Source of the DNA: Chitinophagaceae bacterium
Lineage (GTDB): Bacteria > Bacteroidota > Bacteroidia > Chitinophagales > Chitinophagaceae
NCBI GenBank assembly: GCA_039921525.1
Contig: JBDSBP010000575.1
Location: 4,712 to 68,711, forward strand
Direction: 5' to 3'
DNA: 64,000 nt
Part shown: positions 1 to 64,000 of the stretch, one piece after another
How positions within the stretch are numbered: the first letter of the stretch is position 1
Layout of the letters: each line of letters opens with the position of its first letter
Made by a program: the position numbers and the translations under genes
The notes under the pieces: model-generated
What the model saw: the letters and a program-made list of their open reading frames with translations, nothing else
Told to the model about the DNA's origin: nothing
Database searches by the model: none

Positions 1-17
1 GGGATTGAATTGTGAGT

Positions 18-181
18 GGCTATCAGCCGTCAGCTGTCAGCAATCGGCTTTCAGCTAGATCAACAGGTTTGAAAGCTTCATCCATTTTAAATTGAAGTAA
101 ATCTTCTCTCTTACTTACATGTTTAAACTAAAAGAAGTTTATCCACAACAGGTACAAACTGAAAGCTGACAGCTGATAGCC
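18..181. repeat. inverted pair of GATAGCY/RGCTATC heptamer arrays flanking a core of about 100 bp (element A)
   Basis: Left arm is GGCTATC AGCCGTC AGCTGTC AGCAATC GGCTTTC AGCTAGA (18-59). Right arm is GAAAGCT GACAGCT GATAGCC (161-181). Confidence 0.85.
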
Positions 182-182
182 G

Positions 183-1532
183 CTACTTGAACAACCTGAA
201 AATATCCAGCCCCAACGCATACGCCGTCAGTCCCAAAAGTAAAATCATTCCTGCCATCTGCGCGTACTCTATAAATTTATCACTGGGTTTGCGGCCGCTG
301 ATCATTTCATAAAGTGTGAATAAAGCATGACCACCATCCAACGCCGGGATCGGCAGGATATTCATCAAGGCCAACACCAGGGAAAAGAAAGCGGTTAACC
401 CCCAAAAAGTTTCCCAATCCCATTGTGGAGGAAACATGTTTCCAATGCTTATCACACTGCCCAGCGACTCAGAAGTCTTTACTTTTTTTGAGAAGATTAA
501 TTTCAGTTGCAGCCAGTATTCTTGTAACGTTTGAATGCTTTTATCGAACCCAGCAGGTATAGCCTCTAGAAATGTGTAATGAATGGTTTTAATGTTTACA
601 GGGGTGTCTTTTATAATAGGAAGAATACCAAGCGTTCCTTCATTTGATATAAGTGCTTTCTTACTCAGCGTATCGTTTCCCCTAACCACCGTCATAGCAA
701 CTTCCTTGTTTTTGTTCCTGGGCACTTCTCGCTGGAAACTACTATAAAATTTGGTATCTGTACCGTTAAAGGAAACGATCTTGTCATTTTTCACCAGCCC
801 GGCTTTGTCTGCCGGTGAACCTTTTACAACAGAATCTATGCCTTCAAATGGAAATCGAACCGAAATAAACCGGATCGCTTTATAACGGATCAGGTTACCC
901 GCAAAATCATCCGGAATAGGGATATCTAACTTTTGACCATCTCTGTCTACCTGGAATGATTTGGCATTTTTTAAAATTACTTCCAGAGGTATCCTTCTAA
1001 ATTTTTCTACGTATTTTCCATCTACACTTAATATCTGGTCACCATCTCTCAAGCCGATGCTTTGTGCCAGCGAGTCAGTAGCAATACCGTATTTTAATTG
1101 ATTGGTTGGTTCATAAGAATCTCCGTAGTACCATAAGATCATCGCATAAATAAAGAAGCCAAGTACCAGATTCACAAAAACACCCCCCACCATAATGATC
1201 AACCGCTGCCAGGCTGGTTTACTCCTGAACTCGTAAGGCTGAGGCGGCAATTTCATCGCGTCCTTATCCATGCTTTCATCTATCATTCCTGATATCTTCA
1301 CATAACCACCAAAGGGTATCCAGCCAAGGCCATATTCTGTTTCACCAATCTTTTTTTTCGCCAGGGAAAACCATGGGTTAAAGAAAAGATAAAACTTTTC
1401 TACCCTGCATTTAAAGAATTTCGCAGGTAAAAAATGCCCCATTTCATGTAACACTACAATAATCGAAAATGATAAAATGAACTCTGCGGCTTTAACACCT
1501 ACTTCTGACCAATTGATTAATAATAACATCAT
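183..1532 (-). CDS. rseP: RIP (site-2) zinc metalloprotease, M50 family
   Basis: 449-aa ORF. It has the HEMGHF zinc motif in the first TM helix, a central PDZ-like region and the C-terminal NILPIPALDGGH motif. It sits beside dxr, a common synteny. Confidence 0.9.
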   Translation of the reverse strand: MMLLLINWSEVGVKAAEFILSFSIIVVLHEMGHFLPAKFFKCRVEKFYLFFNPWFSLAKKKIGETEYGLGWIPFGGYVKISGMIDESMDKDAMKLPPQPYEFRSKPAWQRLIIMVGGVFVNLVLGFFIYAMILWYYGDSYEPTNQLKYGIATDSLAQSIGLRDGDQILSVDGKYVEKFRRIPLEVILKNAKSFQVDRDGQKLDIPIPDDFAGNLIRYKAIRFISVRFPFEGIDSVVKGSPADKAGLVKNDKIVSFNGTDTKFYSSFQREVPRNKNKEVAMTVVRGNDTLSKKALISNEGTLGILPIIKDTPVNIKTIHYTFLEAIPAGFDKSIQTLQEYWLQLKLIFSKKVKTSESLGSVISIGNMFPPQWDWETFWGLTAFFSLVLALMNILPIPALDGGHALFTLYEMISGRKPSDKFIEYAQMAGMILLLGLTAYALGLDIFRLFK

Positions 1533-1701
1533 AATTCCTGTTCCGTCAATCGACGCACTCGTATTTGGGTTAAAAATATCAGCTACCTATTATCAGAAAA
1601 AAAATCAACAACCATTTCAATGGTTCCAAATGCAAACAATAACAGCCATTCAGCCAAACTGTTCAGGCATCCCGGTAACAGTCACCAACCCGTTATCAAA
1701 C

Positions 1702-1733
1702 TTAACAATTAACAATTAATAATTAACCATTAT
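1702..1733. repeat. tandem heptamer array, TTAAYAA/TTAATKG family (solo)
   Basis: TTAACAA TTAACAA TTAATAA TTAACCA TTAT, ending 3 nt from the dxr stop codon. Confidence 0.8.
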
Positions 1734-1735
1734 CC

Positions 1736-2905
1736 TTACATATGTATCAAAGAGGCGGCAAAGGTACGTGCCTCCCCATCGGTTTCAAAATATTCCTCCA
1801 GTGTCGGATTCTGAATGAAAGGCATTTTATCCATCGTTCTTTCCACCAAATCAGTCATATCCATAAAGCCGATTCTGTTACGTAAAAAAGCGAATACAGC
1901 TATCTCATTTGCAGCATTCAGAATACAAGGCAGGTTACCGCCTTTAAACAATGCAGTTGTTGCCAGCGTAAGGTTTCGGAATGTTTTAATATCAGGTTCC
2001 TCAAATGAAAGTGTATTGGGCTTTTTGAAATCGTACCGGGGGAATTTATTGGGGACGCGATGCGGATAGGCTAATGCATACTGGATCGGCAATTTCATAT
2101 CCGGCAAACCCATCTGCGACTTGATGCTTCCATCTTCAAACATCACCATACTATGTATAATGCTCTGAGGATGAATAACCACCTGAACCTGCGCTGGTTC
2201 AAGGTTAAATAGCCATTTGGCCTCGATCATCTCCAATCCCTTGTTCATTAACGTGGCAGAATCTATTGTAACTTTTGCCCCCATCGCCCAGTTGGGATGC
2301 TGCAGGGCATGGTCTCGCTTCACATTTACCAGGAAGTTGGGTTTCTTTCCCAGGAACGGACCACCGGATGCTGTCAGAATAACTTTTTCAATCCGGTTCC
2401 TGCTTTCCCCGATCATGCACTGAAATATGGCGGAATGTTCAGAATCCACCGGGATGATCGGTACGCGGTTCTCTACAGCTTTTGCCATCACGGCCGCCCC
2501 GGCCACTACCAAGGTTTCTTTATTCGCTAATGCAATGATCTTATTAATTTCTATTGCCTTCAGCGTAGGTCTCAAACCGGCAAATCCAACAATTGCTGCC
2601 AGCATAAGATCGTAACAATCAATTGCAGCCACATCTTCCAATGCTTTTTCACCGGCAAAAACCTTGGTATCGATGGAAGACAGCGCTTCCTTCACTTTAA
2701 GATATTTTTTCTCATCTCCAATTACAACAATGTTCGGCTTGAATTTCAGTGCTTGTTGCACCAGCAATTCATCATTTCCCTGGGCGGTTAAAATTTCTGC
2801 AGAAAACTTATCCGGATTAGCCGCTATTACCTGCAATGCCTGCGTTCCAATAGAACCCGTTGACCCGAATACAGCTATGCGTTTGAGATGGTTAGAACCC
2901 GTCAT
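1736..2905 (-). CDS. dxr: 1-deoxy-D-xylulose-5-phosphate reductoisomerase
   Basis: GSTGSIGTQAL NADPH-binding motif, then SEHSAIFQC and NKGLE motifs. The ORF track starts at 2953, but the ATG at 2903-2905 (MTGSNHLKRIAVFGSTGSIG) gives the usual short N-terminus. Confidence 0.9.
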   Translation of the reverse strand: MTGSNHLKRIAVFGSTGSIGTQALQVIAANPDKFSAEILTAQGNDELLVQQALKFKPNIVVIGDEKKYLKVKEALSSIDTKVFAGEKALEDVAAIDCYDLMLAAIVGFAGLRPTLKAIEINKIIALANKETLVVAGAAVMAKAVENRVPIIPVDSEHSAIFQCMIGESRNRIEKVILTASGGPFLGKKPNFLVNVKRDHALQHPNWAMGAKVTIDSATLMNKGLEMIEAKWLFNLEPAQVQVVIHPQSIIHSMVMFEDGSIKSQMGLPDMKLPIQYALAYPHRVPNKFPRYDFKKPNTLSFEEPDIKTFRNLTLATTALFKGGNLPCILNAANEIAVFAFLRNRIGFMDMTDLVERTMDKMPFIQNPTLEEYFETDGEARTFAASLIHM

Positions 2906-3112
2906 GTACGAAATAAATTTAATGTGCCGAACTTTAGAATATCTATTAAACATCGTTGCGTCGCACTCTTGTACGGTAGTACTCCACGCAACGCTTTACA
3001 GATCATTACTATCGCTATGTGAACAGGACAATAGGTTTGCAAAGAAATATCAAGCATCTGCACACCATTATTACTCTCTTCCCCAGCGTAAAATCACAAA
3101 CAAGTTTGCAAT

Positions 3113-4444
3113 TTAGCTTAATAATTGGTCTAAAGCACTATGCACCTTGCTAAAATTAAACCGATCCACAACGGCCTGCATCATGCGGGAGATTTGATCG
3201 TTTTGTAAATTTCCAATTGACCCTTCATGCGTATGATTAACACTAATAGAATAGGTGAAATCCCCATTTTCTATATCCTGACCTATTTTTTTATAAGCAT
3301 CTCTGAAGGGTACACCCTGGACTACCATTTTATTAACTTCTTCCACGCTAAAAAGAAATTTATATTTATCATCCTGTAGTATATCCTTTTTTACTTCAAT
3401 ATTAGTTAACATCAGTATGGCCATCCTGATACAAGATTGCATGTTCTCAAATGCAGGTATCAAATGCTCCTTTAAAAGCTGCAGATCCCGTTGATAGCCA
3501 GAGGGAAGGTTGGTAGTCATCAACATAATCTCGTTTGGAAGTGCCTGCAGGCGATTGCAATGAGCACGTATCAATTCAAAAACATCCGGGTTTTTTTTAT
3601 GGGGCATTATGCTGCTGCCCGTGGTCAGCTCGTCGGGAAAAGATATGAAAGAAAAATTCTGATTAAGGTATAAACAGGCATCCATACTAAGTCGCGAGAG
3701 TGTGGCGGCAATATTGGCAATCGCCGATGTTACAATTCTTTCCGATTTGCCTCTTCCCATCTGCGCATATACCACATTATAATTGAGATCGTCAAAGCCC
3801 AATAATTCCGTAGTCATTCTGCGATTGATAGGAAAGGAAGAGCCATAACCCGCTGCCGAACCTAACGGATTTTTATTCACCACTTCCCATGCCGCATACA
3901 ATGTTACACAATCATCCACCAGGCTTTCGGCATACGCACCAAACCACAATCCAAAAGATGACGGCATAGCTAGTTGCAAATGTGTATAACCGGGAAACAA
4001 GTGGTGCTTGTATTTTTCGCTCTGGTTTATCAACAGGATGAATAATTCCTTTGCAGATTCTACCAGGTGTTCAATTTCAAACCGCAGGTATAATTTTAAG
4101 TCCACCAGCACCTGGTCATTCCGCGATCTTGCACTGTGAATCTTTTTCCCGGTATCTCCTAACTTCTGAGTTAGCAAGAACTCTACCTGCGAATGCACAT
4201 CCTCCACACCTTCTTCTAAAGTGAATTCTCCTTTTTCTACCTGACGGTAAATTTCTTTTAAAGCAGCTTGCAATAATGCCAATTCTTCTGTAGTCAGCAA
4301 CCCAACAGATTCAAGCATTTGAATATGAGCAAGTGAACCCAACACATCAAAAGGTGCGAGATGAATATCCAACTCACGGTCTTTACCTACGGTAAACTTC
4401 TCTACCTCATAAAGCGAGGCTTTATCTTTTTGCCAGATTTTCAT
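3113..4444 (-). CDS. argH: argininosuccinate lyase
   Basis: Fumarate-lyase signature GSSIMPHKKNPD, 443 aa, last gene of the arg operon. Confidence 0.92.
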   Translation of the reverse strand: MKIWQKDKASLYEVEKFTVGKDRELDIHLAPFDVLGSLAHIQMLESVGLLTTEELALLQAALKEIYRQVEKGEFTLEEGVEDVHSQVEFLLTQKLGDTGKKIHSARSRNDQVLVDLKLYLRFEIEHLVESAKELFILLINQSEKYKHHLFPGYTHLQLAMPSSFGLWFGAYAESLVDDCVTLYAAWEVVNKNPLGSAAGYGSSFPINRRMTTELLGFDDLNYNVVYAQMGRGKSERIVTSAIANIAATLSRLSMDACLYLNQNFSFISFPDELTTGSSIMPHKKNPDVFELIRAHCNRLQALPNEIMLMTTNLPSGYQRDLQLLKEHLIPAFENMQSCIRMAILMLTNIEVKKDILQDDKYKFLFSVEEVNKMVVQGVPFRDAYKKIGQDIENGDFTYSISVNHTHEGSIGNLQNDQISRMMQAVVDRFNFSKVHSALDQLLS

Positions 4445-4549
4445 AATTCGTTTAATTGCCTAATGAAGATTTAATATCGTTTAAAGAGAATATCGTCTCT
4501 TTGTGTTTCTTCGTGCCCCTGGTACCTTAATGGCTTAAATAGCCAGAAC

Positions 4550-5614
4550 CTAGATTACCTTTTCCAACATCCCTATATACGTCTCGATACCCTGCCTGAT
4601 TTCGTGAAGATAAATATATTCATCGGCAGTATGACTTCTTGCACTATCACCCGGTCCGCATTTTAATGATGGCGCGGGAATAAGTGCCTGGTCTGAAGTG
4701 GTAGGAGATCCAAATGTTTTTTTACCCAAACTGATTCCCGCCTTAACAAGTGGATGGGCCTCATCAATTTTAGAGGCACGCATCCGCAAACTCCTTGGCT
4801 TAATATCGGCACTTACATGCTGTTTGATGGTTTCCATTATTTCTTCATGTGTATAAGCATCTGTTACTCGGATATCCACTACAAATTGGCATTGTGCCGG
4901 CACAACATTATGCGCCTTATTTTCGGTATTTATAACCGTTACACTCATCTTAACCGGACCTAAAGAAACCGACACTTTAGGGAAAGTATAGTTTCGAAAC
5001 CAGTTGATATCATCCAATGCTTTGTAAATGGCATTCTCTCCTTCCTCCCTTGCCGCATGCCCTGCTCTGCCATTTGAAATACAATCTAATACCAGTAACC
5101 CCTTTTCGGAAACGGCCAGGTTGGTTAAAGTAGGTTCACCAACAATGGCGCAATCAATCGCGGGCAAAAATGGTAAGATGGCTTCAATGCCGTTTTTCCC
5201 TGAAATTTCTTCTTCTGCTGTAGCAGCCAGTGCAAGGTTATACCTTAGATCGGCCCGGTCATTGAAATGCAAAAAAGCCAGTATCAGGCTTACGAGTGGC
5301 CCCCCGGCATCGTTACTTCCCAGCCCATAAAGCCTACCGTCTTCTATAACAGGTTGAAAAGGATCTCTTGTATACAGTGCATTGGGGTTAACCGTATCAT
5401 GATGTGAATTCAACAATATGGTGGGTTTAACCGGATCAAAATATTTATTTATGCACCAGACATTATTCAGATGGCGCTTTGCAGATATATTGTTTTTCTT
5501 AAAAAATTCTTCCAGGATGATAGCAGTTTTATCTTCTTCGCGACTGAATGAAGGCGTAGCGATGAGTTCTTTCAATAGTTCAACAGCGGTGTTATAATTT
5601 TTTTCGATGCTCAT
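4550..5614 (-). CDS. argE: M20-family deacylase (ArgE-type; acetylornithine deacetylase or succinyl-citrulline desuccinylase)
   Basis: M20 peptidase metal-ligand motifs (LNSHHDTV, GSNDAGG, EEE) and operon context. Confidence 0.8.
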   Translation of the reverse strand: MSIEKNYNTAVELLKELIATPSFSREEDKTAIILEEFFKKNNISAKRHLNNVWCINKYFDPVKPTILLNSHHDTVNPNALYTRDPFQPVIEDGRLYGLGSNDAGGPLVSLILAFLHFNDRADLRYNLALAATAEEEISGKNGIEAILPFLPAIDCAIVGEPTLTNLAVSEKGLLVLDCISNGRAGHAAREEGENAIYKALDDINWFRNYTFPKVSVSLGPVKMSVTVINTENKAHNVVPAQCQFVVDIRVTDAYTHEEIMETIKQHVSADIKPRSLRMRASKIDEAHPLVKAGISLGKKTFGSPTTSDQALIPAPSLKCGPGDSARSHTADEYIYLHEIRQGIETYIGMLEKVI

Positions 5615-5690
5615 TAATTAAATGAATGCTCTTAAAAGAATGTTTAAAAAACGTTGGATCCGCAACTGATTGTAGTTTAAACGTTGAACG

Positions 5691-6479
5691 TTAAACTATC
5701 AAAGTTCCCTTTACATTGTCCGTAATATTTTGTAGCAAATCCCTGGCATCCCCAATAAGTACTTCTTTTACACCTGCGTTTATAGCGGCAAAAGCATTAT
5801 CTATCTTGGGAAGAATTCCTTCAAACAATTTTTTCGCTCCCAGTAACTCAGCATAGATATCTTTTGTGATCAAAGTCAGGACTGAATTTTCATCCTCCAC
5901 ATTCTCCAATACGCCCGCTTTCTCAAAACAATATAATAGTCTAACATTATAAATTTTCGATAAAACGATAGCCAGGGATGAAGCAATGGTGTCTGCATTG
6001 GTATTAAGCATATGTCCCTTGCTGTCATGTGTTAAAGGAGCGACTATCGGAATTAAATTATTTTCCAGGAACAGTTGCCAAGGATCTATTGACAACGCCG
6101 CCTTGTTTACGTCACCAACAAAACCATAGTCAATATCCTTTACAGGCCTTTTACTGGCGGGTATTACGTTAGCATCAGCGCCCGTTAACCCGATGGCATT
6201 ACAATTGTAACCCTGCAGCAACGCAACGATCTTTTTATTTACGAGGCCACCATAAACCATCGTTACCAGGTCGATGGTAAACGCGTCGGTGATCCTTCTG
6301 CCATTTATATAATTAGATGTAATTCCTAACTGATCCCCGATTTTGGTAGCAATCTTGCCCCCGCCATGCACTAAAATTTTAGCTGCATTAATAGCGGCAA
6401 AATCCATGAGAAATGATTGCAGGAATGAATCATTATCAATTACATTCCCTCCAATTTTTATGATAAATAATTGTTTCAT
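5691..6479 (-). CDS. argB: acetylglutamate kinase family (amino-acid kinase)
   Basis: IIKIGGNVI N-terminus, VHGGG motif, amino-acid kinase fold, operon context. Confidence 0.9.
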   Translation of the reverse strand: MKQLFIIKIGGNVIDNDSFLQSFLMDFAAINAAKILVHGGGKIATKIGDQLGITSNYINGRRITDAFTIDLVTMVYGGLVNKKIVALLQGYNCNAIGLTGADANVIPASKRPVKDIDYGFVGDVNKAALSIDPWQLFLENNLIPIVAPLTHDSKGHMLNTNADTIASSLAIVLSKIYNVRLLYCFEKAGVLENVEDENSVLTLITKDIYAELLGAKKLFEGILPKIDNAFAAINAGVKEVLIGDARDLLQNITDNVKGTLIV

Positions 6480-6510
6480 TTGAAAGTAAGTTCACCCATT
6501 CGGTGAAGGC

Positions 6511-6545
6511 ATTCGTAATTCGTAATTAATAATTAGTAATTAAAG
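6511..6545. repeat. tandem heptamer array, ATTCGTA family
   Basis: ATTCGTA ATTCGTA ATTAATA ATTAGTA ATTAAAG. Contains the argF' stop codon (6540-6542). Confidence 0.85.
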
Positions 6546-7493
6546 TGAGCGAAGTATTTCTGCCAGCACCGCCTGGGCGGCCCACGCCCGGTTACCTGCC
6601 TGTTGTGTAACCAGGCTATTCTTGCTATCCAGTACTTCATCACTCAGTTCCACGTTTCTTCTTACCGGCAGGCAGTGCATTACCCGGGCGTTGTTTGTTA
6701 ATTTAATTTTTTCTTCCGTTAACATCCATTCGGGGTCGGTAGTATATATCTTGCCGTAATCGTTGTAGGTGCTCCAGTTCTTTACATAAACATAATCGGC
6801 ATCCATCAACGCTGCATCCTGATCGTGGGTAATTGTTGCACCCTTGGTAAATTTTTCAGACAGTTCATATTCTTCCGGGTGTGTTATCACGAAATCAGAT
6901 TCTCCCCATGCATTGATCCATTGCGCAAATGAGTTGGCCACGCACTGTGGCAGCGGTTTCACATGCGGTGCCCAGGAGAGTACAATTTTGGGCTTCCGCT
7001 TTACTGCGAAGGTTTCTTTGATTGTAATAATATCTGTCAGGCTTTGTAACGGATGCAGTGTAGCGCTTTCCAGGCTTACTATAGGAACACCGGCAAATTG
7101 CAGGAAGGAATTCATCACCATTTCACTATAATCGTCTTCCCTGTTTTTTAGGGAGGGAAAAGTTCGGATGCAGAGTATATCAAAGTATTGACCCAGTACC
7201 GGCGCAGCATCTTTAACATGTTACACCGTATTACCACTCATGATTGCGCCTTCTTCAAACTCAAGGGCCCAACCTTCCTTATCAATATTAAACACAATGG
7301 TTTCCATTCCAAGATTCCTGGAAGCCACCTGTGTGCTTAAACGGGTACGCAAAGAAGGATTGAGAAATAATAACCCGATACGTTTATCACCGCCCAGCAT
7401 TCTGTCTGAAAAAGGATCACTCTTATAAGCCAGGGCTTTTTCAACCAGTGCATCTATATTATCAATGTCGTTAACCGAAATGAAATTTTTCAA
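6540..7493 (-). pseudogene. argF': N-succinyl/N-acetyl-ornithine carbamoyltransferase (argF') interrupted by one in-frame TAA at 7221-7223
   Basis: Track ORFs 7221..7493 and 6540..7121 share one frame (7493-7121=372). I translated the 99 nt between them codon by codon. They read HVKDAAPVLGQYFDILCIRTFPSLKNREDDYSE with no other stop. The joined 317-aa product carries SLRTRLS, HPLQ and HCLPVRR motifs. Confidence 0.8.
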
Positions 7494-7502
7494 TGGCGGA
7501 AG

Positions 7503-7850
7503 TTAATTGTTAATGGTTAATGATTAATGGTTAATGGTTAATGATTAATTGATTAACGGTTCGTATTATTATCTGTCTTGATTCATAAAAATATTATTCT
7601 CTTCACTTTAATCATTAAAGATTAATTGTCGTATAGCATTTAATAGGCAACACTTTTTTAGCATGTATTTGATCATTTGGAATATGTTTATTTTCTTTTA
7701 AATGCTCTCCCCCTTGCGGATTTGGGTGAATTAAAGAAAATAAATATACACGCGAACAGAGGCGAAAAAGTATTACCTATGTGCTACCATCTATCAATTA
7801 ACAATTAACAATTAACCATTAACCATTAACAATTAACCATTAACCATTAT
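7503..7850. repeat. 348-bp element: inverted 8-unit TTAATKG / CMATTAA heptamer arrays flanking a 236-bp core
   Basis: Arms at 7503-7558 and 7795-7850. Together they fill the argD-argF' intergenic spacer. Confidence 0.9.
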
Positions 7851-8973
7851 ACTTCAGCTCTTTCTCCAGTGCCTCTAAAAAAATATCGGCCTCTACTTTT
7901 GTAGTGTTCAGTGCCGGCAGCAAACGTATTACATTAGGTTTGGATTCACCCGTAAATATTTTATGCCTGAACAAAAGATTTTTCTTAACCTGTTTAAACT
8001 CATCAGGCAAATCAATGCCAATCATCAATCCCCTCCCTCTCACTTCCCTTATGTTTGGCAACTTCTTCAGTTCAGTCATTAAATAATTACCCGTTTCCAG
8101 GGCCTTTTGCATTAGCTTGTCCTGTTCAATTATTTCAAGGACAGCCAATGCGGCGGCACATGCGAGGTGATTGCCTCCAAAGGTAGTACCCAACATGTAA
8201 TGTTTGGGCTGAATTTTAGGAGCAATGGAAATACCAGCTACCGGGAAACCATTACCCATTCCCTTTGCCATTGTATAAATATCCGCATTGATACCACTAT
8301 AGTCGTGCGAATAGAATTTGCCACTTCTTCCATATCCACATTGTACGGAATCAGCAACAAATACTGTATTGTATAGATCACATAAATGACGGATCTTCCG
8401 CAAAAAAGAGTCAGTGGCCACATTTATACCACCCACACCCTGTATACCTTCTATAATAACAGCGGCAATTTCATATTGAGAAAACGCCTCTTCCAACGCT
8501 GCCTCATCATTAAACGGAAGAAATACTACATTATCAGTTTGATTAACCGGCGCCACCAGGGAAGGATTATCCGTTACCGCTACAGCCAGGGAAGTTCTTC
8601 CATGAAAAGCTTTGGTAAATGAAATAACCTTTTTCCTTCCATTATAAAAAGATGCAAGCTTCAAAGCATTTTCGGTGGCTTCGGCTCCTGAATTACATAA
8701 AAACAACTGGAAGTCTTCTTTCCCCGAAACAACTCCCAGTTTGTTCGCCAGCTCAACCTGTAGTGGAATATGAACGGAATTAGAATAAAACCCTACTTTA
8801 TGAAGCTGATCTTCCAGGCGTTTAACATAATGCGGGTGTGTATGACCGATAGAGATAACGGCATGCCCGCCGTAAAGGTCTAAATATTTTTCTCCTTTTT
8901 CATCCCAAACATAAGAACCTTGAGCCTTCTCTATTGTGATGTCGTTGATGGGATATACGTCGAATAGTTTCAT
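7840..8973 (-). CDS. argD: acetyl/succinyl-ornithine aminotransferase (class III PLP)
   Basis: Class III aminotransferase motifs and a PLP-lysine context (TMAKGMGNG); operon context. Confidence 0.9.
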   Translation of the reverse strand: MKLFDVYPINDITIEKAQGSYVWDEKGEKYLDLYGGHAVISIGHTHPHYVKRLEDQLHKVGFYSNSVHIPLQVELANKLGVVSGKEDFQLFLCNSGAEATENALKLASFYNGRKKVISFTKAFHGRTSLAVAVTDNPSLVAPVNQTDNVVFLPFNDEAALEEAFSQYEIAAVIIEGIQGVGGINVATDSFLRKIRHLCDLYNTVFVADSVQCGYGRSGKFYSHDYSGINADIYTMAKGMGNGFPVAGISIAPKIQPKHYMLGTTFGGNHLACAAALAVLEIIEQDKLMQKALETGNYLMTELKKLPNIREVRGRGLMIGIDLPDEFKQVKKNLLFRHKIFTGESKPNVIRLLPALNTTKVEADIFLEALEKELKYNG

Positions 8974-8989
8974 GTTAATTTGATTAGGT

Positions 8990-9024
8990 GTGAGATCAGG
9001 TAGGAGGTATGAGGTATGAGGGAA
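8990..9024. repeat. tandem heptamer array, GAGGTAT family (degenerate)
   Basis: GTGAGAT CAGGTAG GAGGTAT GAGGTAT GAGGGAA in the argC-argD spacer. Confidence 0.7.
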
Positions 9025-9064
9025 GGCTATTCAAAAATCAATGTCCGATCTTGAATATTTTCTC

Positions 9065-10045
9065 TTAAAAGAAGCCAGCCTTAAGCTTCAGTCCCTCTGT
9101 TTCCTGACGTCGGAACATCAGGTTCATATTCTGAACTGCCTGCCCGGAGGCTCCTTTTAATAAATTATCCATGGCAGAATGCACCACCAGTTTATTACCT
9201 GCTTTTTCTACCTGGATGATACACTTATTTGTATTAACTACTTGTTTCAAAAATATAGGATCCTTACTCACGATAGTGAACGGGTGATCTTTATAATACT
9301 CTTCAAATAATACCATGAGCTCTTCTTTGCCCAGGTCACAATCCAACTGTGAACTTATAAAAATACCCCGCGTAAAATCACCTCTCCATGGAACGAAATT
9401 GATTTGTATATCGGTACCTGGTTGTAAATGCAACAATGATTCTCCTATTTCGTGAAGATGCTGATGGGTCAGCGTTTTATAAGCCTGGATATTATTAGAC
9501 CTCCATGAAAAATGAGAGGTAGCGCTAAGGCTTTGTCCGGCACCGGTGGAACCCGTGATGCCGGTGGTATACACTTCTTTTAGTAAACCAGCTTTAGCAA
9601 TTGGCAACAAACCCAATTGTATGGAAGTTGCAAAACAACCCGGGTTTGCAATATTATGAGCCGATATTATCTGCTCCTTATTTAATTCAGGCAGCCCGTA
9701 AATAAAATGGCGGTTCTTACATGCAGCGTCCTGGTGTAAACGAAAATCCTGGGAAAGATCGATGATTTTTGTACGTTCATTAATAGTATTCGCTTCAAGG
9801 AATTTTTTAGCATCCCCATGCCCTACACATAAGAATAAAACATCCACATCATCCTGGAGATCCGATACAAATTGCAGCTCTGTATCACCTAACAAATCCT
9901 GGTGAACGAAAGAAATGGGTTTGCCTGCATTGCTGCTACTGAGAACAAAGCTGATAGTAACATCAGGATGGTTTAATAATATCCTTATCAATTCGCCCCC
10001 GGTATATCCGGCGCCGCCAACTATGCCTGCTTTTATTATACTCAT
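9065..10045 (-). CDS. argC: N-acetyl-gamma-glutamyl-phosphate reductase
   Basis: GAGYTGGELIRIL Rossmann motif and the catalytic NPGCFATS motif. Confidence 0.92.
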   Translation of the reverse strand: MSIIKAGIVGGAGYTGGELIRILLNHPDVTISFVLSSSNAGKPISFVHQDLLGDTELQFVSDLQDDVDVLFLCVGHGDAKKFLEANTINERTKIIDLSQDFRLHQDAACKNRHFIYGLPELNKEQIISAHNIANPGCFATSIQLGLLPIAKAGLLKEVYTTGITGSTGAGQSLSATSHFSWRSNNIQAYKTLTHQHLHEIGESLLHLQPGTDIQINFVPWRGDFTRGIFISSQLDCDLGKEELMVLFEEYYKDHPFTIVSKDPIFLKQVVNTNKCIIQVEKAGNKLVVHSAMDNLLKGASGQAVQNMNLMFRRQETEGLKLKAGFF

Positions 10046-10188
10046 TGCAAATAATTCTTTGTACGGAACCCCTGGAAGCTAGTCAATCATTGAAGTCAAA
10101 AATTGAATGTAAATATTTACAGGTTCTCCCGCGGCTATCAAAAATTGTAATATGTGGCTTTCATTGGCAGCATTAATATTATAAGTGC

Positions 10189-11391
10189 TTATTCATTACT
10201 TGCCTTCACCTGGTGGTAGATCATTGTCTGGTTGCCAAATATTTTGGTGAATCCTCGCACATCCTCACCACTCCATCCATTATTCATTTCACCGTATTTG
10301 CCAAACTTACTGTTCATAAGGTCGAAGCTGGATTCTATTCCAATTATTTGGAAATGGTAAGGAAATAATTTAACGAATACATCCCCTGTAACATTCTGTT
10401 GGGAATTGGTAAGAAAGGCTTCTATATCTCTCATTACAGGATCCATAATCTGGCCTTCATGTAACCAGTTGCCGTAAAACAGGGCCAGCTGATCTTTCCA
10501 ATTCAATTGCCATTTTGTTAAAACATGTTTTTCTAATGCATGATGCGCTTTCAGGATCACCATGGGTGCCGCTGCTTCAAACCCTACACGTCCCTTAATG
10601 CCAATGATGGTATCGCCTACGTGAATGTCTCTTCCTATTCCAAAAGCACCTGCTATGGACTGCAAAGCCCGAATGGCTTCTACAGGATGTTTATAGGTTT
10701 GATCGTTGATGGCTTTTAATTCCCCCTTATCAAATGCCAGCTTTACTTCTTCCGGTATCGTCTTCGTTACCTGCGTAGGCCATGCTTCTTCAGGCAGCAT
10801 TCCTTTGGAGCTCAATGTTTCTTTACCTCCTACGCTTGTTCCCCACAATCCTTTATTAATGGAATACATCGATTTCTCAAAATTCATTTGCACTCCCTTC
10901 GAGGTTAAGTAAGCGATCTCTTCTTCCCGGCTCAACTTCTTATCACGGATAGGAGTAATGATTTCCACCCCGGGTATAAGGATATTAAAGATCATGTCGA
11001 AACGAACCTGGTCATTACCTGCGCCGGTACTGCCATGTGCCACAGCATCAGCATTCAGCTTCTTCACGTGCTCTGCTATAAACAATGCCTGGCTTAACCG
11101 CTCTGCACTAACACTTAACGGATAGGTATTATTTTTTAGTACATTTCCGTAGATAAGGTATTTGATGATCTTTTCGTAATAGCTTTCTACCGCATCCACC
11201 GTAGTATGGGTAGTAACTCCTAATTTATACGCGTGTTGTTCCGTATTTTTTAATTCTTCTTCACTAAAGCCCCCTGTGTTCACTATTACCGAATGCACTT
11301 CATAGCCCATTTCATCGGTCAGGTATTTAACGCAATAAGAAGTATCCAATCCTCCGCTAAACCCAACAACAACCTTTTTTGCTTTCACCAT
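10189..11391 (-). CDS. argG: argininosuccinate synthase
   Basis: FSGGLDTS ATP-pyrophosphatase motif, 400 aa. Confidence 0.93.
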   Translation of the reverse strand: MVKAKKVVVGFSGGLDTSYCVKYLTDEMGYEVHSVIVNTGGFSEEELKNTEQHAYKLGVTTHTTVDAVESYYEKIIKYLIYGNVLKNNTYPLSVSAERLSQALFIAEHVKKLNADAVAHGSTGAGNDQVRFDMIFNILIPGVEIITPIRDKKLSREEEIAYLTSKGVQMNFEKSMYSINKGLWGTSVGGKETLSSKGMLPEEAWPTQVTKTIPEEVKLAFDKGELKAINDQTYKHPVEAIRALQSIAGAFGIGRDIHVGDTIIGIKGRVGFEAAAPMVILKAHHALEKHVLTKWQLNWKDQLALFYGNWLHEGQIMDPVMRDIEAFLTNSQQNVTGDVFVKLFPYHFQIIGIESSFDLMNSKFGKYGEMNNGWSGEDVRGFTKIFGNQTMIYHQVKASNE

Positions 11392-11420
11392 AATGTAAAG
11401 GATTATTTGTATGCCCGGTA

Positions 11421-12125
11421 TTAAAAATTAAAAAAGTAATGTAAGACAGATTTCGGCCGACTCGCTCCTTTCGTCTGCTTCTTTAGAAAAAAACGTAGCA
11501 ACCTGCTTTGTTTAATTTTCATGAACCTTTCATATATCTTGGAATTTTCTTTGAATTCCTGTGCAGTTTCCACGGGTTCATAATGATCAGCAGGGTCGTA
11601 TAACATAGCAGTGCACATACAATTCTTCCTCTCCTTGCTCACGAGAATGTCGTAGTTCACACAACTCTTACAACCGGCCCAAAATTCATCATCGTCTGTA
11701 AGTTCAGAGTAAGTAACGGGCTCATAGCCCAGATCAGAATTTATTTTCATTACGGCGAGACCTGTGGTCAATCCGAAAATTTTTGCGTCTGGATATCTCT
11801 CTCGGGAGAGATCAAATATTCTTCTTTTAATCAGCTTGGCAATACCGCTTTTGCGATGGGCGGGAGAAACCACCAGTCCGCTGTTCGCCACAAACTGATC
11901 ATGTCCCCAGGCTTCTATATAACAAAATCCTACCCATTCTCCATCCCTGGTAACTGCTATTACTGCTTTCCCTTCCTCCATTTTCTGTTCCAGGTAAGCA
12001 GGCGATCGCTTAGCTATTCCAGTACCTCTTGCTTTTGCGGAAGATTCCATTTCGCTAGTGATGGTGACAGAATAATGTTTATCGTTGGATGATGCCACCC
12101 TAACAATAATGTTTTGATGTTCCAA
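11421..12125 (-). CDS. GNAT family acyltransferase, first gene of the arg operon (ArgA-like role)
   Basis: GNAT core (VVSPAHRKSGIAKLI) plus a Cys-rich C-terminal extension. It occupies the position a GNAT gene takes in Bacteroidota arg operons. The track start is a TTG codon, so the exact start is uncertain. Confidence 0.7.
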   Translation of the reverse strand: MEHQNIIVRVASSNDKHYSVTITSEMESSAKARGTGIAKRSPAYLEQKMEEGKAVIAVTRDGEWVGFCYIEAWGHDQFVANSGLVVSPAHRKSGIAKLIKRRIFDLSRERYPDAKIFGLTTGLAVMKINSDLGYEPVTYSELTDDDEFWAGCKSCVNYDILVSKERKNCMCTAMLYDPADHYEPVETAQEFKENSKIYERFMKIKQSRLLRFFLKKQTKGASRPKSVLHYFFNF

Positions 12126-12384
12126 TTTCTTAAAATTGAATAGATGAATAAAGAAGAAAGAAAGATAGGTGATCTTAAAAATTCAGGGGATTTTTTCACT
12201 GATAGGGGCAAGTTCTATTGCTCGTCCTATCAGCAACCACGTCGCGCTCGGGGGAGATTGGTACAGAAACCCTCACTATAAAACAAAATTCTTTCAGGGC
12301 CTGCCTGTAAGAATGTCGTATATGTTGACTTGTTTTCCAATTTTTTATCTTAAGTGTTTAATTGCTTAAACGTTTACCAATCTG

Positions 12385-12392
12385 CAAAAGTA
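12385..12392 (-). promoter_or_regulatory. candidate -7 box (TAnnTTTG on the minus strand) for the arg operon
   Basis: Plus-strand CAAAAGTA equals TACTTTTG on the minus strand. It lies about 260 nt upstream of the GNAT start, which would imply a long leader. Confidence 0.3.
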
Positions 12393-12444
12393 TATATTTT
12401 TATAATTATATTCCGGTAAAATATTTAATGCTATGTTAAGTTTG

Positions 12445-12602
12445 GGCTATCAGCCCTCTGCTATCAGCTTTCAGCTTCTACCACTTACGTATTATCTGCC
12501 TTTAATTAAATGTTTTCTTTCTGATTCACCAACCAAAATTCTTTTAACATAAATTTCAACGGTAGACGATAGCCGATAGCTGACAGCCGATAGCCGATAG
12601 CT
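12445..12602. repeat. inverted pair of heptamer arrays (GATAGCY family) flanking a core of about 88 bp (element B)
   Basis: Left arm is GGCTATC AGCCCTC TGCTATC AGCTTTC AGCTTCT (12445-12479). Right arm is GATAGCC GATAGCT GACAGCC GATAGCC GATAGCT (12568-12602) and overlaps the GH3 stop codon. Confidence 0.9.
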
Positions 12603-14097
12603 ACTTCTCCACAAACCTCATCAAATCATCTGCCACTACTCTATCATTACTCAATCGAGGAACTTTGTTCTGTCCTCCAAGCTTTCCAACGCTTTTCATG
12701 TAATCTATAAACCCACTTTTCCGCACCATCCTTATTTGAAGGGGTTGTAAAATATTACCGCCCACCAAATCGTCATAGTAAATATTTTTTTCACGAAGGT
12801 TGTTATCAACCTTTAACGCAAAGGCCCGTGCGTCAAGAGGTAATGTTTCAAATTCAACAAACCATTCATGGTAGCTCTTTTCATTATCCTGTGAAATCAT
12901 GGGTGCCACAGTAAATTCGGTTATCCGTAAACCCTCCTCCTGGGCCGCTTTCATAAGGCTATATTCAACTTCTTCTCCAATAACATGTTCCCCAAAGGCG
13001 GAAATAAAATGTTTGATCCGTCCTGTTACCATCAAACGGTAAGGATTAATGGAAATAAACTTCACCGTATCACCTACATTATATGCCCACAATCCCGCAT
13101 TGCTATTAATGATCAACGCATAATTCACACCTGGCTTTACATCCTTCAGCGAAAGCCGCGAAGGGTTGTCGTTAAAAATTTCAGCAGCAGGAACGAATTC
13201 AAAAAAGATTCCGCTATTGCTGTTCAACAACAGCCCTTCCCCATTTTGGGAATCCTGGAAAGCAAAGAAGCCTTCTGATGCCGGGTATGTTTCAATAGTA
13301 GCAACCCGTTTTCCAATGCTTTCGAACAGTTTTGCTTTATAGGGTTCAAAATTTACACCACCATGAACCAGTACGGAAAAATTAGGGAACAAGTCAATGA
13401 TTTTTTTCCCACTAACTTTCATTAAACGGTCAAAATACATTTGCACCCAGGGCGGAATGCCACTGATAAGGGTCATATCTTTATTAAGGGTCTCTTCCAC
13501 TATCTTATCCAGCTTGGTTTCCCAGTCATCAATGCAATTGGTTTCATAGCTGGGCATTTGATTGGTACGAAGGTATTTTGGTATGTGGTGATTAACAATG
13601 CCACTTAACCTTCCTGTTGGTATGCCCCCTACCCTTTCCAATTCTGGGGAGCCCGACAAAAAGATCATCTTACCATCGGCAAATTTATTGTTGCCGCTTT
13701 CAGCCATATAACATAATAAGGCATTGCGCGCGGTGTTAAGATGATTGGAAATAGAATCTTTGGTAATGGGAATATATTTTATTCCGCTTGTAGTGCCTGA
13801 AGTCTTTGCAAAATAAATAGGTTGGCCCTTCCAAAGTACATTATGCTTGCCTTCCTTTATCAGATTGATATAGGGTTTAAAACTCTCGTAGTCACGGATC
13901 TTTACAGCAGACTTATATTCATCATACGTTTTTACATCCTTATAATGATGGTCATTACCAAACGAGGTTTGAGACCCAACTTTCAGTAGCTCTTTAAATG
14001 TGGTTTCCTGATCTTCCACGGCAGTTAACATTCCCTTCCGAACCTGTTTGTAGATATACGAAGCGAAAGGCTTCGCAAAAAGTGATTTAAATTTCAT
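12601..14097 (-). CDS. GH3 auxin-responsive-promoter family protein (acyl-adenylate-forming fold)
   Basis: 498 aa. TSGTTSG-KYIP motif near residue 100, and overall resemblance to the bacterial GH3 family common in Bacteroidota. Confidence 0.85.
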   Translation of the reverse strand: MKFKSLFAKPFASYIYKQVRKGMLTAVEDQETTFKELLKVGSQTSFGNDHHYKDVKTYDEYKSAVKIRDYESFKPYINLIKEGKHNVLWKGQPIYFAKTSGTTSGIKYIPITKDSISNHLNTARNALLCYMAESGNNKFADGKMIFLSGSPELERVGGIPTGRLSGIVNHHIPKYLRTNQMPSYETNCIDDWETKLDKIVEETLNKDMTLISGIPPWVQMYFDRLMKVSGKKIIDLFPNFSVLVHGGVNFEPYKAKLFESIGKRVATIETYPASEGFFAFQDSQNGEGLLLNSNSGIFFEFVPAAEIFNDNPSRLSLKDVKPGVNYALIINSNAGLWAYNVGDTVKFISINPYRLMVTGRIKHFISAFGEHVIGEEVEYSLMKAAQEEGLRITEFTVAPMISQDNEKSYHEWFVEFETLPLDARAFALKVDNNLREKNIYYDDLVGGNILQPLQIRMVRKSGFIDYMKSVGKLGGQNKVPRLSNDRVVADDLMRFVEK

Positions 14098-14384
14098 AAT
14101 AATCTATATACCATCAAAAGAAACAACAAACCTACATTAAAATGACGAATGAAAATTTACCAAAAAGGTAAGGGGATGAGGTACGGTTATACGCAAATAC
14201 TTTTCATTTTTTAGACTATAACTACCAGAAAGCATCCTCTAATTCCAGCATAACAATCTTTTAAACCAGCAATTACAAATACCATTCTCCTTGTTTTATG
14301 CCCCTTTCTTCTCAAATCGGGCATTTATGCGTTCAAATAATTCATTAATTTTTAAAAATTCTATGAATTAGGGTTAAATATCCC

Positions 14385-14392
14385 TACCTTTG
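14385..14392 (+). promoter_or_regulatory. candidate Bacteroidota -7 box (TAnnTTTG) for rplU-rpmA
   Basis: TACCTTTG lies 22 nt upstream of the rplU ATG. No clear -33 element was seen. Confidence 0.4.
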
Positions 14393-14413
14393 CCGTCCTA
14401 ATTTTCAGAAGTT

Positions 14414-14716
14414 ATGTTAGCAATTGTTAAAATCTCGGGAAAGCAATTCAGGGTTCAAAAAGACCAGAAATTATATATTCCCAAAGTTGAAGGTAATGCC
14501 GGTGACCTGTTAGAATTCCCCGATGTGTTACTTTTTCAAAACGAAAGTAATCTTTCAACAGCTGCCGATGTAAAGGCTGTTGTTAAAGCAGAAATCCTTA
14601 ACCATGTTCAGGGTGATAAAGTAATCGCCTTTAAAATGAAAAGAAGAAAAGGTTTTCGTAAGAAGCATGGACATAGAACGCACTATACTCAAATCAGGAT
14701 AAATGATATTGCGTAG
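14414..14716 (+). CDS. rplU: 50S ribosomal protein L21
   Basis: MLAIVKISGKQFRVQKDQKLYIP N-terminus is typical of L21. Confidence 0.94.
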   Translation: MLAIVKISGKQFRVQKDQKLYIPKVEGNAGDLLEFPDVLLFQNESNLSTAADVKAVVKAEILNHVQGDKVIAFKMKRRKGFRKKHGHRTHYTQIRINDIA

Positions 14717-14773
14717 TTTCTATAGTTTCTGTTTTAATAACATTTAGTACTCAGAATTTTTAAAAGTTTTAAT

Positions 14774-15040
14774 ATGGCTCACAAAAAAGGGGAAGGTAGT
14801 GTTAAGAATGGTCGTGACTCGCAAAGCAAACGACTTGGTGTAAAAATCTTTGGTGGTCAGGCTGCCATCGCAGGTAACATTATCATCCGTCAACGCGGAA
14901 CAGTTTATCATCCCGGTAAAAATGTTGGTGTAGGAAAAGACTTCACATTATTTGCTTTAACTGATGGTGTGGTGGAATTCAAAAAAACGAAAGCAGACAA
15001 AACGCTCGTCTCCGTAAATGATGCAGCTGCCGCTACATAG
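14774..15040 (+). CDS. rpmA: 50S ribosomal protein L27
   Basis: [24 protein letters not shown] is typical of L27. Confidence 0.95.
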
Positions 15041-15139
15041 AAAAAAAAAGAGAGACAAAAAAATTTTTTTTGATAGTTACGTATTAGTTTTTACTTTTAC
15101 TACGTTAAATTCTTTTACTAACTATTAAATTCTAAAAAA

Positions 15140-15277
15140 ATGGCCACTGCAAAAAAAGCTGCTCCTAAAAAAGCCGCACCGAAGAAAGCTGCTGCGAAAG
15201 CTGCTCCTAAAAAAGCCGCCGCTAAAAAAGCTGCTCCTAAAAAAGCTGCTAAGAAAGCCGCTCCTAAAAAGAAATAA
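15140..15277 (+). CDS. 45-aa Lys/Ala/Pro-repeat protein (histone H1-like)
   Basis: Hand-translated; too short for the ORF track. Sequence is MATAKKAAPKKAAPKKAAAKAAPKKAAAKKAAPKKAAKKAAPKKK*. A strong hairpin with a T-run follows directly. Confidence 0.6.
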   Translation: MATAKKAAPKKAAPKKAAAKAAPKKAAAKKAAPKKAAKKAAPKKK

Positions 15278-15303
15278 AATTTCTTTAAGAACAGAAAATA
15301 ATA

Positions 15304-15334
15304 AGTCCCGGTTTATCCCGGGACTTTTTCTTTT
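15304..15334 (+). terminator. rho-independent terminator after the H1-like ORF
   Basis: AGTCCCGG (15304-15311) pairs perfectly with CCGGGACT (15318-15325). The loop is TTTATC and TTTTTCTTTT follows. Confidence 0.65.
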
Positions 15335-15357
15335 GTAGCCATAGTGGCTCTGCCACT

Positions 15358-15550
15358 GGCTTTCAGCTATCAGCTATCAGCTATCAGCTGTAAATTGTTG
15401 GCTGTATTAAATTGTTATTCAGATATCAACTACCAGGCTTGAAGCATAATATCCTACTATCATTCTTCCCGATTTTTTTCACTGACACCGAAGGTATTGC
15501 CCTGCACTGATAGCTAAAAGCTGATAGCTGATAGCTGAAGGCTGAAAGCT
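15358..15550. repeat. inverted pair of heptamer arrays (GATAGCY family) flanking a core of about 115 bp (element C)
   Basis: Left arm is GGCTTTC AGCTATC x3 AGCTG (15358-15390). Right arm is GATAGCT AAAAGCT GATAGCT GATAGCT GAAGGCT GAAAGCT (15509-15550). Confidence 0.9.
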
Positions 15551-15560
15551 GAATTATACT

Positions 15561-15568
15561 TACTTTTG
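15561..15568 (+). promoter_or_regulatory. candidate -7 box (TAnnTTTG) for the PolX gene
   Basis: TACTTTTG lies 34 nt upstream of the ATG at 15602. Confidence 0.4.
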
Positions 15569-15601
15569 AAGCATCATCTCCACCAATAAACACTTACGTT
15601 A

Positions 15602-17272
15602 ATGGACAATTATTTTATTGCCGATCAATTTTCTTTGCTTTCTAAAGTGTTGGATATCCACGGTGAAAATTCTTTTAAGTCAAAATCATACTCTATCGCG
15701 TCTTTTAATATTGAGAAATTACCGGTTCAACTTTCTGAAATTGAAAGAGAAAAAATCTTCTCTTATAAAGGTATCGGCGATACTATCGGCAAAAAGATTA
15801 TTGAAATTTTGGATACCGGTGAGTTGACACAGCTAAAAGAACTTATTTTTAAAACACCCCCCGGAGTGATGGAGATGTTGGTAATAAAAGGTATCGGTCC
15901 CAAAAAAATTTCCACCATATGGAAGGAAATGGAGGTTGAATCGTTGGGTGAATTGTTGTATGCCTGCAATGAAAACCGCTTGCTCTTATATAAAGGCTTC
16001 GGCGAAAAAACGCAGAAGAATGTGCAGGATGCTATTGAATTTTATATGAAGAGCCGGGGTAGTTATTTATATGCAGAAGCAGAAAAATCAGCACTGGAGA
16101 TCGACAACAAATTGAAAGAATCTTTTCCCCAATACCTGTCTGAATTAACCGGTGAATTCAAAAGACAATTGGAAATAATTACTATCCTGGAATGGGTCAC
16201 CACCATTCCCACAGCAACGCTTAGAGATTTTTTTGAGCCACTGGCATACAGTACGGAAATTGAGGAAGGCGATACGATCATATTCAAAGGCGCAGAAGGT
16301 ATAAAACTCAGGTTTAAAACAACCGAGGAGTTATCGTTCTTTACCACCCTGGTGGAAACCAGTTGCAGCGGTGATTTCCTGGAATTCATCCAACAAAATA
16401 AACTATCCGTTGAGCATGGAAAGATTACCTCAGAAGAAGAGGTGTTCAAAACATGGAATCAACCTTATGTTCCGGCCTTTATGCGGGAAAACCCGTCGAT
16501 TTTACAACACATGCCCATTCCCTCTGTTATTCAGTCTGGAGATATCAAAAGTATTATTCACTGCCATAGCACCTGGAGCGATGGTAATAGCAGTATTGAA
16601 GAATTGGCTAAAGCTTGCATTGCATCTAAAATGGAATACCTGGTTATGAGTGATCATAGCAAAAGTGCTTTTTATGCCAACGGTTTGCAGGAAGATCGTA
16701 TAAGGGAACAACAAAAATACATTGATGAATTAAATGCAACCCTAACACCCTTTAAAATTTTCAAAAGTATCGAATGCGATATTCTCAACGACGGGTCCCT
16801 TGATTACCCAGATAATATTCTGTCGACGTTTGACCTTGTGATAGCTTCCGTTCATTCCAATTTAAAAATGACAGAGGAAAAAGCAATGACCCGTTTACTC
16901 CGGGCTATTGAAAACCCGTACACCACCATCCTGGGACATATGACCGGCAGGCTCCTGTTAAGCAGAAACGGTTATCCGGTTAATCATAAAACAATCATTG
17001 AAGCTTGTGCGGCCAACAAGGTAGTGATAGAATTGAATGCCCATCCACGCAGGCTTGATATGGATTGGCGCTGGATTGATTATGCTATTGAAAAAGGAGT
17101 ATTAATCTCTATAGATCCGGACGCCCACTACATACATGGATTTGGTGATGTAAAGTATGGCGTACTATCGGCCCAGAAGGCCGGGTTAACAAAGGAAAAT
17201 AACCTGAGCAGTTTTAGCCTGGAAGCATTTGAAAATTACCTGGCCAGCATTCGAAAAGCAAAGGCTATTTAG
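15602..17272 (+). CDS. PolX-family protein with C-terminal PHP phosphoesterase domain
   Basis: N-terminal helix-hairpin-helix repeats (KGIGDTIGKKI, KGIGPKKI, KGFGEKT). C-terminal PHP motifs (HCHSTWSDG, SDHS, ASVHS, LGH, NAHP, DPDAH). Confidence 0.85.
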   Translation: MDNYFIADQFSLLSKVLDIHGENSFKSKSYSIASFNIEKLPVQLSEIEREKIFSYKGIGDTIGKKIIEILDTGELTQLKELIFKTPPGVMEMLVIKGIGPKKISTIWKEMEVESLGELLYACNENRLLLYKGFGEKTQKNVQDAIEFYMKSRGSYLYAEAEKSALEIDNKLKESFPQYLSELTGEFKRQLEIITILEWVTTIPTATLRDFFEPLAYSTEIEEGDTIIFKGAEGIKLRFKTTEELSFFTTLVETSCSGDFLEFIQQNKLSVEHGKITSEEEVFKTWNQPYVPAFMRENPSILQHMPIPSVIQSGDIKSIIHCHSTWSDGNSSIEELAKACIASKMEYLVMSDHSKSAFYANGLQEDRIREQQKYIDELNATLTPFKIFKSIECDILNDGSLDYPDNILSTFDLVIASVHSNLKMTEEKAMTRLLRAIENPYTTILGHMTGRLLLSRNGYPVNHKTIIEACAANKVVIELNAHPRRLDMDWRWIDYAIEKGVLISIDPDAHYIHGFGDVKYGVLSAQKAGLTKENNLSSFSLEAFENYLASIRKAKAI

Positions 17273-17367
17273 TATAACGGTGATGCACAATCTAAAATGT
17301 AAAGCCGCTGGTGGCGGGTAATTGCCGGGATATTACTGCTAATAAAGTGCGGCACACGCAATTTCTG

Positions 17368-20300
17368 CTAGGTTTCATGAACGGTAGATCTCAGTATAGG
17401 TAACTTAACAAAGAAAGTAGTTCCAATCCCTTCAACTGTTTTGAACCATATGTCTCCTTTTGCCTGTTCAACAATTGTTCTGCTCATTGCCAATCCTAAA
17501 CCGGTACCAGAAGACTTGGTTGTAAAATTGGGTATGAATATTTTGGATCGCATGTTGGCCGGGATACCATCGCCGTTATCTGTGATCGCAATGATTACCG
17601 AATCTGCCTGCACCTCTTCTGTAACTATCACAATGCAGGCATCTCTCTTCTCACAAGCTTCCACAGCATTCTGAAATAAGTTAGTGAAAAGCCTGTTTAA
17701 CTGTGTTTTATCTGCTAAAACCAGTATACGTAAGTTGAGAGGTACCCATTTAAATTCAAGATTTTCAGTTGACTCGTACAAAGAAGAAAGAGAATACAGC
17801 ATTTCATTCAGATCGAACACTTCATTCCTGACATGGCCAATATTGGCAAACTGTGAAAAATCAGCAGCTATATTTGAAAGATGATCAATTTGTTCCACCA
17901 GCGTACGGGCCACATTAGAAGATAGTTCCTTTACGTTTACCGAATCGTTATCAATGGCCTTCTGCAAATATTGTATACTAAGTTTCATGGGTGTTAACGG
18001 ATTCTTTATTTCATGAGCCACTTGCCGGGCCATTTCGCGCCATGCCCCTTCACGCTCACTCTTAGCCAACGCAAGGGCACTTTCTCCCAGTTTAACCACC
18101 ATCTTATTATATTCTTTTACCAATCCGCCAATTTCATCATCACGGTTCCAGGCAATCTCCTCATTAAGTTTTCCAAGATTAATTTCCCGCATTTTATGTC
18201 CTATCAAAATGAAAGATGACGTAATTCTGTTAGTAATGAATAAAGAAATTACCCCTGCCACCAAAAAAATAAATGCATTCAGGTTAATAATGGTAATCAG
18301 AAATTTGGATATTTCGCTTTTTAGTTCAGACTGAGAAACAAAAGAAGGTATGTTCAGGTAGGCATATGCAGTACCGTTTGCGTCTCTTATAGGGCTGTAA
18401 ATACTCTGGTACTCCACGTCACCCATATGCTCTTCATTAATATACTGCACCATTTCTTTATTGTTCATGTAATAAAATGCCTGGGGGTTCATTTTTTCGC
18501 TCAGAATTCCTTTAGTGTATATGATCGGGTTAGATGATACTTCGAGGGTTCCCTGGAGATCGTATAAATTGATATCTTCCCCATGTATCTGCGCTACATC
18601 AATCAAAAGCTTTTCAAGTTTCTCATTAAAACCGGTTTCATACAACCTTATCCGGTCACTGAATACCTCTTTGTCCTGAATTTTAGTTTGAATGTCATTG
18701 GACATTATCTGTATTGCTTTACTCAAACGCTCCTGGTTATTTCTCTTATACCGGTTTTTGAAGAAAACGATTGTAGCTATCCCGATCACAAAAAATGAAA
18801 CGAGGCTTATGAATATAATGGTGCCGTGTATCTGTGAACGGATATTTAATTGCCAGTATTGCTTTATAATATTCCATCTCATTCGTGATTGAATAAATAA
18901 CAGAATAATTCGGAAAGCGCTTACCAATATTAAAAAAGTTGTAAAGATCCAGGCAAACAATGTAATAGCCTCAATGATGTAATTATCTTCCTTTGCAAAA
19001 ATAACCACTTTGTCCTTCCCGCTTTTATACCATAACTCATCATATCCATTCTTTTTTACCCGCGTAAATTCTTTTGAGGGAATATCGCCTGGATTGAGAT
19101 GCGTTGGAAACATGTAATTATTATAATATTCAAATAATTTGAAATCATTATATATCGCATAGGAATAAATGGGCGAATACTCCATTGACAAATCGTTTGT
19201 TTGCCTGAAAAGTTCCGGAACCAACGCATCATTTTTATATCGTTTAGGATCGGAAAGGATGAAAAAATAACCAACAGTGTGATTAGCCGTATCTTTTACC
19301 GTTTTCTTAGAGATGTAGGAATACCTATCAAAAGCCTTTTCAAAATAGCGTACATCGGTAACAGATGTTGGTTTTCCCTGGATCTGGAAAATGGTATTAA
19401 GGGTATCATAAGAAACGGATTCACTATTATACAATGGAAATTCCGCCTGGTCAAATGTATATATTTTAGTGTCGAACTTATTGAGATAAGGGGTAAAATT
19501 TTTATTAGAAAGACTATCTTTAAGATATGTATTAGCTGTAGGGATTTTAAACCTGTCGAAGTTTGCGTATAAAAAATCATTGTCAAAATACATTAAGGCA
19601 ATGCTTAGCATGTGCTCCCTGGAAGGGTCAGCCCTGTTTGATAACTTTTCGGCTACCGTTATTCGTCGCTGCAATTCAATTTTCTGATTTTCATAAATTA
19701 TAATGATTGAGATTGATACTGAATAAACGAATAACCATAACAATACAATGGATATGTTCAGCTTGTAATAAAAACCAGATAATACCTTTTGTTGCATCAA
19801 CCATACATACACCAATAGCCAGATCAGAGTATACAGGTTCAACTCAGTATTTTGAGATTTGTTAAGGATGGTAACGATAGCCAATCCTATAATTGCGATC
19901 AGGAAGTAAAGCGTGTATTTGTTATCCTCCATGAGCGTATTCAAAAACTCCAATATCATCTTGGAAAGGAAAAAATAAGCAAAAGAAATATTAGCCAATA
20001 CTAAAAAGCCTACGAAACTGTATATATCAAGGCTGAAGAAATTGGTTACATTAAAAGGTATTTTTGAATCAGCTACCAGGCTTTGAATGATATTTGCCCC
20101 TAAAAATGTAGCACTTACCAGTAGCAACGCCGAGCCTGTAAACGCAGGCCAATTCCAGTATGTTTTTTTTAAGGAAACAAAAGATATTTTATTCGTTAAA
20201 TGCCTCACAAATAAAATGATCCAGCAAAATAAGAAAGAATTGATAAGCAAGTCGCCCAACGAATTCAGCACATAACCTGAACTGTATATGGTAACATCGA

Positions 20301-21141
20301 ACAATTTGAATTGATGAAGGTTAAGTACACCGGGAAAAAGATAGCTGAGTGTTCGCAGTAAAATTATAATACAAAACAAAAAAACAAATCCCTTCAGGTA
20401 ACTAAATCTGGTAGCGATATATAAGGCCAGGTTATTAATAAAGAGTAGAATAAAAACAATTCCTACCAGTGCTAACGTTAAAGAGACCCAGTTTGCATTG
20501 TGGTGCTTAAATAACAGTTTAGGATGCACATAAAATAAGATATTTCCATAGGAGCTTTTAACAGAATAATCTCCTTTCTGCTGCGAAATCATTATCCTGT
20601 CTTCTGCCTGCTCATGATCCACAAATTCTTTTCTTAGGCCGGTAGCATTTTCAATGGCGTACTGTTTATGAATGGGAATAAGAGCGATCACCACCAGTTT
20701 TTTTTCATTTCCCAAATCAATATGCCTGTAAACATACTCGTACTGCCCGCTGGATAAGGTTATAAAATCATTCCTTTTATACCCTTTTAAAATTTCTGAA
20801 GTTGGTACGACAAACTGGTTATTCCAGAATTTTAAAGTAATCAACCCATATACATCCGCTTCGTATATGAACACGCCATATGGCTTATCAATTATTTTTT
20901 TAAGTTCAATTTGCGTATAATCACGATTGGATAATCTTTGAAGGAGGGAAGTTTGTTTTATTAGTGATTCGAAATCTTTTTCCTGTTCGCGTACATAGCG
21001 CTCGATGGAGTTTTTAAGAAAACGCGTTGAGTTAAAAGTAGCCCAGTAATTATGAATGATAAATGCAATAGTAAACAGCCAGACAGCCGTTAAAATTAAA
21101 TACGCATTTTCGCGCACTACATAATATATGAATTTTTTCAA
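17368..21141 (-). CDS. multi-pass membrane sensor histidine kinase (NtrY-like HAMP-HisKA-HATPase core)
   Basis: 1257 aa with many hydrophobic helices. H-box is MARQVAHEIKNPLTP. N, G1 and G2 boxes are present (NLFQNAVEA, DNGDGI, GTGLGL). No adjacent response regulator. Confidence 0.85.
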   Translation of the reverse strand: MKKFIYYVVRENAYLILTAVWLFTIAFIIHNYWATFNSTRFLKNSIERYVREQEKDFESLIKQTSLLQRLSNRDYTQIELKKIIDKPYGVFIYEADVYGLITLKFWNNQFVVPTSEILKGYKRNDFITLSSGQYEYVYRHIDLGNEKKLVVIALIPIHKQYAIENATGLRKEFVDHEQAEDRIMISQQKGDYSVKSSYGNILFYVHPKLLFKHHNANWVSLTLALVGIVFILLFINNLALYIATRFSYLKGFVFLFCIIILLRTLSYLFPGVLNLHQFKLFDVTIYSSGYVLNSLGDLLINSFLFCWIILFVRHLTNKISFVSLKKTYWNWPAFTGSALLLVSATFLGANIIQSLVADSKIPFNVTNFFSLDIYSFVGFLVLANISFAYFFLSKMILEFLNTLMEDNKYTLYFLIAIIGLAIVTILNKSQNTELNLYTLIWLLVYVWLMQQKVLSGFYYKLNISIVLLWLFVYSVSISIIIIYENQKIELQRRITVAEKLSNRADPSREHMLSIALMYFDNDFLYANFDRFKIPTANTYLKDSLSNKNFTPYLNKFDTKIYTFDQAEFPLYNSESVSYDTLNTIFQIQGKPTSVTDVRYFEKAFDRYSYISKKTVKDTANHTVGYFFILSDPKRYKNDALVPELFRQTNDLSMEYSPIYSYAIYNDFKLFEYYNNYMFPTHLNPGDIPSKEFTRVKKNGYDELWYKSGKDKVVIFAKEDNYIIEAITLFAWIFTTFLILVSAFRIILLFIQSRMRWNIIKQYWQLNIRSQIHGTIIFISLVSFFVIGIATIVFFKNRYKRNNQERLSKAIQIMSNDIQTKIQDKEVFSDRIRLYETGFNEKLEKLLIDVAQIHGEDINLYDLQGTLEVSSNPIIYTKGILSEKMNPQAFYYMNNKEMVQYINEEHMGDVEYQSIYSPIRDANGTAYAYLNIPSFVSQSELKSEISKFLITIINLNAFIFLVAGVISLFITNRITSSFILIGHKMREINLGKLNEEIAWNRDDEIGGLVKEYNKMVVKLGESALALAKSEREGAWREMARQVAHEIKNPLTPMKLSIQYLQKAIDNDSVNVKELSSNVARTLVEQIDHLSNIAADFSQFANIGHVRNEVFDLNEMLYSLSSLYESTENLEFKWVPLNLRILVLADKTQLNRLFTNLFQNAVEACEKRDACIVIVTEEVQADSVIIAITDNGDGIPANMRSKIFIPNFTTKSSGTGLGLAMSRTIVEQAKGDIWFKTVEGIGTTFFVKLPILRSTVHET

Positions 21142-21146
21142 TGATT

Positions 21147-21917
21147 TTATTTTTCCACTTTAACGGAGTTCCAGAGTTCATCCATTTCTGTAAGAGTCAT
21201 TTCGTGTAAAGATCTGCCGTTTGATTTGGCGATTTGTTCCATCCGGCTAAAACGATATATAAACTTTTTGTTGGTCTTTTCCAGGGCATTTTCAGCATCT
21301 ATTTGCAAAAACCGTGCATAATTTATCAGAGAAAAAACCAGGTCGCCAAACTCCTCCTCCATTTTCTCAGGTTCTTTAATATCAACAGCTTCCTTTAATT
21401 CATGCATTTCTTCTTCTACTTTTTCCCAAACCTGTTCCCTGCTTTCCCATTCAAAACCAACCTGCTTTGCTTTTTCCTGCAAACGCATGGCTTTAATAGT
21501 TGCCGGTAAAGATTTAGGCACACCACTAATTACAGAGTTTTTACCTTCCTTTAATTTTAACTGCTCCCAATTGCGTTTTACTTCTTCCTCATCGGCAACG
21601 ATCACGTCGCTGTAAATATGGGGATGACGAAATATCAGTTTGGCGGCTACGCCGTCGATCACTTCCTGCAAACTAAATTCAGATTGTTCTGCTCCTATTT
21701 TTGCATAAAAAAGAACATGCAACAGCAGGTCTCCTAATTCTTCTTTTATGCCCTTCCAATCGTCCATCGTTATAGAATCTGCCAGTTCATACGTTTCCTC
21801 AATCGTTAACTGACGAAGCGTTTGAATGGTTTGCTTTTTATCCCAGGGACACTTCTCACGGAGATCATCCATTATTTCAACCAGTTTCATAAAAGATTCA
21901 GCCACTGCGTTTATCAT
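21147..21917 (-). CDS. mazG: nucleoside triphosphate pyrophosphohydrolase MazG
   Basis: Tandem MazG domains with EExxE/ELGD motifs (EETYELAD, EELGDLLLHV, EEFGDLVFSL). Confidence 0.9.
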   Translation of the reverse strand: MINAVAESFMKLVEIMDDLREKCPWDKKQTIQTLRQLTIEETYELADSITMDDWKGIKEELGDLLLHVLFYAKIGAEQSEFSLQEVIDGVAAKLIFRHPHIYSDVIVADEEEVKRNWEQLKLKEGKNSVISGVPKSLPATIKAMRLQEKAKQVGFEWESREQVWEKVEEEMHELKEAVDIKEPEKMEEEFGDLVFSLINYARFLQIDAENALEKTNKKFIYRFSRMEQIAKSNGRSLHEMTLTEMDELWNSVKVEK

Positions 21918-22181
21918 AGCTTAAAAATAATTGGAAAGTAATATTGTATATATTCATTAATAATCTCGAAAATTATTCTTTAAATGAAATGCCTTTTGAG
22001 GCAAAGTATTCAAGAGTTTGAAAATTTACTTTCAAATGGTGTAATATCGCATAAAAAATGAGGCGTTTTTTCTTTTTCTTTTATTGTAGCAGCCTCAAAA
22101 CAATATTTTTGCTGAAAAATAACAAGAATTTAGTAGCCATTACATATAAGTAATTGGCTCGTATTTCGTTGATAACAATAT

Positions 22182-23051
22182 ATGAAAAAGCGGGATCATA
22201 AACATACTCTAAAGACCATCGTGGCAATTCTTCTGCTGGTAATCATCTCTTCGCCGGCAATTTCACAATTCTATTACAAAGATCTTGTTACGGTTCAACA
22301 AACCAATGAAACATTCCGGCTTTATAAGAGCAATAAGATTAATAAAGTAACACTAAACAGTTTCCAGGGTAACGTGCCGGTTACAGAGGGATTTATCTGT
22401 GAACAAAAGGTTAACCTGCTTAAGAACGAAGTGATTACGTATACCAACACCCTCGACCTGGGTGAATCTTATTTTACCGCTGTGTACCAAACACAGGGAT
22501 TATTAATCAAAACAATTGACAGTTCCCAGGAAGCAATTAGTTATTCCAGCTATCAATACGATGCCGACAGCCGGTTGATCGCTATACATCATAGCACACG
22601 GGCTGCCGATAGCAGTTCTCGTTTTACAGAATCTCACTATTGGCAATATGCAGCATCCGGCAAGCCGCAGAAAATGGTACGCATAAGGAACAACAAAGAC
22701 TCAACCCATGTAAATTTTGTAACAGATGATAAAGGAAATGTTACGGAGGAAGAGATCGTTGGCAAAACTGCTGTAAACCAAAAGATCTATTACTACTATG
22801 ATGAAAAAAATCGTATTACCGATGTAGTTCAATACCGGCAAAAAGCGAAACGTTTGCTGCCCGATTATATGTTTGAATACGAAGAAACCGGTGAACTATC
22901 CACGATGACCATTGTACCGGAAGGAAGTTCTGACTACCAGAAATATTATTACAAATACGATGAAAACGGTTTGAAAGTTATTGAGTTCTGCTACAATAAA
23001 AGAAATGAACTGATGGGAAAAGTGCAATACAGTTACTCGACGGGAAAATAA
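22182..23051 (+). CDS. hypothetical secreted protein with YD/RHS-like short repeats
   Basis: N-terminal signal-like hydrophobic segment. Repeated YYYYDEKNRITDV and YYYKYDENGLKV motifs. No family recognised. Confidence 0.5.
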   Translation: MKKRDHKHTLKTIVAILLLVIISSPAISQFYYKDLVTVQQTNETFRLYKSNKINKVTLNSFQGNVPVTEGFICEQKVNLLKNEVITYTNTLDLGESYFTAVYQTQGLLIKTIDSSQEAISYSSYQYDADSRLIAIHHSTRAADSSSRFTESHYWQYAASGKPQKMVRIRNNKDSTHVNFVTDDKGNVTEEEIVGKTAVNQKIYYYYDEKNRITDVVQYRQKAKRLLPDYMFEYEETGELSTMTIVPEGSSDYQKYYYKYDENGLKVIEFCYNKRNELMGKVQYSYSTGK

Positions 23052-23160
23052 GAATATGGGATACGGCTCTGTGATTTGAGACGCCGGCTTCCGAATTGCG
23101 ACACGCAGGCCAGGTTTTGACCTGATTTATAAAATGATATAATTCGATCATTAATCATTT

Positions 23161-23323
23161 TCAAATATCAATGATCGATTGGTAAACGGTCGCATAAAAA
23201 CCTATATGGTTTTTGTTTTTAGAGCCGGCACTCCGGGTTCATACCGTATAGGTTTAAACAGGGTCAACCCAAAAAATACAATTTTTTGGGTTGACTTCCG
23301 AAGTCTTGCAAACTTCTAAAGTC
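23161..23323 (-). repeat. dispersed structured repeat, copy 1 (inverted relative to copy 2 at 46153-46312)
   Basis: By-eye alignment of its reverse complement to 46153-46312 shows a close match over about 150 bp. Contains a perfect 14-bp-arm hairpin (23264-23294) and a GACTTCCGAAGT hairpin (23293-23323). Confidence 0.75.
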
Positions 23324-23519
23324 GATGTTTTCTCATAAAAACAGGAAAGAACAACGGCTCACCCTTAAAACCTGCATATACATCAAATTCCTACTACTTT
23401 ATTTAATTAATGTCAAAAACCATTTGAGGTTAATAATTGAATTTAGCCTCTTAAATTTAAGTTGGCCGGTTTAAGGAGGTTTTCTTAACCGATTAGCAGT
23501 TAGTTTCAAAAAGGATACT

Positions 23520-24308
23520 ATGCAGACCCAAAAAGAAATAATATTACTTATCGTAGCAACAACCTTTCTTCTTTTTATTCTCCTGAGTTTTATTGTAACA
23601 ATGCTCTTCCTTAATAAGAATCAACAAAATGGGTTTCTTAAAGAAGTGGAATTGATAAAATCGAATTTTGAGAAAGAACTTCTTAAAACTCAACTTGAGA
23701 TACAGGAAGAAACATTTCAGCATATCTCACTGGAATTGCATGATAATGTGGGTCATTTTCTTTCCCTGGCTAAATTGCATCTAACCACACTTAGGATACC
23801 GATACATGAAGAATTGACTAAAAAAATGGATGCTGCCGCTTTATTGATTGCTTATTCATTAGATGAAATCCGCAATATTTCTAAAAGTTTGAATCCAGAG
23901 AATATCAAAAGTAATGGACTTATTAAAACGGTGGAGCAACAAATTGAGCAACTTCAAAAATCAGGTCAGTTTACGATAAATTTTACACTTTCAGGAAAAA
24001 CCTGTTATCTCGAAGACCAAAAAGAAATTGTTCTTTTTCGGATCTTACAGGAGTCTCTTAATAATATAGTGAGGCATTCGAAGGCCAATCTGATCCATAT
24101 AAAACTACACTATGATGAGCAAAAATTGCTCTTGTCTATTCATGATAATGGGATTGGATTTAATATCGACCATTTATATCGAAATGAAAAACACAATTCG
24201 TCGGGTTTAAAAAACATAATTAAAAGAAGTTCCCTTTTAAACGCCACACATGAAATTTTGAGCATACCTGGCGAGGGCACCACCATTAAAATTATTACGC
24301 CTTATTAA
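23520..24308 (+). CDS. sensor histidine kinase, HisKA_3 (NarX/LiaS-like), single TM
   Basis: One N-terminal TM helix, coiled-coil, H-box ELHDNVGHFLS, HATPase_c motifs (NNIVRHS, DNGIGF). Confidence 0.85.
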   Translation: MQTQKEIILLIVATTFLLFILLSFIVTMLFLNKNQQNGFLKEVELIKSNFEKELLKTQLEIQEETFQHISLELHDNVGHFLSLAKLHLTTLRIPIHEELTKKMDAAALLIAYSLDEIRNISKSLNPENIKSNGLIKTVEQQIEQLQKSGQFTINFTLSGKTCYLEDQKEIVLFRILQESLNNIVRHSKANLIHIKLHYDEQKLLLSIHDNGIGFNIDHLYRNEKHNSSGLKNIIKRSSLLNATHEILSIPGEGTTIKIITPY

Positions 24309-24317
24309 GCAAGGAAT

Positions 24318-24977
24318 ATGATTGAAAAATCTAAAATAAAGATAGCCTTGGTTGATGATCATATCCTGCTGCGAGATGCATTGGCTGGCGTCATCAGCAG
24401 TTTTGAGCATTGTAAAGTTGTTGCAGGTGCCGATAACGGCAAAGACTTTATTGAACAACTAAAAAATATCTGTTTGCCTGATTTAATTGTATTGGATATA
24501 AATATGCCGGTAATGGATGGGTACGAAACAGCCAAATGGATTAAGGATAATCATCCTGAAATGAATATTATTATACTAACGATGTTCGATTCTGAAATTG
24601 CCTTGATTCGTTTGCTTCAATGCGGTGTGAAAGCATTTTTAAAAAAAGATACCCACCCGAAAGAGTTGGAGTTTGCCATTGAATCTGTATTCGAAACCGG
24701 CTATTATTATTCGCAGAATTCATCCGGTAAATTGGCAAATGTATTTAGAAATCCCAGCCGGAACTTTACTACGCATCCAGTGACACTAACGGAAAATGAA
24801 ATAACTTTTTTGAAATTTTCATGTTCTGAAATGACTTATAAAGAAATCGCCAAATATATGTATATCAGTCCACGCACCGTTGATAATTACAGGGATTCAT
24901 TATTCGATAAACTACAAGTTAAAAGCCGGGTGGGCCTTGCTATGTATGCGATTAAAAATGGAATAGTGAACTTTTAA
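24318..24977 (+). CDS. response regulator, NarL/LuxR family
   Basis: REC domain (DDH, VLDINMP) plus a C-terminal LuxR-type HTH (YKEIAKYMYISPRTVDNYR). Confidence 0.9.
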   Translation: MIEKSKIKIALVDDHILLRDALAGVISSFEHCKVVAGADNGKDFIEQLKNICLPDLIVLDINMPVMDGYETAKWIKDNHPEMNIIILTMFDSEIALIRLLQCGVKAFLKKDTHPKELEFAIESVFETGYYYSQNSSGKLANVFRNPSRNFTTHPVTLTENEITFLKFSCSEMTYKEIAKYMYISPRTVDNYRDSLFDKLQVKSRVGLAMYAIKNGIVNF

Positions 24978-25015
24978 TAAATTACGAATTATTAATTACG
25001 AATTACGAATTGAAG
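24975..25015. repeat. tandem heptamer array, TACGAAT family (reverse complement of ATTCGTA)
   Basis: ATTACGA ATTATTA ATTACGA ATTACGA ATTGAAG, starting at the response-regulator stop codon (24975-24977). Confidence 0.85.
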
Positions 25016-25053
25016 GAATCCATTCTTATTCCGGCGAAGCCGATGGTTCTAAC

Positions 25054-25070
25054 CTGATAGCTGACAGCTA
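25054..25070. repeat. short GATAGCT GACAGCT array overlapping a stop codon
   Basis: CTGATAGCTGACAGCTA. The CTA at 25068-25070 is the TAG stop of the minus-strand response regulator. Confidence 0.6.
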
Positions 25071-25727
25071 ATCAATAAGCCTGTTACGCATCCCATACAT
25101 AATTAAACCGGCAATGGTTTTGACACCTACTTTAGATTTCATATTCTGCCGTATAGTTTCAATTGTTCTGGGACTTAAAAACACCTGTTTTGATATTTCA
25201 TCGGTAGTTTTATCATCAGCGATCAATCGAAGGATCTTGACTTCCTTTTCAGAAAACTTTACGGGGTTTGGGTAAAATTGACGAACTGCCCGCTTATTCT
25301 GCAACTTGGCCAGAACAGCTTTATTTACCAGGTCGTTAAAATAAAAATCATTGTTTATACATGTTAAAATAGCCTGATAAATTTCTTCGGGATCGGTGGT
25401 TTTGGTGAGATAAGCGTTAGCCCCCATTTCCATCATTTTGGTTACCATTTCCTGGTCATCATACATGGTAAGTACAATGATCTTTAATTGCTCATGTGCT
25501 TTGCGCAGAATAGGAATAGCATTAATACCATCAATCGCGGGCATACGAATATCCATTAATAATACATCCGGACGTTCTACCAACATTTTCTCCATCAGGT
25601 CCCTTCCATCCTCAGCTTCCCATAAAATATTTATATACTTTCTTGCTTTAAGGGCCATCTTAATTCCATCCCGAAAAATTTTATGATCATCAGCTATAGC
25701 AATTTTTATGATTATTTCATCTCTCAT
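25068..25727 (-). CDS. response regulator, NarL/LuxR family (no adjacent kinase)
   Basis: REC domain (ADDH, LMDIRMP) plus LuxR HTH (TDEISKQVFLSPRTIETIR). Clear paralog of 28394..29044; both end in N-x-LID. Confidence 0.9.
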   Translation of the reverse strand: MRDEIIIKIAIADDHKIFRDGIKMALKARKYINILWEAEDGRDLMEKMLVERPDVLLMDIRMPAIDGINAIPILRKAHEQLKIIVLTMYDDQEMVTKMMEMGANAYLTKTTDPEEIYQAILTCINNDFYFNDLVNKAVLAKLQNKRAVRQFYPNPVKFSEKEVKILRLIADDKTTDEISKQVFLSPRTIETIRQNMKSKVGVKTIAGLIMYGMRNRLID

Positions 25728-26429
25728 AAGGGTTTATTTGACCAATTATTGTAGTTTATCAAAACAAACGGGGTTAAAGTTTTCACTGGGTAAAATTTCA
25801 GGTAGTCTCTTTGTTATATAATTTCTGATAAATCCCTGTTTATCAGGGTACTTTTGCTCCTTCTTCTTTCGATGGTCTTGCATACCTTTTAAAGCAATGC
25901 TCTTATTAAAGTATTAAAAGAAGTGTTATTTTTACTATCCGACTAACAAAAAATAAACCCCGTTTCAGATCAAATGGTAGAATAAAAGCTGACTTCCAAA
26001 CTTCCGAACCACAAAAAATTACTAATTTACAGTTAGGATTAGTCATTAATAACGACAAAACTGATATTTTAATTGTTTCGCCTTCAGCATATTGGAAAAT
26101 GCGCCTGTTATGAAATCGAGTATTTCTCTTTTTAAGAAAGACGAAGAAAAGCAATTCCTATCAAATTTTCTACTATATTTACTTCAGGCATCCCCGTCAT
26201 ACACTCATATATTCTCTTTCGGCGTTGGTAAAAATACTGAAAAAATCAAGTATTTTTTCTAATTTTTTGTTCGTAACCATACTATATAAAAGTACGTAAA
26301 ACCACTCTCAGCTTAACTTACATAAAAACATGCCCTTACTAATCAGAATATGCACCTATAGGATATTTTTAAATTTTAGTGGTATTTCGCAATAGTAAAT
26401 AAGATACTCAAACTTAAAAAAATCCAAAT

Positions 26430-26804
26430 ATGTTACAAAATCAGATAAGTGCGAATAACCTGGCAATGGTAGGCGAAGAAATCAGTCAGGAGTTAGGCGC
26501 GAAAATGGTGAAAGATTTCCAGGATGTAAATCCAAATGAAAATACCGCTAATTATATTGGAAGAAATATCCTTGAAAGAATTCTTGCTCAACCAGGATGC
26601 GAAGGAATACGGTTTTACAATGCCATAAATGAAATGGGCAGAACAACGTTGGTATATGTGGGTATCGATGCAAACGAAAATATCATTAAGCAATACGTTG
26701 GTGTGAATAATTTCGGTGAATTGGTGAGTGAAGATGGAATTATCGCAGACCGATCTGTTGGTGCACCGCCAACATCAGTGGACACCGTTTGGACATGGTT
26801 TTAA
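26430..26804 (+). CDS. hypothetical 124-aa soluble protein
   Basis: Clean ORF with no signal peptide or TM helix. First gene of a closely spaced four-gene cluster. No family recognised. Confidence 0.5.
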   Translation: MLQNQISANNLAMVGEEISQELGAKMVKDFQDVNPNENTANYIGRNILERILAQPGCEGIRFYNAINEMGRTTLVYVGIDANENIIKQYVGVNNFGELVSEDGIIADRSVGAPPTSVDTVWTWF

Positions 26805-26863
26805 TTAATCATTATGTAACAATTAAATCAATGCGCTATATTTGAGGGAATTATTAAAGCATC

Positions 26864-27517
26864 GTGAGCACATTTTCTACTTTATTACTCATTATTTTTT
26901 TTCTAATTTTCTTTAAACGGAATACTGACAAAAAATTCTGGGTAATTTTTTTATATACAGTCCTGTCATATGTTTCGGATAGACTTCTTTCTATATTAAA
27001 ATTGGACAGGTTTTACAGCTTCAGTGTTTTTACCTTAATTGAATTCACTATTTTTTCTTACTTTTTTTATTTAAGCTATAAAGAAAAATCCTTTAAATGG
27101 CTTCTTATTTCGTGTTATCCTGTATTTTGTGCCGTGCTGGTATATAGTATTATTAATAAATACAAATCTAATAATGACTTTGACTATTTATCCTCTTCCT
27201 TCGAAGCAATTCTGATCATTATTTTCAGTATCTTATTTTTCTATGAACAACTTAAAAATCCTGAGGTAACTTTCATTTATGCTTCTAAAAGTTTCTGGAT
27301 TATAGTTGCCATGCTTGTGTATATGTCGGCAACATTGTTTTTATTTATTTCAACCAGTATGTTATCATCGAGTTTTCAAAAAACGATAGATGTTTGGTTA
27401 ATAAATAATGGAGCCAATATCATCAAGAATATATTTATAGCTATAGCTTTTTACAAACCATTAAAGTTGGCAATTGATTCGTCTTCATACAAATTAAAAG
27501 ATGAAAAAGTGGCATAA
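26864..27517 (+). CDS. polytopic membrane protein (about 6 TM), candidate accessory sensor
   Basis: 217 aa, GTG start, about six hydrophobic helices. It ends 15 nt upstream of a single-TM kinase. Confidence 0.6.
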   Translation: MSTFSTLLLIIFFLIFFKRNTDKKFWVIFLYTVLSYVSDRLLSILKLDRFYSFSVFTLIEFTIFSYFFYLSYKEKSFKWLLISCYPVFCAVLVYSIINKYKSNNDFDYLSSSFEAILIIIFSILFFYEQLKNPEVTFIYASKSFWIIVAMLVYMSATLFLFISTSMLSSSFQKTIDVWLINNGANIIKNIFIAIAFYKPLKLAIDSSSYKLKDEKVA

Positions 27518-27532
27518 AGCGTATTAATGTAG

Positions 27533-28357
27533 ATGGATAAAATCTGGTACTTAATATTATTTGGAACTATTGGAATGCTTTCATTAACCCTGGGGTTAAT
27601 CGTATTTATAATCTTTCATCAGCGCCGGGTAATACGTTATCAGCTTACCCTGCAAAAAATGGAAGAAGAACAGCAAAGCATCTTACTTAGCGCATCTATA
27701 AGGCTGCAGGAAGAGGAACGTCAACGACTGGCTGCCGACCTTCATGATGATGCAGGACCACTGTTAGCCACTGCCCGATTGTATCTTAATGAAAACCTCG
27801 TAACCCTTGATAAATCGTCTCAATTACAGCATATATCTGCTGCCAAATCTATCATTGACGATACTATTCATCTTATCCGTAATATTTCACATAGTCTGAT
27901 GCCTCCAACCTTGAAAAATTTCGGACTTGAATCAGCGGTTAATGACCTTTTCCATAAAATTGCAGGTGCCGGCACTATCAATACCAGTTGCCGTTTTCAC
28001 GATTACAATAACCGGTTGAAAATGGAACACGAACAGATTGTATTTCGCGTGATCCAGGAATTGATAAATAATATCCTTAAACATAGCAATCCGAGTTTTA
28101 TCCATGTTACTCAAAACACCAACGGGGAAAAATTTTTTATCAGGCTGCATCATGATGGCCTGGGCTTAATGCAAACAGACTTTGACAGGTTAACCAAGAG
28201 CTCCGGTGGACTGGGTCTAAAAAATATCAGCAGCCGCCTGAGGGTATTGTTTGGAAAAATACTATTTGAGAAAGATATTTCAGAAACTTATTATAAGATT
28301 ACGATAGAACTTCCAAAAGAAGAAGAAAACATCCTGTTAGAAAAAGTAAAGATATAA
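27533..28357 (+). CDS. sensor histidine kinase, HisKA_3, single TM (intramembrane-sensing type)
   Basis: One TM helix and no extracytoplasmic domain. H-box DLHDDAGPLLA, and HATPase_c motifs (NNILKHS, HDGLGL, GGLGLKN). Confidence 0.85.
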   Translation: MDKIWYLILFGTIGMLSLTLGLIVFIIFHQRRVIRYQLTLQKMEEEQQSILLSASIRLQEEERQRLAADLHDDAGPLLATARLYLNENLVTLDKSSQLQHISAAKSIIDDTIHLIRNISHSLMPPTLKNFGLESAVNDLFHKIAGAGTINTSCRFHDYNNRLKMEHEQIVFRVIQELINNILKHSNPSFIHVTQNTNGEKFFIRLHHDGLGLMQTDFDRLTKSSGGLGLKNISSRLRVLFGKILFEKDISETYYKITIELPKEEENILLEKVKI

Positions 28358-28393
28358 TTATGCGTATATTTACCTATAATTTACTATTTTTCT

Positions 28394-29044
28394 ATGGGTG
28401 TTATCAAAGTAGCTATTGCTGATGACCATAAAATTTTCCGGAAAGGTGTCATCCTGTCATTACGTCCCTACAATAATATTAAGTTTGTTCAGGAGGCCGA
28501 CAATGGCCAGGAATTGATTGATGGTTTAGCAGCCTCGCAACCCGATGTAATTCTTATGGATCTTCGTATGCCCTTGAAAGATGGTATCGAAACTACTAAA
28601 TATATTGTCAAAAGTCATCCTGGCATTTATATTCTTGCCTTAACAATGTTTGAAGATGAACGTTTTGTAAGCCATATGATGGAAATAGGTGCTAATGGAT
28701 ATTTATTAAAAAGTGCCGATCCCCAGGAAATAAAACAGGCTATTGTGGAAGTATGTACTAAAGGTTATTACCTGAATAATTTTGTGAACCGCATATTATT
28801 AAAAAAATCACATGCAAAAAACAGGGCTATTCCAAATCTTAACAGCGATGCTACCCTTACAGAGCGTGAACGGGATGTGATCAAATACATCTGTATGGAA
28901 TTTACCGCGCATGAAATCGCACAAAAGCTGGAAGTGAGCCCCAGAACAATCGAGGCAATCAAAGATCGCCTAATGGAGCGTTTTGGCGCAAAAAACACCG
29001 CTGGCCTGGTGTTTTTTGCGGTAAAAAATAACCTGATAGACTAG
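28394..29044 (+). CDS. response regulator, NarL/LuxR family
   Basis: REC domain (ADDH, LMDLRMP) plus LuxR HTH (AHEIAQKLEVSPRTIEAIK). Confidence 0.9.
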   Translation: MGVIKVAIADDHKIFRKGVILSLRPYNNIKFVQEADNGQELIDGLAASQPDVILMDLRMPLKDGIETTKYIVKSHPGIYILALTMFEDERFVSHMMEIGANGYLLKSADPQEIKQAIVEVCTKGYYLNNFVNRILLKKSHAKNRAIPNLNSDATLTERERDVIKYICMEFTAHEIAQKLEVSPRTIEAIKDRLMERFGAKNTAGLVFFAVKNNLID

Positions 29045-29110
29045 GCATGAGGTATGAGCCTTCGATCAGCAGCGCCGATATCCCCCCTGTAAATAACATT
29101 TTTGATGCGC

Positions 29111-29243
29111 GGCGTTTGTAGGGGCAGGGCTTGCCCGCCCTGTTACACCGGATACGTGTGGTATTTTGTCGACGTCTCCTATAAATATATTGTCAGTTTC
29201 GTATGCAGTCAGGGCGGGGGCAAGCCCTGCCCCTACAAACGCC
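29111..29243. repeat. 133-bp element with 32/34-bp GC-rich terminal inverted repeats (REP/MITE-like)
   Basis: GGCGTTTGTAGGGGCAGGGCTTGCCCGCCCTG (29111-29142) against CAGGGCGGGGGCAAGCCCTGCCCCTACAAACGCC (29210-29243). Spacer is 67 bp. A third copy of the arm lies at 32571-32598. Confidence 0.8.
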
Positions 29244-30061
29244 CCAACATTTTAGTCAGGCATTGGATCATAATTCTGTTTATTGGCGGATGTTATATAA
29301 AAGTCTCTCATGAATTGACCATTCAAACGTCAGGTGAGATAACTTTAAAAAGTAGCATGATTAACTCCTTAATTATTATCAACTTGGGTTAAGTTATATA
29401 ATAGGTATGAGGAGAAAGGATGGGCCAGATTATAGAAAAGATAAAATGAGGCTGACTCAAAAGAATCTCAAAAACAACTGAGAGTGACGCTGATATCTTC
29501 CCCTCCTTTTTCCTTTAGGGGAGGTTGGATTCCGTAGCCTAGCACGGAATTCATCGGGGGTGGTTACCTTGGGTGCAGCCGACAAATGGCGCTCGAGCTG
29601 TAACATGCCGCAGCAACCACCCCCGTCCAGTCACGTGCTTCGCATCGTTCCTGAACAACCCCTCCTTAAATAAGGAACACATCCTCATACTAAGTGCAGG
29701 AAGGTTCATGGAAAACTTTACTATTATGCAAATCAATTTATTTTTGTCATTTCAGCGAAGCGCGGCAACCTTCCCGAATTAAAACATCTTGCGCGCTTCC
29801 CCTGAAATCTCTACAATGCGGGCCATCTTCATCTTGGAGATTTCAGCTCAAAGCGCCGTAACATGCATTTATGCGCAATTTATATGACGCGTCAGCTGAA
29901 ATGAAAGGAAAACTATCAAAAACGTGTATCCTTACGGTAGCCTGAATTAGGAGTGGATGATAGCACCATCAACTTTATGTTTATTTTACCTTCACCCATA
30001 CCATGGAAACTTTATCTTAGCGGATAAATCAATCAATCGATTTTAAAACTGTTGAGTACCA

Positions 30062-32560
30062 ATGCAAAAATTCGCCTCTTTTTTCTTTGTGCTGATCGTG
30101 ACAGTTGCAAACATGCAACTAAGAGCCCAGACGCCTCAGGCGCTTTCTTCATCAGATATATTACTGGGATTAAAAAAATTAAATGTTCTGGGTTCTGTGC
30201 TGTATGTCGCCGCCCACCCCGATGATGAGAATACCCGCTTGCTGGCTTATTTTGCCAAGGGAAAATTATATCGCACAGGCTATTTATCCCTTACACGCGG
30301 CGATGGTGGTCAGAACCTTATCGGTAATGAACAGGGAATTGAATTGGGACTGATTCGTACACAGGAATTATTGTCGGCAAGGAGGATTGATGGCGCCGAA
30401 CAATTTTTTTCGAGGGCCTTTGATTTTGGTTTTTCCAAAAGCACCGACGAAGCCCTCCGTTTTTGGAACAAAGATAAAATTCTTTCCGATGTTGTTTGGG
30501 TGATCCGCAAATTCCACCCGGATATTATCATTACCCGTTTTCCGCAGGACAACCGTGCGGGTCATGGTCATCACTCTGCATCCGCAGTGCTGGCTGTTGA
30601 AGCGTTTTCTGCTGCAGCAGATCCCATGAAATTCCCGGAGCAATTAAAATATGTAAAACCATGGCAGGCAAAACGCGTACTCTGGAACACTTTTAATTTT
30701 GGCAACACAAACACCACGAGTGAAGACCAGTTTAAAATGGATGTGGGTATGTACAACCCTTTATTAGGGAAGGGCTATGGAGAAATTGCTGCGGAAAGCC
30801 GCAGCCAGCACAAGAGCCAGGGCTTTGGCGTATCCCGTCAACGTGGCCCTGCGCCCGAATATTTTTCTTTGTGGAAAGGCGACGCCGCAAAAGCGGATTT
30901 GTTAGATGGTGTTACCACCACCTGGAGCCGGGTGAGAGGTGCTGAAAATATCCAGCAACAAATTGAGACCATCATCAACAGTTATTCCCTGTTTGAGCCG
31001 GGTAAGTCCGTTAAGGCGCTTGTTGAGCTATATAAAAATGTGGAGGCCCTGGACGATGATTATTGGAAACCGCAAAAGTTAAAAGAAATTCAACAACTTA
31101 TTGAAGCCTGCAGCGGCCTTTGGATAGAAGCAACCACCCAGGAACACCTTGCCATCCAGGGGGATTCTTTGCCGGTAACTTTTTTCCTGAACAATCGCAA
31201 TGGCAATAGCCTGGTGATCCGGAACATCAAACTGGAAAATATTGATACCACATTAAATAAACCATTAGAATCGAATAAAAACCTGGAGTTCAGAAAGTAC
31301 TTGGCTATTGCTGATACCTTTCCTGTTACCCAGCCGTACTGGCTCGTGAACCCGATGAGTAGTGGTTCTTACGATGTGAAGAATCAACTGTTGATTGGAA
31401 ATCCGGACAACGCCGCCGCTTTCAATGCCCGTTTTATTGTTAGTATCGAAGGCAAAGACTTTGAACTGATAAGGCCCATAAAGCAAAAATATACCGACCC
31501 GGTAAAGGGAGAAGTATATGAACCGGTAGTAGTGGGGCCACCTGTCTTAATAACGCCCGATAAAACGTTGCTGATATCGGCAACACCTACTCCTCAAAAC
31601 ATTCACTTTTCGGTAAAGGCTTTACAAGATATAACAACGCCTTTATTTTCTATTTCCGCCAACAAACAATGGCAGGCAGAAAAACAGGCTGCTTCAATGC
31701 TTCCCAAACTTGAAAAAATAAGTGAAACGGATTTCCTGGTAACATTAAAACCCGTATTAAAGGAAAGGGTGCCAGGTATGCAAACAATAAAAGGCTTTGT
31801 TGCGGGGAATGGCGTGACTTTTGGCAATTCCTTGCATGCAATTAATTATGAACATATTCCGGCTATTAATTATTTTAAAGTACCCGAGGTTAATATTTTG
31901 ACACTGGATCTAAAAACTGCAGGGAAGAAAATAGGGTATATAGAAGGGGCAGGAGATTATGTGCCGGCTGCTTTGATCCAGATGGGATATGAGGTCACCA
32001 TGCTTAACGATAATAACCTGGCTAATCTTAATCTCGAGCAATTTGATGCTATTATCGCGGGGGTGAGGGCATATAATATCAGGGAGTCGCTGAATGTGAA
32101 TTACGGAAAGCTGATGCGGTATATTGAGCAGGGTGGTAATCTTATTGTGCAGTACAATACCTCTACCCAGATCGGTCCTGTAAAAGCTAAAATAGGGCCC
32201 TATCCTTTTGTTATCTCACGTAATAGGGTAACCGATGAAAAGGCGGCAGTAAAAATTTTAAAACCTGATCACCAGATCTTAAATTATCCCAATAAAATCG
32301 GCGCTGCTGATTTTGACGGCTGGGTGCAGGAACGCAGCATTTATCATGCTCAAAACTGGGATACGCATTATGAAACTATATTTGCTTTACATGATCCTGG
32401 TGAAACGGATGATGAAGGAAGCCTGATCACCACCGAATATGGTAAAGGAAATTTTGTATATACCGGGTTGGTTTTCTACCGGGAACTGCCTGCAGGTGTG
32501 CCCGGCGCATACAGGCTGCTGGCTAATTTGATTGCGTTGAATAAGCTGAAAGCGTTTTAA
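30062..32560 (+). CDS. PIG-L/LmbE family deacetylase with long C-terminal extension
   Basis: Signal peptide, AHPDDE zinc motif and HGHH motif in the N-terminal domain, 832 aa. Confidence 0.8.
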   Translation: MQKFASFFFVLIVTVANMQLRAQTPQALSSSDILLGLKKLNVLGSVLYVAAHPDDENTRLLAYFAKGKLYRTGYLSLTRGDGGQNLIGNEQGIELGLIRTQELLSARRIDGAEQFFSRAFDFGFSKSTDEALRFWNKDKILSDVVWVIRKFHPDIIITRFPQDNRAGHGHHSASAVLAVEAFSAAADPMKFPEQLKYVKPWQAKRVLWNTFNFGNTNTTSEDQFKMDVGMYNPLLGKGYGEIAAESRSQHKSQGFGVSRQRGPAPEYFSLWKGDAAKADLLDGVTTTWSRVRGAENIQQQIETIINSYSLFEPGKSVKALVELYKNVEALDDDYWKPQKLKEIQQLIEACSGLWIEATTQEHLAIQGDSLPVTFFLNNRNGNSLVIRNIKLENIDTTLNKPLESNKNLEFRKYLAIADTFPVTQPYWLVNPMSSGSYDVKNQLLIGNPDNAAAFNARFIVSIEGKDFELIRPIKQKYTDPVKGEVYEPVVVGPPVLITPDKTLLISATPTPQNIHFSVKALQDITTPLFSISANKQWQAEKQAASMLPKLEKISETDFLVTLKPVLKERVPGMQTIKGFVAGNGVTFGNSLHAINYEHIPAINYFKVPEVNILTLDLKTAGKKIGYIEGAGDYVPAALIQMGYEVTMLNDNNLANLNLEQFDAIIAGVRAYNIRESLNVNYGKLMRYIEQGGNLIVQYNTSTQIGPVKAKIGPYPFVISRNRVTDEKAAVKILKPDHQILNYPNKIGAADFDGWVQERSIYHAQNWDTHYETIFALHDPGETDDEGSLITTEYGKGNFVYTGLVFYRELPAGVPGAYRLLANLIALNKLKAF

Positions 32561-32570
32561 CATTTTAAGC

Positions 32571-32598
32571 TGTAGGGGCAGGGCTTGCCCCCGCCCTG
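32571..32598 (+). repeat. solo copy of the GC-rich palindromic motif TGTAGGGGCAGGGCTTGCCCCCGCCCTG
   Basis: Matches the arms at 29111 and 29243. Lies 10 nt after the PIG-L stop codon. Confidence 0.8.
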
Positions 32599-32634
32599 GT
32601 TTAACTTAGGTACGATTAAAAACATTTATTTATT

Positions 32635-32793
32635 ATGAGCGATACCTCGGGACAAAGGCGTAACATAACTATTTTCATAGTAGTGATCGTGGGATTAGTA
32701 ATCGGTTTGTTTATAAAACGTGTACCATTAGGATTATTAATAGGTGTGATTTTGGGTTTGCTTGCGTCCGGTCTTTCATCAAAAAGAAAATGA
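32635..32793 (+). CDS. 52-aa two-helix mini membrane protein (hypothetical)
   Basis: Hand-translated as MSDTSGQRRNITIFIVVIVGLVIGLFIKRVPLGLLIGVILGLLASGLSSKRK*. Too short for the track. Confidence 0.4.
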   Translation: MSDTSGQRRNITIFIVVIVGLVIGLFIKRVPLGLLIGVILGLLASGLSSKRK

Positions 32794-32798
32794 TCAAT

Positions 32799-32924
32799 AT
32801 GAGTGATGAGATAAAAGAAAAAGTTCCTGTGTTCCGATCCTGGAATTTATGGTATGCTTTCGTCATACTTTTCCTGGTGGTACTTATCATACTTTTTACG
32901 TTTTTCACCAATTATTTTGCATGA
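32799..32924 (+). CDS. 41-aa single-TM mini protein, stop overlaps the symporter start (ATGA)
   Basis: Hand-translated as MSDEIKEKVPVFRSWNLWYAFVILFLVVLIILFTFFTNYFA*. Its TGA (32922-32924) overlaps the ATG at 32921. Confidence 0.45.
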   Translation: MSDEIKEKVPVFRSWNLWYAFVILFLVVLIILFTFFTNYFA

Positions 32925-34696
32925 GTCAGCTGGATTGGATAGTACTGGGAGTTTCATTGATTGGGATTGTTGCCTATGGCTTATATAAAAGCAAAACTAC
33001 CAGGGACCTTGATGGTTATTTTTTGAGTAACCGTACAATGCCCTGGTATTTGGTTTTATTAAGTATTATGGGAACGCAGGCCAGTGCAATAACTTTTCTT
33101 TCTGCTCCCGGTCAGGCATATACGGATGGAATGCGTTTCGTTCAATACTATTTTGGGCTGCCACTGGCAATGGTTTTGTTATGTATCACCTTCGTTCCCA
33201 TCTTCCATAAATTAAAAGTTTATACCGCTTACGAATACCTTGAAAACCGGTTCGATGTAAAAACCAGGACACTCACCTCTTTTCTTTTTTTATTACAACG
33301 TGGCCTTTCAACCGGTATCAGTATTTACGCACCCTCCATAATTCTTTCGTCTCTGTTCGGCTGGAATATTTTCTGGACGAATATTGTAATGGGTGGACTT
33401 CTGATTATTTATACCGTTAGTGGCGGCGCAAGAGCCGTTGCCTATACCCAACAATTGCAATTTGTTATCATCTTTGTAGGAATGGCTGTAACGGCCTATA
33501 TGGTGGTTCGCTTGCTACCCAACGGTATAGATTTTATTGATACGCTTAAAGTCAGTGGAAGATTGGGCAAATTAAACGTTATCACCACCGGCAATACAGA
33601 CAAAGGATTTAACTGGAATGACCGGTATAATATCTGGAGCGGTATTATCGGCGGATTCTTCCTGGCCTTGTCTTATTTCGGCACCGATCAAAGCCAGGTG
33701 GGACGCTACCTCACGGCAAAAAGTGTTTCAGAAAGCAGGATCGGTTTATTAATGAACGGATTGGTAAAGGTTCCCATGCAGTTTCTTATCCTGCTGGTGG
33801 GTGCTATGGTTTTCACCTTTTACCAGTTTAACCAGGCACCGCTTTTTTTTAATCAGACACAGGTGGCGATTGTTGAATCATCATCGTACAAAGATTCCCT
33901 CCATATTATTCAGCAACGATACTCCAGCTTATCTGCACAAAAAAAGAAGCTGGTGGAGCAATTTGTAGGTGATTATAAATCGGGCAGGAATACAGATCAA
34001 CCCGTAACTGCTTTAAAACAAGTAAATAAGGAAACGGAAAAACTTCGGAGCGACTTTAAGAATATTCTTGAAAAAGAAGATGTCAACGGGGATTCCAATG
34101 ACACCAATTATATTTTTCTACGTTTTGTAGTGGATTACATGCCGAAGGGGTTGGTGGGTCTTTTAATAGCGGTTATCTTCCTCGCTTCCTGGGGCAGCAT
34201 CGCAGCAGCGCTTAACTCGTTGGCTTCCACCACGGTTGTAGACATTCATAAAAAATTTGTGCAACTAGACTGCACGGAGGCGCAGGATTATTCCATATCC
34301 AAGTGGTATACTTTTGCCTGGGGCATCTTCAGCATTATCATAGCACAGTTTGCGGGCAATATGGGCAGCCTTATTGAAGCAGTGAATGTGCTCGGCTCTT
34401 TGTTTTACGGGGTAATACTGGGCATTTTTTTAGTAGCTTTTTATATGAAGAGCATCAGGGGAAACGCCGTATTTATCAGTGCAATACTGGTTGAAATTAT
34501 AATCATACTCTCCTTCGTCTGGCCATGGTTAACGAAAAAAATCCCCTCGGTAATTGATAAGATGCCTTCTTTTATTCAACACTTCATGGAAGGTATGGCG
34601 AACATCAGTTTTCTCTGGTTGAATGCCATTGGCGCTATTGGTATGATTGTGATGTCTTTTTTATTGCAATTGGTGTTGAAGAAAAGAACGAATTAA
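32921..34696 (+). CDS. sodium:solute symporter family transporter
   Basis: About 13 TM helices with an SSS-type N-terminus. The likely start is MSQLDWIVLG at 32921; the track start at 32849 lies inside the upstream mini-ORF. Confidence 0.85.
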   Translation: MSQLDWIVLGVSLIGIVAYGLYKSKTTRDLDGYFLSNRTMPWYLVLLSIMGTQASAITFLSAPGQAYTDGMRFVQYYFGLPLAMVLLCITFVPIFHKLKVYTAYEYLENRFDVKTRTLTSFLFLLQRGLSTGISIYAPSIILSSLFGWNIFWTNIVMGGLLIIYTVSGGARAVAYTQQLQFVIIFVGMAVTAYMVVRLLPNGIDFIDTLKVSGRLGKLNVITTGNTDKGFNWNDRYNIWSGIIGGFFLALSYFGTDQSQVGRYLTAKSVSESRIGLLMNGLVKVPMQFLILLVGAMVFTFYQFNQAPLFFNQTQVAIVESSSYKDSLHIIQQRYSSLSAQKKKLVEQFVGDYKSGRNTDQPVTALKQVNKETEKLRSDFKNILEKEDVNGDSNDTNYIFLRFVVDYMPKGLVGLLIAVIFLASWGSIAAALNSLASTTVVDIHKKFVQLDCTEAQDYSISKWYTFAWGIFSIIIAQFAGNMGSLIEAVNVLGSLFYGVILGIFLVAFYMKSIRGNAVFISAILVEIIIILSFVWPWLTKKIPSVIDKMPSFIQHFMEGMANISFLWLNAIGAIGMIVMSFLLQLVLKKRTN

Positions 34697-34717
34697 TTGT
34701 TAATTGTTAATTGTTAA
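34694..34717. repeat. tandem heptamer array TAATTGT x3
   Basis: Starts with the symporter TAA stop codon (34694-34696). Confidence 0.85.
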
Positions 34718-34812
34718 CGGCTTTCACGGTCCAACGTCATAAACAATACAATTCTTTCTTTTGCGTTTATTACTCGAATTGATTCCAAATCCTGTGATAA
34801 ATCCTATCCACT

Positions 34813-37413
34813 TTGAAAAAGAAAGTCTATCTCCTTTTTATAGCCATATTAGTCTTTAAGGCAGGTTTTACCCAATTACAAACAAAGGCTGATAAACCAT
34901 CCAATACCGGACGATTTTATGGCAGAATCATCGATGCGTCTGATAATAAAGGATTAGCATCCGGTTCTGTGCAATTGATTCTCAGGCAGGTTGACAAACA
35001 CACTCAAGCCACGAAAGATTCTCTTGTTGACGGTATGCTTACTTTGAAAAATGGCGATTTTAATTTTGAAAATGTTTCTCTATCGTCTGACCTGGTGTTA
35101 ATTGTAACAGCATTGGGCTTTAAGAAACATGAAGAGAAAATTAATGTAAGCCAGAAAGGTTCAAAAAAGCTGGGATTGGATATGGACCTTGGAAATATTA
35201 AGCTGGCTATTGATCCTAAATTATTGGAAACAGTAACGGTTACATCCGGTAAACCGCTGATGTCTCTCGGCATCGACAGGAAGGTATTTAATGTGGAAAA
35301 AAGTATTACTTCTGCCGGTGGAACTGCCGAAGATGTAATGCGCAGCGTTCCCTCACTCTCGGTAGACATGGATGGTAATGTTACGCTTCGCAACAGCTCT
35401 CCTCAATTATTTGTTGATGGCCGGCCAACCACGATGTCATTAGATCAAATTCCCGCGGACGCAATGGAAAGTGTGGAGATCATAACGAATCCATCTGCAA
35501 AGTTTGATGCATCGGGTGGCGGTGGTGGAATACTAAACATTGTTCTTAAAAAAAATAGAAAAGCCGGGTATAATGGATCATTAAAAACGGGTATTGATCA
35601 ACGTGGACGTTATAGCTTCGGGGGAGATATCAATGTTCGCCAGGGTAAAATAAATATGTTTGTCAGCACTAATTATCGCCAGCGTAAATCCATATCAACA
35701 GGTAAAACAGAGCGTTTAACCATATTGGAAAATGCCAATACCCAATTATATCAAACCGATAATACCATACAGGAAAGATCGAATTTTTTCCTGCGTGCAG
35801 GAATGGATTACTTAATGGATAACAGGAATACAATTACTGTATCGGGATATATTACCGATGGCCGATCCAACAGCAATTCAAGATCAGCCTTGCTTATTGA
35901 CACCATCAATGCAAACGGTAAAAATTCTTCTTTTAGAGAACGCTTGTCACTTCCGGGATCTGAAGCTAAAAATAATGGAGCTACTATAGGTTATAAACAC
36001 CTGTTTGCCAAGTCTGGCAAGGAATGGACCGCCGATATCACCTACACAGGAAGCAATAATACACAGGAAAATAATATCAGCACATCATCATATAATTTTG
36101 TTAACGGGCCATTGAGTAACCATTTCGCCCAGCAAATTAATGGAAGTGGAAACAACGCTAATATTACCTTTCAAACCGATTATGTAAATCCAATTACTAA
36201 AAATTCAAAGATTGAACTGGGAGCCCGCATGCAATTAAAAAGTGCAAAAAACTGGAATAACATCAGTTACCTTAATGAGTCCGGCATATATACCTATATA
36301 CCCCAGCTGTCTTCCAATTATGTGAACAAAAACAACGTGTTAGCAGGGTATGGCAGCTTTTCTAATAAGATCAAAAAGTTTGCTTACCAGCTTGGCCTGC
36401 GTATTGAGAGCTCTGAATCTAACGGAGAAGTTACAACCACGGGTATAAAAGGAAATGACACACTGCTTCATGTTGGTAATCATTTTCCTTTTAGTTTATT
36501 TCCCAGTATATTCCTGACGCAACAACTCGGCAATAGCCAGGAATTACAATTCAGCATCACCCGCAGAATAAACAGGCCTGATTTCTGGCAGTTGTTTCCA
36601 TTCACGGATTATTCCGATTCATTAAATCTGAACAGGGGCAATCCGGACCTTAGACCGGAATTCACATACTCTGCTGAATTAGCCTACGAAAAATCGTTCT
36701 CCGATAAAAATATTTTCCTGGCTTCTGCTTATTTTAAGTATACCGACCAGTTGATTACCCGTTTCCAGGAAGTAGAGGTTAGCCCGGTAACAGGTAAGGA
36801 AAACCTGGTTAGTACTTTTATTAACGCCAACTCGAGTTATACCAGTGGCCTGGAATTTATTTATCGCCAGTCGATGGCCAAGTGGTGGGAAATGACGAGT
36901 AACCTTAACCTGTTTAATACAAAGATTAACCTGGGCAATGCTGCTATCGTTGAACAGAAAAATATTTACAGCTGGTTTGCCAAGCTCAATAACACATTCA
37001 AACTGCCGAAAAACTTTTCATTTGAAGTGAGTAGCGAGTACAGTTCCAGGAGGGTGCTGCCACAGGGCAGTTCCAAGAACGGCGGCGGAAAAGATGGGAT
37101 AATCAACTTCGGGCAGCCAGCGTCTACTGCGCAGGGTTATATCAGGCCACGGTTAGAAGTAGATGCTGCGGTAAGATTCGATTTCCTTAAGAACAAGAAG
37201 GCTTCCCTCACATTACATGTTAGCGATGTTTTTAGAACAGATGCCAGTAATATCTATTCTGAATCTATATATTTCAGACAGGATTCTTATCGCCTTAAAG
37301 ATCCACAATACTTCCGGCTTCATTTCACGTGGCGTTTCGGTAAGTTTGATGCTTCTTTATTCAAGCGAAAAAATAATAAAATAGAAGAAAACCTGGATGA
37401 AAGCGAGAATTAA
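34813..37413 (+). CDS. TonB-dependent-receptor-like outer-membrane beta-barrel protein
   Basis: Signal peptide, N-terminal carboxypeptidase-regulatory-like segment, plug-like region (DVMRSVPSLSVD), long Tyr/Asn/Ser-rich beta-barrel. TTG start. Confidence 0.8.
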   Translation: MKKKVYLLFIAILVFKAGFTQLQTKADKPSNTGRFYGRIIDASDNKGLASGSVQLILRQVDKHTQATKDSLVDGMLTLKNGDFNFENVSLSSDLVLIVTALGFKKHEEKINVSQKGSKKLGLDMDLGNIKLAIDPKLLETVTVTSGKPLMSLGIDRKVFNVEKSITSAGGTAEDVMRSVPSLSVDMDGNVTLRNSSPQLFVDGRPTTMSLDQIPADAMESVEIITNPSAKFDASGGGGGILNIVLKKNRKAGYNGSLKTGIDQRGRYSFGGDINVRQGKINMFVSTNYRQRKSISTGKTERLTILENANTQLYQTDNTIQERSNFFLRAGMDYLMDNRNTITVSGYITDGRSNSNSRSALLIDTINANGKNSSFRERLSLPGSEAKNNGATIGYKHLFAKSGKEWTADITYTGSNNTQENNISTSSYNFVNGPLSNHFAQQINGSGNNANITFQTDYVNPITKNSKIELGARMQLKSAKNWNNISYLNESGIYTYIPQLSSNYVNKNNVLAGYGSFSNKIKKFAYQLGLRIESSESNGEVTTTGIKGNDTLLHVGNHFPFSLFPSIFLTQQLGNSQELQFSITRRINRPDFWQLFPFTDYSDSLNLNRGNPDLRPEFTYSAELAYEKSFSDKNIFLASAYFKYTDQLITRFQEVEVSPVTGKENLVSTFINANSSYTSGLEFIYRQSMAKWWEMTSNLNLFNTKINLGNAAIVEQKNIYSWFAKLNNTFKLPKNFSFEVSSEYSSRRVLPQGSSKNGGGKDGIINFGQPASTAQGYIRPRLEVDAAVRFDFLKNKKASLTLHVSDVFRTDASNIYSESIYFRQDSYRLKDPQYFRLHFTWRFGKFDASLFKRKNNKIEENLDESEN

Positions 37414-37480
37414 TGGTTAATGGTTAATGGTTAATTGTTAATGGTTAATTGTTAATGGTTAATTGTTAATGGTTAATTCT
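37411..37480. repeat. 10-unit tandem heptamer array TAATGGT/TAATTGT
   Basis: Starts with the TAA stop of the outer-membrane receptor (37411-37413). Confidence 0.92.
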
Positions 37481-37512
37481 ACTTTGACAAGTTATGAAGT
37501 GTTCTGTTGCAT

Positions 37513-37625
37513 CTCTGTATAACAAATATATTACACAGAGTTACACGGAGAAGGCACGGAGTTTCACGGAGGGCCTCCGTGTATCTCCGTAAACCCTCTG
37601 TGTAACAAATGTATCTCGCAGAGTT
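37513..37625. repeat. cluster of nested CACGGAG/CACAGAG palindromes (REP-like)
   Basis: TTACACAGAG TTACACGGAG AAGGCACGGAG TTTCACGGAG GGC CTCCGTG TAT CTCCGTAA ACCCTCTGTGTAA; nested inverted repeats. Confidence 0.75.
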
Positions 37626-37678
37626 AATGAATGTTCGAAAGTGAACGGAAACTGACTAAAGCAACCTGGTGTATTGGC

Positions 37679-37708
37679 TCATACCTCATACCTCATACCT
37701 CGTACTCA
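37679..37708. repeat. tandem heptamer array CTCATAC x3 plus CTCGTAC (reverse complement of the GAGGTAT family)
   Basis: Its last unit overlaps the DUF2911 stop codon (37706-37708). Confidence 0.85.
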
Positions 37709-38539
37709 TTTCAACCCCGCGATCAGCTTTTCATTCAACTTTACATAATCATTATTCTTTGCCTCTGTTGCCAGCTCGATAGACTTTTTTGCGGTGGCGA
37801 TTGCGCCTGCTTTATCTCCCTGTTTGGCCTGTATTTTTGCCATCAGGTGAACCATATAATAAGCTTTAGGTTCCGCTTCAACAGCTTTAGCGGCCCATTC
37901 TTTGGCTTTTTTCAAGTCTTTACCGTTATCATAATAATAAGAGGCTGCTGCAAAATAGGGAGGTTTATCAGATTTCATCGCTTCCTCAATCTGTGCCATC
38001 ACCTTACTATCTACTTCCGTTTTAATAGGAAGCACTACATGGGTGGTTTCCCAGTTTAAATGAAGTTCGCAACTGGTGGCTTTAACATTGGCGAATAATA
38101 GGGTGAATGTTTCTACCGGGTCCTTTATAGCAACCGGTTTGGCAGTAACTCTTACCACATCGCTTTCTTTTTTATAAGCGTCGGGGCTTGTAACATCTAC
38201 CTGTTTGGAAATGATGATTATCCAGCTGTCCTTACCCGGAATAGTCAGCAGGCCATATTTACCCGCAGGAATTTTGGTGCCTCCGATTACAACTTCATCA
38301 CCAAAAGTTAATGTGGTAGCCTGGTTGGCGCCGGTTCTCCAGATGGCTCCAAACGGCACCAGGTCTCCCATCACTTTCCTTCCTTTTATGCCGGGGCGGG
38401 AATAAGATAACTCAATATTGGACAGGCCAAAATCTTGTTTAATGGTTTGTGTAGGGCTAGGGGAGGGTGTCTTTAATTGTGCATAGGAAAGCACCTGCGA
38501 GGCACAAGCAACAAGCAATACAAAGAAATATTTTTTCAT
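37706..38539 (-). CDS. DUF2911 domain protein with C-terminal TPR-like region
   Basis: Signal peptide MKKYFFVLLVACAS from the ATG at 38537-38539. GAIWRTGANQATTLTF motif is typical of DUF2911. Confidence 0.75.
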   Translation of the reverse strand: MKKYFFVLLVACASQVLSYAQLKTPSPSPTQTIKQDFGLSNIELSYSRPGIKGRKVMGDLVPFGAIWRTGANQATTLTFGDEVVIGGTKIPAGKYGLLTIPGKDSWIIIISKQVDVTSPDAYKKESDVVRVTAKPVAIKDPVETFTLLFANVKATSCELHLNWETTHVVLPIKTEVDSKVMAQIEEAMKSDKPPYFAAASYYYDNGKDLKKAKEWAAKAVEAEPKAYYMVHLMAKIQAKQGDKAGAIATAKKSIELATEAKNNDYVKLNEKLIAGLK

Positions 38540-38602
38540 GCTAACAAGTTTTAGCCTCAAATTTACTTCAATAGCACCCAAGCAAAAAATTTGTTATCAG
38601 TA

Positions 38603-39913
38603 TTAAAAATTGACGGTGATCAAAGCTTTTGTTTTTTTGTTTTTTAATACTTTCCAGGGTGGCCCCTCTTTAATTAAACGGATGGCTTCTTCATCTATCC
38701 ATGAAGAAAGAGATTTTACTATTTTAAAATTACTCAGTTCGCCCTTTTTGCTTACTAAAAACGATACTACCACTTTTCCATGTTGGTTGTTTTGCTGCGC
38801 CTGGATTTTTTTATTGCTTTCAATGTAATGGTTAAACGAATCCAGTCCGTTTACAGGTACTGCTTCCTGAAATTCTGTGGACGTCTCTTCTGTTTTCACA
38901 CTTCTTTTTTTGTCAGCTCCATATCCGACTACCACTACCTCGTTTAAAGATTGATTTGCTGCTTTGAGCCTAATTTCATTACTGGTACGATTGCCCTGCA
39001 GGTTCATTTTAGCAGTTTCAAAGCCTACGCTGCTAATTACAACAGATGCCATTGTGTCTGGCAATGTAAATTGGAAATACCCGTTAGAATCCGTAACATA
39101 CGCGGTATCCATTTTATTTAATGGAAGAGATATAGCTGCATTGGAAACAGGCTGATCATTTTGATTGACAACTTTTCCGCTGAATACACTTACAGGTTTG
39201 CTTTTATAATAAGCCTGTTGTTTTCTGCTTGCCATCACCTCCTTATTCAAAATGTCGCCGCTTCTCTCCCTTTCTGAGGAGGAAGAAAGATCATTCGAAT
39301 CTTTTTGTGCAGAAATGTTCCCTGATTTTTTTTCCTGCGGTGCCATGGTTACAACGGGTGAAGCCGGTTTTAATGAAGTGACAGGATTAACCGATTTTTT
39401 CAATGGCACCTGCGCTCTTTCAGGAACGGCATCTGCCTGCCTGTTTTCTACTTCGTTACGGGCAATAAGCGTTGAATCAACAACGCCGGAAGCTACGACA
39501 GGGGATGAATCCATTGCCATAGCTTTTTGTTCCTTTGTATTATTTTTTGCAATGACCGTTTTATCTGTTACTGAATTAATAGTAAAATAATAAATCACGG
39601 TTCCGGAACCAGCCAGTAATAAAAACATTGCCGCAATTTTCCACCATTGGGTTCTATAAAATGGAATGATTTTTTTATGCGTAGCCTCAATTCTCTTTTT
39701 AAGTAGCGCGCGCAATTCATCCAGGTCGCCTGTTGTACCAGCTTCACCTCTTCCCACTTTGTTACTATACCCTTCTATAGCATCGGCGAGGAAAGGATCT
39801 TCCATAGCAGTCCTTTCCATGGCATTCATCTCCCCCACAGACATCTGTCCATCCAGGTAACGCTGAATATCCGCAGCGCTATAAAGTATCTTATCGTTAT
39901 TATTATTATTCAA
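38603..39913 (-). CDS. anti-sigma-like membrane protein with CarboxypepD_reg-like and C-terminal TonB_C domains
   Basis: N-terminal cytoplasmic segment, then one TM helix (WWKIAAMFLLLAGSGTVIYYF). C-terminus (GKVVVSFLVSKKGELSNFKIVKSL..DEEAIRLIKEGPPW) resembles TonB_C. Sits directly downstream of the ECF sigma gene. Confidence 0.65.
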   Translation of the reverse strand: MNNNNNDKILYSAADIQRYLDGQMSVGEMNAMERTAMEDPFLADAIEGYSNKVGRGEAGTTGDLDELRALLKKRIEATHKKIIPFYRTQWWKIAAMFLLLAGSGTVIYYFTINSVTDKTVIAKNNTKEQKAMAMDSSPVVASGVVDSTLIARNEVENRQADAVPERAQVPLKKSVNPVTSLKPASPVVTMAPQEKKSGNISAQKDSNDLSSSSERERSGDILNKEVMASRKQQAYYKSKPVSVFSGKVVNQNDQPVSNAAISLPLNKMDTAYVTDSNGYFQFTLPDTMASVVISSVGFETAKMNLQGNRTSNEIRLKAANQSLNEVVVVGYGADKKRSVKTEETSTEFQEAVPVNGLDSFNHYIESNKKIQAQQNNQHGKVVVSFLVSKKGELSNFKIVKSLSSWIDEEAIRLIKEGPPWKVLKNKKTKALITVNF

Positions 39914-39925
39914 TCATCTTTTATA

Positions 39926-39946
39926 TTAACAATTAACAATTAACCA
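39926..39946. repeat. tandem heptamer array TTAACAA x2, TTAACCA
   Basis: Contains the ECF sigma stop codon (39933-39935) and encodes its last residues, TMVNC. Confidence 0.8.
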
Positions 39947-40514
39947 TTGTCCCCGCTTCTATGCAAATCTTTAAATTTCTTCTGCCGTTCTGGATAAGGC
40001 TTCGGACTTTACTGACGTCTGTACCTGTTATATCAGCAATTTCTTTGTAGCATTTATTCTGCAGATAAAACAATTCAACGCTCTCTTTTTGTTCGGTCGA
40101 TAATTTTTGTAAGCATTGTTCCATTTTTTGCAGGTTTTCTTCCTTTTGAAATACAATATCCAGATGCTCATTTTCTGCCGATTGCATAACCAACGGGTTG
40201 AATTCAACTGTTTTTATGTTTTTAGGGCTTCGCAATTGCATCAGGCAATGGTTTTTAGCCAATGTATACAACCAGTTCCTAAAATTATCAATTTCATATC
40301 TATGTATTTTTAGTATCAATTCTTCAAAGATCTGCATAACGGCATCTTTAGACTCTTCTGTATTCTTAAGGTACTTAAGGCATACGCCATATACCAGTTC
40401 CATATAACGTTCGTATAAAACGCCCATCAATTTTGGATCGTTAGATTGCTTATACGCCCTTACCAGTTCAAGATCAGGAGGACCAGGGGTTGATATGTTT
40501 TTTAAAAAAGACAA
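39933..40514 (-). CDS. ECF-type RNA polymerase sigma-70 factor
   Basis: Region 2 (FRNWLYTLAKNHCLMQLR) and region 4 HTH (YKEIADITGTDVSKVRSLIQNGRRNL). Confidence 0.85.
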   Translation of the reverse strand: MSFLKNISTPGPPDLELVRAYKQSNDPKLMGVLYERYMELVYGVCLKYLKNTEESKDAVMQIFEELILKIHRYEIDNFRNWLYTLAKNHCLMQLRSPKNIKTVEFNPLVMQSAENEHLDIVFQKEENLQKMEQCLQKLSTEQKESVELFYLQNKCYKEIADITGTDVSKVRSLIQNGRRNLKICIEAGTMVNC

Positions 40515-40628
40515 TTCTTTCTAAAAGGAGCCAGACAATTTAAAGCAAAGAACGCAAAGAAGTTTAAAATATTTTTTAAATAGTATGTAATTCGAATAAT
40601 TGGCGCATCAGCTTTAAAACAATTAGAT

Positions 40629-42629
40629 ATGCGATATATAATAGTAAGCTCCATGCTCTTTCTTTTGGTAATGATATCATTTCGTTCACCTCACAGCCTC
40701 ACAATTAAAGGTAAGGTAAAAGATAATAGGGGCACTCCCCTGAGTGGTGTGTCAGTTACTGAAAAGGGTACTACCAACCACACTTCCAGCGATAACAACG
40801 GTGATTTCAGCATTACGGTAACGAATGAAAAATCAAAACTGTTGTTTTATTTGAATGGCTTTATATCCACCGTGCTTCCTGTGCCAGCTAAGGGAAATAT
40901 GATGGTTGTATTAAAGGCCGGTAAGGACAATACAAACAGTACTGCCACTACAGATAAAAAGACGATGATGATAAACAGATCCGAGCCATTGCTTGCCAGT
41001 CGCTCTGATATGGCGGCTATGGGTAAGGTAAAAACTGGCTTTTATTATGTACCTTCTTGCCGTGGAACACAACCGGCGGCACCTATAGTTAATCAGGGCA
41101 ATATATATCCGGACCCCCGGAACGAGGAAAAATCGGGAATGAATAATGAATTCAACACGGAGGACTATGATGCTATCGTCGAGAACAGGTTTCTTGCTGT
41201 AACCGATAATGCATTGTCAACTTTTTCTATCGACGTAGATGCGGCTGCGTATAGTAATATCCGGCGTTACCTGAACGCAGGACAACTACCACCGGCGGGC
41301 TCCGTAAGAATTGAAGAGATGATCAATTATTTTCATTACGATTATCCGCAACCGTTAGGAGATGCACCCTTTTCAATAAATACCGAAATGGCCGACTGTC
41401 CCTGGAATTCAAAACACCAACTGGTGCTTATTGGATTGCAGGGCAAAAAAATACCTACGGAAAATCTGCCTCCATCGAATATTGTATTCCTGATTGATGT
41501 GTCAGGCTCTATGATGTCTGAAAATAAATTGCCACTGGTGCAATCTTCCATGAAATTATTAGTTGACCAGTTGCGCGAACAGGATAAAGTTTCCATCGTG
41601 GTGTATGCCGGTAATGCAGGCCTGGTGCTGCCTTCAACCAGCGGGTCAGAGAAAATAAAAATAAAGGACGCCATCGATAAACTGCAGGCCGGGGGTTCTA
41701 CCTCCGGTGGTGAAGGTATTAAATTGGCGTACAAAACAGCTAAGGGCAATTTTATAACCAAAGGAAACAACCGGGTAATATTATGCACCGATGGCGATTT
41801 TAATGTTGGCGTAAGCAGTGATGCAGAGCTGGAAACAATGATTGAACAGGAACGTAAAAGTGGGGTGTTCCTTACTGTTCTGGGTTATGGAATGGGTAAT
41901 TATAAAGATAACAAAATGCAGAAACTCGCCGACAAAGGTAATGGCAATCATGCATATATTGATGGTTTAAACGAAGCTAAAAAAGTGCTGGTACATGAAT
42001 TTGGCGGTACATTATTTACTATCGCCAAAGACGTAAAACTACAGGTTGAATTTAACCCCGCAAAAGTGCAGGCCTACCGGTTAATCGGGTACGAAAACCG
42101 TTTGTTAAACAAAGAAGATTTTAACAATGATATCAAAGATGCCGGTGAACTGGGTAGCGGGCATACTGTAACTGCGTTATATGAAGTTATCCCGGTTGGT
42201 GTGAAGAATGAATTTTTAGAAAAAGTGGATTCTCTTAAATACCAGCACCAAAATAAATCTATTGATAAACTGTCTGATCACAATGGTGAAGTAATGACCA
42301 TTAAATTCCGGTATAAGAAACCGGATGAGGATATAAGTAAATTGATTGAACATGCGGTTACTTATAAGCCATCTTTTTTTGCAAATACATCTTCCAATTT
42401 CAGATTTGCCGCTGCTGTTACTGAATTTGGGATGTTGTTACGGAATTCGGAATTTAAACAATCATCTTCCTTTCAGCAAGCCTGGCTGCTTGCCAAAGAT
42501 GCGGTGGGTAATGATGATGAAGGCTATCGCACAGAATTTCTGCAACTGGTGAAGAATGCGCAATCTGTTGTGAAATTGGAGAAGAAAACAGATACGGTAT
42601 TTGTAGATGCACAGGTGAATTATAAATAG
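40629..42629 (+). CDS. von Willebrand factor type A domain protein (YfbK-like)
   Basis: MIDAS motif DVSGSM, then GGST and CTDGDFN. N-terminal CarboxypepD_reg-like segment. Confidence 0.85.
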   Translation: MRYIIVSSMLFLLVMISFRSPHSLTIKGKVKDNRGTPLSGVSVTEKGTTNHTSSDNNGDFSITVTNEKSKLLFYLNGFISTVLPVPAKGNMMVVLKAGKDNTNSTATTDKKTMMINRSEPLLASRSDMAAMGKVKTGFYYVPSCRGTQPAAPIVNQGNIYPDPRNEEKSGMNNEFNTEDYDAIVENRFLAVTDNALSTFSIDVDAAAYSNIRRYLNAGQLPPAGSVRIEEMINYFHYDYPQPLGDAPFSINTEMADCPWNSKHQLVLIGLQGKKIPTENLPPSNIVFLIDVSGSMMSENKLPLVQSSMKLLVDQLREQDKVSIVVYAGNAGLVLPSTSGSEKIKIKDAIDKLQAGGSTSGGEGIKLAYKTAKGNFITKGNNRVILCTDGDFNVGVSSDAELETMIEQERKSGVFLTVLGYGMGNYKDNKMQKLADKGNGNHAYIDGLNEAKKVLVHEFGGTLFTIAKDVKLQVEFNPAKVQAYRLIGYENRLLNKEDFNNDIKDAGELGSGHTVTALYEVIPVGVKNEFLEKVDSLKYQHQNKSIDKLSDHNGEVMTIKFRYKKPDEDISKLIEHAVTYKPSFFANTSSNFRFAAAVTEFGMLLRNSEFKQSSSFQQAWLLAKDAVGNDDEGYRTEFLQLVKNAQSVVKLEKKTDTVFVDAQVNYK

Positions 42630-42650
42630 ATGATCGAGATCGACTAAAAA

Positions 42651-42675
42651 GAGGGTTCTACCAGGTAGAACCCTC
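42651..42675. terminator. bidirectional hairpin terminator between the VWA gene and xerD
   Basis: GAGGGTTCTA (42651-42660) pairs with TAGAACCCTC (42666-42675). Loop is CCAGG. An A-run precedes and T-rich sequence follows. Confidence 0.55.
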
Positions 42676-42730
42676 TTATGCGGTTATAGTCAGCTTTCTC
42701 TTGAAATCTAATCTTTATTTCATAATTGGA

Positions 42731-43630
42731 TTATTTGAATGCAGGATGAAACTGGTGTAACGTATTTCTTAAATACTCCCTGTCCAGATGCGTATAAATT
42801 TCCGTGGTGGTGATGCTTTCATGTCCCAGCATTTCCTGTACGGCCCTTAGATCTGCACCGCCTTCTACGAGGTGCGTTGCGAAGGAATGCCTAAAGGTAT
42901 GCGGGGAAATATTTTTTGTAATGCCTGCTTTTTTAACCAGGTCTTTTAAAAGCAGGAAAATCATCACCCGCGAGAGTTTACTGCCGCGACGATTTAAAAA
43001 TAAAAAATCTTCCTGGCCTGTTTTAACGGCTATGTTTTTCCTGATTTCCTTTCGATAGATATCGATGTATTTGATGGCCGAACTTCCAATAGGAACTAAC
43101 CTTTCCTTATCACCTTTTCCTATCACCCTAATAAAACCAACATCCATATACAAACCTGAAATACGGAGGTTTACTAATTCACTGACCCGTAAACCGCAAC
43201 TATACAGGGTTTCAAGTATGGCCTTGTTGCGTCCACCTTCCTGCTTGCTTAAATCTATAGCAGCGATGATACTTTCTATTTCTTCAAAGCTCAGGATATC
43301 CGGTAAGGCACGTTTGAGGGTAGGTGCTTCCAATAACGAAGTCGGGTCTTTGCGTGATATGTTTTCAATAAGGCAATACTTATAAAAGCTGCGGATGCCG
43401 GAGATGATCCGTGCCTGCGATCCCGGTGTCATACCCAGTTCGCCGATCCATTTTACAAAGGCCTGCAGGTGTTTCAGTTCTATACCATCAGGCGTTTTCA
43501 TGGAATCGCTTACCTGGAGGAATTGTGTAAATTTTTCAATATCCCTGAGATAAGCCTCCACTGAATTATCTGACAACGATCGTTCTAACTGAAGCCATGC
43601 TTTAAATCCTTTTTTGTACGGATACCACAT
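42731..43630 (-). CDS. xerD: site-specific tyrosine recombinase XerD
   Basis: HTFRHSFATHL and LGHESITTTEIYTHL catalytic motifs, SAM-like N-terminal domain, 299 aa. Confidence 0.88.
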   Translation of the reverse strand: MWYPYKKGFKAWLQLERSLSDNSVEAYLRDIEKFTQFLQVSDSMKTPDGIELKHLQAFVKWIGELGMTPGSQARIISGIRSFYKYCLIENISRKDPTSLLEAPTLKRALPDILSFEEIESIIAAIDLSKQEGGRNKAILETLYSCGLRVSELVNLRISGLYMDVGFIRVIGKGDKERLVPIGSSAIKYIDIYRKEIRKNIAVKTGQEDFLFLNRRGSKLSRVMIFLLLKDLVKKAGITKNISPHTFRHSFATHLVEGGADLRAVQEMLGHESITTTEIYTHLDREYLRNTLHQFHPAFK

Positions 43631-43719
43631 ATTTTAAGGTATTTTAAATTGCAGATGGCTGAGTAACGGAATAATATTAATTTAGGCTTTCCAATCAAAA
43701 TTCGCATTTCAAGCTTAAT

Positions 43720-44223
43720 ATGAAAATTAATCTTCGATTATTCAATAAAAATGTCCTTCTCTACAAAAGGATTTTCAAAAGATTTTTAAGTAAGCTGGAA
43801 AAAAATCCACCAAAAGACCTGGACAAACTCGCCGAAGTGGTGAATGACGCTGTTTGGAAAGAAGTAGATTGCCTTACCTGTGCCAACTGCTGCAAAACAA
43901 TGTCGCCCACTTTTACGGTTAAAGATATAAAACGCATATCGTTGCATTTGGATATGAAACCTAAGGCCTTCCGGGAAAAATATTTATATCTCGAAAAAAA
44001 GGATAAAGACTGGATGAATAAACAACAGCCCTGCCAGTTCCTGGACCTGAGTAATAATAGGTGCTCCATTTATGAAGTGAGGCCAGCCGACTGTGCAGAT
44101 TTTCCCCATCTTACTAAAAAGAAAATGGTAGACTACATACATGTACACAAACAGAACGTGCAGTATTGTCCGGCGACTTTTAAGATGGTAGAGAAGATGA
44201 AGGCTTTGGTGAATGGGATCTAA
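43720..44223 (+). CDS. YkgJ-family cysteine-cluster protein (UPF0153)
   Basis: CLTCANCCK and CQFL..CSIYEVRPADC cysteine patterns. Confidence 0.7.
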   Translation: MKINLRLFNKNVLLYKRIFKRFLSKLEKNPPKDLDKLAEVVNDAVWKEVDCLTCANCCKTMSPTFTVKDIKRISLHLDMKPKAFREKYLYLEKKDKDWMNKQQPCQFLDLSNNRCSIYEVRPADCADFPHLTKKKMVDYIHVHKQNVQYCPATFKMVEKMKALVNGI

Positions 44224-44252
44224 TGTCTTGTTAACCGTAATTTAATGCTTTT

Positions 44253-44377
44253 GCTGTCAGCTATCAGCTATCGGCTATCAGGAGGAAATTACTCACATTG
44301 ACCTGCTGAACGCTGATAGCCGATAGCCGATAGCCGATAGCTGACGGCCGATAGCTGACAGCCGATCGCTGATATCA
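44253..44377. repeat. inverted pair of heptamer arrays (GATAGCY family), 4 and 10 units, spacer of about 25 bp (element D)
   Basis: Left arm is GCTGTCA GCTATCA GCTATCG GCTATCA (44253-44280). Right arm is GAACGCT GATAGCC x3 GATAGCT GACGGCC GATAGCT GACAGCC GATCGCT GATATCA (44308-44377). Confidence 0.9.
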
Positions 44378-44416
44378 AAGTAACCAAACCCCTTCGTGTT
44401 CTTTCCTGGCACATTT

Positions 44417-44773
44417 TTACAAATACACATCTTCTATAAAAAAGAAATCGGGGATATCATTATTTCCTACTGAAATGGATAATATATCATACTGAATTCT
44501 CTCCCATCCGGGAAACTGGTATAAAAATTCATCTGCAGCATTCATCATTTTTTCGAGTTTCTTTTGATCAACGCTTTCTTCGGGCAGCCCAAATCGCTGA
44601 CTGCGCCTCGTTTTAACCTCAATGAAATGTAGAATACCAGTTTTTGAAGCGATGATATCTATCTCATAATATGAATGTTTCCAATTAAGATGTAAAATAT
44701 TAAAAGCCCTCTCCTCCAGGAATGTTTTTGCCATTGCTTCACCAATTCTTCCCAGTTCGTTGTGCGATGCCAT
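44417..44773 (-). CDS. yraN: YraN-family endonuclease (UPF0102)
   Basis: GRIGEAMA..YEIDIIA..IHFIEVKTR motifs. The ATG at 44771-44773 is preferred over the track start. Confidence 0.8.
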   Translation of the reverse strand: MASHNELGRIGEAMAKTFLEERAFNILHLNWKHSYYEIDIIASKTGILHFIEVKTRRSQRFGLPEESVDQKKLEKMMNAADEFLYQFPGWERIQYDILSISVGNNDIPDFFFIEDVYL

Positions 44774-44809
44774 TTTTGTTTTATTTTGGAGGATAAATTC
44801 CAATTACGA

Positions 44810-46027
44810 ATGAATACTAAAAATACCTTATTCAAACTGAGCGGCAAAGTGCAGCATTACCAATGGGGCGGTTATACTTTTATACCAGCACTGTTAGGCA
44901 TACCTAACAATGAAGCAAAACCATTCGCCGAGTACTGGCTGGGCGCACATGATAATTATCCATCTGCAGTTATTGGGGCGGAACCTTCCTTTTTGAATGT
45001 TCATATTCAGGAAGATCCGGGGGTATTGGGCAAGCAGGTAAAGCAACAATTCGGCAGGTTGCCCTACCTGTTAAAGGTGCTGGATGTTAAAGACATGCTT
45101 TCTATCCAGGTACATCCTTCCAGGAAGATGGCCGTGCTTGAATTTGAAAAAGAAAACAAAGCAGGCATCTCTCTGCAGGACGCTAAAAGAAACTACAAGG
45201 ATGATAATCATAAACCGGAACTCATGCTGGCGCTAAGTGATTTCTGGCTTTTGCATGGGTTTAAATCAGAAGAAGGCATCAGGGAAGTTATCAGAGCTGT
45301 CAAAGAATTTAATTTTATGCTTCCGTTATTTGATGAAGGGGGGTATGAAAAACTTTATAGAACGGTAATGGAAATGGAGCAGGAAAAGGTGAATGAGATA
45401 TTGCAACCTTTATTAGACAGGATTATTCCTTTATATACTTCAGATGCCCTGCAAAAGAATAGGGCTGATTTCTGGGCAGCCCGTGCCGCGGGTACGTTTA
45501 AGCAGCCTGGCATTATTGATCGCGGCATCTTTTCTGTTTATTTACTCAACCTGGTAACTTTGCAAAAAGGGGAGGCCATCTTCCAGGATGCGGGCGTGTT
45601 ACATGCCTACCTGGAAGGACAGAATATGGAGATTATGGCAAACTCCGATAACGTTTTACGCGGCGGACTTACGCCTAAACATATTGATGTAGCTGAATTG
45701 ATGAAACATGTTGATTTCAGCGCTACCATTCCTGTTGTGATTAAAGGAACAAAGATTGACGATGTTGAAGAAGTGTATTTTTCTCCTTCCGCTGATTTCC
45801 AGCTGTCAAGACTTTTATTACCGACTGAACAAAGTACAGCGATAACCGCAGCCACCACGGAAGTATTTTTTTTGTTGGCTGGAGTAATTGAAATGAAAGA
45901 AGGAGATAATGAAGGCCTTCGCCTGGAAAAGGGAGACGCTGCTGTTGCCTTTGCATGCGCTGACATTACAATACACTGCAAGGTTAACGCAGAGTTATTC
46001 CGAGCCACAGTGCCTTTGGACGCATGA
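44810..46027 (+). CDS. manA: mannose-6-phosphate isomerase, class I
   Basis: YQWGG, LSIQVHP and NSDNVLRGGLTPKH motifs. The ATG at 44810 is preferred, because the track start overlaps yraN. Confidence 0.82.
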   Translation: MNTKNTLFKLSGKVQHYQWGGYTFIPALLGIPNNEAKPFAEYWLGAHDNYPSAVIGAEPSFLNVHIQEDPGVLGKQVKQQFGRLPYLLKVLDVKDMLSIQVHPSRKMAVLEFEKENKAGISLQDAKRNYKDDNHKPELMLALSDFWLLHGFKSEEGIREVIRAVKEFNFMLPLFDEGGYEKLYRTVMEMEQEKVNEILQPLLDRIIPLYTSDALQKNRADFWAARAAGTFKQPGIIDRGIFSVYLLNLVTLQKGEAIFQDAGVLHAYLEGQNMEIMANSDNVLRGGLTPKHIDVAELMKHVDFSATIPVVIKGTKIDDVEEVYFSPSADFQLSRLLLPTEQSTAITAATTEVFFLLAGVIEMKEGDNEGLRLEKGDAAVAFACADITIHCKVNAELFRATVPLDA

Positions 46028-46065
46028 TAACTTATTGATGGTTGATTTGTAGGGTGACCGTTTAA

Positions 46066-46312
46066 GACTTTCGAAGTGCCAATGACAAGTATAGACGCTG
46101 ACTTCCGAAGTTTGTAAAACTTCGAAAGTCTGACATAGAGGTTCTCAATTAAGACTTTCGAAGTCTTAGAGACTTCGGAAGTCAACCCAAAATATTGTGT
46201 TTTTGGGTCAGATCCTGGTTTAAATCTATAAGGTTTGAACTCGAAGTGCCGACACTAAAAACGCAAACCTTATAGGTTTTTATGCGACAGTTTGTCAATT
46301 GATCATCTATTT
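46066..46312 (+). repeat. dispersed structured repeat, copy 2, preceded by extra GACTTYCGAAGT hairpin modules
   Basis: 46153-46312 aligns by eye with the reverse complement of 23161-23323. Hairpins lie at 46100-46130 and 46153-46183. A solo arm lies at 46066-46077. Confidence 0.75.
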
Positions 46313-46372
46313 TTAACCAAGATCAATTTTCAGGTTTTAAGATGAAATGAGTCAATTAAAGCGATAATGCGC

Positions 46373-46380
46373 TATTTTTG
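46373..46380 (+). promoter_or_regulatory. candidate -7 box (TAnnTTTG)
   Basis: TATTTTTG lies 21 nt upstream of the ATG at 46401. Confidence 0.4.
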
Positions 46381-46400
46381 AAGTTCTATTTTGTTTTTAT

Positions 46401-46961
46401 ATGAAAATGAATAAATCAATAATCTGGTCGCTGGTACTCTTAATTATTGTAGCAGCTTTTTACAGGATAATACCTAACCGTCCTTATGGTTTTGCGCCCC
46501 ACCTGGCAATGGCCCTGTTTGCCGGCACAATAATTAAAGATAAAAAATGGGCTTTTGCATTACCTCTGTTCTCAATATTTCTTTCCGATCTTCTTTATGA
46601 AGTATTGTATATGAACGGGTTAACTGAAATACGTGGTTTTTACGATGGGCAGATAACTAATTACATTTTATTCACCGGTATCACCTGTATTGGCTTCCTG
46701 ATGAAGCGCGTAACTGGAATTCGTGTTTTAGGATTTGCATTTTTTACAGCTACCGTTTTTTTCCTGGCTTCTAATTTTATGGTGTGGATAAACGGGGCAG
46801 GATTTATTCGCCCCAAAACATGGAGCGGCTTATTGCAATGTTATACCGATGCTTTACCCTTTTACCGGGGAAGTTTGATCGCGACTGTTACTTTTAGTAT
46901 CATTTTATTTGGCGGCTATTATTTTTTGTATAAGTCAACTTTTCAAACAAAGACAATCTAA
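46401..46961 (+). CDS. hypothetical polytopic membrane protein
   Basis: 186 aa, about 5 TM helices, PNRPYGFAPHLAMALFAG motif. Family assignment uncertain. Confidence 0.6.
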   Translation: MKMNKSIIWSLVLLIIVAAFYRIIPNRPYGFAPHLAMALFAGTIIKDKKWAFALPLFSIFLSDLLYEVLYMNGLTEIRGFYDGQITNYILFTGITCIGFLMKRVTGIRVLGFAFFTATVFFLASNFMVWINGAGFIRPKTWSGLLQCYTDALPFYRGSLIATVTFSIILFGGYYFLYKSTFQTKTI

Positions 46962-47254
46962 AAGATGTCTTGTCAAAATAAGAGATTCACCATCAGGTAT
47001 TTTTATATATAAGTTCATTATATTCTTTTTTTACAGACAGCTTTGCCAAAAGCTTCGCACTTATGACCCCTTTATCCGTAAATGGCAGATGATTTGCATA
47101 AATATCATTTGTAGTTGTGGTCAGATGATCATTCAAAGAGTTTAATTTTTTTAGAATGTTTCAATTTCTTGTTGTGATTCATAACCATTTGAAATAAGTT
47201 ACCTATTCGTTTTATGGATATTGCTCATTTCAACTTTAAAATAATTTGTTGTAA

Positions 47255-48421
47255 ATGAGGCCAGGAGTTGAAGATATTATTAAGCGTGAAATTGAATTAA
47301 TGTTTGGAAGACGAATAGCCTCTTCCAGGGATTGTATACAATTAAGCGAAGAAATATTTAGAATTACTCATGCCAGGTTAAGTCACAATACCATGAGACG
47401 TTTTTATGGGCTTGTGAAAACAGATTATTCCCCATCCCATTCTACTATTCAAATACTTTGTAATTATTGCGGATTTCTCTCGATTGAAGATGTTGAAAAC
47501 TATAGCACAGAAAAAAACAGCTTTTCAGATTCGCAGGAGCAGAAAAGCCTGCTTAATTATCTTGTAAACCTGTTTAGTGAATCGCCGGTGGATGATGAGA
47601 TAAATGAAACTTTTAAAAGTGTAGTAAAGCAAACAATACTTTTTCTGAATCACCACCCGGCACTGGTGGAGAAGTTTCAAAGTATGGTGGCGAAAACAAA
47701 AAAGGGGCAGGATTATTACTTTGAAAGCTTCGTTAATATAGACAGGCTAAATTCATTCTATGGCAATGGACTTAGATACTACCTGAATGAAAAGGATGGG
47801 CCTGAGGCGAAGGTTTTTGGTAATTCTTTACTTGTTTTCAGGTATTGGTTAACGGAAGATGAAATTAACCTGGAGCGGCATTTTAGACTGGTAAATATTA
47901 ACAGCCTTTATTCTTCCAACGCTAACAATTCGCAAAGCAGGTATTTTGCCTCGCTGCTTTTCTATGAGCACGCAAAAGGAATTTCTTCCACAAATACAGT
48001 GGCAAGTATACAGGAGTATTACGCGGAAATGCATAAAGAAGATATGGCTGCCCAAATTCATTTTGAAATTACCATTGCCGAGGCATTGATTTTAACCGGT
48101 ATTTACGACGAAGGGTTGTTATACACAAATAGCGCAATGAAAAAAATTAATAACGCCGATGACATAGAAGAATCTGCGTTGCAGAATGTTTATTTACTGC
48201 AGGCTGTTGCATTATATAAAACAAATAATTTAGAAAGCGCAAAAGAGACTTATGGGCGAATCCGGCCTTCCGCTTTTAATTTTTTAAGTAAAAAATTGCA
48301 TACCATCCTGTATGGATTTCTTTCTGGCGAATTAGGCAAAAATTCAAATGAACCCGATGAAAGCGCGGGATTGTTAATCTTGGAAACCGGGTTTAGCAGG
48401 CTTGCCAAATTAATTCGGTGA
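47255..48421 (+). CDS. hypothetical protein, possibly a locus regulator (TPR-like C-terminus)
   Basis: 388-aa clean ORF at the head of the polysaccharide locus. No confident family. Confidence 0.45.
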   Translation: MRPGVEDIIKREIELMFGRRIASSRDCIQLSEEIFRITHARLSHNTMRRFYGLVKTDYSPSHSTIQILCNYCGFLSIEDVENYSTEKNSFSDSQEQKSLLNYLVNLFSESPVDDEINETFKSVVKQTILFLNHHPALVEKFQSMVAKTKKGQDYYFESFVNIDRLNSFYGNGLRYYLNEKDGPEAKVFGNSLLVFRYWLTEDEINLERHFRLVNINSLYSSNANNSQSRYFASLLFYEHAKGISSTNTVASIQEYYAEMHKEDMAAQIHFEITIAEALILTGIYDEGLLYTNSAMKKINNADDIEESALQNVYLLQAVALYKTNNLESAKETYGRIRPSAFNFLSKKLHTILYGFLSGELGKNSNEPDESAGLLILETGFSRLAKLIR

Positions 48422-48887
48422 GCCATTATTTACTAAAATCAATAGATTTTGGTCAATAATTTTAAAAAAGAGTAGCAAAATATAAATAATAAATTCTTTA
48501 ATTGGTAGTTTTACCCTACAAGCTATTGAAATATTGGCCCATGTATTGATAATATCTCCATTTATAAGGTTTTTGTCACAGATTGCCTTTGTGAACAAAA
48601 AAGAACATGAACTGTAATCTAATTTGAATTAGTTTTACATTTGAACGGTCGGTTCTGAGTTACAAATGAACGAACGTTCAATCTTCAGTTCGCTATTGAA
48701 GTCCATTCCTGAGATTTACCCTTCGCACACGTATCCAACATTTATTGTAAATTCCTGCGAACATCCATTTCCAATTAACCTCTTTAACTTGTTTGCCATT
48801 AAATCAAGATTTAACAATATATAATTTATTGTTGATTATGGTTTTATAGTTAAACAATTTGTTTTCAACATATAATATTCAGGGTTT

Positions 48888-51224
48888 ATGGAAATTATCG
48901 ACAAAAAGGATAATAAAAAGAATAGTAGTTTAAGTATTAAGCAGTTATGGGTCCGGTATGTTGCGTATTGGCCATTATTTGTTTTATTTTTTGTTATATC
49001 TGTTGCAGGAGGCTGGCTTTATCTCCACTATACAGTACCCATGTATCAGTCATCCGCAAAAATTCTCATTAAAGACGAAAAAAAGGGATCAGAAGATTCG
49101 AAAACGGAAGAGTCATTTAATAGTCTTTCCTCCAAAAAAATTATTGAAAATGAAATGGAAGTCATCCAGTCTTCCTCGCTGATAAATGAAGTGGTAAAAA
49201 CACTTAATTTATATGCGCCTATTTTCGAGGAGGGTAAAATACGGCCATTACCTGCTTATACTACCTCGCCTGTTAAAATACAGGTGCAAAACCCAAATGA
49301 TATAAAGAAAACAGGGAAGGTCTTTTTCAAGTACGATGGTAGAAATCCCAGGGTACTTATGAATAACAATCAATATCCCCTCAATGCATGGGTGAATACC
49401 AAGTATGGCGTTTTAAGATTTATCACCAATACCCGGTATTCAGGAGCCACGCCTAAAAACTTGTACTTCCAGCTGGTAAATCCAAAAAATGTAATGGTGG
49501 ATGTGCAGTCCAAGTTAAAAGTTATTTCAGCCAGCAAATTGTCTACCATATTAAACCTGGTGATATTAGATGAAGTGCCGGAACGTGCAGATGATATATT
49601 GAATGAATTATTGGCGGCTTATAATAAAGCCATCGTTGATGATAAAAATACCTTGGCATCCAATACACTGGCTTTTGTGGAAGAAAGGTTGAGTAATGTT
49701 GGTCGTGATTTGGCCGCCATTGAGCAAAAGGTTCAGAAATATAAAGCTAACCAGGGCGCGATAGATATAGGTACCCAGGGCAGATTGTTCCTGGAGAATG
49801 TAAGTTCCAACGATCAGAAATTGGGACAAATTAATATGCAGACGGCCATTTTAAATAAAGTGGAAGAATATGTTCATTCTAAAAATAACCAGGGTGGTAT
49901 AGTGCCGTCTACCTTAGGAATAAATGATGATGGGTTGTCAACTTTATTAAATAGGTTATCTGATGCCGAAACAAAGTTTGAAACGCTTAAAAAAACCGGT
50001 GTGGCGGTGAATCATCCTTCCATGCTGGCGCTTGAAAATCAAATACAAAAGTTAAAACCGAGTATTTTAGAAAATCTTCAGGGCCAGAAAGCCAGTTTAG
50101 AAGCCGGAAGGGAAAATTTATCTACCACCAACAGTCAATATTCATCACTGCTTCAATCCATACCAAAAAAGGAAAGAGAGCTCGTGGATATCAGTCGCGA
50201 GCAGAATCTTAAAAACGAAATTTATACCTTTCTATCAAAAAAGAGGGAAGAAACAGCCCTGGCCCATGCTTCCACTGTATCCGACAGCAGGGTAGTGGAT
50301 AAAGCCCAATCATCTATACTTCCGGTAAGTCCTAAGAAGAAAGTAGTGTATATGATTGCTTTGACCCTGGCGCTTTTTTTGGGAGTAGGAACAGTAACCG
50401 CCAAGGAAAAATTGATTAATACTATCTTGTTCAGAAATGAAATTGAAGAGTTGACTTCTTTCCCTATCATCGGCGAAATTTCTTACGAAAAATCAAACGC
50501 GTCAATCGTTACCGGTACGGGAAAAAGAACATTTATCGCCGAACAATTCAGGGAGTTGAGAATTGCACTTAACTTTTTTAAAGCAAGTACTAAAAAAAGA
50601 AAAATACTGGTTACTTCTACGATTGCTGGCGAAGGAAAAAGCTTTATTGCCACCAACCTGGCGTTGAGCTTTGCTTTAACAGGAAAGAAAGTAATACTCC
50701 TGGAGCTTGATTTAAACAGGCCCAAATTAAGTATTAACCTGAGTGTTACCAATGATAGAGGTATTTCCGACTATTTGCTTGGAACCAGGGATCCCGAAGA
50801 AATTATAAAGAGAACTGATATACATGAGAATCTTTTTATTATACCTTCTGGTCCCCTTCCCGATAATCCTTCAGAGCTTTTGATGAATGGGAAAATTGAA
50901 GACCTGATGGATTTTTTAAATGGCATTTTTGATTACATCATTGTAGATATTGCCCCCGTCGGACCAGTTACAGACGCTTACGTACTATCCACCTTGTGCG
51001 ATGTAACCTTGTATATCATCAGGCATAAATACACTCCCAAAATATTTGTAGAGAGAATGGATGAAAATAACAAGATCAAAAAATTAAAAAATGTTGCGCT
51101 TGTGTTCAATGGCATCCTTCCGCGTGGTTTTTCCAAAAACAACTATGGTTATGGTTACGGATATGGACATGAGTATAATCAAGACGGCTATTATAGCGTT
51201 TCGAAAAAACTGGTGAAAAAATAA
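48888..51224 (+). CDS. polysaccharide co-polymerase / tyrosine autokinase (Wzc-like)
   Basis: Wzz-like N-terminal TM helix plus periplasmic coiled-coil, a second TM helix, Walker A GEGKS, and a C-terminal Tyr cluster YGYGYGYGHEYNQDGYY. Confidence 0.88.
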   Translation: MEIIDKKDNKKNSSLSIKQLWVRYVAYWPLFVLFFVISVAGGWLYLHYTVPMYQSSAKILIKDEKKGSEDSKTEESFNSLSSKKIIENEMEVIQSSSLINEVVKTLNLYAPIFEEGKIRPLPAYTTSPVKIQVQNPNDIKKTGKVFFKYDGRNPRVLMNNNQYPLNAWVNTKYGVLRFITNTRYSGATPKNLYFQLVNPKNVMVDVQSKLKVISASKLSTILNLVILDEVPERADDILNELLAAYNKAIVDDKNTLASNTLAFVEERLSNVGRDLAAIEQKVQKYKANQGAIDIGTQGRLFLENVSSNDQKLGQINMQTAILNKVEEYVHSKNNQGGIVPSTLGINDDGLSTLLNRLSDAETKFETLKKTGVAVNHPSMLALENQIQKLKPSILENLQGQKASLEAGRENLSTTNSQYSSLLQSIPKKERELVDISREQNLKNEIYTFLSKKREETALAHASTVSDSRVVDKAQSSILPVSPKKKVVYMIALTLALFLGVGTVTAKEKLINTILFRNEIEELTSFPIIGEISYEKSNASIVTGTGKRTFIAEQFRELRIALNFFKASTKKRKILVTSTIAGEGKSFIATNLALSFALTGKKVILLELDLNRPKLSINLSVTNDRGISDYLLGTRDPEEIIKRTDIHENLFIIPSGPLPDNPSELLMNGKIEDLMDFLNGIFDYIIVDIAPVGPVTDAYVLSTLCDVTLYIIRHKYTPKIFVERMDENNKIKKLKNVALVFNGILPRGFSKNNYGYGYGYGHEYNQDGYYSVSKKLVKK

Positions 51225-51417
51225 CGACGATCTGTTCTCATAAATTCTGTCGATACCTGCCTGATGCAGGTGCAACATTCCTGAAAAGGTGAAAATTTAC
51301 GATCCAATCCTCCTGTAATTTCCAAACAATCCTATTGTGTTTAAATATAGTGCAAATGCTTGCCAGGTATGCGTAAACTATCGTAATTAATTATGAATCA
51401 CTTTTAAAAATTAAGGA

Positions 51418-51981
51418 ATGGCAAATATTTACATGAATGCTAAATGGCACATTGTTTTAACGAAGGCAGGTTGTGAGAAAAAAGTGGTTGGCTATTTTCA
51501 AAAAAAACAACTTGAACATTATTGTCCTTTAAACACCTTACCATCATCCGATAACCGGTCAAGAAAACAACAGGAGCCTTTACTTAAATCCTATGTTTTT
51601 GTCAGGATCGATGAAAGCCAGGTGGAGCAGGTTCGTAAAACGTCGGGGGTTATGAATTTCGTTTACTGGTTAAATAAACCTGCAATAATAAAAGAGATGG
51701 AAATTGAAACGATCCGATTTTTTTTACATCAATATCAAACGCTTCACATCGAAAAAACGGAGGTTAATATTAATGAGAATGTAAAGAGCATCAGGGCGTC
51801 TTCGATTACGAAGGAGGGGAATGTTACCGAGATGCTTCATAATTCAATCAAAGCAACATTACCGTCTTTGGGTATTGTGCTCATTGCCAGGATACCAGAA
51901 AATGCCCATACCGGAAAATTAACGTATAATAATATAACATACAATACAGTTGAAAAGCAGATCATTAAAGAGCAGTTTTAA
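51418..51981 (+). CDS. UpxY-type NusG-like transcription antiterminator
   Basis: NGN-domain pattern (WHIVLTKAGCEKKV..CPL..PLLKSYVFVRI) of locus-specific NusG paralogs in Bacteroidota capsule loci. Confidence 0.72.
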   Translation: MANIYMNAKWHIVLTKAGCEKKVVGYFQKKQLEHYCPLNTLPSSDNRSRKQQEPLLKSYVFVRIDESQVEQVRKTSGVMNFVYWLNKPAIIKEMEIETIRFFLHQYQTLHIEKTEVNINENVKSIRASSITKEGNVTEMLHNSIKATLPSLGIVLIARIPENAHTGKLTYNNITYNTVEKQIIKEQF

Positions 51982-52537
51982 ATTGAAGAATTAAAAATTG
52001 CCGTGGAAATGCGAGATGGATAAATTGTGTAAATTTCACACTAACGATTATAAACGTTTGAATTACATAGTTGGTTGAATTTAAATATAAAAGGATTTAA
52101 ATTTTTTAAACTGGGTCAATTACATCATGGAGGGGTTAAACCCACATTCCATGTATTAGACGGATCGAGATAAAAAAAATAATTGATAATGAAGCCTCAA
52201 TGTGACTGAGGGACGGCGAAGCCGTATGATTTTTAGAAGTTAGACTGGGTTTTATTAATAGTTAATACAGGTGATTGAAAGCCGGATAACTTCTGATGGA
52301 TCCATTAAATTGTCTTTTAGTGCAGTATATTTGGAAACGATTTCTGCCATATCGCCGGCAATATATAGATAATTAATTTAATTCCTGACTTCGTTCGCCA
52401 TTCAATAAATTATGGATGGTATCAATAATGAAAATAATAGCATCGTTTTATTTTATAATAAATGTGATGTATCATCAAATCCTGGTTTTTAATACGTGCA
52501 GTTACGTAAAAGCCTAAGCTAATAACTGTATAAGTTC

Positions 52538-54076
52538 ATGAATAAAAAAATATTAAAGTGGAATTTGATTTTTCAATATGGGTATGTTATAACCAGTATA
52601 GTAAGCTCAATAATTTTATTTCCTGTTTATTTAAAGCATATAGATGCAAGTACGCTGGGAATTTGGTTGGCTACTGGTAACATACTTGCCTGGATGACTT
52701 TAGCCGATCCTGGCGTAGGTGATGTGCTTCAACAAAAAATAGCCGAGCTCCGGGGAAAAAAAATGTATAATGAAATTGGCCAAACGATCGGGTCGGGATT
52801 TATCGCTTCCGCATTAATTTTGATTATTTCTATTATTGCAGGTTTTATTTTCTTTTTCCTGATAGGAACCATTATTAATAAAGATGTTTCTCAATACCCT
52901 AACCTGCAGATGGCGCTGGCTCTTTCGATCATCGCCACAGGTATGTCACTGGTTTCATTTAGTGTATCGGGTATTAACCAGGGTATGCATAATTCGGCTC
53001 ACGTGGCAATTGCTTCGTTGATTGCCAACGGGGTATTTCTCGTAGTGAATGTGTTGCTTTTATATTTAGGTTTTGGAGTTATATCAATCGCATTTGCTAA
53101 TTTATGCAGGGCTCTTTTTGTAAATATCTATAATATGGCAGCCTTGCGTAACCTGCTGAAACGAGAAAATTTAAAAGTAACATTCAATCTCGACCATTTT
53201 AAATCATTCATCCGTATTTTTTCATTTACTTCCGTTTCAAGAATAGTGAGCGGATTTTCGTCCAGTATGGACATGATAATCCTGGCAAGATTTATTCCAC
53301 CAGGAATGATTACTATTTTTGAAATAAACAGGAGGCCTATCATTCTAACCCAATCCCTTGTAGGGCGCCATTCCGTTGCGTTAATGCCGTTGATCTCGCA
53401 TGCAAAAGGACTGGATGATAAGAAAGGAATTAATAACCTTATTACCCGGCAGTTTAAATTCTATTCATTGGTTGCTTTATTTATTTCATTTGTATTTTGC
53501 CTGGTGTATCGTGATCTGATTGCGTTATGGACAGGGGCAGATAAATATGCAGGAGATACCATCATGTATTTATTGGTAGCCAACTTTTTCTTTTTCCTGA
53601 TAGGATATTTCATGTCTAATATGGGATACGCTCTGGGTGACATAAAAATGAATAGCGTTATTAACATTACCAAAGGATTGCTACTCGGTGTACTCTTGTT
53701 TTTTGTTGCGAGGAAATATGGAATTATTGGTACACTCACCGCATCGCTCTGTGTGGTATTGATAACAGACTTTTCTTATTTCACCTACAGGCTCTATAAA
53801 ATTGGATACCTGCAATCAACTTTGATAAAAAGCAGCCTGCAGTTGTGGTCAATAATTGTACCGGCTGGTTTACTCTTAGTATGGGGATGTAAAACTTTGG
53901 TGCAGCACATGTTTTCGGAAACGATGTATATCCCTAAATTACTTGTTAGCGGAACAGTTTTTGCCAGCGCCTTTATAATATTATTGGTGTTGGTAGATGC
54001 CGAAGCCCGCGACATTGCCAGGTTAGTACGAGATAAATTCATATTAGCTCCTTACTTCAAATTGAAAAAAGTATAA
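52538..54076 (+). CDS. Wzx-type oligosaccharide flippase
   Basis: 512 aa, about 12-14 TM helices, polysaccharide-locus context. Confidence 0.78.
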   Translation: MNKKILKWNLIFQYGYVITSIVSSIILFPVYLKHIDASTLGIWLATGNILAWMTLADPGVGDVLQQKIAELRGKKMYNEIGQTIGSGFIASALILIISIIAGFIFFFLIGTIINKDVSQYPNLQMALALSIIATGMSLVSFSVSGINQGMHNSAHVAIASLIANGVFLVVNVLLLYLGFGVISIAFANLCRALFVNIYNMAALRNLLKRENLKVTFNLDHFKSFIRIFSFTSVSRIVSGFSSSMDMIILARFIPPGMITIFEINRRPIILTQSLVGRHSVALMPLISHAKGLDDKKGINNLITRQFKFYSLVALFISFVFCLVYRDLIALWTGADKYAGDTIMYLLVANFFFFLIGYFMSNMGYALGDIKMNSVINITKGLLLGVLLFFVARKYGIIGTLTASLCVVLITDFSYFTYRLYKIGYLQSTLIKSSLQLWSIIVPAGLLLVWGCKTLVQHMFSETMYIPKLLVSGTVFASAFIILLVLVDAEARDIARLVRDKFILAPYFKLKKV

Positions 54077-54140
54077 TTATCACTCCAGCTCCTGCTTTCA
54101 AAAGCTCCTTACATAAACTCTTTGATCTTAAATTAAATAT

Positions 54141-54956
54141 ATGGCTAAATTAGTATTACTTCTTCGCGTAAAAGACGGGATTTTCTTTGTCGATGAATGG
54201 ATTAAATGTTTTGAAAAACTGGCAGATGAAATTGTAGTATTGGATAACGGATCTACTGATGGTACGGATGTGATACTGGAAGCTCATCCTAAAGTAGTAA
54301 ACTTCATGCGAACAACAGGATACAATGAAGGACGCGATAAAAAAATGCTGTATGAGGCGGCCAGGAAAAGAAATCCTGATTGGTGCCTTTGGCTGGATGT
54401 AGATGAAATATTTGAAGCTGAACTAACACGCACCGACTTTGACCGGCTTATGAGCAGGAGTTATGTTAATAAGTATGCATTTCGTCGTTTTCATTTTATT
54501 GACAGGGAATATTTTGCCGGCTCATGGTTTCGGTTAAACTATAGCTCGGGTCATGATCGCGTTATGTGGAGAGAACAGTCTTCCGGTTATTTTGAAAATA
54601 AAATACTTGATTCACCCAATGTAAAAGGAATTACGGGTTTGAGGATCAATACCAACTTCCGCCTGAAACATCTTGGTTACATCAGCAAAGAATTGGTGGA
54701 TAAAAAAGCAGAAATTTACCGGGCTATACCCGGTGAAAGAGAAGCCGTGCTCCAGGAAATGTATCTCCAAAATGAGAAAAAAATTAAATGGTCGGATAAA
54801 AGAAATAGTAACCAGGTAGTTTTACTAAACGGCCTTTTGAATACTCTTCAATTTATAAGCTTGTTTCCACGTGGAATGAAAAAAGCAATCAAAATTGTAC
54901 AGGCTCGATTGCCCAAAGAAGCCTCCACAAATAACGCATCACTTAACAAGATATAA
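54141..54956 (+). CDS. glycosyltransferase family 2
   Basis: VLDNGSTDGT motif and a DVDE (DXD-like) motif. Confidence 0.8.
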   Translation: MAKLVLLLRVKDGIFFVDEWIKCFEKLADEIVVLDNGSTDGTDVILEAHPKVVNFMRTTGYNEGRDKKMLYEAARKRNPDWCLWLDVDEIFEAELTRTDFDRLMSRSYVNKYAFRRFHFIDREYFAGSWFRLNYSSGHDRVMWREQSSGYFENKILDSPNVKGITGLRINTNFRLKHLGYISKELVDKKAEIYRAIPGEREAVLQEMYLQNEKKIKWSDKRNSNQVVLLNGLLNTLQFISLFPRGMKKAIKIVQARLPKEASTNNASLNKI

Positions 54957-55028
54957 ATAATAAAAGGTTTTGAAGTGGCAAATTGTGAAATCATTCCAAT
55001 TCGCCGCCTGACTGATTAAGATAACATC

Positions 55029-56321
55029 GTGAATTTTTCCCACATCAAAATATCGAACTATCGCTTTGAAATAAGAGAGTTCCTGATATTATTCTTTGCT
55101 TACTTCTTAATGGAGAATATCTTTTCATGGTTATGCCTGCCGGTATCCATTATACTGCTGGCATATGAAAAGCTGCTCAGTATCGTTATTTATGGATTTA
55201 TGTTATATAGATTCATGCATCTGAAACCGAGCGAGAAAATTTACCTGGGCTTGTTTACGCTGATCTTGATAAGGATGGTTTTTGAATCTATGTATAAGTT
55301 TAATACACCCTTCCAGCAGTTCACTTTATTTACGGTATTGTTTCCCGTGGTGTATACCATTTTTATCAAATACGTGTTTCGTTATTATGATCTGGACATC
55401 CTGGAGTTTGTAGCTAAATTCTATCTTTTCGCCTACATCCTTATCATGTTAATCTATGGCAGAGGATTTTCTTTCAGCCTTGAAAGTGTAGACATGGATG
55501 ATTATGGTCCTTTTTCCGGAGATAGCCGGATTGTGCATGCACGATCCATTTTTACAATGATCATCCCTTTGTTATATTATATGCACAGGTATATCGTAAC
55601 AAAGAAATGGACGTTTCTGATACCCTTCGTTTTTTGTTTTATGGTTATCCTTTTGCATCAACACCGTTCGGTATGGAGCAGTGCTTTGGTGGCCATGTTT
55701 ATTTATTTTCTTTCAAGTTTTAACACAGGCAAACTAAAGGCCACGCGATTTAGCAGGCTGGCTATGGGTTCGCTTATAGTTTTGGGTATCTCTATCTTTT
55801 TCCTGATAAACCTGGCGCCCTCTTTTATTGATTTTTTAGTTGACCGGTTTAGTGAAATATTCGACCCTTCACGTGAAGACGGAACCGGTAGTTTTAGGCG
55901 ACTGCAAAGGGATACATACTTTCCTTACTTTCTTCAAAGACCTGTTTTCGGATGGACTTTCGAAGGTTTTAATTTGGTTAACCCGTTGGTAGATTGGTGG
56001 CCGGAAAAAAGCGGGCAGCACTTTCATGAGGGGTATATGGAAATGTTATATTATCATGGCGTTGTTGGATTGCTGTTAAAATATTCCTTTTTGATTTACC
56101 TGGTTGTAAAAGCGTTCAGCAAAAAATTATCTGAACAAGCGATAATACTAGTGGCATTTGCCATCTCAGGGTTGATATTCTCTCTAAGTTATGTGCTACC
56201 ACTTGTATTCTGGGGTCATGTAGGAATGTGTTTATTCTACCTGGAAAGAGACAATACAGGCATTAAGAAAAATCTTGCGAAACTTAAAGAGAAATTGCCA
56301 TCTGGAAGGATGGCTTTATAA
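55029..56321 (+). CDS. O-antigen polymerase/ligase family protein (Wzy-like)
   Basis: 430 aa, about 10 TM helices, with a large loop carrying HFHEGYMEMLYYHGVVG. GTG start. Confidence 0.7.
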   Translation: MNFSHIKISNYRFEIREFLILFFAYFLMENIFSWLCLPVSIILLAYEKLLSIVIYGFMLYRFMHLKPSEKIYLGLFTLILIRMVFESMYKFNTPFQQFTLFTVLFPVVYTIFIKYVFRYYDLDILEFVAKFYLFAYILIMLIYGRGFSFSLESVDMDDYGPFSGDSRIVHARSIFTMIIPLLYYMHRYIVTKKWTFLIPFVFCFMVILLHQHRSVWSSALVAMFIYFLSSFNTGKLKATRFSRLAMGSLIVLGISIFFLINLAPSFIDFLVDRFSEIFDPSREDGTGSFRRLQRDTYFPYFLQRPVFGWTFEGFNLVNPLVDWWPEKSGQHFHEGYMEMLYYHGVVGLLLKYSFLIYLVVKAFSKKLSEQAIILVAFAISGLIFSLSYVLPLVFWGHVGMCLFYLERDNTGIKKNLAKLKEKLPSGRMAL

Positions 56322-56379
56322 AAGGCCCCGAACATTAATTTCTAAAACAGCTTTTGCTCATTAATATCAGATCATAATT

Positions 56380-57228
56380 ATGAAAATTGCAGTGCTTTTG
56401 GCTACTTACAACAGGAAGGATAAAACGTTGAGCTGTCTGGAAAACCTGTTAAAGCAGGAAAACCTGGCTGATACACACCTGGAAATATTTCTTACAGATG
56501 ATGCTTCTTCAGATGGAACAGCGGTTGCGGTAAAAACCAGCTTCCCTTCTGTGAACATCTTTAATGGAACAGGTTCACTTTTCTGGGCTGGTGGAATGCG
56601 CAACTCCTGGAAGAAGGCCTTAGGTTCCGATCCTGATTATTTTTTGCTGTTGAATGACGACACCATATTAACAAAAACTGCCATTGCAGATTTATTGAAA
56701 TATAGCAGCATGGATATAACATATACTACTCCGGCAATATGTATCGGCAGCACAGCAGACTGGTATACCGGTGAAATTTCATATGGTGGAAAAAAACTAA
56801 GATCAAAGAAAAATACGAAGAGTGATGTAGTGTTTAGTAAAACCCAGTATGTTGAATGCGACCTGGGAAACGCAAATATTATGTTAGTTCCTAATTCAGT
56901 GGTGAAAAAAATTGGAATGCTATCGGATGCTTTTACACATGTTCTTGCGGACTATGACTATACTTTACGAGCAAAAAAAGCAGGTTTTAAAGTTATGGTG
57001 GCCCCAGGTATTCTTGGTAACTGCCAGGATGATCACGGTAAAAACTGGAAATCGACAAATGTTTCCTTAAAGGAAAGAATCAGGTATCTAAAAAGCCCAA
57101 AGGGATTAGCATATAGTGAATACCTGGGCTTTATTAAAGAACATTTTCCCCGCTATTTGCCGGAAGCTTTTTTTAAATTATGGATGAAGACCTTGTTTCC
57201 CTTTGTTTGGGACACTCTAAAAAAATAG
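56380..57228 (+). CDS. glycosyltransferase family 2
   Basis: ATYNRKDKT and TDDASSDGT motifs, NDD DXD-like motif. Confidence 0.85.
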   Translation: MKIAVLLATYNRKDKTLSCLENLLKQENLADTHLEIFLTDDASSDGTAVAVKTSFPSVNIFNGTGSLFWAGGMRNSWKKALGSDPDYFLLLNDDTILTKTAIADLLKYSSMDITYTTPAICIGSTADWYTGEISYGGKKLRSKKNTKSDVVFSKTQYVECDLGNANIMLVPNSVVKKIGMLSDAFTHVLADYDYTLRAKKAGFKVMVAPGILGNCQDDHGKNWKSTNVSLKERIRYLKSPKGLAYSEYLGFIKEHFPRYLPEAFFKLWMKTLFPFVWDTLKK

Positions 57229-57318
57229 AACTTCTTAACTATAACAGATGCAACAGTACACAATCAGGCTAATCAACGCCATCAACTTTCAATTTTCATT
57301 CTTTAAAACATTCTACAA

Positions 57319-58245
57319 GTGAATAAATCAATCATAATAGCTGTGTTCTGCTACAAAAGAGCCAATAAGTTAAAACTATGTATAGAGGCCTTATTAAAAA
57401 ATCCGGAATGTTCTTCCATGGATATTATCTTTTTCTCTGACGGTTTTAAAGGGGAAAGGGATAAAGCGGGTGTATTAGAAGTAAGAGAATACATTAAATC
57501 CATTACTGGGTTCAGGAAAGTGTATAAACATTTCAGGTCAACCAATTTAAGTACCGGTCCAAATTTCCAGACTGGACTTACATTCCTGAGCGATAATTTT
57601 GAGCAGTTCATCGTAGTAGAAGACGACCTGGTAGTGTCGCCTAACTATTTAAGTTATATGCTGTCCGGCCTTTCTTTTTATAAGGATCAGAAAACTATTT
57701 TTAGCATAACGGGTTTTTGTTTCCCGTTGAGTTTGAATGATTACAATTATGACACGATTATATACAAACGATTTTGTTCCTACGGATGGGCATCCTGGTC
57801 AAACAGAACGAAAGATGTAATATGGGATGCTGATAAATTGGATAATCTAATCAAAACTTCCCCAAATTTTAAAAAGCGCTTAAATGCAGAAGGATTTGAT
57901 TTATTCAGAATGCTGGATAAACAGATTAAGGGCATCATTTCTACCTGGGACATTCAAATGCAGGTTCATGTAGCGGAAAACAGGCTGAAAGTTGTTTACC
58001 CGGTGATATCTAAAGTGGCCAATATCGGATTTGATACAGAATCCACCAATACTTTTGGTATTAATTACCTGAAAACGCCGATGGATATTGGGTTGAACAG
58101 GAAGTTTCATTTTTGTAATGAGAACGTGATAGAAGATGTTCTTGAAAAACAGTTGAAAAAGCCCTACGGTTTGCAGGCCCTGGTTACAAGGAAAATAATA
58201 AACACATTTATCAAGGTAACCGCCCAGGTAAAAAAAGTTGGTTAA
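57319..58245 (+). CDS. GT-A-fold glycosyltransferase (family uncertain)
   Basis: Rossmann-like N-terminus (IIIAVFCYKR) and an EDD motif (FIVVEDDLVVSPNYL). GTG start. Confidence 0.55.
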   Translation: MNKSIIIAVFCYKRANKLKLCIEALLKNPECSSMDIIFFSDGFKGERDKAGVLEVREYIKSITGFRKVYKHFRSTNLSTGPNFQTGLTFLSDNFEQFIVVEDDLVVSPNYLSYMLSGLSFYKDQKTIFSITGFCFPLSLNDYNYDTIIYKRFCSYGWASWSNRTKDVIWDADKLDNLIKTSPNFKKRLNAEGFDLFRMLDKQIKGIISTWDIQMQVHVAENRLKVVYPVISKVANIGFDTESTNTFGINYLKTPMDIGLNRKFHFCNENVIEDVLEKQLKKPYGLQALVTRKIINTFIKVTAQVKKVG

Positions 58246-58571
58246 TTTATTCTTGTTCCTGACAAAAAAGCAACCTTCATTGTTATATGCCCGTTGCATT
58301 TGATCGTATCATCATGCAGCTAAGCGTTCTACATCCACGTATGTAATAGGTGTAGGAAGAATTAAGGTAAAGAGTCTTACAATAGAAAAATTTGTAATAA
58401 CAATATCCAGCCAAACCAAAATTACGTATATAAGAAAAAGAGCTATCCCACTGAGGATAGTTCTACTCTCCCCCTTGCCTTTGAACTTAATTTAATAGAA
58501 CTTTTACTTTCAGGATTTTTATTTTTTGTTTAACAAGCAGTAATAGTTAGTCCATTTTATACACTACAGTA

Positions 58572-59324
58572 ATGAAAAAAGTATACTTGCTTGGCATGTC
58601 TTTAAATACAGGTTCATACAGTGAATTTGTGAACCAGATTATACAGCATGCCGACAGAAAAATAAGTGAATACACATGTCTTGCCAATGTGCATATGCTT
58701 ATCGAAGCGTATATTGACTATAATTTTGCAAGAGTTGTGAATAATGCTAACATAATTACACCTGATGGAAAACCACTGGCATGGGCATTGCGTTTTTTAT
58801 ATGGCATCAGGCAAGAGCGGGCGGCCGGTATGGATCTGTTACCCGATTTACTATATAGGGCATCCGTTCGTAACCTGCCTGTTTATTTTTATGGCGGAAC
58901 AAGGCAGCTTCTGGATAAAACGTTGCAATATATAAATGAACATTATCCTAATCTTGTTGTAGGAGGGTCCTTTAGTCCGCCATTCAGGAAACTTACCGTA
59001 AAGGAAGAAGATCTCATAATTGAAGACATCAACAATTCCGGCGCCCATCTGGTGTTTGTAATATTAGGTTGCCCAAAACAGGAGAAGTGGATGGCCTCGA
59101 TGAAGGGACGCATAAACTCTATGATGGTAGGAGTAGGCGGCGCACTTTCTGTAATGATAGGAAACCAGAGACGGGCTCCAGGATGGATGCAAAATGCCGG
59201 GTTGGAATGGATGTTCCGGTTTTTACAGGAGCCCGTTCGGTTATTTAAACGGTATTCCTACACCAATTCCATATTCTTATACTTGTTGGTGAAAGAATAC
59301 GTGTGGATCAAGTTATTTAAATGA
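58572..59324 (+). CDS. WecB/TagA/CpsF-family glycosyltransferase (GT26)
   Basis: ITPDGKPL, FYGG and GCPKQEKW motifs. Confidence 0.85.
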   Translation: MKKVYLLGMSLNTGSYSEFVNQIIQHADRKISEYTCLANVHMLIEAYIDYNFARVVNNANIITPDGKPLAWALRFLYGIRQERAAGMDLLPDLLYRASVRNLPVYFYGGTRQLLDKTLQYINEHYPNLVVGGSFSPPFRKLTVKEEDLIIEDINNSGAHLVFVILGCPKQEKWMASMKGRINSMMVGVGGALSVMIGNQRRAPGWMQNAGLEWMFRFLQEPVRLFKRYSYTNSIFLYLLVKEYVWIKLFK

Positions 59325-59459
59325 CCCGCAAGGCAGTTTCACGGCAGTCATAAATCGCCTGTTGGCGGGAGCCAGTGATGTTAGATAATTCGATCCCGTC
59401 TCTCATACATCGAGGTTTGTAACAAAAAGCTTAAAAAAAAATAAATAAAAATAATTAGT

Positions 59460-60527
59460 ATGAATTACGTATGTACCTGGTTGTGCGCCGATGAAAAAGG
59501 GGAAGAAAGTATTTTTCCGCAAACAGGGAGGTTATCCTCTTCGCAAAATCATCAGAATATTTACTGGCGCTGTTTGCTTGTTTTTTTCGTTACCAGCAAA
59601 CGATTCAATAAAAACGAAAAACATATTTTGTTTACGAATGTGAAGCAGTTGCCCGTGGTAGACAATCGAAACATCAGTGTTATCCTGCAGGAGCTGGGTG
59701 TAAAAGTAGTTTTCACAGATTTCAAGTATAAAACACCCAAGGGCTTTTTTGGCAAGTTTCAGAATCAATTCTACGAGTTTTCCATTCTAGAATATATTGC
59801 CAGGCATAATACCGAATTGAAAGATCAATACCTGGTATTAGATTCTGATTGTATATTTATTAAACCGGTAAAACCATTATTTGACGAAGCGGCAAAAACA
59901 GGATTTATGTCTTTTGAAGATGATGTAAAACCTGATTATGTGATAAATGGGTTAAGCAGAAATGACCTCAAAGATATTTACGAAGATCTTCTTGGTCATA
60001 AGATCCAGGAAATTCCCACCTATCATTTGGGCGAATTTTTATTGTGCAGTGTTGAAAATATCAAAAAAATTCATGAAGATTTTATGGTATTATGGCCGCA
60101 ATTATTAGAACGTAATAAGCTGGGGAAGAAGAAGTTTAACGAAGAAGCACACACGTTAAGTTACTTGTACTTTAAAAATGGTTTGAAAGCCAGTTCTTCT
60201 ACCTCTTTTATGAAAAGGATATGGACGAATCCATTATTCTACCGTAACGTAAGCCCTTCTGATGTAGATCTCTGCATTTGGCATTTGCCTTCGGAGAAGA
60301 CCTTTGGAATATACAGGTTGTATGATTATGCCTTTAATAAATCAGCTAATTACGGCCTGAACATGAGCAATGAAAAGTATGTTGAAATGGTGCAAAAATC
60401 TTTTGGAATTCCATACCTGCCTGTAATGATGAAAGTTGAATATTACGTGTTAAGTTATTACAGGGCATTGAAAAAAAGAGTTAATATGCTTCCGTTAAAA
60501 TTAAAATTTAGTTCCTTTAATTATTGA
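59460..60527 (+). CDS. hypothetical protein, possibly a GT-A-like transferase
   Basis: YLVLDSDCIF resembles a DXD motif. No confident family. Confidence 0.4.
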   Translation: MNYVCTWLCADEKGEESIFPQTGRLSSSQNHQNIYWRCLLVFFVTSKRFNKNEKHILFTNVKQLPVVDNRNISVILQELGVKVVFTDFKYKTPKGFFGKFQNQFYEFSILEYIARHNTELKDQYLVLDSDCIFIKPVKPLFDEAAKTGFMSFEDDVKPDYVINGLSRNDLKDIYEDLLGHKIQEIPTYHLGEFLLCSVENIKKIHEDFMVLWPQLLERNKLGKKKFNEEAHTLSYLYFKNGLKASSSTSFMKRIWTNPLFYRNVSPSDVDLCIWHLPSEKTFGIYRLYDYAFNKSANYGLNMSNEKYVEMVQKSFGIPYLPVMMKVEYYVLSYYRALKKRVNMLPLKLKFSSFNY

Positions 60528-60725
60528 CCAGGTATCACGCAGTAACAAGTTAACGTATATGGAGTTGGATGGCGCCTGCAGTCCAACTTGATAGTGATAA
60601 TTAAATTCGGAGCTACTATGTGTTCCGAAGATTATTACAGAATGTCACAAGTGAAAGTTCATGGCAATTCCTGCCAACTAACAAGCTCCATAAATTTATA
60701 AGGACAAATAATATAATAAAGTAGT

Positions 60726-61934
60726 ATGAAAGTTTTAATTATCCATAGCTCTTATAAATATAAGGGTGGGGAAGATACGGTTGTTGCCGAAGAGTTGAAG
60801 TTATTACAATCAAATGGTGTTACTGTTGAATTACTGCTATTTAATAATGAGAGCAGTACATTAACCAAGGTTTTACAATTGCCTTTTAATATAAAGTCTT
60901 ATAGCAGAACAATCAAAAAGTTAAACACTTTCCAGCCCGATGTCGTTCATATTCATAACTTGCATTTTGCAGCATCAGCCTCCATCGTTTACGCGATAAA
61001 AAAATACGGTGTTCCTTTTGTAGTAACGCTTCATAATTATAGGTTGTTATGTCCATCGGCCATTCTTTTTAATAGAGGCAAACCATTCCTGGATTCGCTT
61101 AAACAAAATTTTCCCTGGAATGCAGTTAAACAAGGAGTATATAAGGATTCAAAACTGTTAACTTTTTGGATAAGTTTTTCTATGCAAATACATCATTGGA
61201 TGAATACGTGGAAAATGAGTAACCGGTTTATTGTTTTAACCCAGCATGCCAAAGATATTTTTTTGAAATCCAGGGCAAACTTTACGGATGATCAGATTTT
61301 AATAAAGCCAAATTTCTGCTCAATCCCTTCACAGGTAACTTTCAACACTTCTCCCAGCGATTATTTTTTATATGTTGGAAGGCTATCCGAAGAAAAGGGT
61401 ATTAGTTTATTATTGGAAACTTTTGCTGCAAGCAGGTACAAAATTAAAATTGCCGGGGATGGTCCCCTTTTAAATGAAGTTAAATATTATTGTTCTCAGT
61501 TTCCCAATATTGAATATATAGGAGTTTTGGAAAAGAGCAGAATTTTTGATTTGCTCAATAATTGTACAGCGCTTGTTTTTCCATCTATCTGGTATGAAGG
61601 CATGCCACTTACTATTATCGAAGCTTTTGCAAGTGGTGCACCGGTCATTGCCACCAGGCTGGGAGCAATGGAAAGTATGATCAGTAACGGTTATAATGGT
61701 TTACATTTTGAAGTAGGCAATTCAACTGACCTGAAAGCTCAATTGGATAAATGGCAAAATTTTGATTCCGGGCAAAAAGAAGCTTATCGTAAAAATGCCC
61801 GTAAAACATACGAAGAATTCTATACTCCTGAAAGAAATTTCGAGCAGTTGTTATCTATTTATACTGATGTGATCAAAGAAGCAAAAAAACAGCCCACCAA
61901 GAATTTGCTCCAACTGGGACAAGCGGTGCAATAA
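60726..61934 (+). CDS. glycosyltransferase family 4 (GT-B)
   Basis: EGMPLTIIEAFASGAPVIAT (E-x7-E region) and a GRLSEEKG motif. Confidence 0.85.
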   Translation: MKVLIIHSSYKYKGGEDTVVAEELKLLQSNGVTVELLLFNNESSTLTKVLQLPFNIKSYSRTIKKLNTFQPDVVHIHNLHFAASASIVYAIKKYGVPFVVTLHNYRLLCPSAILFNRGKPFLDSLKQNFPWNAVKQGVYKDSKLLTFWISFSMQIHHWMNTWKMSNRFIVLTQHAKDIFLKSRANFTDDQILIKPNFCSIPSQVTFNTSPSDYFLYVGRLSEEKGISLLLETFAASRYKIKIAGDGPLLNEVKYYCSQFPNIEYIGVLEKSRIFDLLNNCTALVFPSIWYEGMPLTIIEAFASGAPVIATRLGAMESMISNGYNGLHFEVGNSTDLKAQLDKWQNFDSGQKEAYRKNARKTYEEFYTPERNFEQLLSIYTDVIKEAKKQPTKNLLQLGQAVQ

Positions 61935-62368
61935 ATTACTCTTTCGATGCCGACCTTTTTGTAAGAATGTAAGTTTCATAATATTGACAGAATTATTGAA
62001 CAAAATATTTATAAGAAAAACTACGATTTACCGGTTACGATAAAAAAACCGGCGACTTACGGTACTATTTTTATAAAAGCAATGGTGTGTCTCTGCCATT
62101 GCTTTATATAGCGGTTAAGCTCCTGCTTTTAACGCTTTTTTGTTTACCCTAATCCTTCCCGGGTAAACTATCTCCCCATTTTTTTTCGTGTTGACTGGAT
62201 TAGAACTAACCTGAGTGTATTGCTTAAGCTTTTAGACTTTGCCTGCCATGTAAACTATAAACTGTTTCGGCCTGGCTGAATCAAAGGAAATTAATATCTT
62301 TAGTACAATAAAATTAAAACGTAAACCCTGCATGTATCAGGTAAAGATGCAATCAACAATTTATTCCC

Positions 62369-62989
62369 ATGCTTACAATAGATGCTTATAACAACTGGGC
62401 CAAAACCTACGATACGGACAATAATAAAACCCGTGATCTTGAAGCCAAGGCAATCAGAACAGTGTTGGGCGAAATCATAGTTGACAATATTATTGAGATT
62501 GGCTGTGGAACAGGAAAGAATACACAATGGCTTGCAAGTAAGTGTCGGCAATTGACGGCGGTTGATTTTTCCAGAGAAATGCTGGAATTAGCCAAAGAAA
62601 AAATAAAAGAAACAAACGTCCAATTTAAGCAGGCGGATATAGCGGTTGCATGGAATATTAAAGAAGCAAGCCTGATTACCTGCAGTTTGGTTTTAGAACA
62701 TATTAAAAATATTTCGTTGGTTTTTGAGCAGGCCGCGATGCACCTCCACCAAGACGGCCTGTTATATATTTGTGAGTTGCATCCTTATAAACAACTACAG
62801 GGAAGCCGCGCCAGGTTTGAGCAGGATGGTAACCTTATGCATCTTGAATATTTCATTCATCATATTTCTGATTTTTTTGAATCAGCTTGGAAAAACAATC
62901 TTATTTGCGAAGATTTGCAGGAATGGTTTGATACAGAAGACCGTGGTCAGACGCCCAGGCTTGTATCCTGTCTTTTCAGGAAAAAATAA
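62369..62989 (+). CDS. class I SAM-dependent methyltransferase
   Basis: Motif I IIEIGCGTGKNT, followed by acidic motif II (AVDFS). Confidence 0.8.
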   Translation: MLTIDAYNNWAKTYDTDNNKTRDLEAKAIRTVLGEIIVDNIIEIGCGTGKNTQWLASKCRQLTAVDFSREMLELAKEKIKETNVQFKQADIAVAWNIKEASLITCSLVLEHIKNISLVFEQAAMHLHQDGLLYICELHPYKQLQGSRARFEQDGNLMHLEYFIHHISDFFESAWKNNLICEDLQEWFDTEDRGQTPRLVSCLFRKK

Positions 62990-63208
62990 TCTTCACACTG
63001 TATTAGAATCAAACAAGCATTGTATCATAAACGAACATTGTCGTAGCCTATCTTTTTTTTAAACGTACAACAATCAATAAGATATAGATCGGGCATTATT
63101 GTAGCTGATTTGAGGAAAAATAGTAAGATATTGATATGGCGGTATTTAAACCTGTGAGGTATATCCCAAAGTCGCATTATCATATTAAATTCCTTAATCA
63201 ACATAACT

Positions 63209-64000
63209 ATGTTCAGAAATTATTTGCTTACAGCCTTTAGAGCCATCCGTCGTAATATTGGCTATACTGTTCTGAATGTTTCAGGCTTAACGTTAAGTAT
63301 TGCCTCCTGCCTTTTAATTTTTGTGATCGTACGTAATGAATTAAGCTAATGATAACTTCCACCTAAAGGCAGGTAGAACGTATCGCGTTACCTTACATGC
63401 ATTGGACTATAAACCCTGCTGTATCCATGGCGGTGGTTCCGGCTATGCGTACCGACTTTCCTGAATTAGAACAGGTATCACAAGTCAGGTATCGTAAGTC
63501 CGGCCTCGTTAAGGTGGGCCAGGAAAGATACAATGAAAAAGGTTTCGCCTTCGCAGATGAAAAATTTGCAGAAATTTTTGATTATGAGTGGCTGGCCGGC
63601 GATCCGAAAATGGCGTTGACCGAACCTAATTCCGTTGTACTAACGGAAAGCATCCCACGAAAATACTTTGGTCATAAGGATGCGACGGAGCAAATTATTA
63701 ATCTTGATAACAGGCTCGACCTTAAAGTAACAGGACTGATAAAAGATGTGCCTGGTAATACTCATCTGCCATTTATCTTCCTGGTATCTTTTGAAACGAT
63801 TAAAAAAGATATGAAGCAGGCTATGAGCAATTTCCATGCAATCTTGGATGGAAGTTTTGCGTATATCGTTATTGCCCTAGTTATTTACATTAAGCATCTT
63901 CAGAAAAAAATACCGGATTTCATTTCCAAAAACTGGGGCAGGGAGATTGCCAAAGAAGCCACGTTGAACCTTCAACCATTCAAAGAGATCCACTTCGATC
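63209..64000 (+). pseudogene. FtsX/MacB-type ABC transporter permease, 5' part, with two +1 frameshifts; runs off the window
   Basis: MFRNYLLTAFRAIRRNIGYTVLNVSGLTLSIASCLLIFVIVRNELS stops at 63347-63349. The expected continuation YDNFH..GRTYRVT is in frame +1. From about 63412 NPAVSMAVVPAMRTDFPELEQV..LQPFKEIHFD is in frame +2, open to the window end. Confidence 0.6.

Follow-up and report, generated by a model that had tools for sequence, protein, structure and literature searches.

Correia/NEMIS of Neisseria, ERIC and REP/BIME are small inverted-repeat elements of intergenic regions and are transcribed together with their flanking genes; NEMIS hairpins are cut by RNase III and REP hairpins stabilise the upstream mRNA. 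These elements are multi-copy and conserved in sequence, unlike the paired arrays described here, which have only a 7 nt unit in common and whose cores are unique. Although the cataloguing of tandem heptamer arrays (STRR, TAACTGA, GGGAATC) goes back 35 years, neither their origin nor their function has been established. Arrays of the heptamer TAACTGA are known from Beggiatoaceae, Cyanobacteria and five Bacteroidetes (PMC4679880), whilst Xanthomonas possesses convergent pairs of GGGAATC arrays and Nostoc possesses GGGGAYT arrays (Rehm et al., 2015; PMC4692102). Each Xanthomonas genome holds 70–75 inverted pairs, which are potential stem-loops; the arrays are mostly transcribed, and their length varies between relatives with the type (single or paired) being kept (PMC4692102). 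The intervening sequences (IVSs) of 23S rRNA and the S23p proteins are likewise unexplained. IVSs with an S23p ORF occur in Leptospira, Coxiella, Brucella and Xanthomonas, and that of Coxiella combines the S23p ORF with tandem heptamers (GACAGAT) and a terminal stem that is cut by RNase III in vitro (PMC4990558). Digestion of the Coxiella IVS gives three products. The S23p protein corresponds to the Avd-like four-helix-bundle family TIGR02436.

Within the 64-kb window (the whole stretch of DNA that was analysed), argD and argF' are separated by an element with features of both heptamer arrays and IVSs. The argD gene (7840..8973, minus strand) encodes an acetylornithine/succinylornithine aminotransferase (NCBIfam TIGR00707, 339 bits), and argF' (6540..7493, minus strand; TTG start at 7493–7491) encodes an N-acyl-ornithine carbamoyltransferase, with NCBIfam NF003384 matching both halves. 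The first-pass annotation had described the whole spacer as a 348-base element bounded by inverted arrays of eight heptamers each. The element and both arrays were confirmed, with letters identical to those read earlier, and the spacer proper was corrected to 7494–7839 (346 nt). On the mRNA, the 5′ arm, (UUAAUKG)×8, occupies 7795..7850 (minus strand; TRF 7795–7849, period 7, 7.9 copies, 93 % matches, score 82); the letters at 7795–7850 are three units of CAATTAA, two of CCATTAA, then CAATTAA, CCATTAA and CCATTAT. The 3′ arm, (CMAUUAA/UCAUUAA)×8, occupies 7503..7558 (minus strand; TRF 7502–7561, period 7, 8.4 copies, score 76), where the letters are TTAATTG, TTAATGG, TTAATGA, TTAATGG, TTAATGG, TTAATGA, TTAATTG and ATTAACG. 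Both arms are poor in GC (21 %) and are complementary to each other, as inverted repeats, over 59 nt at 85 %, 48 nt at 90 % or 41 nt at 93 %. Three consecutive TTAATKR units, with at most two mismatches allowed, were matched 28 times in the window, compared with 0.00 expected from 100 shuffles.

The 5′ arm, which has UAA in each of the three frames, begins within the end of argD. That an array encodes the last codons and the stop of argD had been noted previously; it supplies the last three codons (Y N G) together with the TAA, the gene ending ...E L K Y N G stop; ArgD of the closest relatives ends ...ELK*, without the array-encoded Y N G. At the other side of the element, 9 nt separate the end of the arm from the argF' TTG start, again in agreement with the earlier description. 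The 236 nt between the arms (7559..7794) form an AT-rich core (29.7 % GC, compared with 38.6 % for the window) which is unique and has no credible ORF, the sole ORF being a mechanical, antisense one of 43 aa. A third, degenerate heptamer triplet (TTAATCA TTAAAGA TTAATTG; 7608..7628, plus strand) was found within the core by repeat search (86 %) and by pattern match with two mismatches. An inverted-repeat search also revealed an inner A/U-rich hairpin with 16 nt arms (7683–7698/7733–7748, 94 % complementary) and a 34 nt loop, and this hairpin (7683..7748) appears in both the MFE and the centroid folds. Rfam searches of the whole window, rRNA included, and of four related loci gave nothing at the gathering threshold, and genes for tRNA or tmRNA were likewise absent from the window.

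At least 16 period-7 arrays, belonging to several unit families (0.00–0.01 expected), were counted in the window, and most of these arrays begin at a stop codon. That the spacer arrays are part of this larger set had been missed by the first-pass annotation. Five inverted array pairs were identified, comprising the spacer element and four more. Two of these are on the plus strand: a (GCTATCA)n ... (CTGATAG/CTGAAAG)n pair enclosing an ORF-less core of 117 nt (15359..15553; 31 nt, 94 % complementary) and a (GCTATCA)n ... (GCYGATA)n pair with a loop of ~31 nt located between convergent genes (44253..44374; 29 nt, 90 % complementary). The other two are on the minus strand; the 5′ arm, (GCUAUCG)n, of the pair at 12445..12603 (28 nt, 79 % complementary) begins at the stop codon of the gene 12601–14097, and that of the pair at 15..185 (26 nt, 88 % complementary), (GCUAUCA/GCUGUCA)n, begins 1 nt past the stop of the gene 183–1532. 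An unpaired (TTAATGG/TTAATTG)×9.7 array (37410..37479, plus strand), detected by TRF and pattern search, begins in the stop codon of the gene 34813–37413, and more arrays of this family and orientation were located at 1699–1733 (minus), 6523–6543 (minus), 34693–34720 (plus) and 39923–39950 (minus). The sense-strand reading of the post-stop arrays was uniform, for TTAATKG (six out of six) as well as for GCTATCA (five out of five), with the genes concerned lying on both DNA strands. Provision of stops in three frames was considered as a reason for the post-stop arrays; it holds for TTAATKG but fails for the GCTATCA-type 5′ arms, which do not carry stops in all three frames, and is therefore not general.

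Like the STRR arrays of heterocystous cyanobacteria and the TAACTGA arrays, these arrays are intergenic, have a period of 7, frequently run across a stop codon or finish immediately ahead of a start codon, have forward units that yield stop codons in three frames, and are missing from the orthologous spacers of close relatives. The unit sequences differ, however, and STRR and TAACTGA arrays are direct, MacGregor having found only one inverted case in the Beggiatoa genome; neither a bracketed core nor a cargo gene has been described for them. The Xanthomonas arrays are also intergenic tandem heptamers near the 3′ end of the upstream ORF, but they are G-rich, quadruplex-forming and from a gammaproteobacterium, whereas those of the window are AT-rich and from a member of the Bacteroidota, and no link to four-helix-bundle genes or IVSs is made in that work (PMC4692102). 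Paired arrays had been suggested to be new to Bacteroidota. None has been described for this phylum in the literature searched, but the novelty is narrowed by the Xanthomonas pairs (PMC4692102) and by the heptamer arrays of the five Bacteroidetes (PMC4679880). The literature searched contained no link between heptamer-array pairs and four-helix-bundle genes.

Comparison of 160 related arg operons (Chitinophagaceae and Sphingobacteriaceae) revealed strong presence/absence and length polymorphism of the orthologous spacer, which ranged from 0 to ~540 nt; the argD stop and argF' start overlap or abut in at least 11 genomes. Scans of genome and metagenome contigs yielded no relative above 89 and 83 % ArgD identity, respectively. 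The spacers of the closest relatives, L002 and L003 (~88–89 % ArgD identity), contain TTAATKG-family heptamers, with arms shorter than those of the window and a core of only ~45 nt, and in an alignment of the window element with L001–L003 the 3′ arm is orthologous to that of the latter two. In eight genomes (L011, L014, L015, L017, L020, L048, L050 and L106), the argD–argF' spacer holds a TIGR02436 gene. The spacer ORF in these genomes is of 118 aa and scored 113–124 bits on TIGR02436 (cutoff 24), the L011 copy being frameshifted. Inverted (CTGAAAG)n/(CTTTCAG)n-type repeats, identified by the array caller in most of the eight loci and by eye in the rest, flank the gene, overlap the argD stop and end 4–8 nt before the argF' start. 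The heptamer family at this site differs between the window and its closest relatives (TTAATKG) and the gene-carrying cassettes (CTGAAAG). The presence of a four-helix-bundle gene within such a bracket in relatives was a further point missed by the first-pass annotation.

Decay of these cassettes was also apparent. The 200 nt spacer of L025 is an internally deleted cassette that retains the N-terminal 20 aa and the C-terminal tail, with the arrays still bracketing it, and pseudogenes or remnants of the four-helix-bundle gene were present in L011, L031, L051, L005 and L004. The possibility that the window core itself is a decayed four-helix-bundle gene was rejected: tblastn gave no match there (E ≤ 10), and the core scored −0.5 bits with hmmsearch --max in six frames and −7.8 bits with an nhmmer DNA profile. 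No TIGR02436 gene was found anywhere in the 64-kb window. As the window core contains no gene relic, we infer its descent from a gene-carrying cassette by analogy with L025.

Paired arrays had been expected to recur, and did so in both the window and its relatives. A survey of 161 sequences (1.47 Mb) identified 180 arrays, and 16 out of 42 adjacent array pairs were inverted, compared with 1.75 expected (maximum 7 in 2000 permutations). The 17 listed pairs comprised two classes, with gene-holding cores of 405–488 nt and ORF-less cores of 30–242 nt. An array was located within 120 nt of 23 of the 36 four-helix-bundle genes, compared with 136 of the 1315 other genes. Four different arg spacers harbour the four-helix-bundle genes, each of the 36 being oriented like the operon. 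TAAGTRR/YYACTTA arrays are retained at two different sites by the MQNYK protein clade. The majority of the surveyed arrays were not adjacent to a four-helix-bundle gene, indicating that arrays exist independently of the gene.

The same architecture was found in other phyla. Arrays lay beside the TIGR02436 gene in all 12 plasmid loci sampled (from Nostocales, Pseudanabaena, Leptolyngbya, Stanieria, Gemmatirosa, Treponema and Azospirillum); the background, determined over 50 kb of a Nostoc plasmid, was five arrays per 59 coding sequences. Arrays also adjoined a four-helix-bundle gene in a GC-rich prophage, and the gene-plus-arrays locus of Azospirillum lies within an LSU rRNA gene (708 bits) and is a genuine 23S rRNA IVS. 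Genes unrelated to arginine synthesis that neighbour the bracketed architecture include cas genes, conjugation genes, phage structural genes and rRNA. The window element resembles the 23S rRNA IVSs in its terminal inverted repeats, which form a long stem looping out a few hundred nucleotides, and in its tandem heptamers (GACAGAT in Coxiella, inverted heptamer arrays in the Azospirillum IVS). The IVS ORF family is moreover found in the argD–argF' spacer of relatives, and the ORF has decayed both in Coxiella (PMC4990558) and among the arg-spacer cassettes. The window element differs in its location, which is an mRNA operon spacer and not helix 25 or 45 of 23S rRNA, and in having no S23p ORF, a feature that is optional and absent from many IVSs.

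On balance, the argD–argF' spacer is probably an ORF-less member of a group of hairpin-bracketed intergenic cassettes with inverted tandem-heptamer ends, the full-length members of which carry one TIGR02436 gene. Against this reading stand the lack of a gene relic in the window core, the different heptamer family of the gene-carrying cassettes at this site and the many surveyed arrays that lie apart from such a gene. The locus and its relatives would then join the heptamer arrays with the IVSs, the gene lying between inverted arrays in arg spacers, cas operons, conjugation genes, a prophage and an rRNA IVS, and decay intermediates running from gene-carrying cassettes to ORF-less hairpin spacers like that of the window. 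If this is correct, heptamer arrays would be cassette ends, and insertion into a compact operon would be tolerated by means of a looping-out stem which, by analogy, is probably cut by RNase III. It would also provide a testable model for the role of a very abundant four-helix-bundle family and, for annotation, would account for long ‘empty’ spacers and array-encoded C-terminal extensions. A broader proposal is more tentative. Gene cassettes with TIGR02436 (Avd-like, pentameric) and inverted heptamer arrays might constitute one widespread class of inserted element, present in Bacteroidota, Cyanobacteriota, Gemmatimonadota, Spirochaetota, Pseudomonadota and phages, of which the classical 23S rRNA IVS would be the instance that landed in rRNA, and many STRR-type arrays and ORF-less hairpins the footprints or deletion derivatives. 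By loop-out and RNase III excision, the arms would render the insertion harmless in the RNA, and the protein might recognise its own unit or help to propagate it, since protein clades retain one unit family wherever they are inserted.

The very long AU-rich hairpin predicted earlier was borne out in silico, the sense-strand spacer RNA folding to −108 kcal/mol (z = −8.1), with none of 100 shuffles equally stable. The core alone gave z = −2.9 for the sense strand and z = −1.1 for the antisense strand. As the arg operon is co-directional and no terminator consensus is present, the element would be transcribed inside the polycistronic arg mRNA. The arms may pair there as an A/U-rich duplex of ~55 bp from which the 236 nt core is looped out, and this duplex would bring the argD stop, which is inside the stem base, near to the start codon of argF', located 9 nt past that base. 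The arm stem is probably a substrate of RNase III, judging from IVS stems, and cutting of the duplex would release the core and leave the operon transcript in two parts. An intact stem would be predicted to occlude the argF' leader, and a ribosome terminating on argD to reopen it partly; the modelled probability of being unpaired at positions −20 to −1 of the argF' start was 0.20 without and 0.50 with a ribosome footprint imposed at the argD stop. G–U asymmetry was used to distinguish RNA-level from DNA-level selection. Duplex energies favoured the sense strand in ~11 pairs and the antisense strand in three, some of these pairs being non-independent, which represents a weak bias toward the sense strand, and the arms may instead be maintained as DNA.

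The bias is also compatible, being weak, with a local simple-sequence spacer, in which arrays grew by slippage (as STRR or LSSR) up to the limit of coding constraint, with intrastrand template switching (quasi-palindrome correction) producing the inverted arrangement and maintaining its complementarity in the DNA; the element would then be unrelated to mobile cassettes and would lack a function as RNA. Heptamer slippage is the published account of array abundance (Mrazek, 2007, as cited in PMC4679880 and PMC4692102). Such growth would fit the many unpaired arrays of several families in the window, the unique and mutually unrelated cores, the intrusion of the array on the last codons of argD and the inverted array pair of L020, which has no core at all. 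It leaves unexplained the occurrence of four-helix-bundle genes exactly between inverted arrays in at least five phyla and in a 23S rRNA IVS, the retention of an array family by a protein clade at different sites, and the finding that arrays on both strands invariably (11 out of 11) face one way with respect to transcription, and we consider it unlikely.

The fixed orientation of the arrays could alternatively reflect a cis-regulatory device for arg genes. The arrays might serve as periodic sites for a protein that binds RNA or DNA, perhaps the four-helix-bundle pentamer itself, or the stem might set the argD:argF' ratio by translational coupling or differential mRNA stability. A stem of this kind would resemble the REP/BIME elements, as in the malE–malF spacer of E. 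coli. The stop and start codons at the stem base, the unmasking of the argF' leader by a terminating argD ribosome in the model and the conservation of the arms in L002 and L003 despite a differing core are in keeping with such a device. The spacer is, however, absent or unrelated in most relatives and so does not belong to a conserved scheme of arg regulation; the architecture also adjoins the unrelated genes listed above, and no protein is known to bind the arrays. An insertion of any kind into a spacer that was originally tiny would abut both genes, so that the position of the arms is in itself no argument for function. Regulation of this kind appears improbable, and a tolerated selfish or decaying insertion is more likely than a device that evolved for arginine regulation.

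Insertion as a MITE-like element had been proposed at the outset. The part of this proposal that concerns terminal inverted repeats made of tandem heptamers fits the same-site cassettes of relatives, but a classical MITE, i.e. a non-autonomous transposon with terminal inverted repeats on which a transposase acts in trans, is very improbable. It would account for the non-coding AT-rich core between inverted repeats and for presence or absence among relatives. Against it, blastn (word size 7) of the core against the window and the L001–L080 loci gave only chance-level matches, the window and 1.4 Mb of related loci yielded no second copy, no similarity was detected among the cores of nine array pairs, even where the arm family was shared, arm length varies, and the arms are common to unpaired arrays. 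A target-site duplication was not recognisable, no direct repeat being visible where ...GAGCTGAAG meets TATAATGG or where ...AATTAAC meets TTCCGCCA, and the repetitive arms make these boundaries ambiguous.

An intrinsic terminator or attenuator within the operon, the former having been raised by the first-pass annotation, or an internal promoter for argF'-argB-argE-argH would be suggested by the very stable hairpin between two genes and by two weak TAnnTTTA near-matches seen by eye on the core sense strand, but is hardly tenable given that a G+C-rich stem followed by a T run is absent (0 sites in 7300–8050), that the 3′ arm is followed by CUUCCGCCAUUG and not by a U tract, that matches in a sigma-70-like promoter scan were not above those in shuffles, and that the Bacteroidetes −33/−7 pattern TTTG-N17–23-TAnnTTTG has no match in the spacer.

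The sequence of the downstream gene itself is interrupted. Codon 91 of argF' is an in-frame TAA (7223–7221), at a position occupied by Glu in relatives, which may mark a pseudogene or be a sequencing error. A frameshift was ruled out, as the one tblastn alignment of argF' with L001 (89 % identical) keeps to one frame and has its ‘*’ at the conserved VEHVKD, the interruption being the single in-frame TAA. In view of this premature stop, selection on the arg operon may be relaxed.

The arg operon lies on the minus strand in an arrangement typical of Bacteroidota (GNAT, argG, argC, argD, spacer, argF', argB, argE, argH). Its argD-argF' spacer had been annotated as an ORF-less, AT-rich core between two inverted eight-unit heptamer arrays, and this anatomy was confirmed by direct reading, TRF and inverted-repeat complementarity. 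Eight TTAATKG-type units occupy 7503-7558 and eight units of the complementary type 7795-7850; TRF reported 8.4 copies of period 7 at 7502-7561 and 7.9 copies with 93 % matches at 7795-7849, and the arrays were complementary at 85 % over 59 nt, 90 % over 48 nt and 93 % over 41 nt. A three-unit TTAATKG-family pattern matched 28 times in the window, compared with 0.00 in shuffles. The 236-nt core (7559-7794; GC 29.7 %, compared with 38.6 % for the window) contained no credible ORF. As the first-pass annotation also described, the end of argD lies in one array and the other arm stops 9 nt upstream of the argF' start, here a TTG. The final three argD codons and its TAA are array sequence (...ELKYNG* compared with ...ELK* in the closest relatives). 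The argF' gene, otherwise intact and 89 % identical to that of the related locus L001, has an in-frame TAA at codon 91 (7221-7223, minus strand) where relatives have GAA (Glu) in a conserved VEHVKD motif, which could represent a recent pseudogene, a sequencing error or recoding.

ArgD-based scans yielded 160 related arg operons from Chitinophagaceae, including Ferruginibacter and Flavihumibacter MAGs (up to 89 % ArgD identity), and Sphingobacteriaceae. The argD-argF' spacer ranged from 0 to ~540 nt in the 78 genome loci with both genes placed, the exception being L057, where the genes were 1.4 kb apart. Since this range includes at least 11 genomes in which the argD stop and argF' start overlap or abut, the ancestral spacer was tiny and the 346 nt found here represent an insertion or expansion. 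The polymorphism of the element is thereby shown, in addition to its anatomy and family resemblance. The closest relatives, L002 and L003, had arrays of the same heptamer family and a 3' arm orthologous to that of the window (arms named on the mRNA), but a core of only ~45 nt. The spacer of L007 (7131-7356) opened with ~18-nt tandem repeats (CCCTGACGG(T/C)GGTTGCA(A/G)(A/G)) and no heptamers, which marks this position as a hotspot for repeats of different types.

The same spacer carried a 118-aa ORF in L011 (frameshifted), L014, L015, L017, L020, L048, L050 and L106. This ORF was flanked by inverted (CTGAAAG)n/(CTTTCAG)n-type repeats, which overlap the stop of argD on one side and, on the other, end 4-8 nt upstream of the argF' start; the array finder detected them in the majority of the eight loci, and in the rest they were visible by eye. 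Its product is a TIGR02436 four-helix-bundle protein (113-124 bits, cutoff 24) of the S23p family of 23S rRNA intervening sequences (IVS), homologous to PDB 2GSC and 2RLD, both pentameric, and weakly similar to DGR Avd. Pseudogenes or remnants of the gene were found in L011, L031, L051, L005 and L004. In L025 the spacer (200 nt) held an internally deleted copy, comprising the N-terminal 20 residues and C-terminal tail, still surrounded by arrays, which gives a bracketed spacer without an ORF a direct precedent at this position.

In a survey of 161 sequences (1.47 Mb), 180 arrays belonging to over 40 unit families were detected, and 16 of 42 adjacent array pairs were inverted, compared with a permutation expectation of 1.75 (no more than 7 in any of 2000). 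Paired arrays recur in relatives, and also in the window, where four further inverted pairs (15-185, 12445-12603, 15359-15553 and 44253-44374) enclose ORF-less cores of ~30-120 nt. Two classes of pair were distinguished, one with cores of 405-488 nt containing the four-helix-bundle gene and one with ORF-less cores of 30-242 nt, the longest being that of the window; L020 also had an inverted pair without any core. In most pairs with an adjacent gene call, the 5' arm began -13 to +14 nt from the upstream stop, with the 3' arm ending 4-13 nt before a co-directional start. Arms lying against both genes are to be expected whenever a tiny spacer receives an insertion. All 36 four-helix-bundle genes, spread over four spacers (GNAT-argG, argC-argD, argD-argF' and argE-argH), were co-oriented with the operon, and 23 of them had an array within 120 nt, compared with 136 of 1315 other genes. 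In L007 array sequence fills the whole interval between the argC stop and the inserted gene's ATG, and likewise that between the stop of the inserted gene and the argD ATG. The MQNYK protein clade retained TAAGTRR/YYACTTA arrays whether it lay in the argC-argD or the argE-argH spacer.

Other elements were seen in these loci. Chitinophaga solisilvae (L053, 12007-12152) had a second AATTACG/ATTCGTA inverted pair whose 84-nt core is a near-perfect palindrome in its own right, so that the entire element forms one ~70-bp hairpin. The conserved motif GTACAAG[AGT]GAG-(hairpin or UGAC)-ACAACGATG recurred in arg-operon spacers of several Chitinophagaceae (L004 11023, L010 7353, L031 7248, L019, L021 and L055), with a variant twice in an L005 spacer; no Rfam match was found in four of the loci (L005, L007, L010 and L031), and it is possibly an RNA motif not yet described, or a small repeat element. 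A conserved hairpin, GTTCCCCTT(T/C)nGGGGACAGGGG, ended 0-4 nt upstream of the argD start codon in eight genomes (L010, L013, L016, L048, L058, L071, L085 and L113).

The architecture was also found outside Bacteroidota. In six IMG/VR loci of a GC-rich prophage the gene lay antisense between phage structural genes, with (GCTATCG)n-type repeats on both sides in five. A tblastn search of PLSDB located it on 45 plasmids, mostly of Nostocales. Of 12 loci drawn from an evenly spread list, every one had heptamer (or octamer) repeats adjoining the ORF, on both sides in most, and they were clearly inverted in at least seven (Anabaena, N. punctiforme, N. edaphicum, Gemmatirosa, Stanieria, Aulosira and Azospirillum). 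The Azospirillum locus is a genuine IVS with inverted heptamer-array ends, because it lies inside an LSU rRNA gene (708 bits). As background, 50 kb of a Nostoc plasmid held five arrays among 59 coding sequences; one abutted the only four-helix-bundle gene there and two others formed an ORF-less inverted pair. In two cyanobacterial CRISPR-cas operons (L168, Pseudanabaena plasmid; L169, Anabaena sp. 90 pANA02) the gene sat between cas6 and cas4, flanked by arrays of up to ~20 units.

STRR heptamer arrays are known from heterocystous cyanobacteria. Arrays with the unit TAACTGA have been described from Beggiatoaceae, Cyanobacteria and five Bacteroidetes (PMC4679880), and Xanthomonas genomes each contain 70-75 convergent pairs of GGGAATC arrays near the upstream ORF (PMC4692102). 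The paired-array hairpin is therefore already known, the present example being AT-rich and in Bacteroidota. A link of arrays to four-helix-bundle or IVS-protein genes was not found in the full-text literature searched, with the partial exception of direct heptamers noted in the Coxiella IVS (PMC4990558); this broader cassette link, a proposed reading, is the new part and is supported by the loci sampled here. Against it, the majority of arrays were not beside such a gene, the window core held no detectable relic of one, and the cassettes that carry the gene at the argD-argF' site use another heptamer family than the window does.

Within the arg mRNA the element would be co-transcribed and its arms would pair as an A/U-rich duplex of ~55 bp. 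The long AU-rich hairpin proposed earlier agrees with the predicted fold of the spacer (-108 kcal/mol, z = -8.1); the core alone gave z = -2.9 for the sense strand compared with -1.1 for the antisense. RNase III would probably cut the duplex, as shown experimentally for IVS stems, including the heptamer-containing Coxiella IVS (PMC4990558). The stem would occlude the argF' leader; in a partition-function model P(unpaired) for positions -20 to -1 rose from 0.20 to 0.50 with a ribosome footprint on the argD stop. By looping the insert out, such a stem could thus keep the stop and start codons close together, which would explain the tolerance of such insertions in compact operons. Because most relatives lack the element and the architecture also stands beside unrelated genes, we regard it as an insertion that is tolerated or in decay, rather than as a regulator specific to arg. 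Maintenance of the arrays at the DNA level through slippage and template switching is still a serious rival, as the sense-strand bias of duplex energies was weak. The intra-operon terminator suggested earlier was not upheld, no terminator or promoter consensus being found in the spacer, and a classical MITE is unlikely given a core that is unique in the window and in 1.4 Mb of related loci, the unrelated cores of different pairs and the lack of a recognisable target-site duplication.

At least 16 period-7 arrays were present in the window, of the TTAATKG, GCTATCA/CTGATAG, AATTACG, GTATGAG and other families. By inspection, ~12 began 0-3 nt from a stop codon, often with the stop within the first unit. 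Post-stop arrays kept one orientation on the sense strand (TTAATKG, 6/6; GCTATCA, 5/5), with genes on both DNA strands. A palindromic element of CACGGAG/CACAGAG units (TTACACAGAGTTACACGGAG...CTCCGTGTATCTCCGTAAACCCTCTGTGTAA) at 37530-37610 separates two convergent genes, each bearing its own post-stop heptamer array, the two being non-complementary. At 15152-15270, shortly before a canonical terminator hairpin and the 15359-15553 heptamer pair, a coding tandem repeat specifies a lysine/alanine/proline-rich protein (KKAAP-type, histone-H1-like).

Follow-up and report, generated by a model that had tools for sequence, protein, structure and literature searches.

The four heptamer-array elements of a 64,000-nucleotide stretch of DNA from a soil bacterium of the family Chitinophagaceae (contig JBDSBP010000575.1; hereafter the window) are, in the reading to which we give slightly better than even credence, the GCTATCR type of a broader group of STRR-like heptamer-array hairpins that occupy Chitinophagaceae spacers starting at stop codons, evolve in place and have a role at the level of the transcript. 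As read from the sequence, each has the same plan: a left (GCTATCR)n array, an unrelated core of 30-114 nt and a right (YGATAGC)n array. In the transcript, these elements probably act as 3′-end or intercistronic structures and not as canonical terminators. The arrays are essentially restricted to non-coding DNA and often start at a stop codon, and the period of 7 is specific to them. The inverted-array plan persists at one gene end whilst the unit, the core and the copy number change, and both the GCTATCR unit and the order of its arms recur across phyla.

An earlier note on this DNA had proposed four such sites, and all of them are present within essentially the boundaries it gave (Table 1). 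Its further point, that what recurs is the arrays in their inverted arrangement and that the cores are unrelated, is borne out, the four cores having no similarity to one another or to any fetched locus. The two arms of one element differ in unit number. Searched with a tolerance of at most 2 mismatches, the two-unit pattern GATAGCYGATAGC has 35 matches in the window, whereas shuffled sequences have 1.34 on average and never more than 6. Most arms are called by Tandem Repeats Finder as period-7 arrays of 3-9 copies; the degenerate left arm of site 2 is missing from its rows. Folded as RNA, sites 1-4 give z-scores of -5.1, -6.9, -5.7 and -6.7 in that order, each with a long interrupted stem of 25-35 bp around the arbitrary core, and none of 200 shuffles folds as well as the native elements. 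A search of the whole window against Rfam 15 at gathering thresholds matched none of its covariance models, a search for tRNA genes was empty, and no direct repeat or target-site duplication is present in the flanks of any of the four sites.

Table 1. Positions and composition of the heptamer-array features in the window (forward-strand coordinates)
Feature	Positions	Units	Remarks
Site 1, first arm	18-56	GGCTATC AGCCGTC AGCTGTC AGCAATC GGCTTTC AGCT	GCTATCR type
Site 1, core	57-158		unique sequence, ~101 nt
Site 1, second arm	159-181	CT GAAAGCT GACAGCT GATAGCC	
Site 2, arm distal to GH3 (3′ arm in GH3 sense)	12445-12479	five RGCTATC units	partly degenerate
Site 2, core	12480-12567		88 nt, AT-rich; no conserved counterpart in relatives
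Site 2, arm proximal to GH3 (5′ arm in GH3 sense)	12568-12602	five GATAGCY units	
Site 3, first arm	15358-15392	GGCTTTC, AGCTATC x3, AGCTGTA	
Site 3, core	15393-15506		114 nt; no conserved counterpart in relatives
Site 3, second arm	15507-15553	~6.7 units, GATAGCT/GAAAGCT type	
Site 4, first arm	44253-44281	GCTGTCA GCTATCA GCTATCG GCTATCA	4 units
Site 4, core	44282-44311		30 nt
Site 4, second arm	44312-44376	nine GATAGCY-type units	
Unpaired two-unit array, GCTATCR family	25056-25068	GATAGCT GACAGC	
Same inverted-array plan with other arms	7500-7551 and 7788-7854	TTAATGG/CCATTAA	fills the argD-argF spacer

When one rule is applied to all periods, the window yields 21 arrays with a period of 7, and periods 8 and 9 are not represented. 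Their unit types include TTAATGG/TTAATTG, GAGGTAT and AATTACG in addition to GCTATCR. Twenty of the 21 lie in non-coding DNA, which makes up 16% of the window, and 11 abut a stop codon. Arrays of the GCTATCR family are nearly always paired in the window (8 of 9, the exception being the two-unit array of Table 1, which directly touches the stop of a response-regulator gene at 25068-25727 on the minus strand), and those of the other heptamer families are mostly single. AT-rich arrays themselves provide the stop codon of the upstream gene, as for argD, whose stop is supplied by a TTAATGG/CCATTAA array. In three genes, the TAA stop (34694-34696, 37411-37413 and 7840-7842) is the TAA of the first TTAATTG/TTAATGG unit. 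The argD-argF spacer of 346 nt (within 7494-7860, minus strand) forms a single hairpin of about -108 kcal/mol with a 236-nt core; one of its arms stops 7 nt short of the argF start codon, and the orthologous spacer of the relative L123 also has the TTAATGG/CCATTAA unit type.

The positions of genes, both in the window and around the cross-phylum pairs described below, confirm that the sites lie at the 3′ ends of genes or in the spacers of tandem or converging pairs, and the enrichment at 3′ ends that the earlier note would have checked holds. Pfam domains and homologues, together with synteny, assign the window to an uncultured member of the Chitinophagaceae. Site 1 ends 1 nt from the stop codon of an RseP-like gene (CTA at 183-185, minus strand). 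The last unit of site 2 overlaps the stop codon (CTA at 12601-12603, minus strand) of a gene for a GH3-family protein, whose closest relatives have 85-86% identity, and the same site is positioned 320 nt upstream of the GNAT-arg operon. Site 3 lies downstream of the intrinsic terminator (15303-15326) of a histone-like gene, with its second arm 49 nt upstream of a PolX-like start at 15602. Site 4 is placed between converging genes, a CxxCxxCC gene whose stop is 30 nt before the first arm and a UPF0102 gene (44417-44803, minus strand) whose stop is 40 nt after the second. The histone-H1-like gene near site 3 (15152-15270) is composed of KKAAP-type repeats, and besides the terminator that follows it, which is kept in relatives, no other clean intrinsic terminator was found in the first 20 kb of the window.

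The evolution of one such site was followed at the 3′ end of the GH3 gene, in syntenic contigs of relatives reached through GH3 homologues and a metagenome scan. The inverted-array plan recurs there, right after the GH3 stop, with other heptamers: the unit is CTATCGG in the window, GGTATGA in L121, L123 and L271 (the first unit in L121, CGATCAG, resembling that of the window), GTTATGA in L126 and GCGTTCA in L274, and there is none in L273, in which the spacer is ~120 nt shorter. In more distant Chitinophagaceae, the same gene end carries TGAGTTG/CAACTCA, ATACTGG/CCAGTAT, GCAATAG, TAGTTGA/TCAACTA or AAGGTTT arrays, and in some of them a plain terminator or nearly no spacer. Copy number, core and unit sequence thus vary across relatives, and the two arms vary in step: when a 5′ arm is compared with a reverse-complemented 3′ arm, 5.7 of 7 positions agree if the two belong to one element and 3.75 of 7 if the 3′ arm comes from another lineage. 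These orthologous hairpins fold strongly, with z-scores of -2.7 to -9.0. At site 2 and three orthologues, the sense RNA folds better than the antisense by 4-21 kcal/mol and has more G.U pairs (11 vs 2, 7 vs 2, 8 vs 1 and 5 vs 1), and this combination of sense stability and G.U excess indicates the transcript as the molecule that is folded. The sense signal is confined to site 2 and its orthologues. Site 3 shows the reverse, its antisense fold being the more stable, and in a noisier cross-phylum sample the sense strand folds better in just 9 of 17 pairs (p = 0.5), with no G.U sense bias.

At site 3, the window, L121 and L123 all have arrays, around cores that do not align, and the PolX-proximal arm is better conserved in the latter two whilst the other arm decays; L271, L273 and L274 have no arrays there. 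At site 4, the 99% strain L207 is identical to the window until its contig breaks inside the array, and in two 87% relatives (L208 and L209) an ordinary GC hairpin lies between conserved flanks, and neither presents a clean empty site. The relatives in which an element is absent or replaced (L273, L208 and L209) have flanking proteins of 82-87% identity, and the boundaries of the change are unclean. Overall, arrays are absent from 40 of 87 loci of relatives and, since they are missing in so many, any function must be dispensable or replaceable. Where two samples carry the same GH3 protein, they also carry the same element (L121 equals L122, and L271 equals L272 except for one core SNP). No difference in unit number between strains was seen in these two comparisons, and that with L207 ends inside the array; this identity implies that the arrays are not hypervariable on short time scales. 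The short-read contigs of L124, L125, L207 and L208 all end inside heptamer arrays. Short-read contigs of relatives often end in this way; the repeats thus interrupt assemblies, and metagenome bins probably contain too few of them.

Outside the family, a scan for runs of three perfect GATAGCY units, with each species represented by one genome, found at least 120 stretches, and the matches listed come from Gemmatimonadota, Acidobacteriota, Planctomycetota, Chloroflexota, Cyanobacteria (Moorena, Trichodesmium and Okeania), Bacteroidota, Vibrio and others. IMG/VR viral contigs contain 60 GATAGCY stretches, some contigs having many copies. When a pair is defined as two arrays of opposite orientation no more than 120 nt apart, GCTATCR precedes YGATAGC in 27 of 28 pairs among the matches listed from species genomes, in 27 of 29 pairs in viral contigs and in all four in the window. 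Reverse complementation leaves this order unchanged, and the rule is therefore true for both strands; the mirror order (YGATAGC...GCTATCR) would fold equally well. Among the matches listed, the neighbours of 51 pairs are in tandem (stop...start) for 24, converging for 5 and diverging for 3, and in 33 of 42 cases the outer edge of an arm is 0-9 nt away from a stop codon. An inverted partner is recognisable for only ~30% of arrays outside this genome, again among the matches listed, so that the prevalence of pairs over single arrays, which the earlier note had offered as a check, holds in the window but not beyond it. In two IMG/VR contigs (L265, 2639-2969; L266, 1850-2180), a cold-shock-protein gene is bracketed by GCTATCR/YGATAGC hairpins: one YGATAGC arm precedes its start by ~40 nt, and its TAG stop is where a GCTTTCA arm begins.

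The same genomes carry many further heptamer families, some likewise in inverted pairs. Of 24 pairs from these families, 20 begin with the arm richer in G, whereas GCTATCR elements have the opposite order in 19 of 20. Stop-codon content and G/C or purine skew were consequently rejected as sources of the polarity, given that GCTATCR runs opposite to the other families. Single arrays are also oriented with respect to the upstream stop codon, in a ratio of 26:13, a bias too weak to be the cause of the polarity of pairs. A strict search of the fetched loci found no inverted pairs of other members of the G-N-T-A-T-S-A superfamily, and the polarity of GGTATGA-like units rests on four orthologues of the GH3 site. 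Single-substitution links between unit types do occur: GGTATCA, the intermediate between the GGTATGA and GCTATCA families, is present in Danxiaibacter flavus, and arrays of Moorena mix GCTATCA and GTTATCA units. The D. flavus array (L014, 5034-5125) mixes GGTATCA, GGTTTCA and GGTATTA units.

Knowledge of tandem heptamer repeats goes back to 1990 for cyanobacteria and to 2007 for other phyla, and to our knowledge no function has been established for them to date. The classic STRR units are CCCCAGT, TTGGTCA and CAACAGT. Such repeats are recognised as head-to-tail runs of 7-nt units that are longer than chance would give and mainly non-coding, and the arrays described here show both properties. 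Cyanobacterial STRRs are 7-bp tandem repeats, of which hairpin-forming examples lie between hupS and hupL and upstream of hoxW, and the hupS-hupL hairpins have been proposed to act in transcript stability or translational coupling (PMC2670836). The present elements are like them in their tandem 7-bp units, intergenic or intercistronic location and capacity to form hairpins, and cyanobacteria also carry GCTATCR arrays; unlike STRR1-3, their unit is GCTATCR and their host a member of the Chitinophagaceae (Bacteroidota) and not a heterocystous cyanobacterium. A second comparison is with TAACTGA direct repeats, found in Beggiatoaceae, Cyanobacteria and a few Bacteroidetes (MacGregor 2015, PMC4679880). 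In the BOGUAY genome these form 169 direct-repeat sets and one indirect repeat, and they are mostly forward and a few nucleotides upstream of start codons (PMC4679880). When rotated, TAACTGA becomes TGATAAC, one transition from TGATAGC, and GTTATCA is its reverse-complement rotation. Both kinds of repeat are intergenic and scattered across phyla, and the orientation of TAACTGA to the downstream start matches that of the 3′ arm here. However, TAACTGA forms direct repeats before starts, in contrast to the inverted pairs extending from stops described here, which do not belong to that class.

The closest architecture is known from Geobacter metallireducens, in which tandem hepta-, octa- and nonanucleotide arrays (classes 1-3) are paired on opposite strands at a variable distance (Aklujkar 2009, PMC2700814) and were read as sites for unidentified global regulators (PMC2700814). 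As here, 3-5 short tandem units are paired on opposite strands in intergenic DNA; the Geobacter arrays lie, for instance, between proB and proA and are found in a single species of the genus. The match is one of architecture only, with a family that itself has no formal definition or defined function. The units differ (GTTGCTYN, TCTCCGTS and MTYCTGA), the Geobacter arrays are read as protein-binding sites, and PMC2700814 contains no comparative or polarity analysis. In the STRR literature, no description was found of a rule for the order of the arms, of arrays that touch stop codons or of a change of unit between orthologous sites; the wider literature on heptamer repeats that was searched likewise does not describe turnover at a single site, stop-codon abutment or the polarity rule, and a full-text search with two-unit strings of the GCTATCR repeat found no paper.

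In Proteobacteria, REP, BIME and REPIN sequences are inverted repeats at gene 3′ ends or within operons, where REP hairpins stabilise the upstream mRNA. A REP is a single imperfect palindrome of 20-40 nt; its copies in one genome are alike in sequence, and RAYT transposases spread them. The elements in the window share with REPs the inverted, hairpin-forming repeats at gene 3′ ends, but their arms are tandem heptamers and not one palindromic unit, and none of these REP traits was seen in the window. From MITEs they differ in having neither a target-site duplication nor shared internal sequence. Intrinsic terminators also place a hairpin just past the stop codon, and the GC hairpin found at site 4 in a relative is a conventional one; the present elements, in contrast, have stems of 25-35 bp, loops of 30-114 nt and no T tract. 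A T tract after the stem (at least 5 T in 8 nt) is found in only 6 of 114 tails across the datasets and at none of the four sites of the window, and a terminator scan of the window did not pick up the four sites. The earlier note had suggested long-hairpin terminators. The long hairpins stand (z-scores of -5.1 to -6.9), but the canonical intrinsic terminator was rejected because the T tract is missing, the loops are long and site 3 is itself preceded by a genuine terminator. CRISPR-like and attC-like elements were both rejected on anatomy, with housekeeping genes at the flanks in either case, the former on contiguous heptamers without spacers and the latter on the lack of an integron context.

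Under the favoured account of hairpins evolving in place, slipped-strand mispairing would lengthen and shorten the arrays. Since both arms change together, selection on pairing, templated copying from arm to arm, or both are required; the complementarity of the arms would be kept by selection on the folded transcript, by templated correction of one arm from the other (quasi-palindrome template switching), or by a combination of these. Unit types might interconvert by single substitutions that spread through both arms, along a series such as GTTATGA - GGTATGA - GGTATCA - GCTATCA - GTTATCA. With present sampling, substitution in place is indistinguishable from replacement of whole arrays, for example by ectopic conversion. 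From the predicted folds we infer a role of the hairpins at the RNA level, in which a hairpin in the mRNA could serve as a barrier to 3′ exonucleases, as a site for a double-strand RNase or as an insulator of neighbouring transcription or translation units. Between tandem genes it may also couple translation, because ribosomes that halt at the stop would melt the first arm.

The strict order of the arms does not follow from a hairpin model based on structure alone, and the polarity rule is the most promising lead that the data offer. An alternative that we consider unlikely is that the arrays are read directionally. A conserved protein or the translation machinery would recognise (GCTATCR)n after stops, (YGATAGC)n before starts, or both, on RNA or DNA, and the hairpin would be secondary; candidate readers would be an RNA binder of the cold-shock-domain or S1 type, or a nucleoid protein of the kind suggested for Geobacter. 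Such a reader would suit the nearly invariant arm order (27:1 in genomes among the matches listed, 27:2 in viral contigs and 4:0 in the window), the recurrence of an identical heptamer in many phyla and the retention of the PolX-proximal arm of site 3 in three relatives whilst the other arm decays. It also has parallels in the TAACTGA (TGATAAC) repeats, forward and just upstream of Beggiatoaceae starts, for which binding by S1, Csp or CsrA was proposed (PMC4679880), in the annotation of the Geobacter arrays as putative global-regulator sites (PMC2700814) and in the csp gene bracketed by hairpins in L265/L266. However, the unit differs between close relatives at one orthologous site, in both arms together, which a sequence-specific binder would not tolerate; many unrelated heptamer families follow the same plan within one genome; and no candidate protein was identified. 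The protein-bound array that the earlier note had considered is thus weakened by unit turnover at a single site and by the many unit types per genome, and it retains the strict polarity and the cross-phylum recurrence of the heptamer in its favour. A more far-reaching version, to which we give less credence still, would treat the GCTATCR/YGATAGC hairpins and their one-substitution relatives, including TAACTGA, as gene punctuation used across phyla, with (GCTATCR)n at the stop and (YGATAGC)n facing the next gene, the polarity arising from a directional reader (the ribosome, a cold-shock-type protein or an RNase) or from a new kind of selfish DNA that spreads and is homogenised by fold-back copying and not by transposition.

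It is also rather improbable, in our view, that the arrays are a by-product without function, in which slippage-prone heptamers seeded at ordinary hairpins would expand, quasi-palindrome template switching would keep them symmetrical and selection would only halt the expansion at coding or regulatory boundaries. Several features are as this would predict: the patchiness among relatives (40 of 87 loci without an array, L273 empty at GH3, and L271, L273 and L274 empty at site 3), the ordinary GC hairpin in the same place at site 4 in relatives, the free evolution of the cores, and arrays that stop exactly at stop codons or, when AT-rich, supply them. An excess of heptamers has, moreover, been ascribed to polymerase slippage (Mrazek 2007, as reported in PMC4679880). 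The sense-strand G.U bias in the four site 2 orthologues argues against a by-product, however, as do the strict arm order, the recurrence of the inverted-array plan at one gene end in many lineages and the stability of arrays between samples with the same protein. The remaining suggestion of the earlier note, a family of non-autonomous mobile elements (MITE- or REPIN-like) with the heptamer arrays as terminal inverted repeats around arbitrary cargo, appears highly improbable. The arms keep a fixed orientation to the ends of the element, as terminal inverted repeats do, the arrays are present across phyla and in viral contigs, some with many copies, and L273 lacks the element at the GH3 site, with its spacer shortened by ~120 nt. 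Yet target-site duplications are absent at all four sites, each core is unique, the arms are unequal in unit number and, in relatives, the gene end in question is taken by other unit types; the conserved flanks of site 4 enclose a different hairpin rather than a clean gap, and no transposase is linked to the elements in the 64-kb window.

The facts that the window and its relatives add are the maintenance of the plan at one gene end through turnover of the unit in both arms, the near-absolute arm order of GCTATCR elements in many phyla, and the usual start of these elements a few nt from a stop codon without a T tract. Two-arm unit turnover, arm order and stop-codon placement are also the properties that separate structure-based from sequence-based models. 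In practical terms, annotation pipelines should label heptamer arrays neither as mobile elements nor as terminators.

The neighbourhood of the arginine operon shows some further features. Upstream of the GNAT-argG-argC-argD-argF-argB-argE-argH operon lies a non-coding block of ~190 nt (12130-12330, minus strand), which contains the stem GCTGATAGG...CCCCTATCAGTG and is nearly invariant in five aligned sequences (the window and four loci from three relatives), next to the variable hairpin element. The block may be the promoter plus leader or the operator of the arginine operon; a search of 12100-12460 against Rfam at permissive thresholds gave no matches. The argF gene itself (ornithine-carbamoyltransferase-like; 6540-7493, minus strand) has an in-frame stop at codon 91 (GNTV*HVKD), which could reflect a pseudogene, an assembly error or recoding; the argF-like protein of relatives is uninterrupted, at 317-318 aa. 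Elsewhere in the window, a long imperfect palindrome lies between converging genes at 37513-37623, with 33-nt arms that are 76% complementary; its units are of the CACGGAG/CTCCGTG type, ~10 nt in length, and resemble the 'class 2' TCTCCGTS unit of G. metallireducens (PMC2700814).
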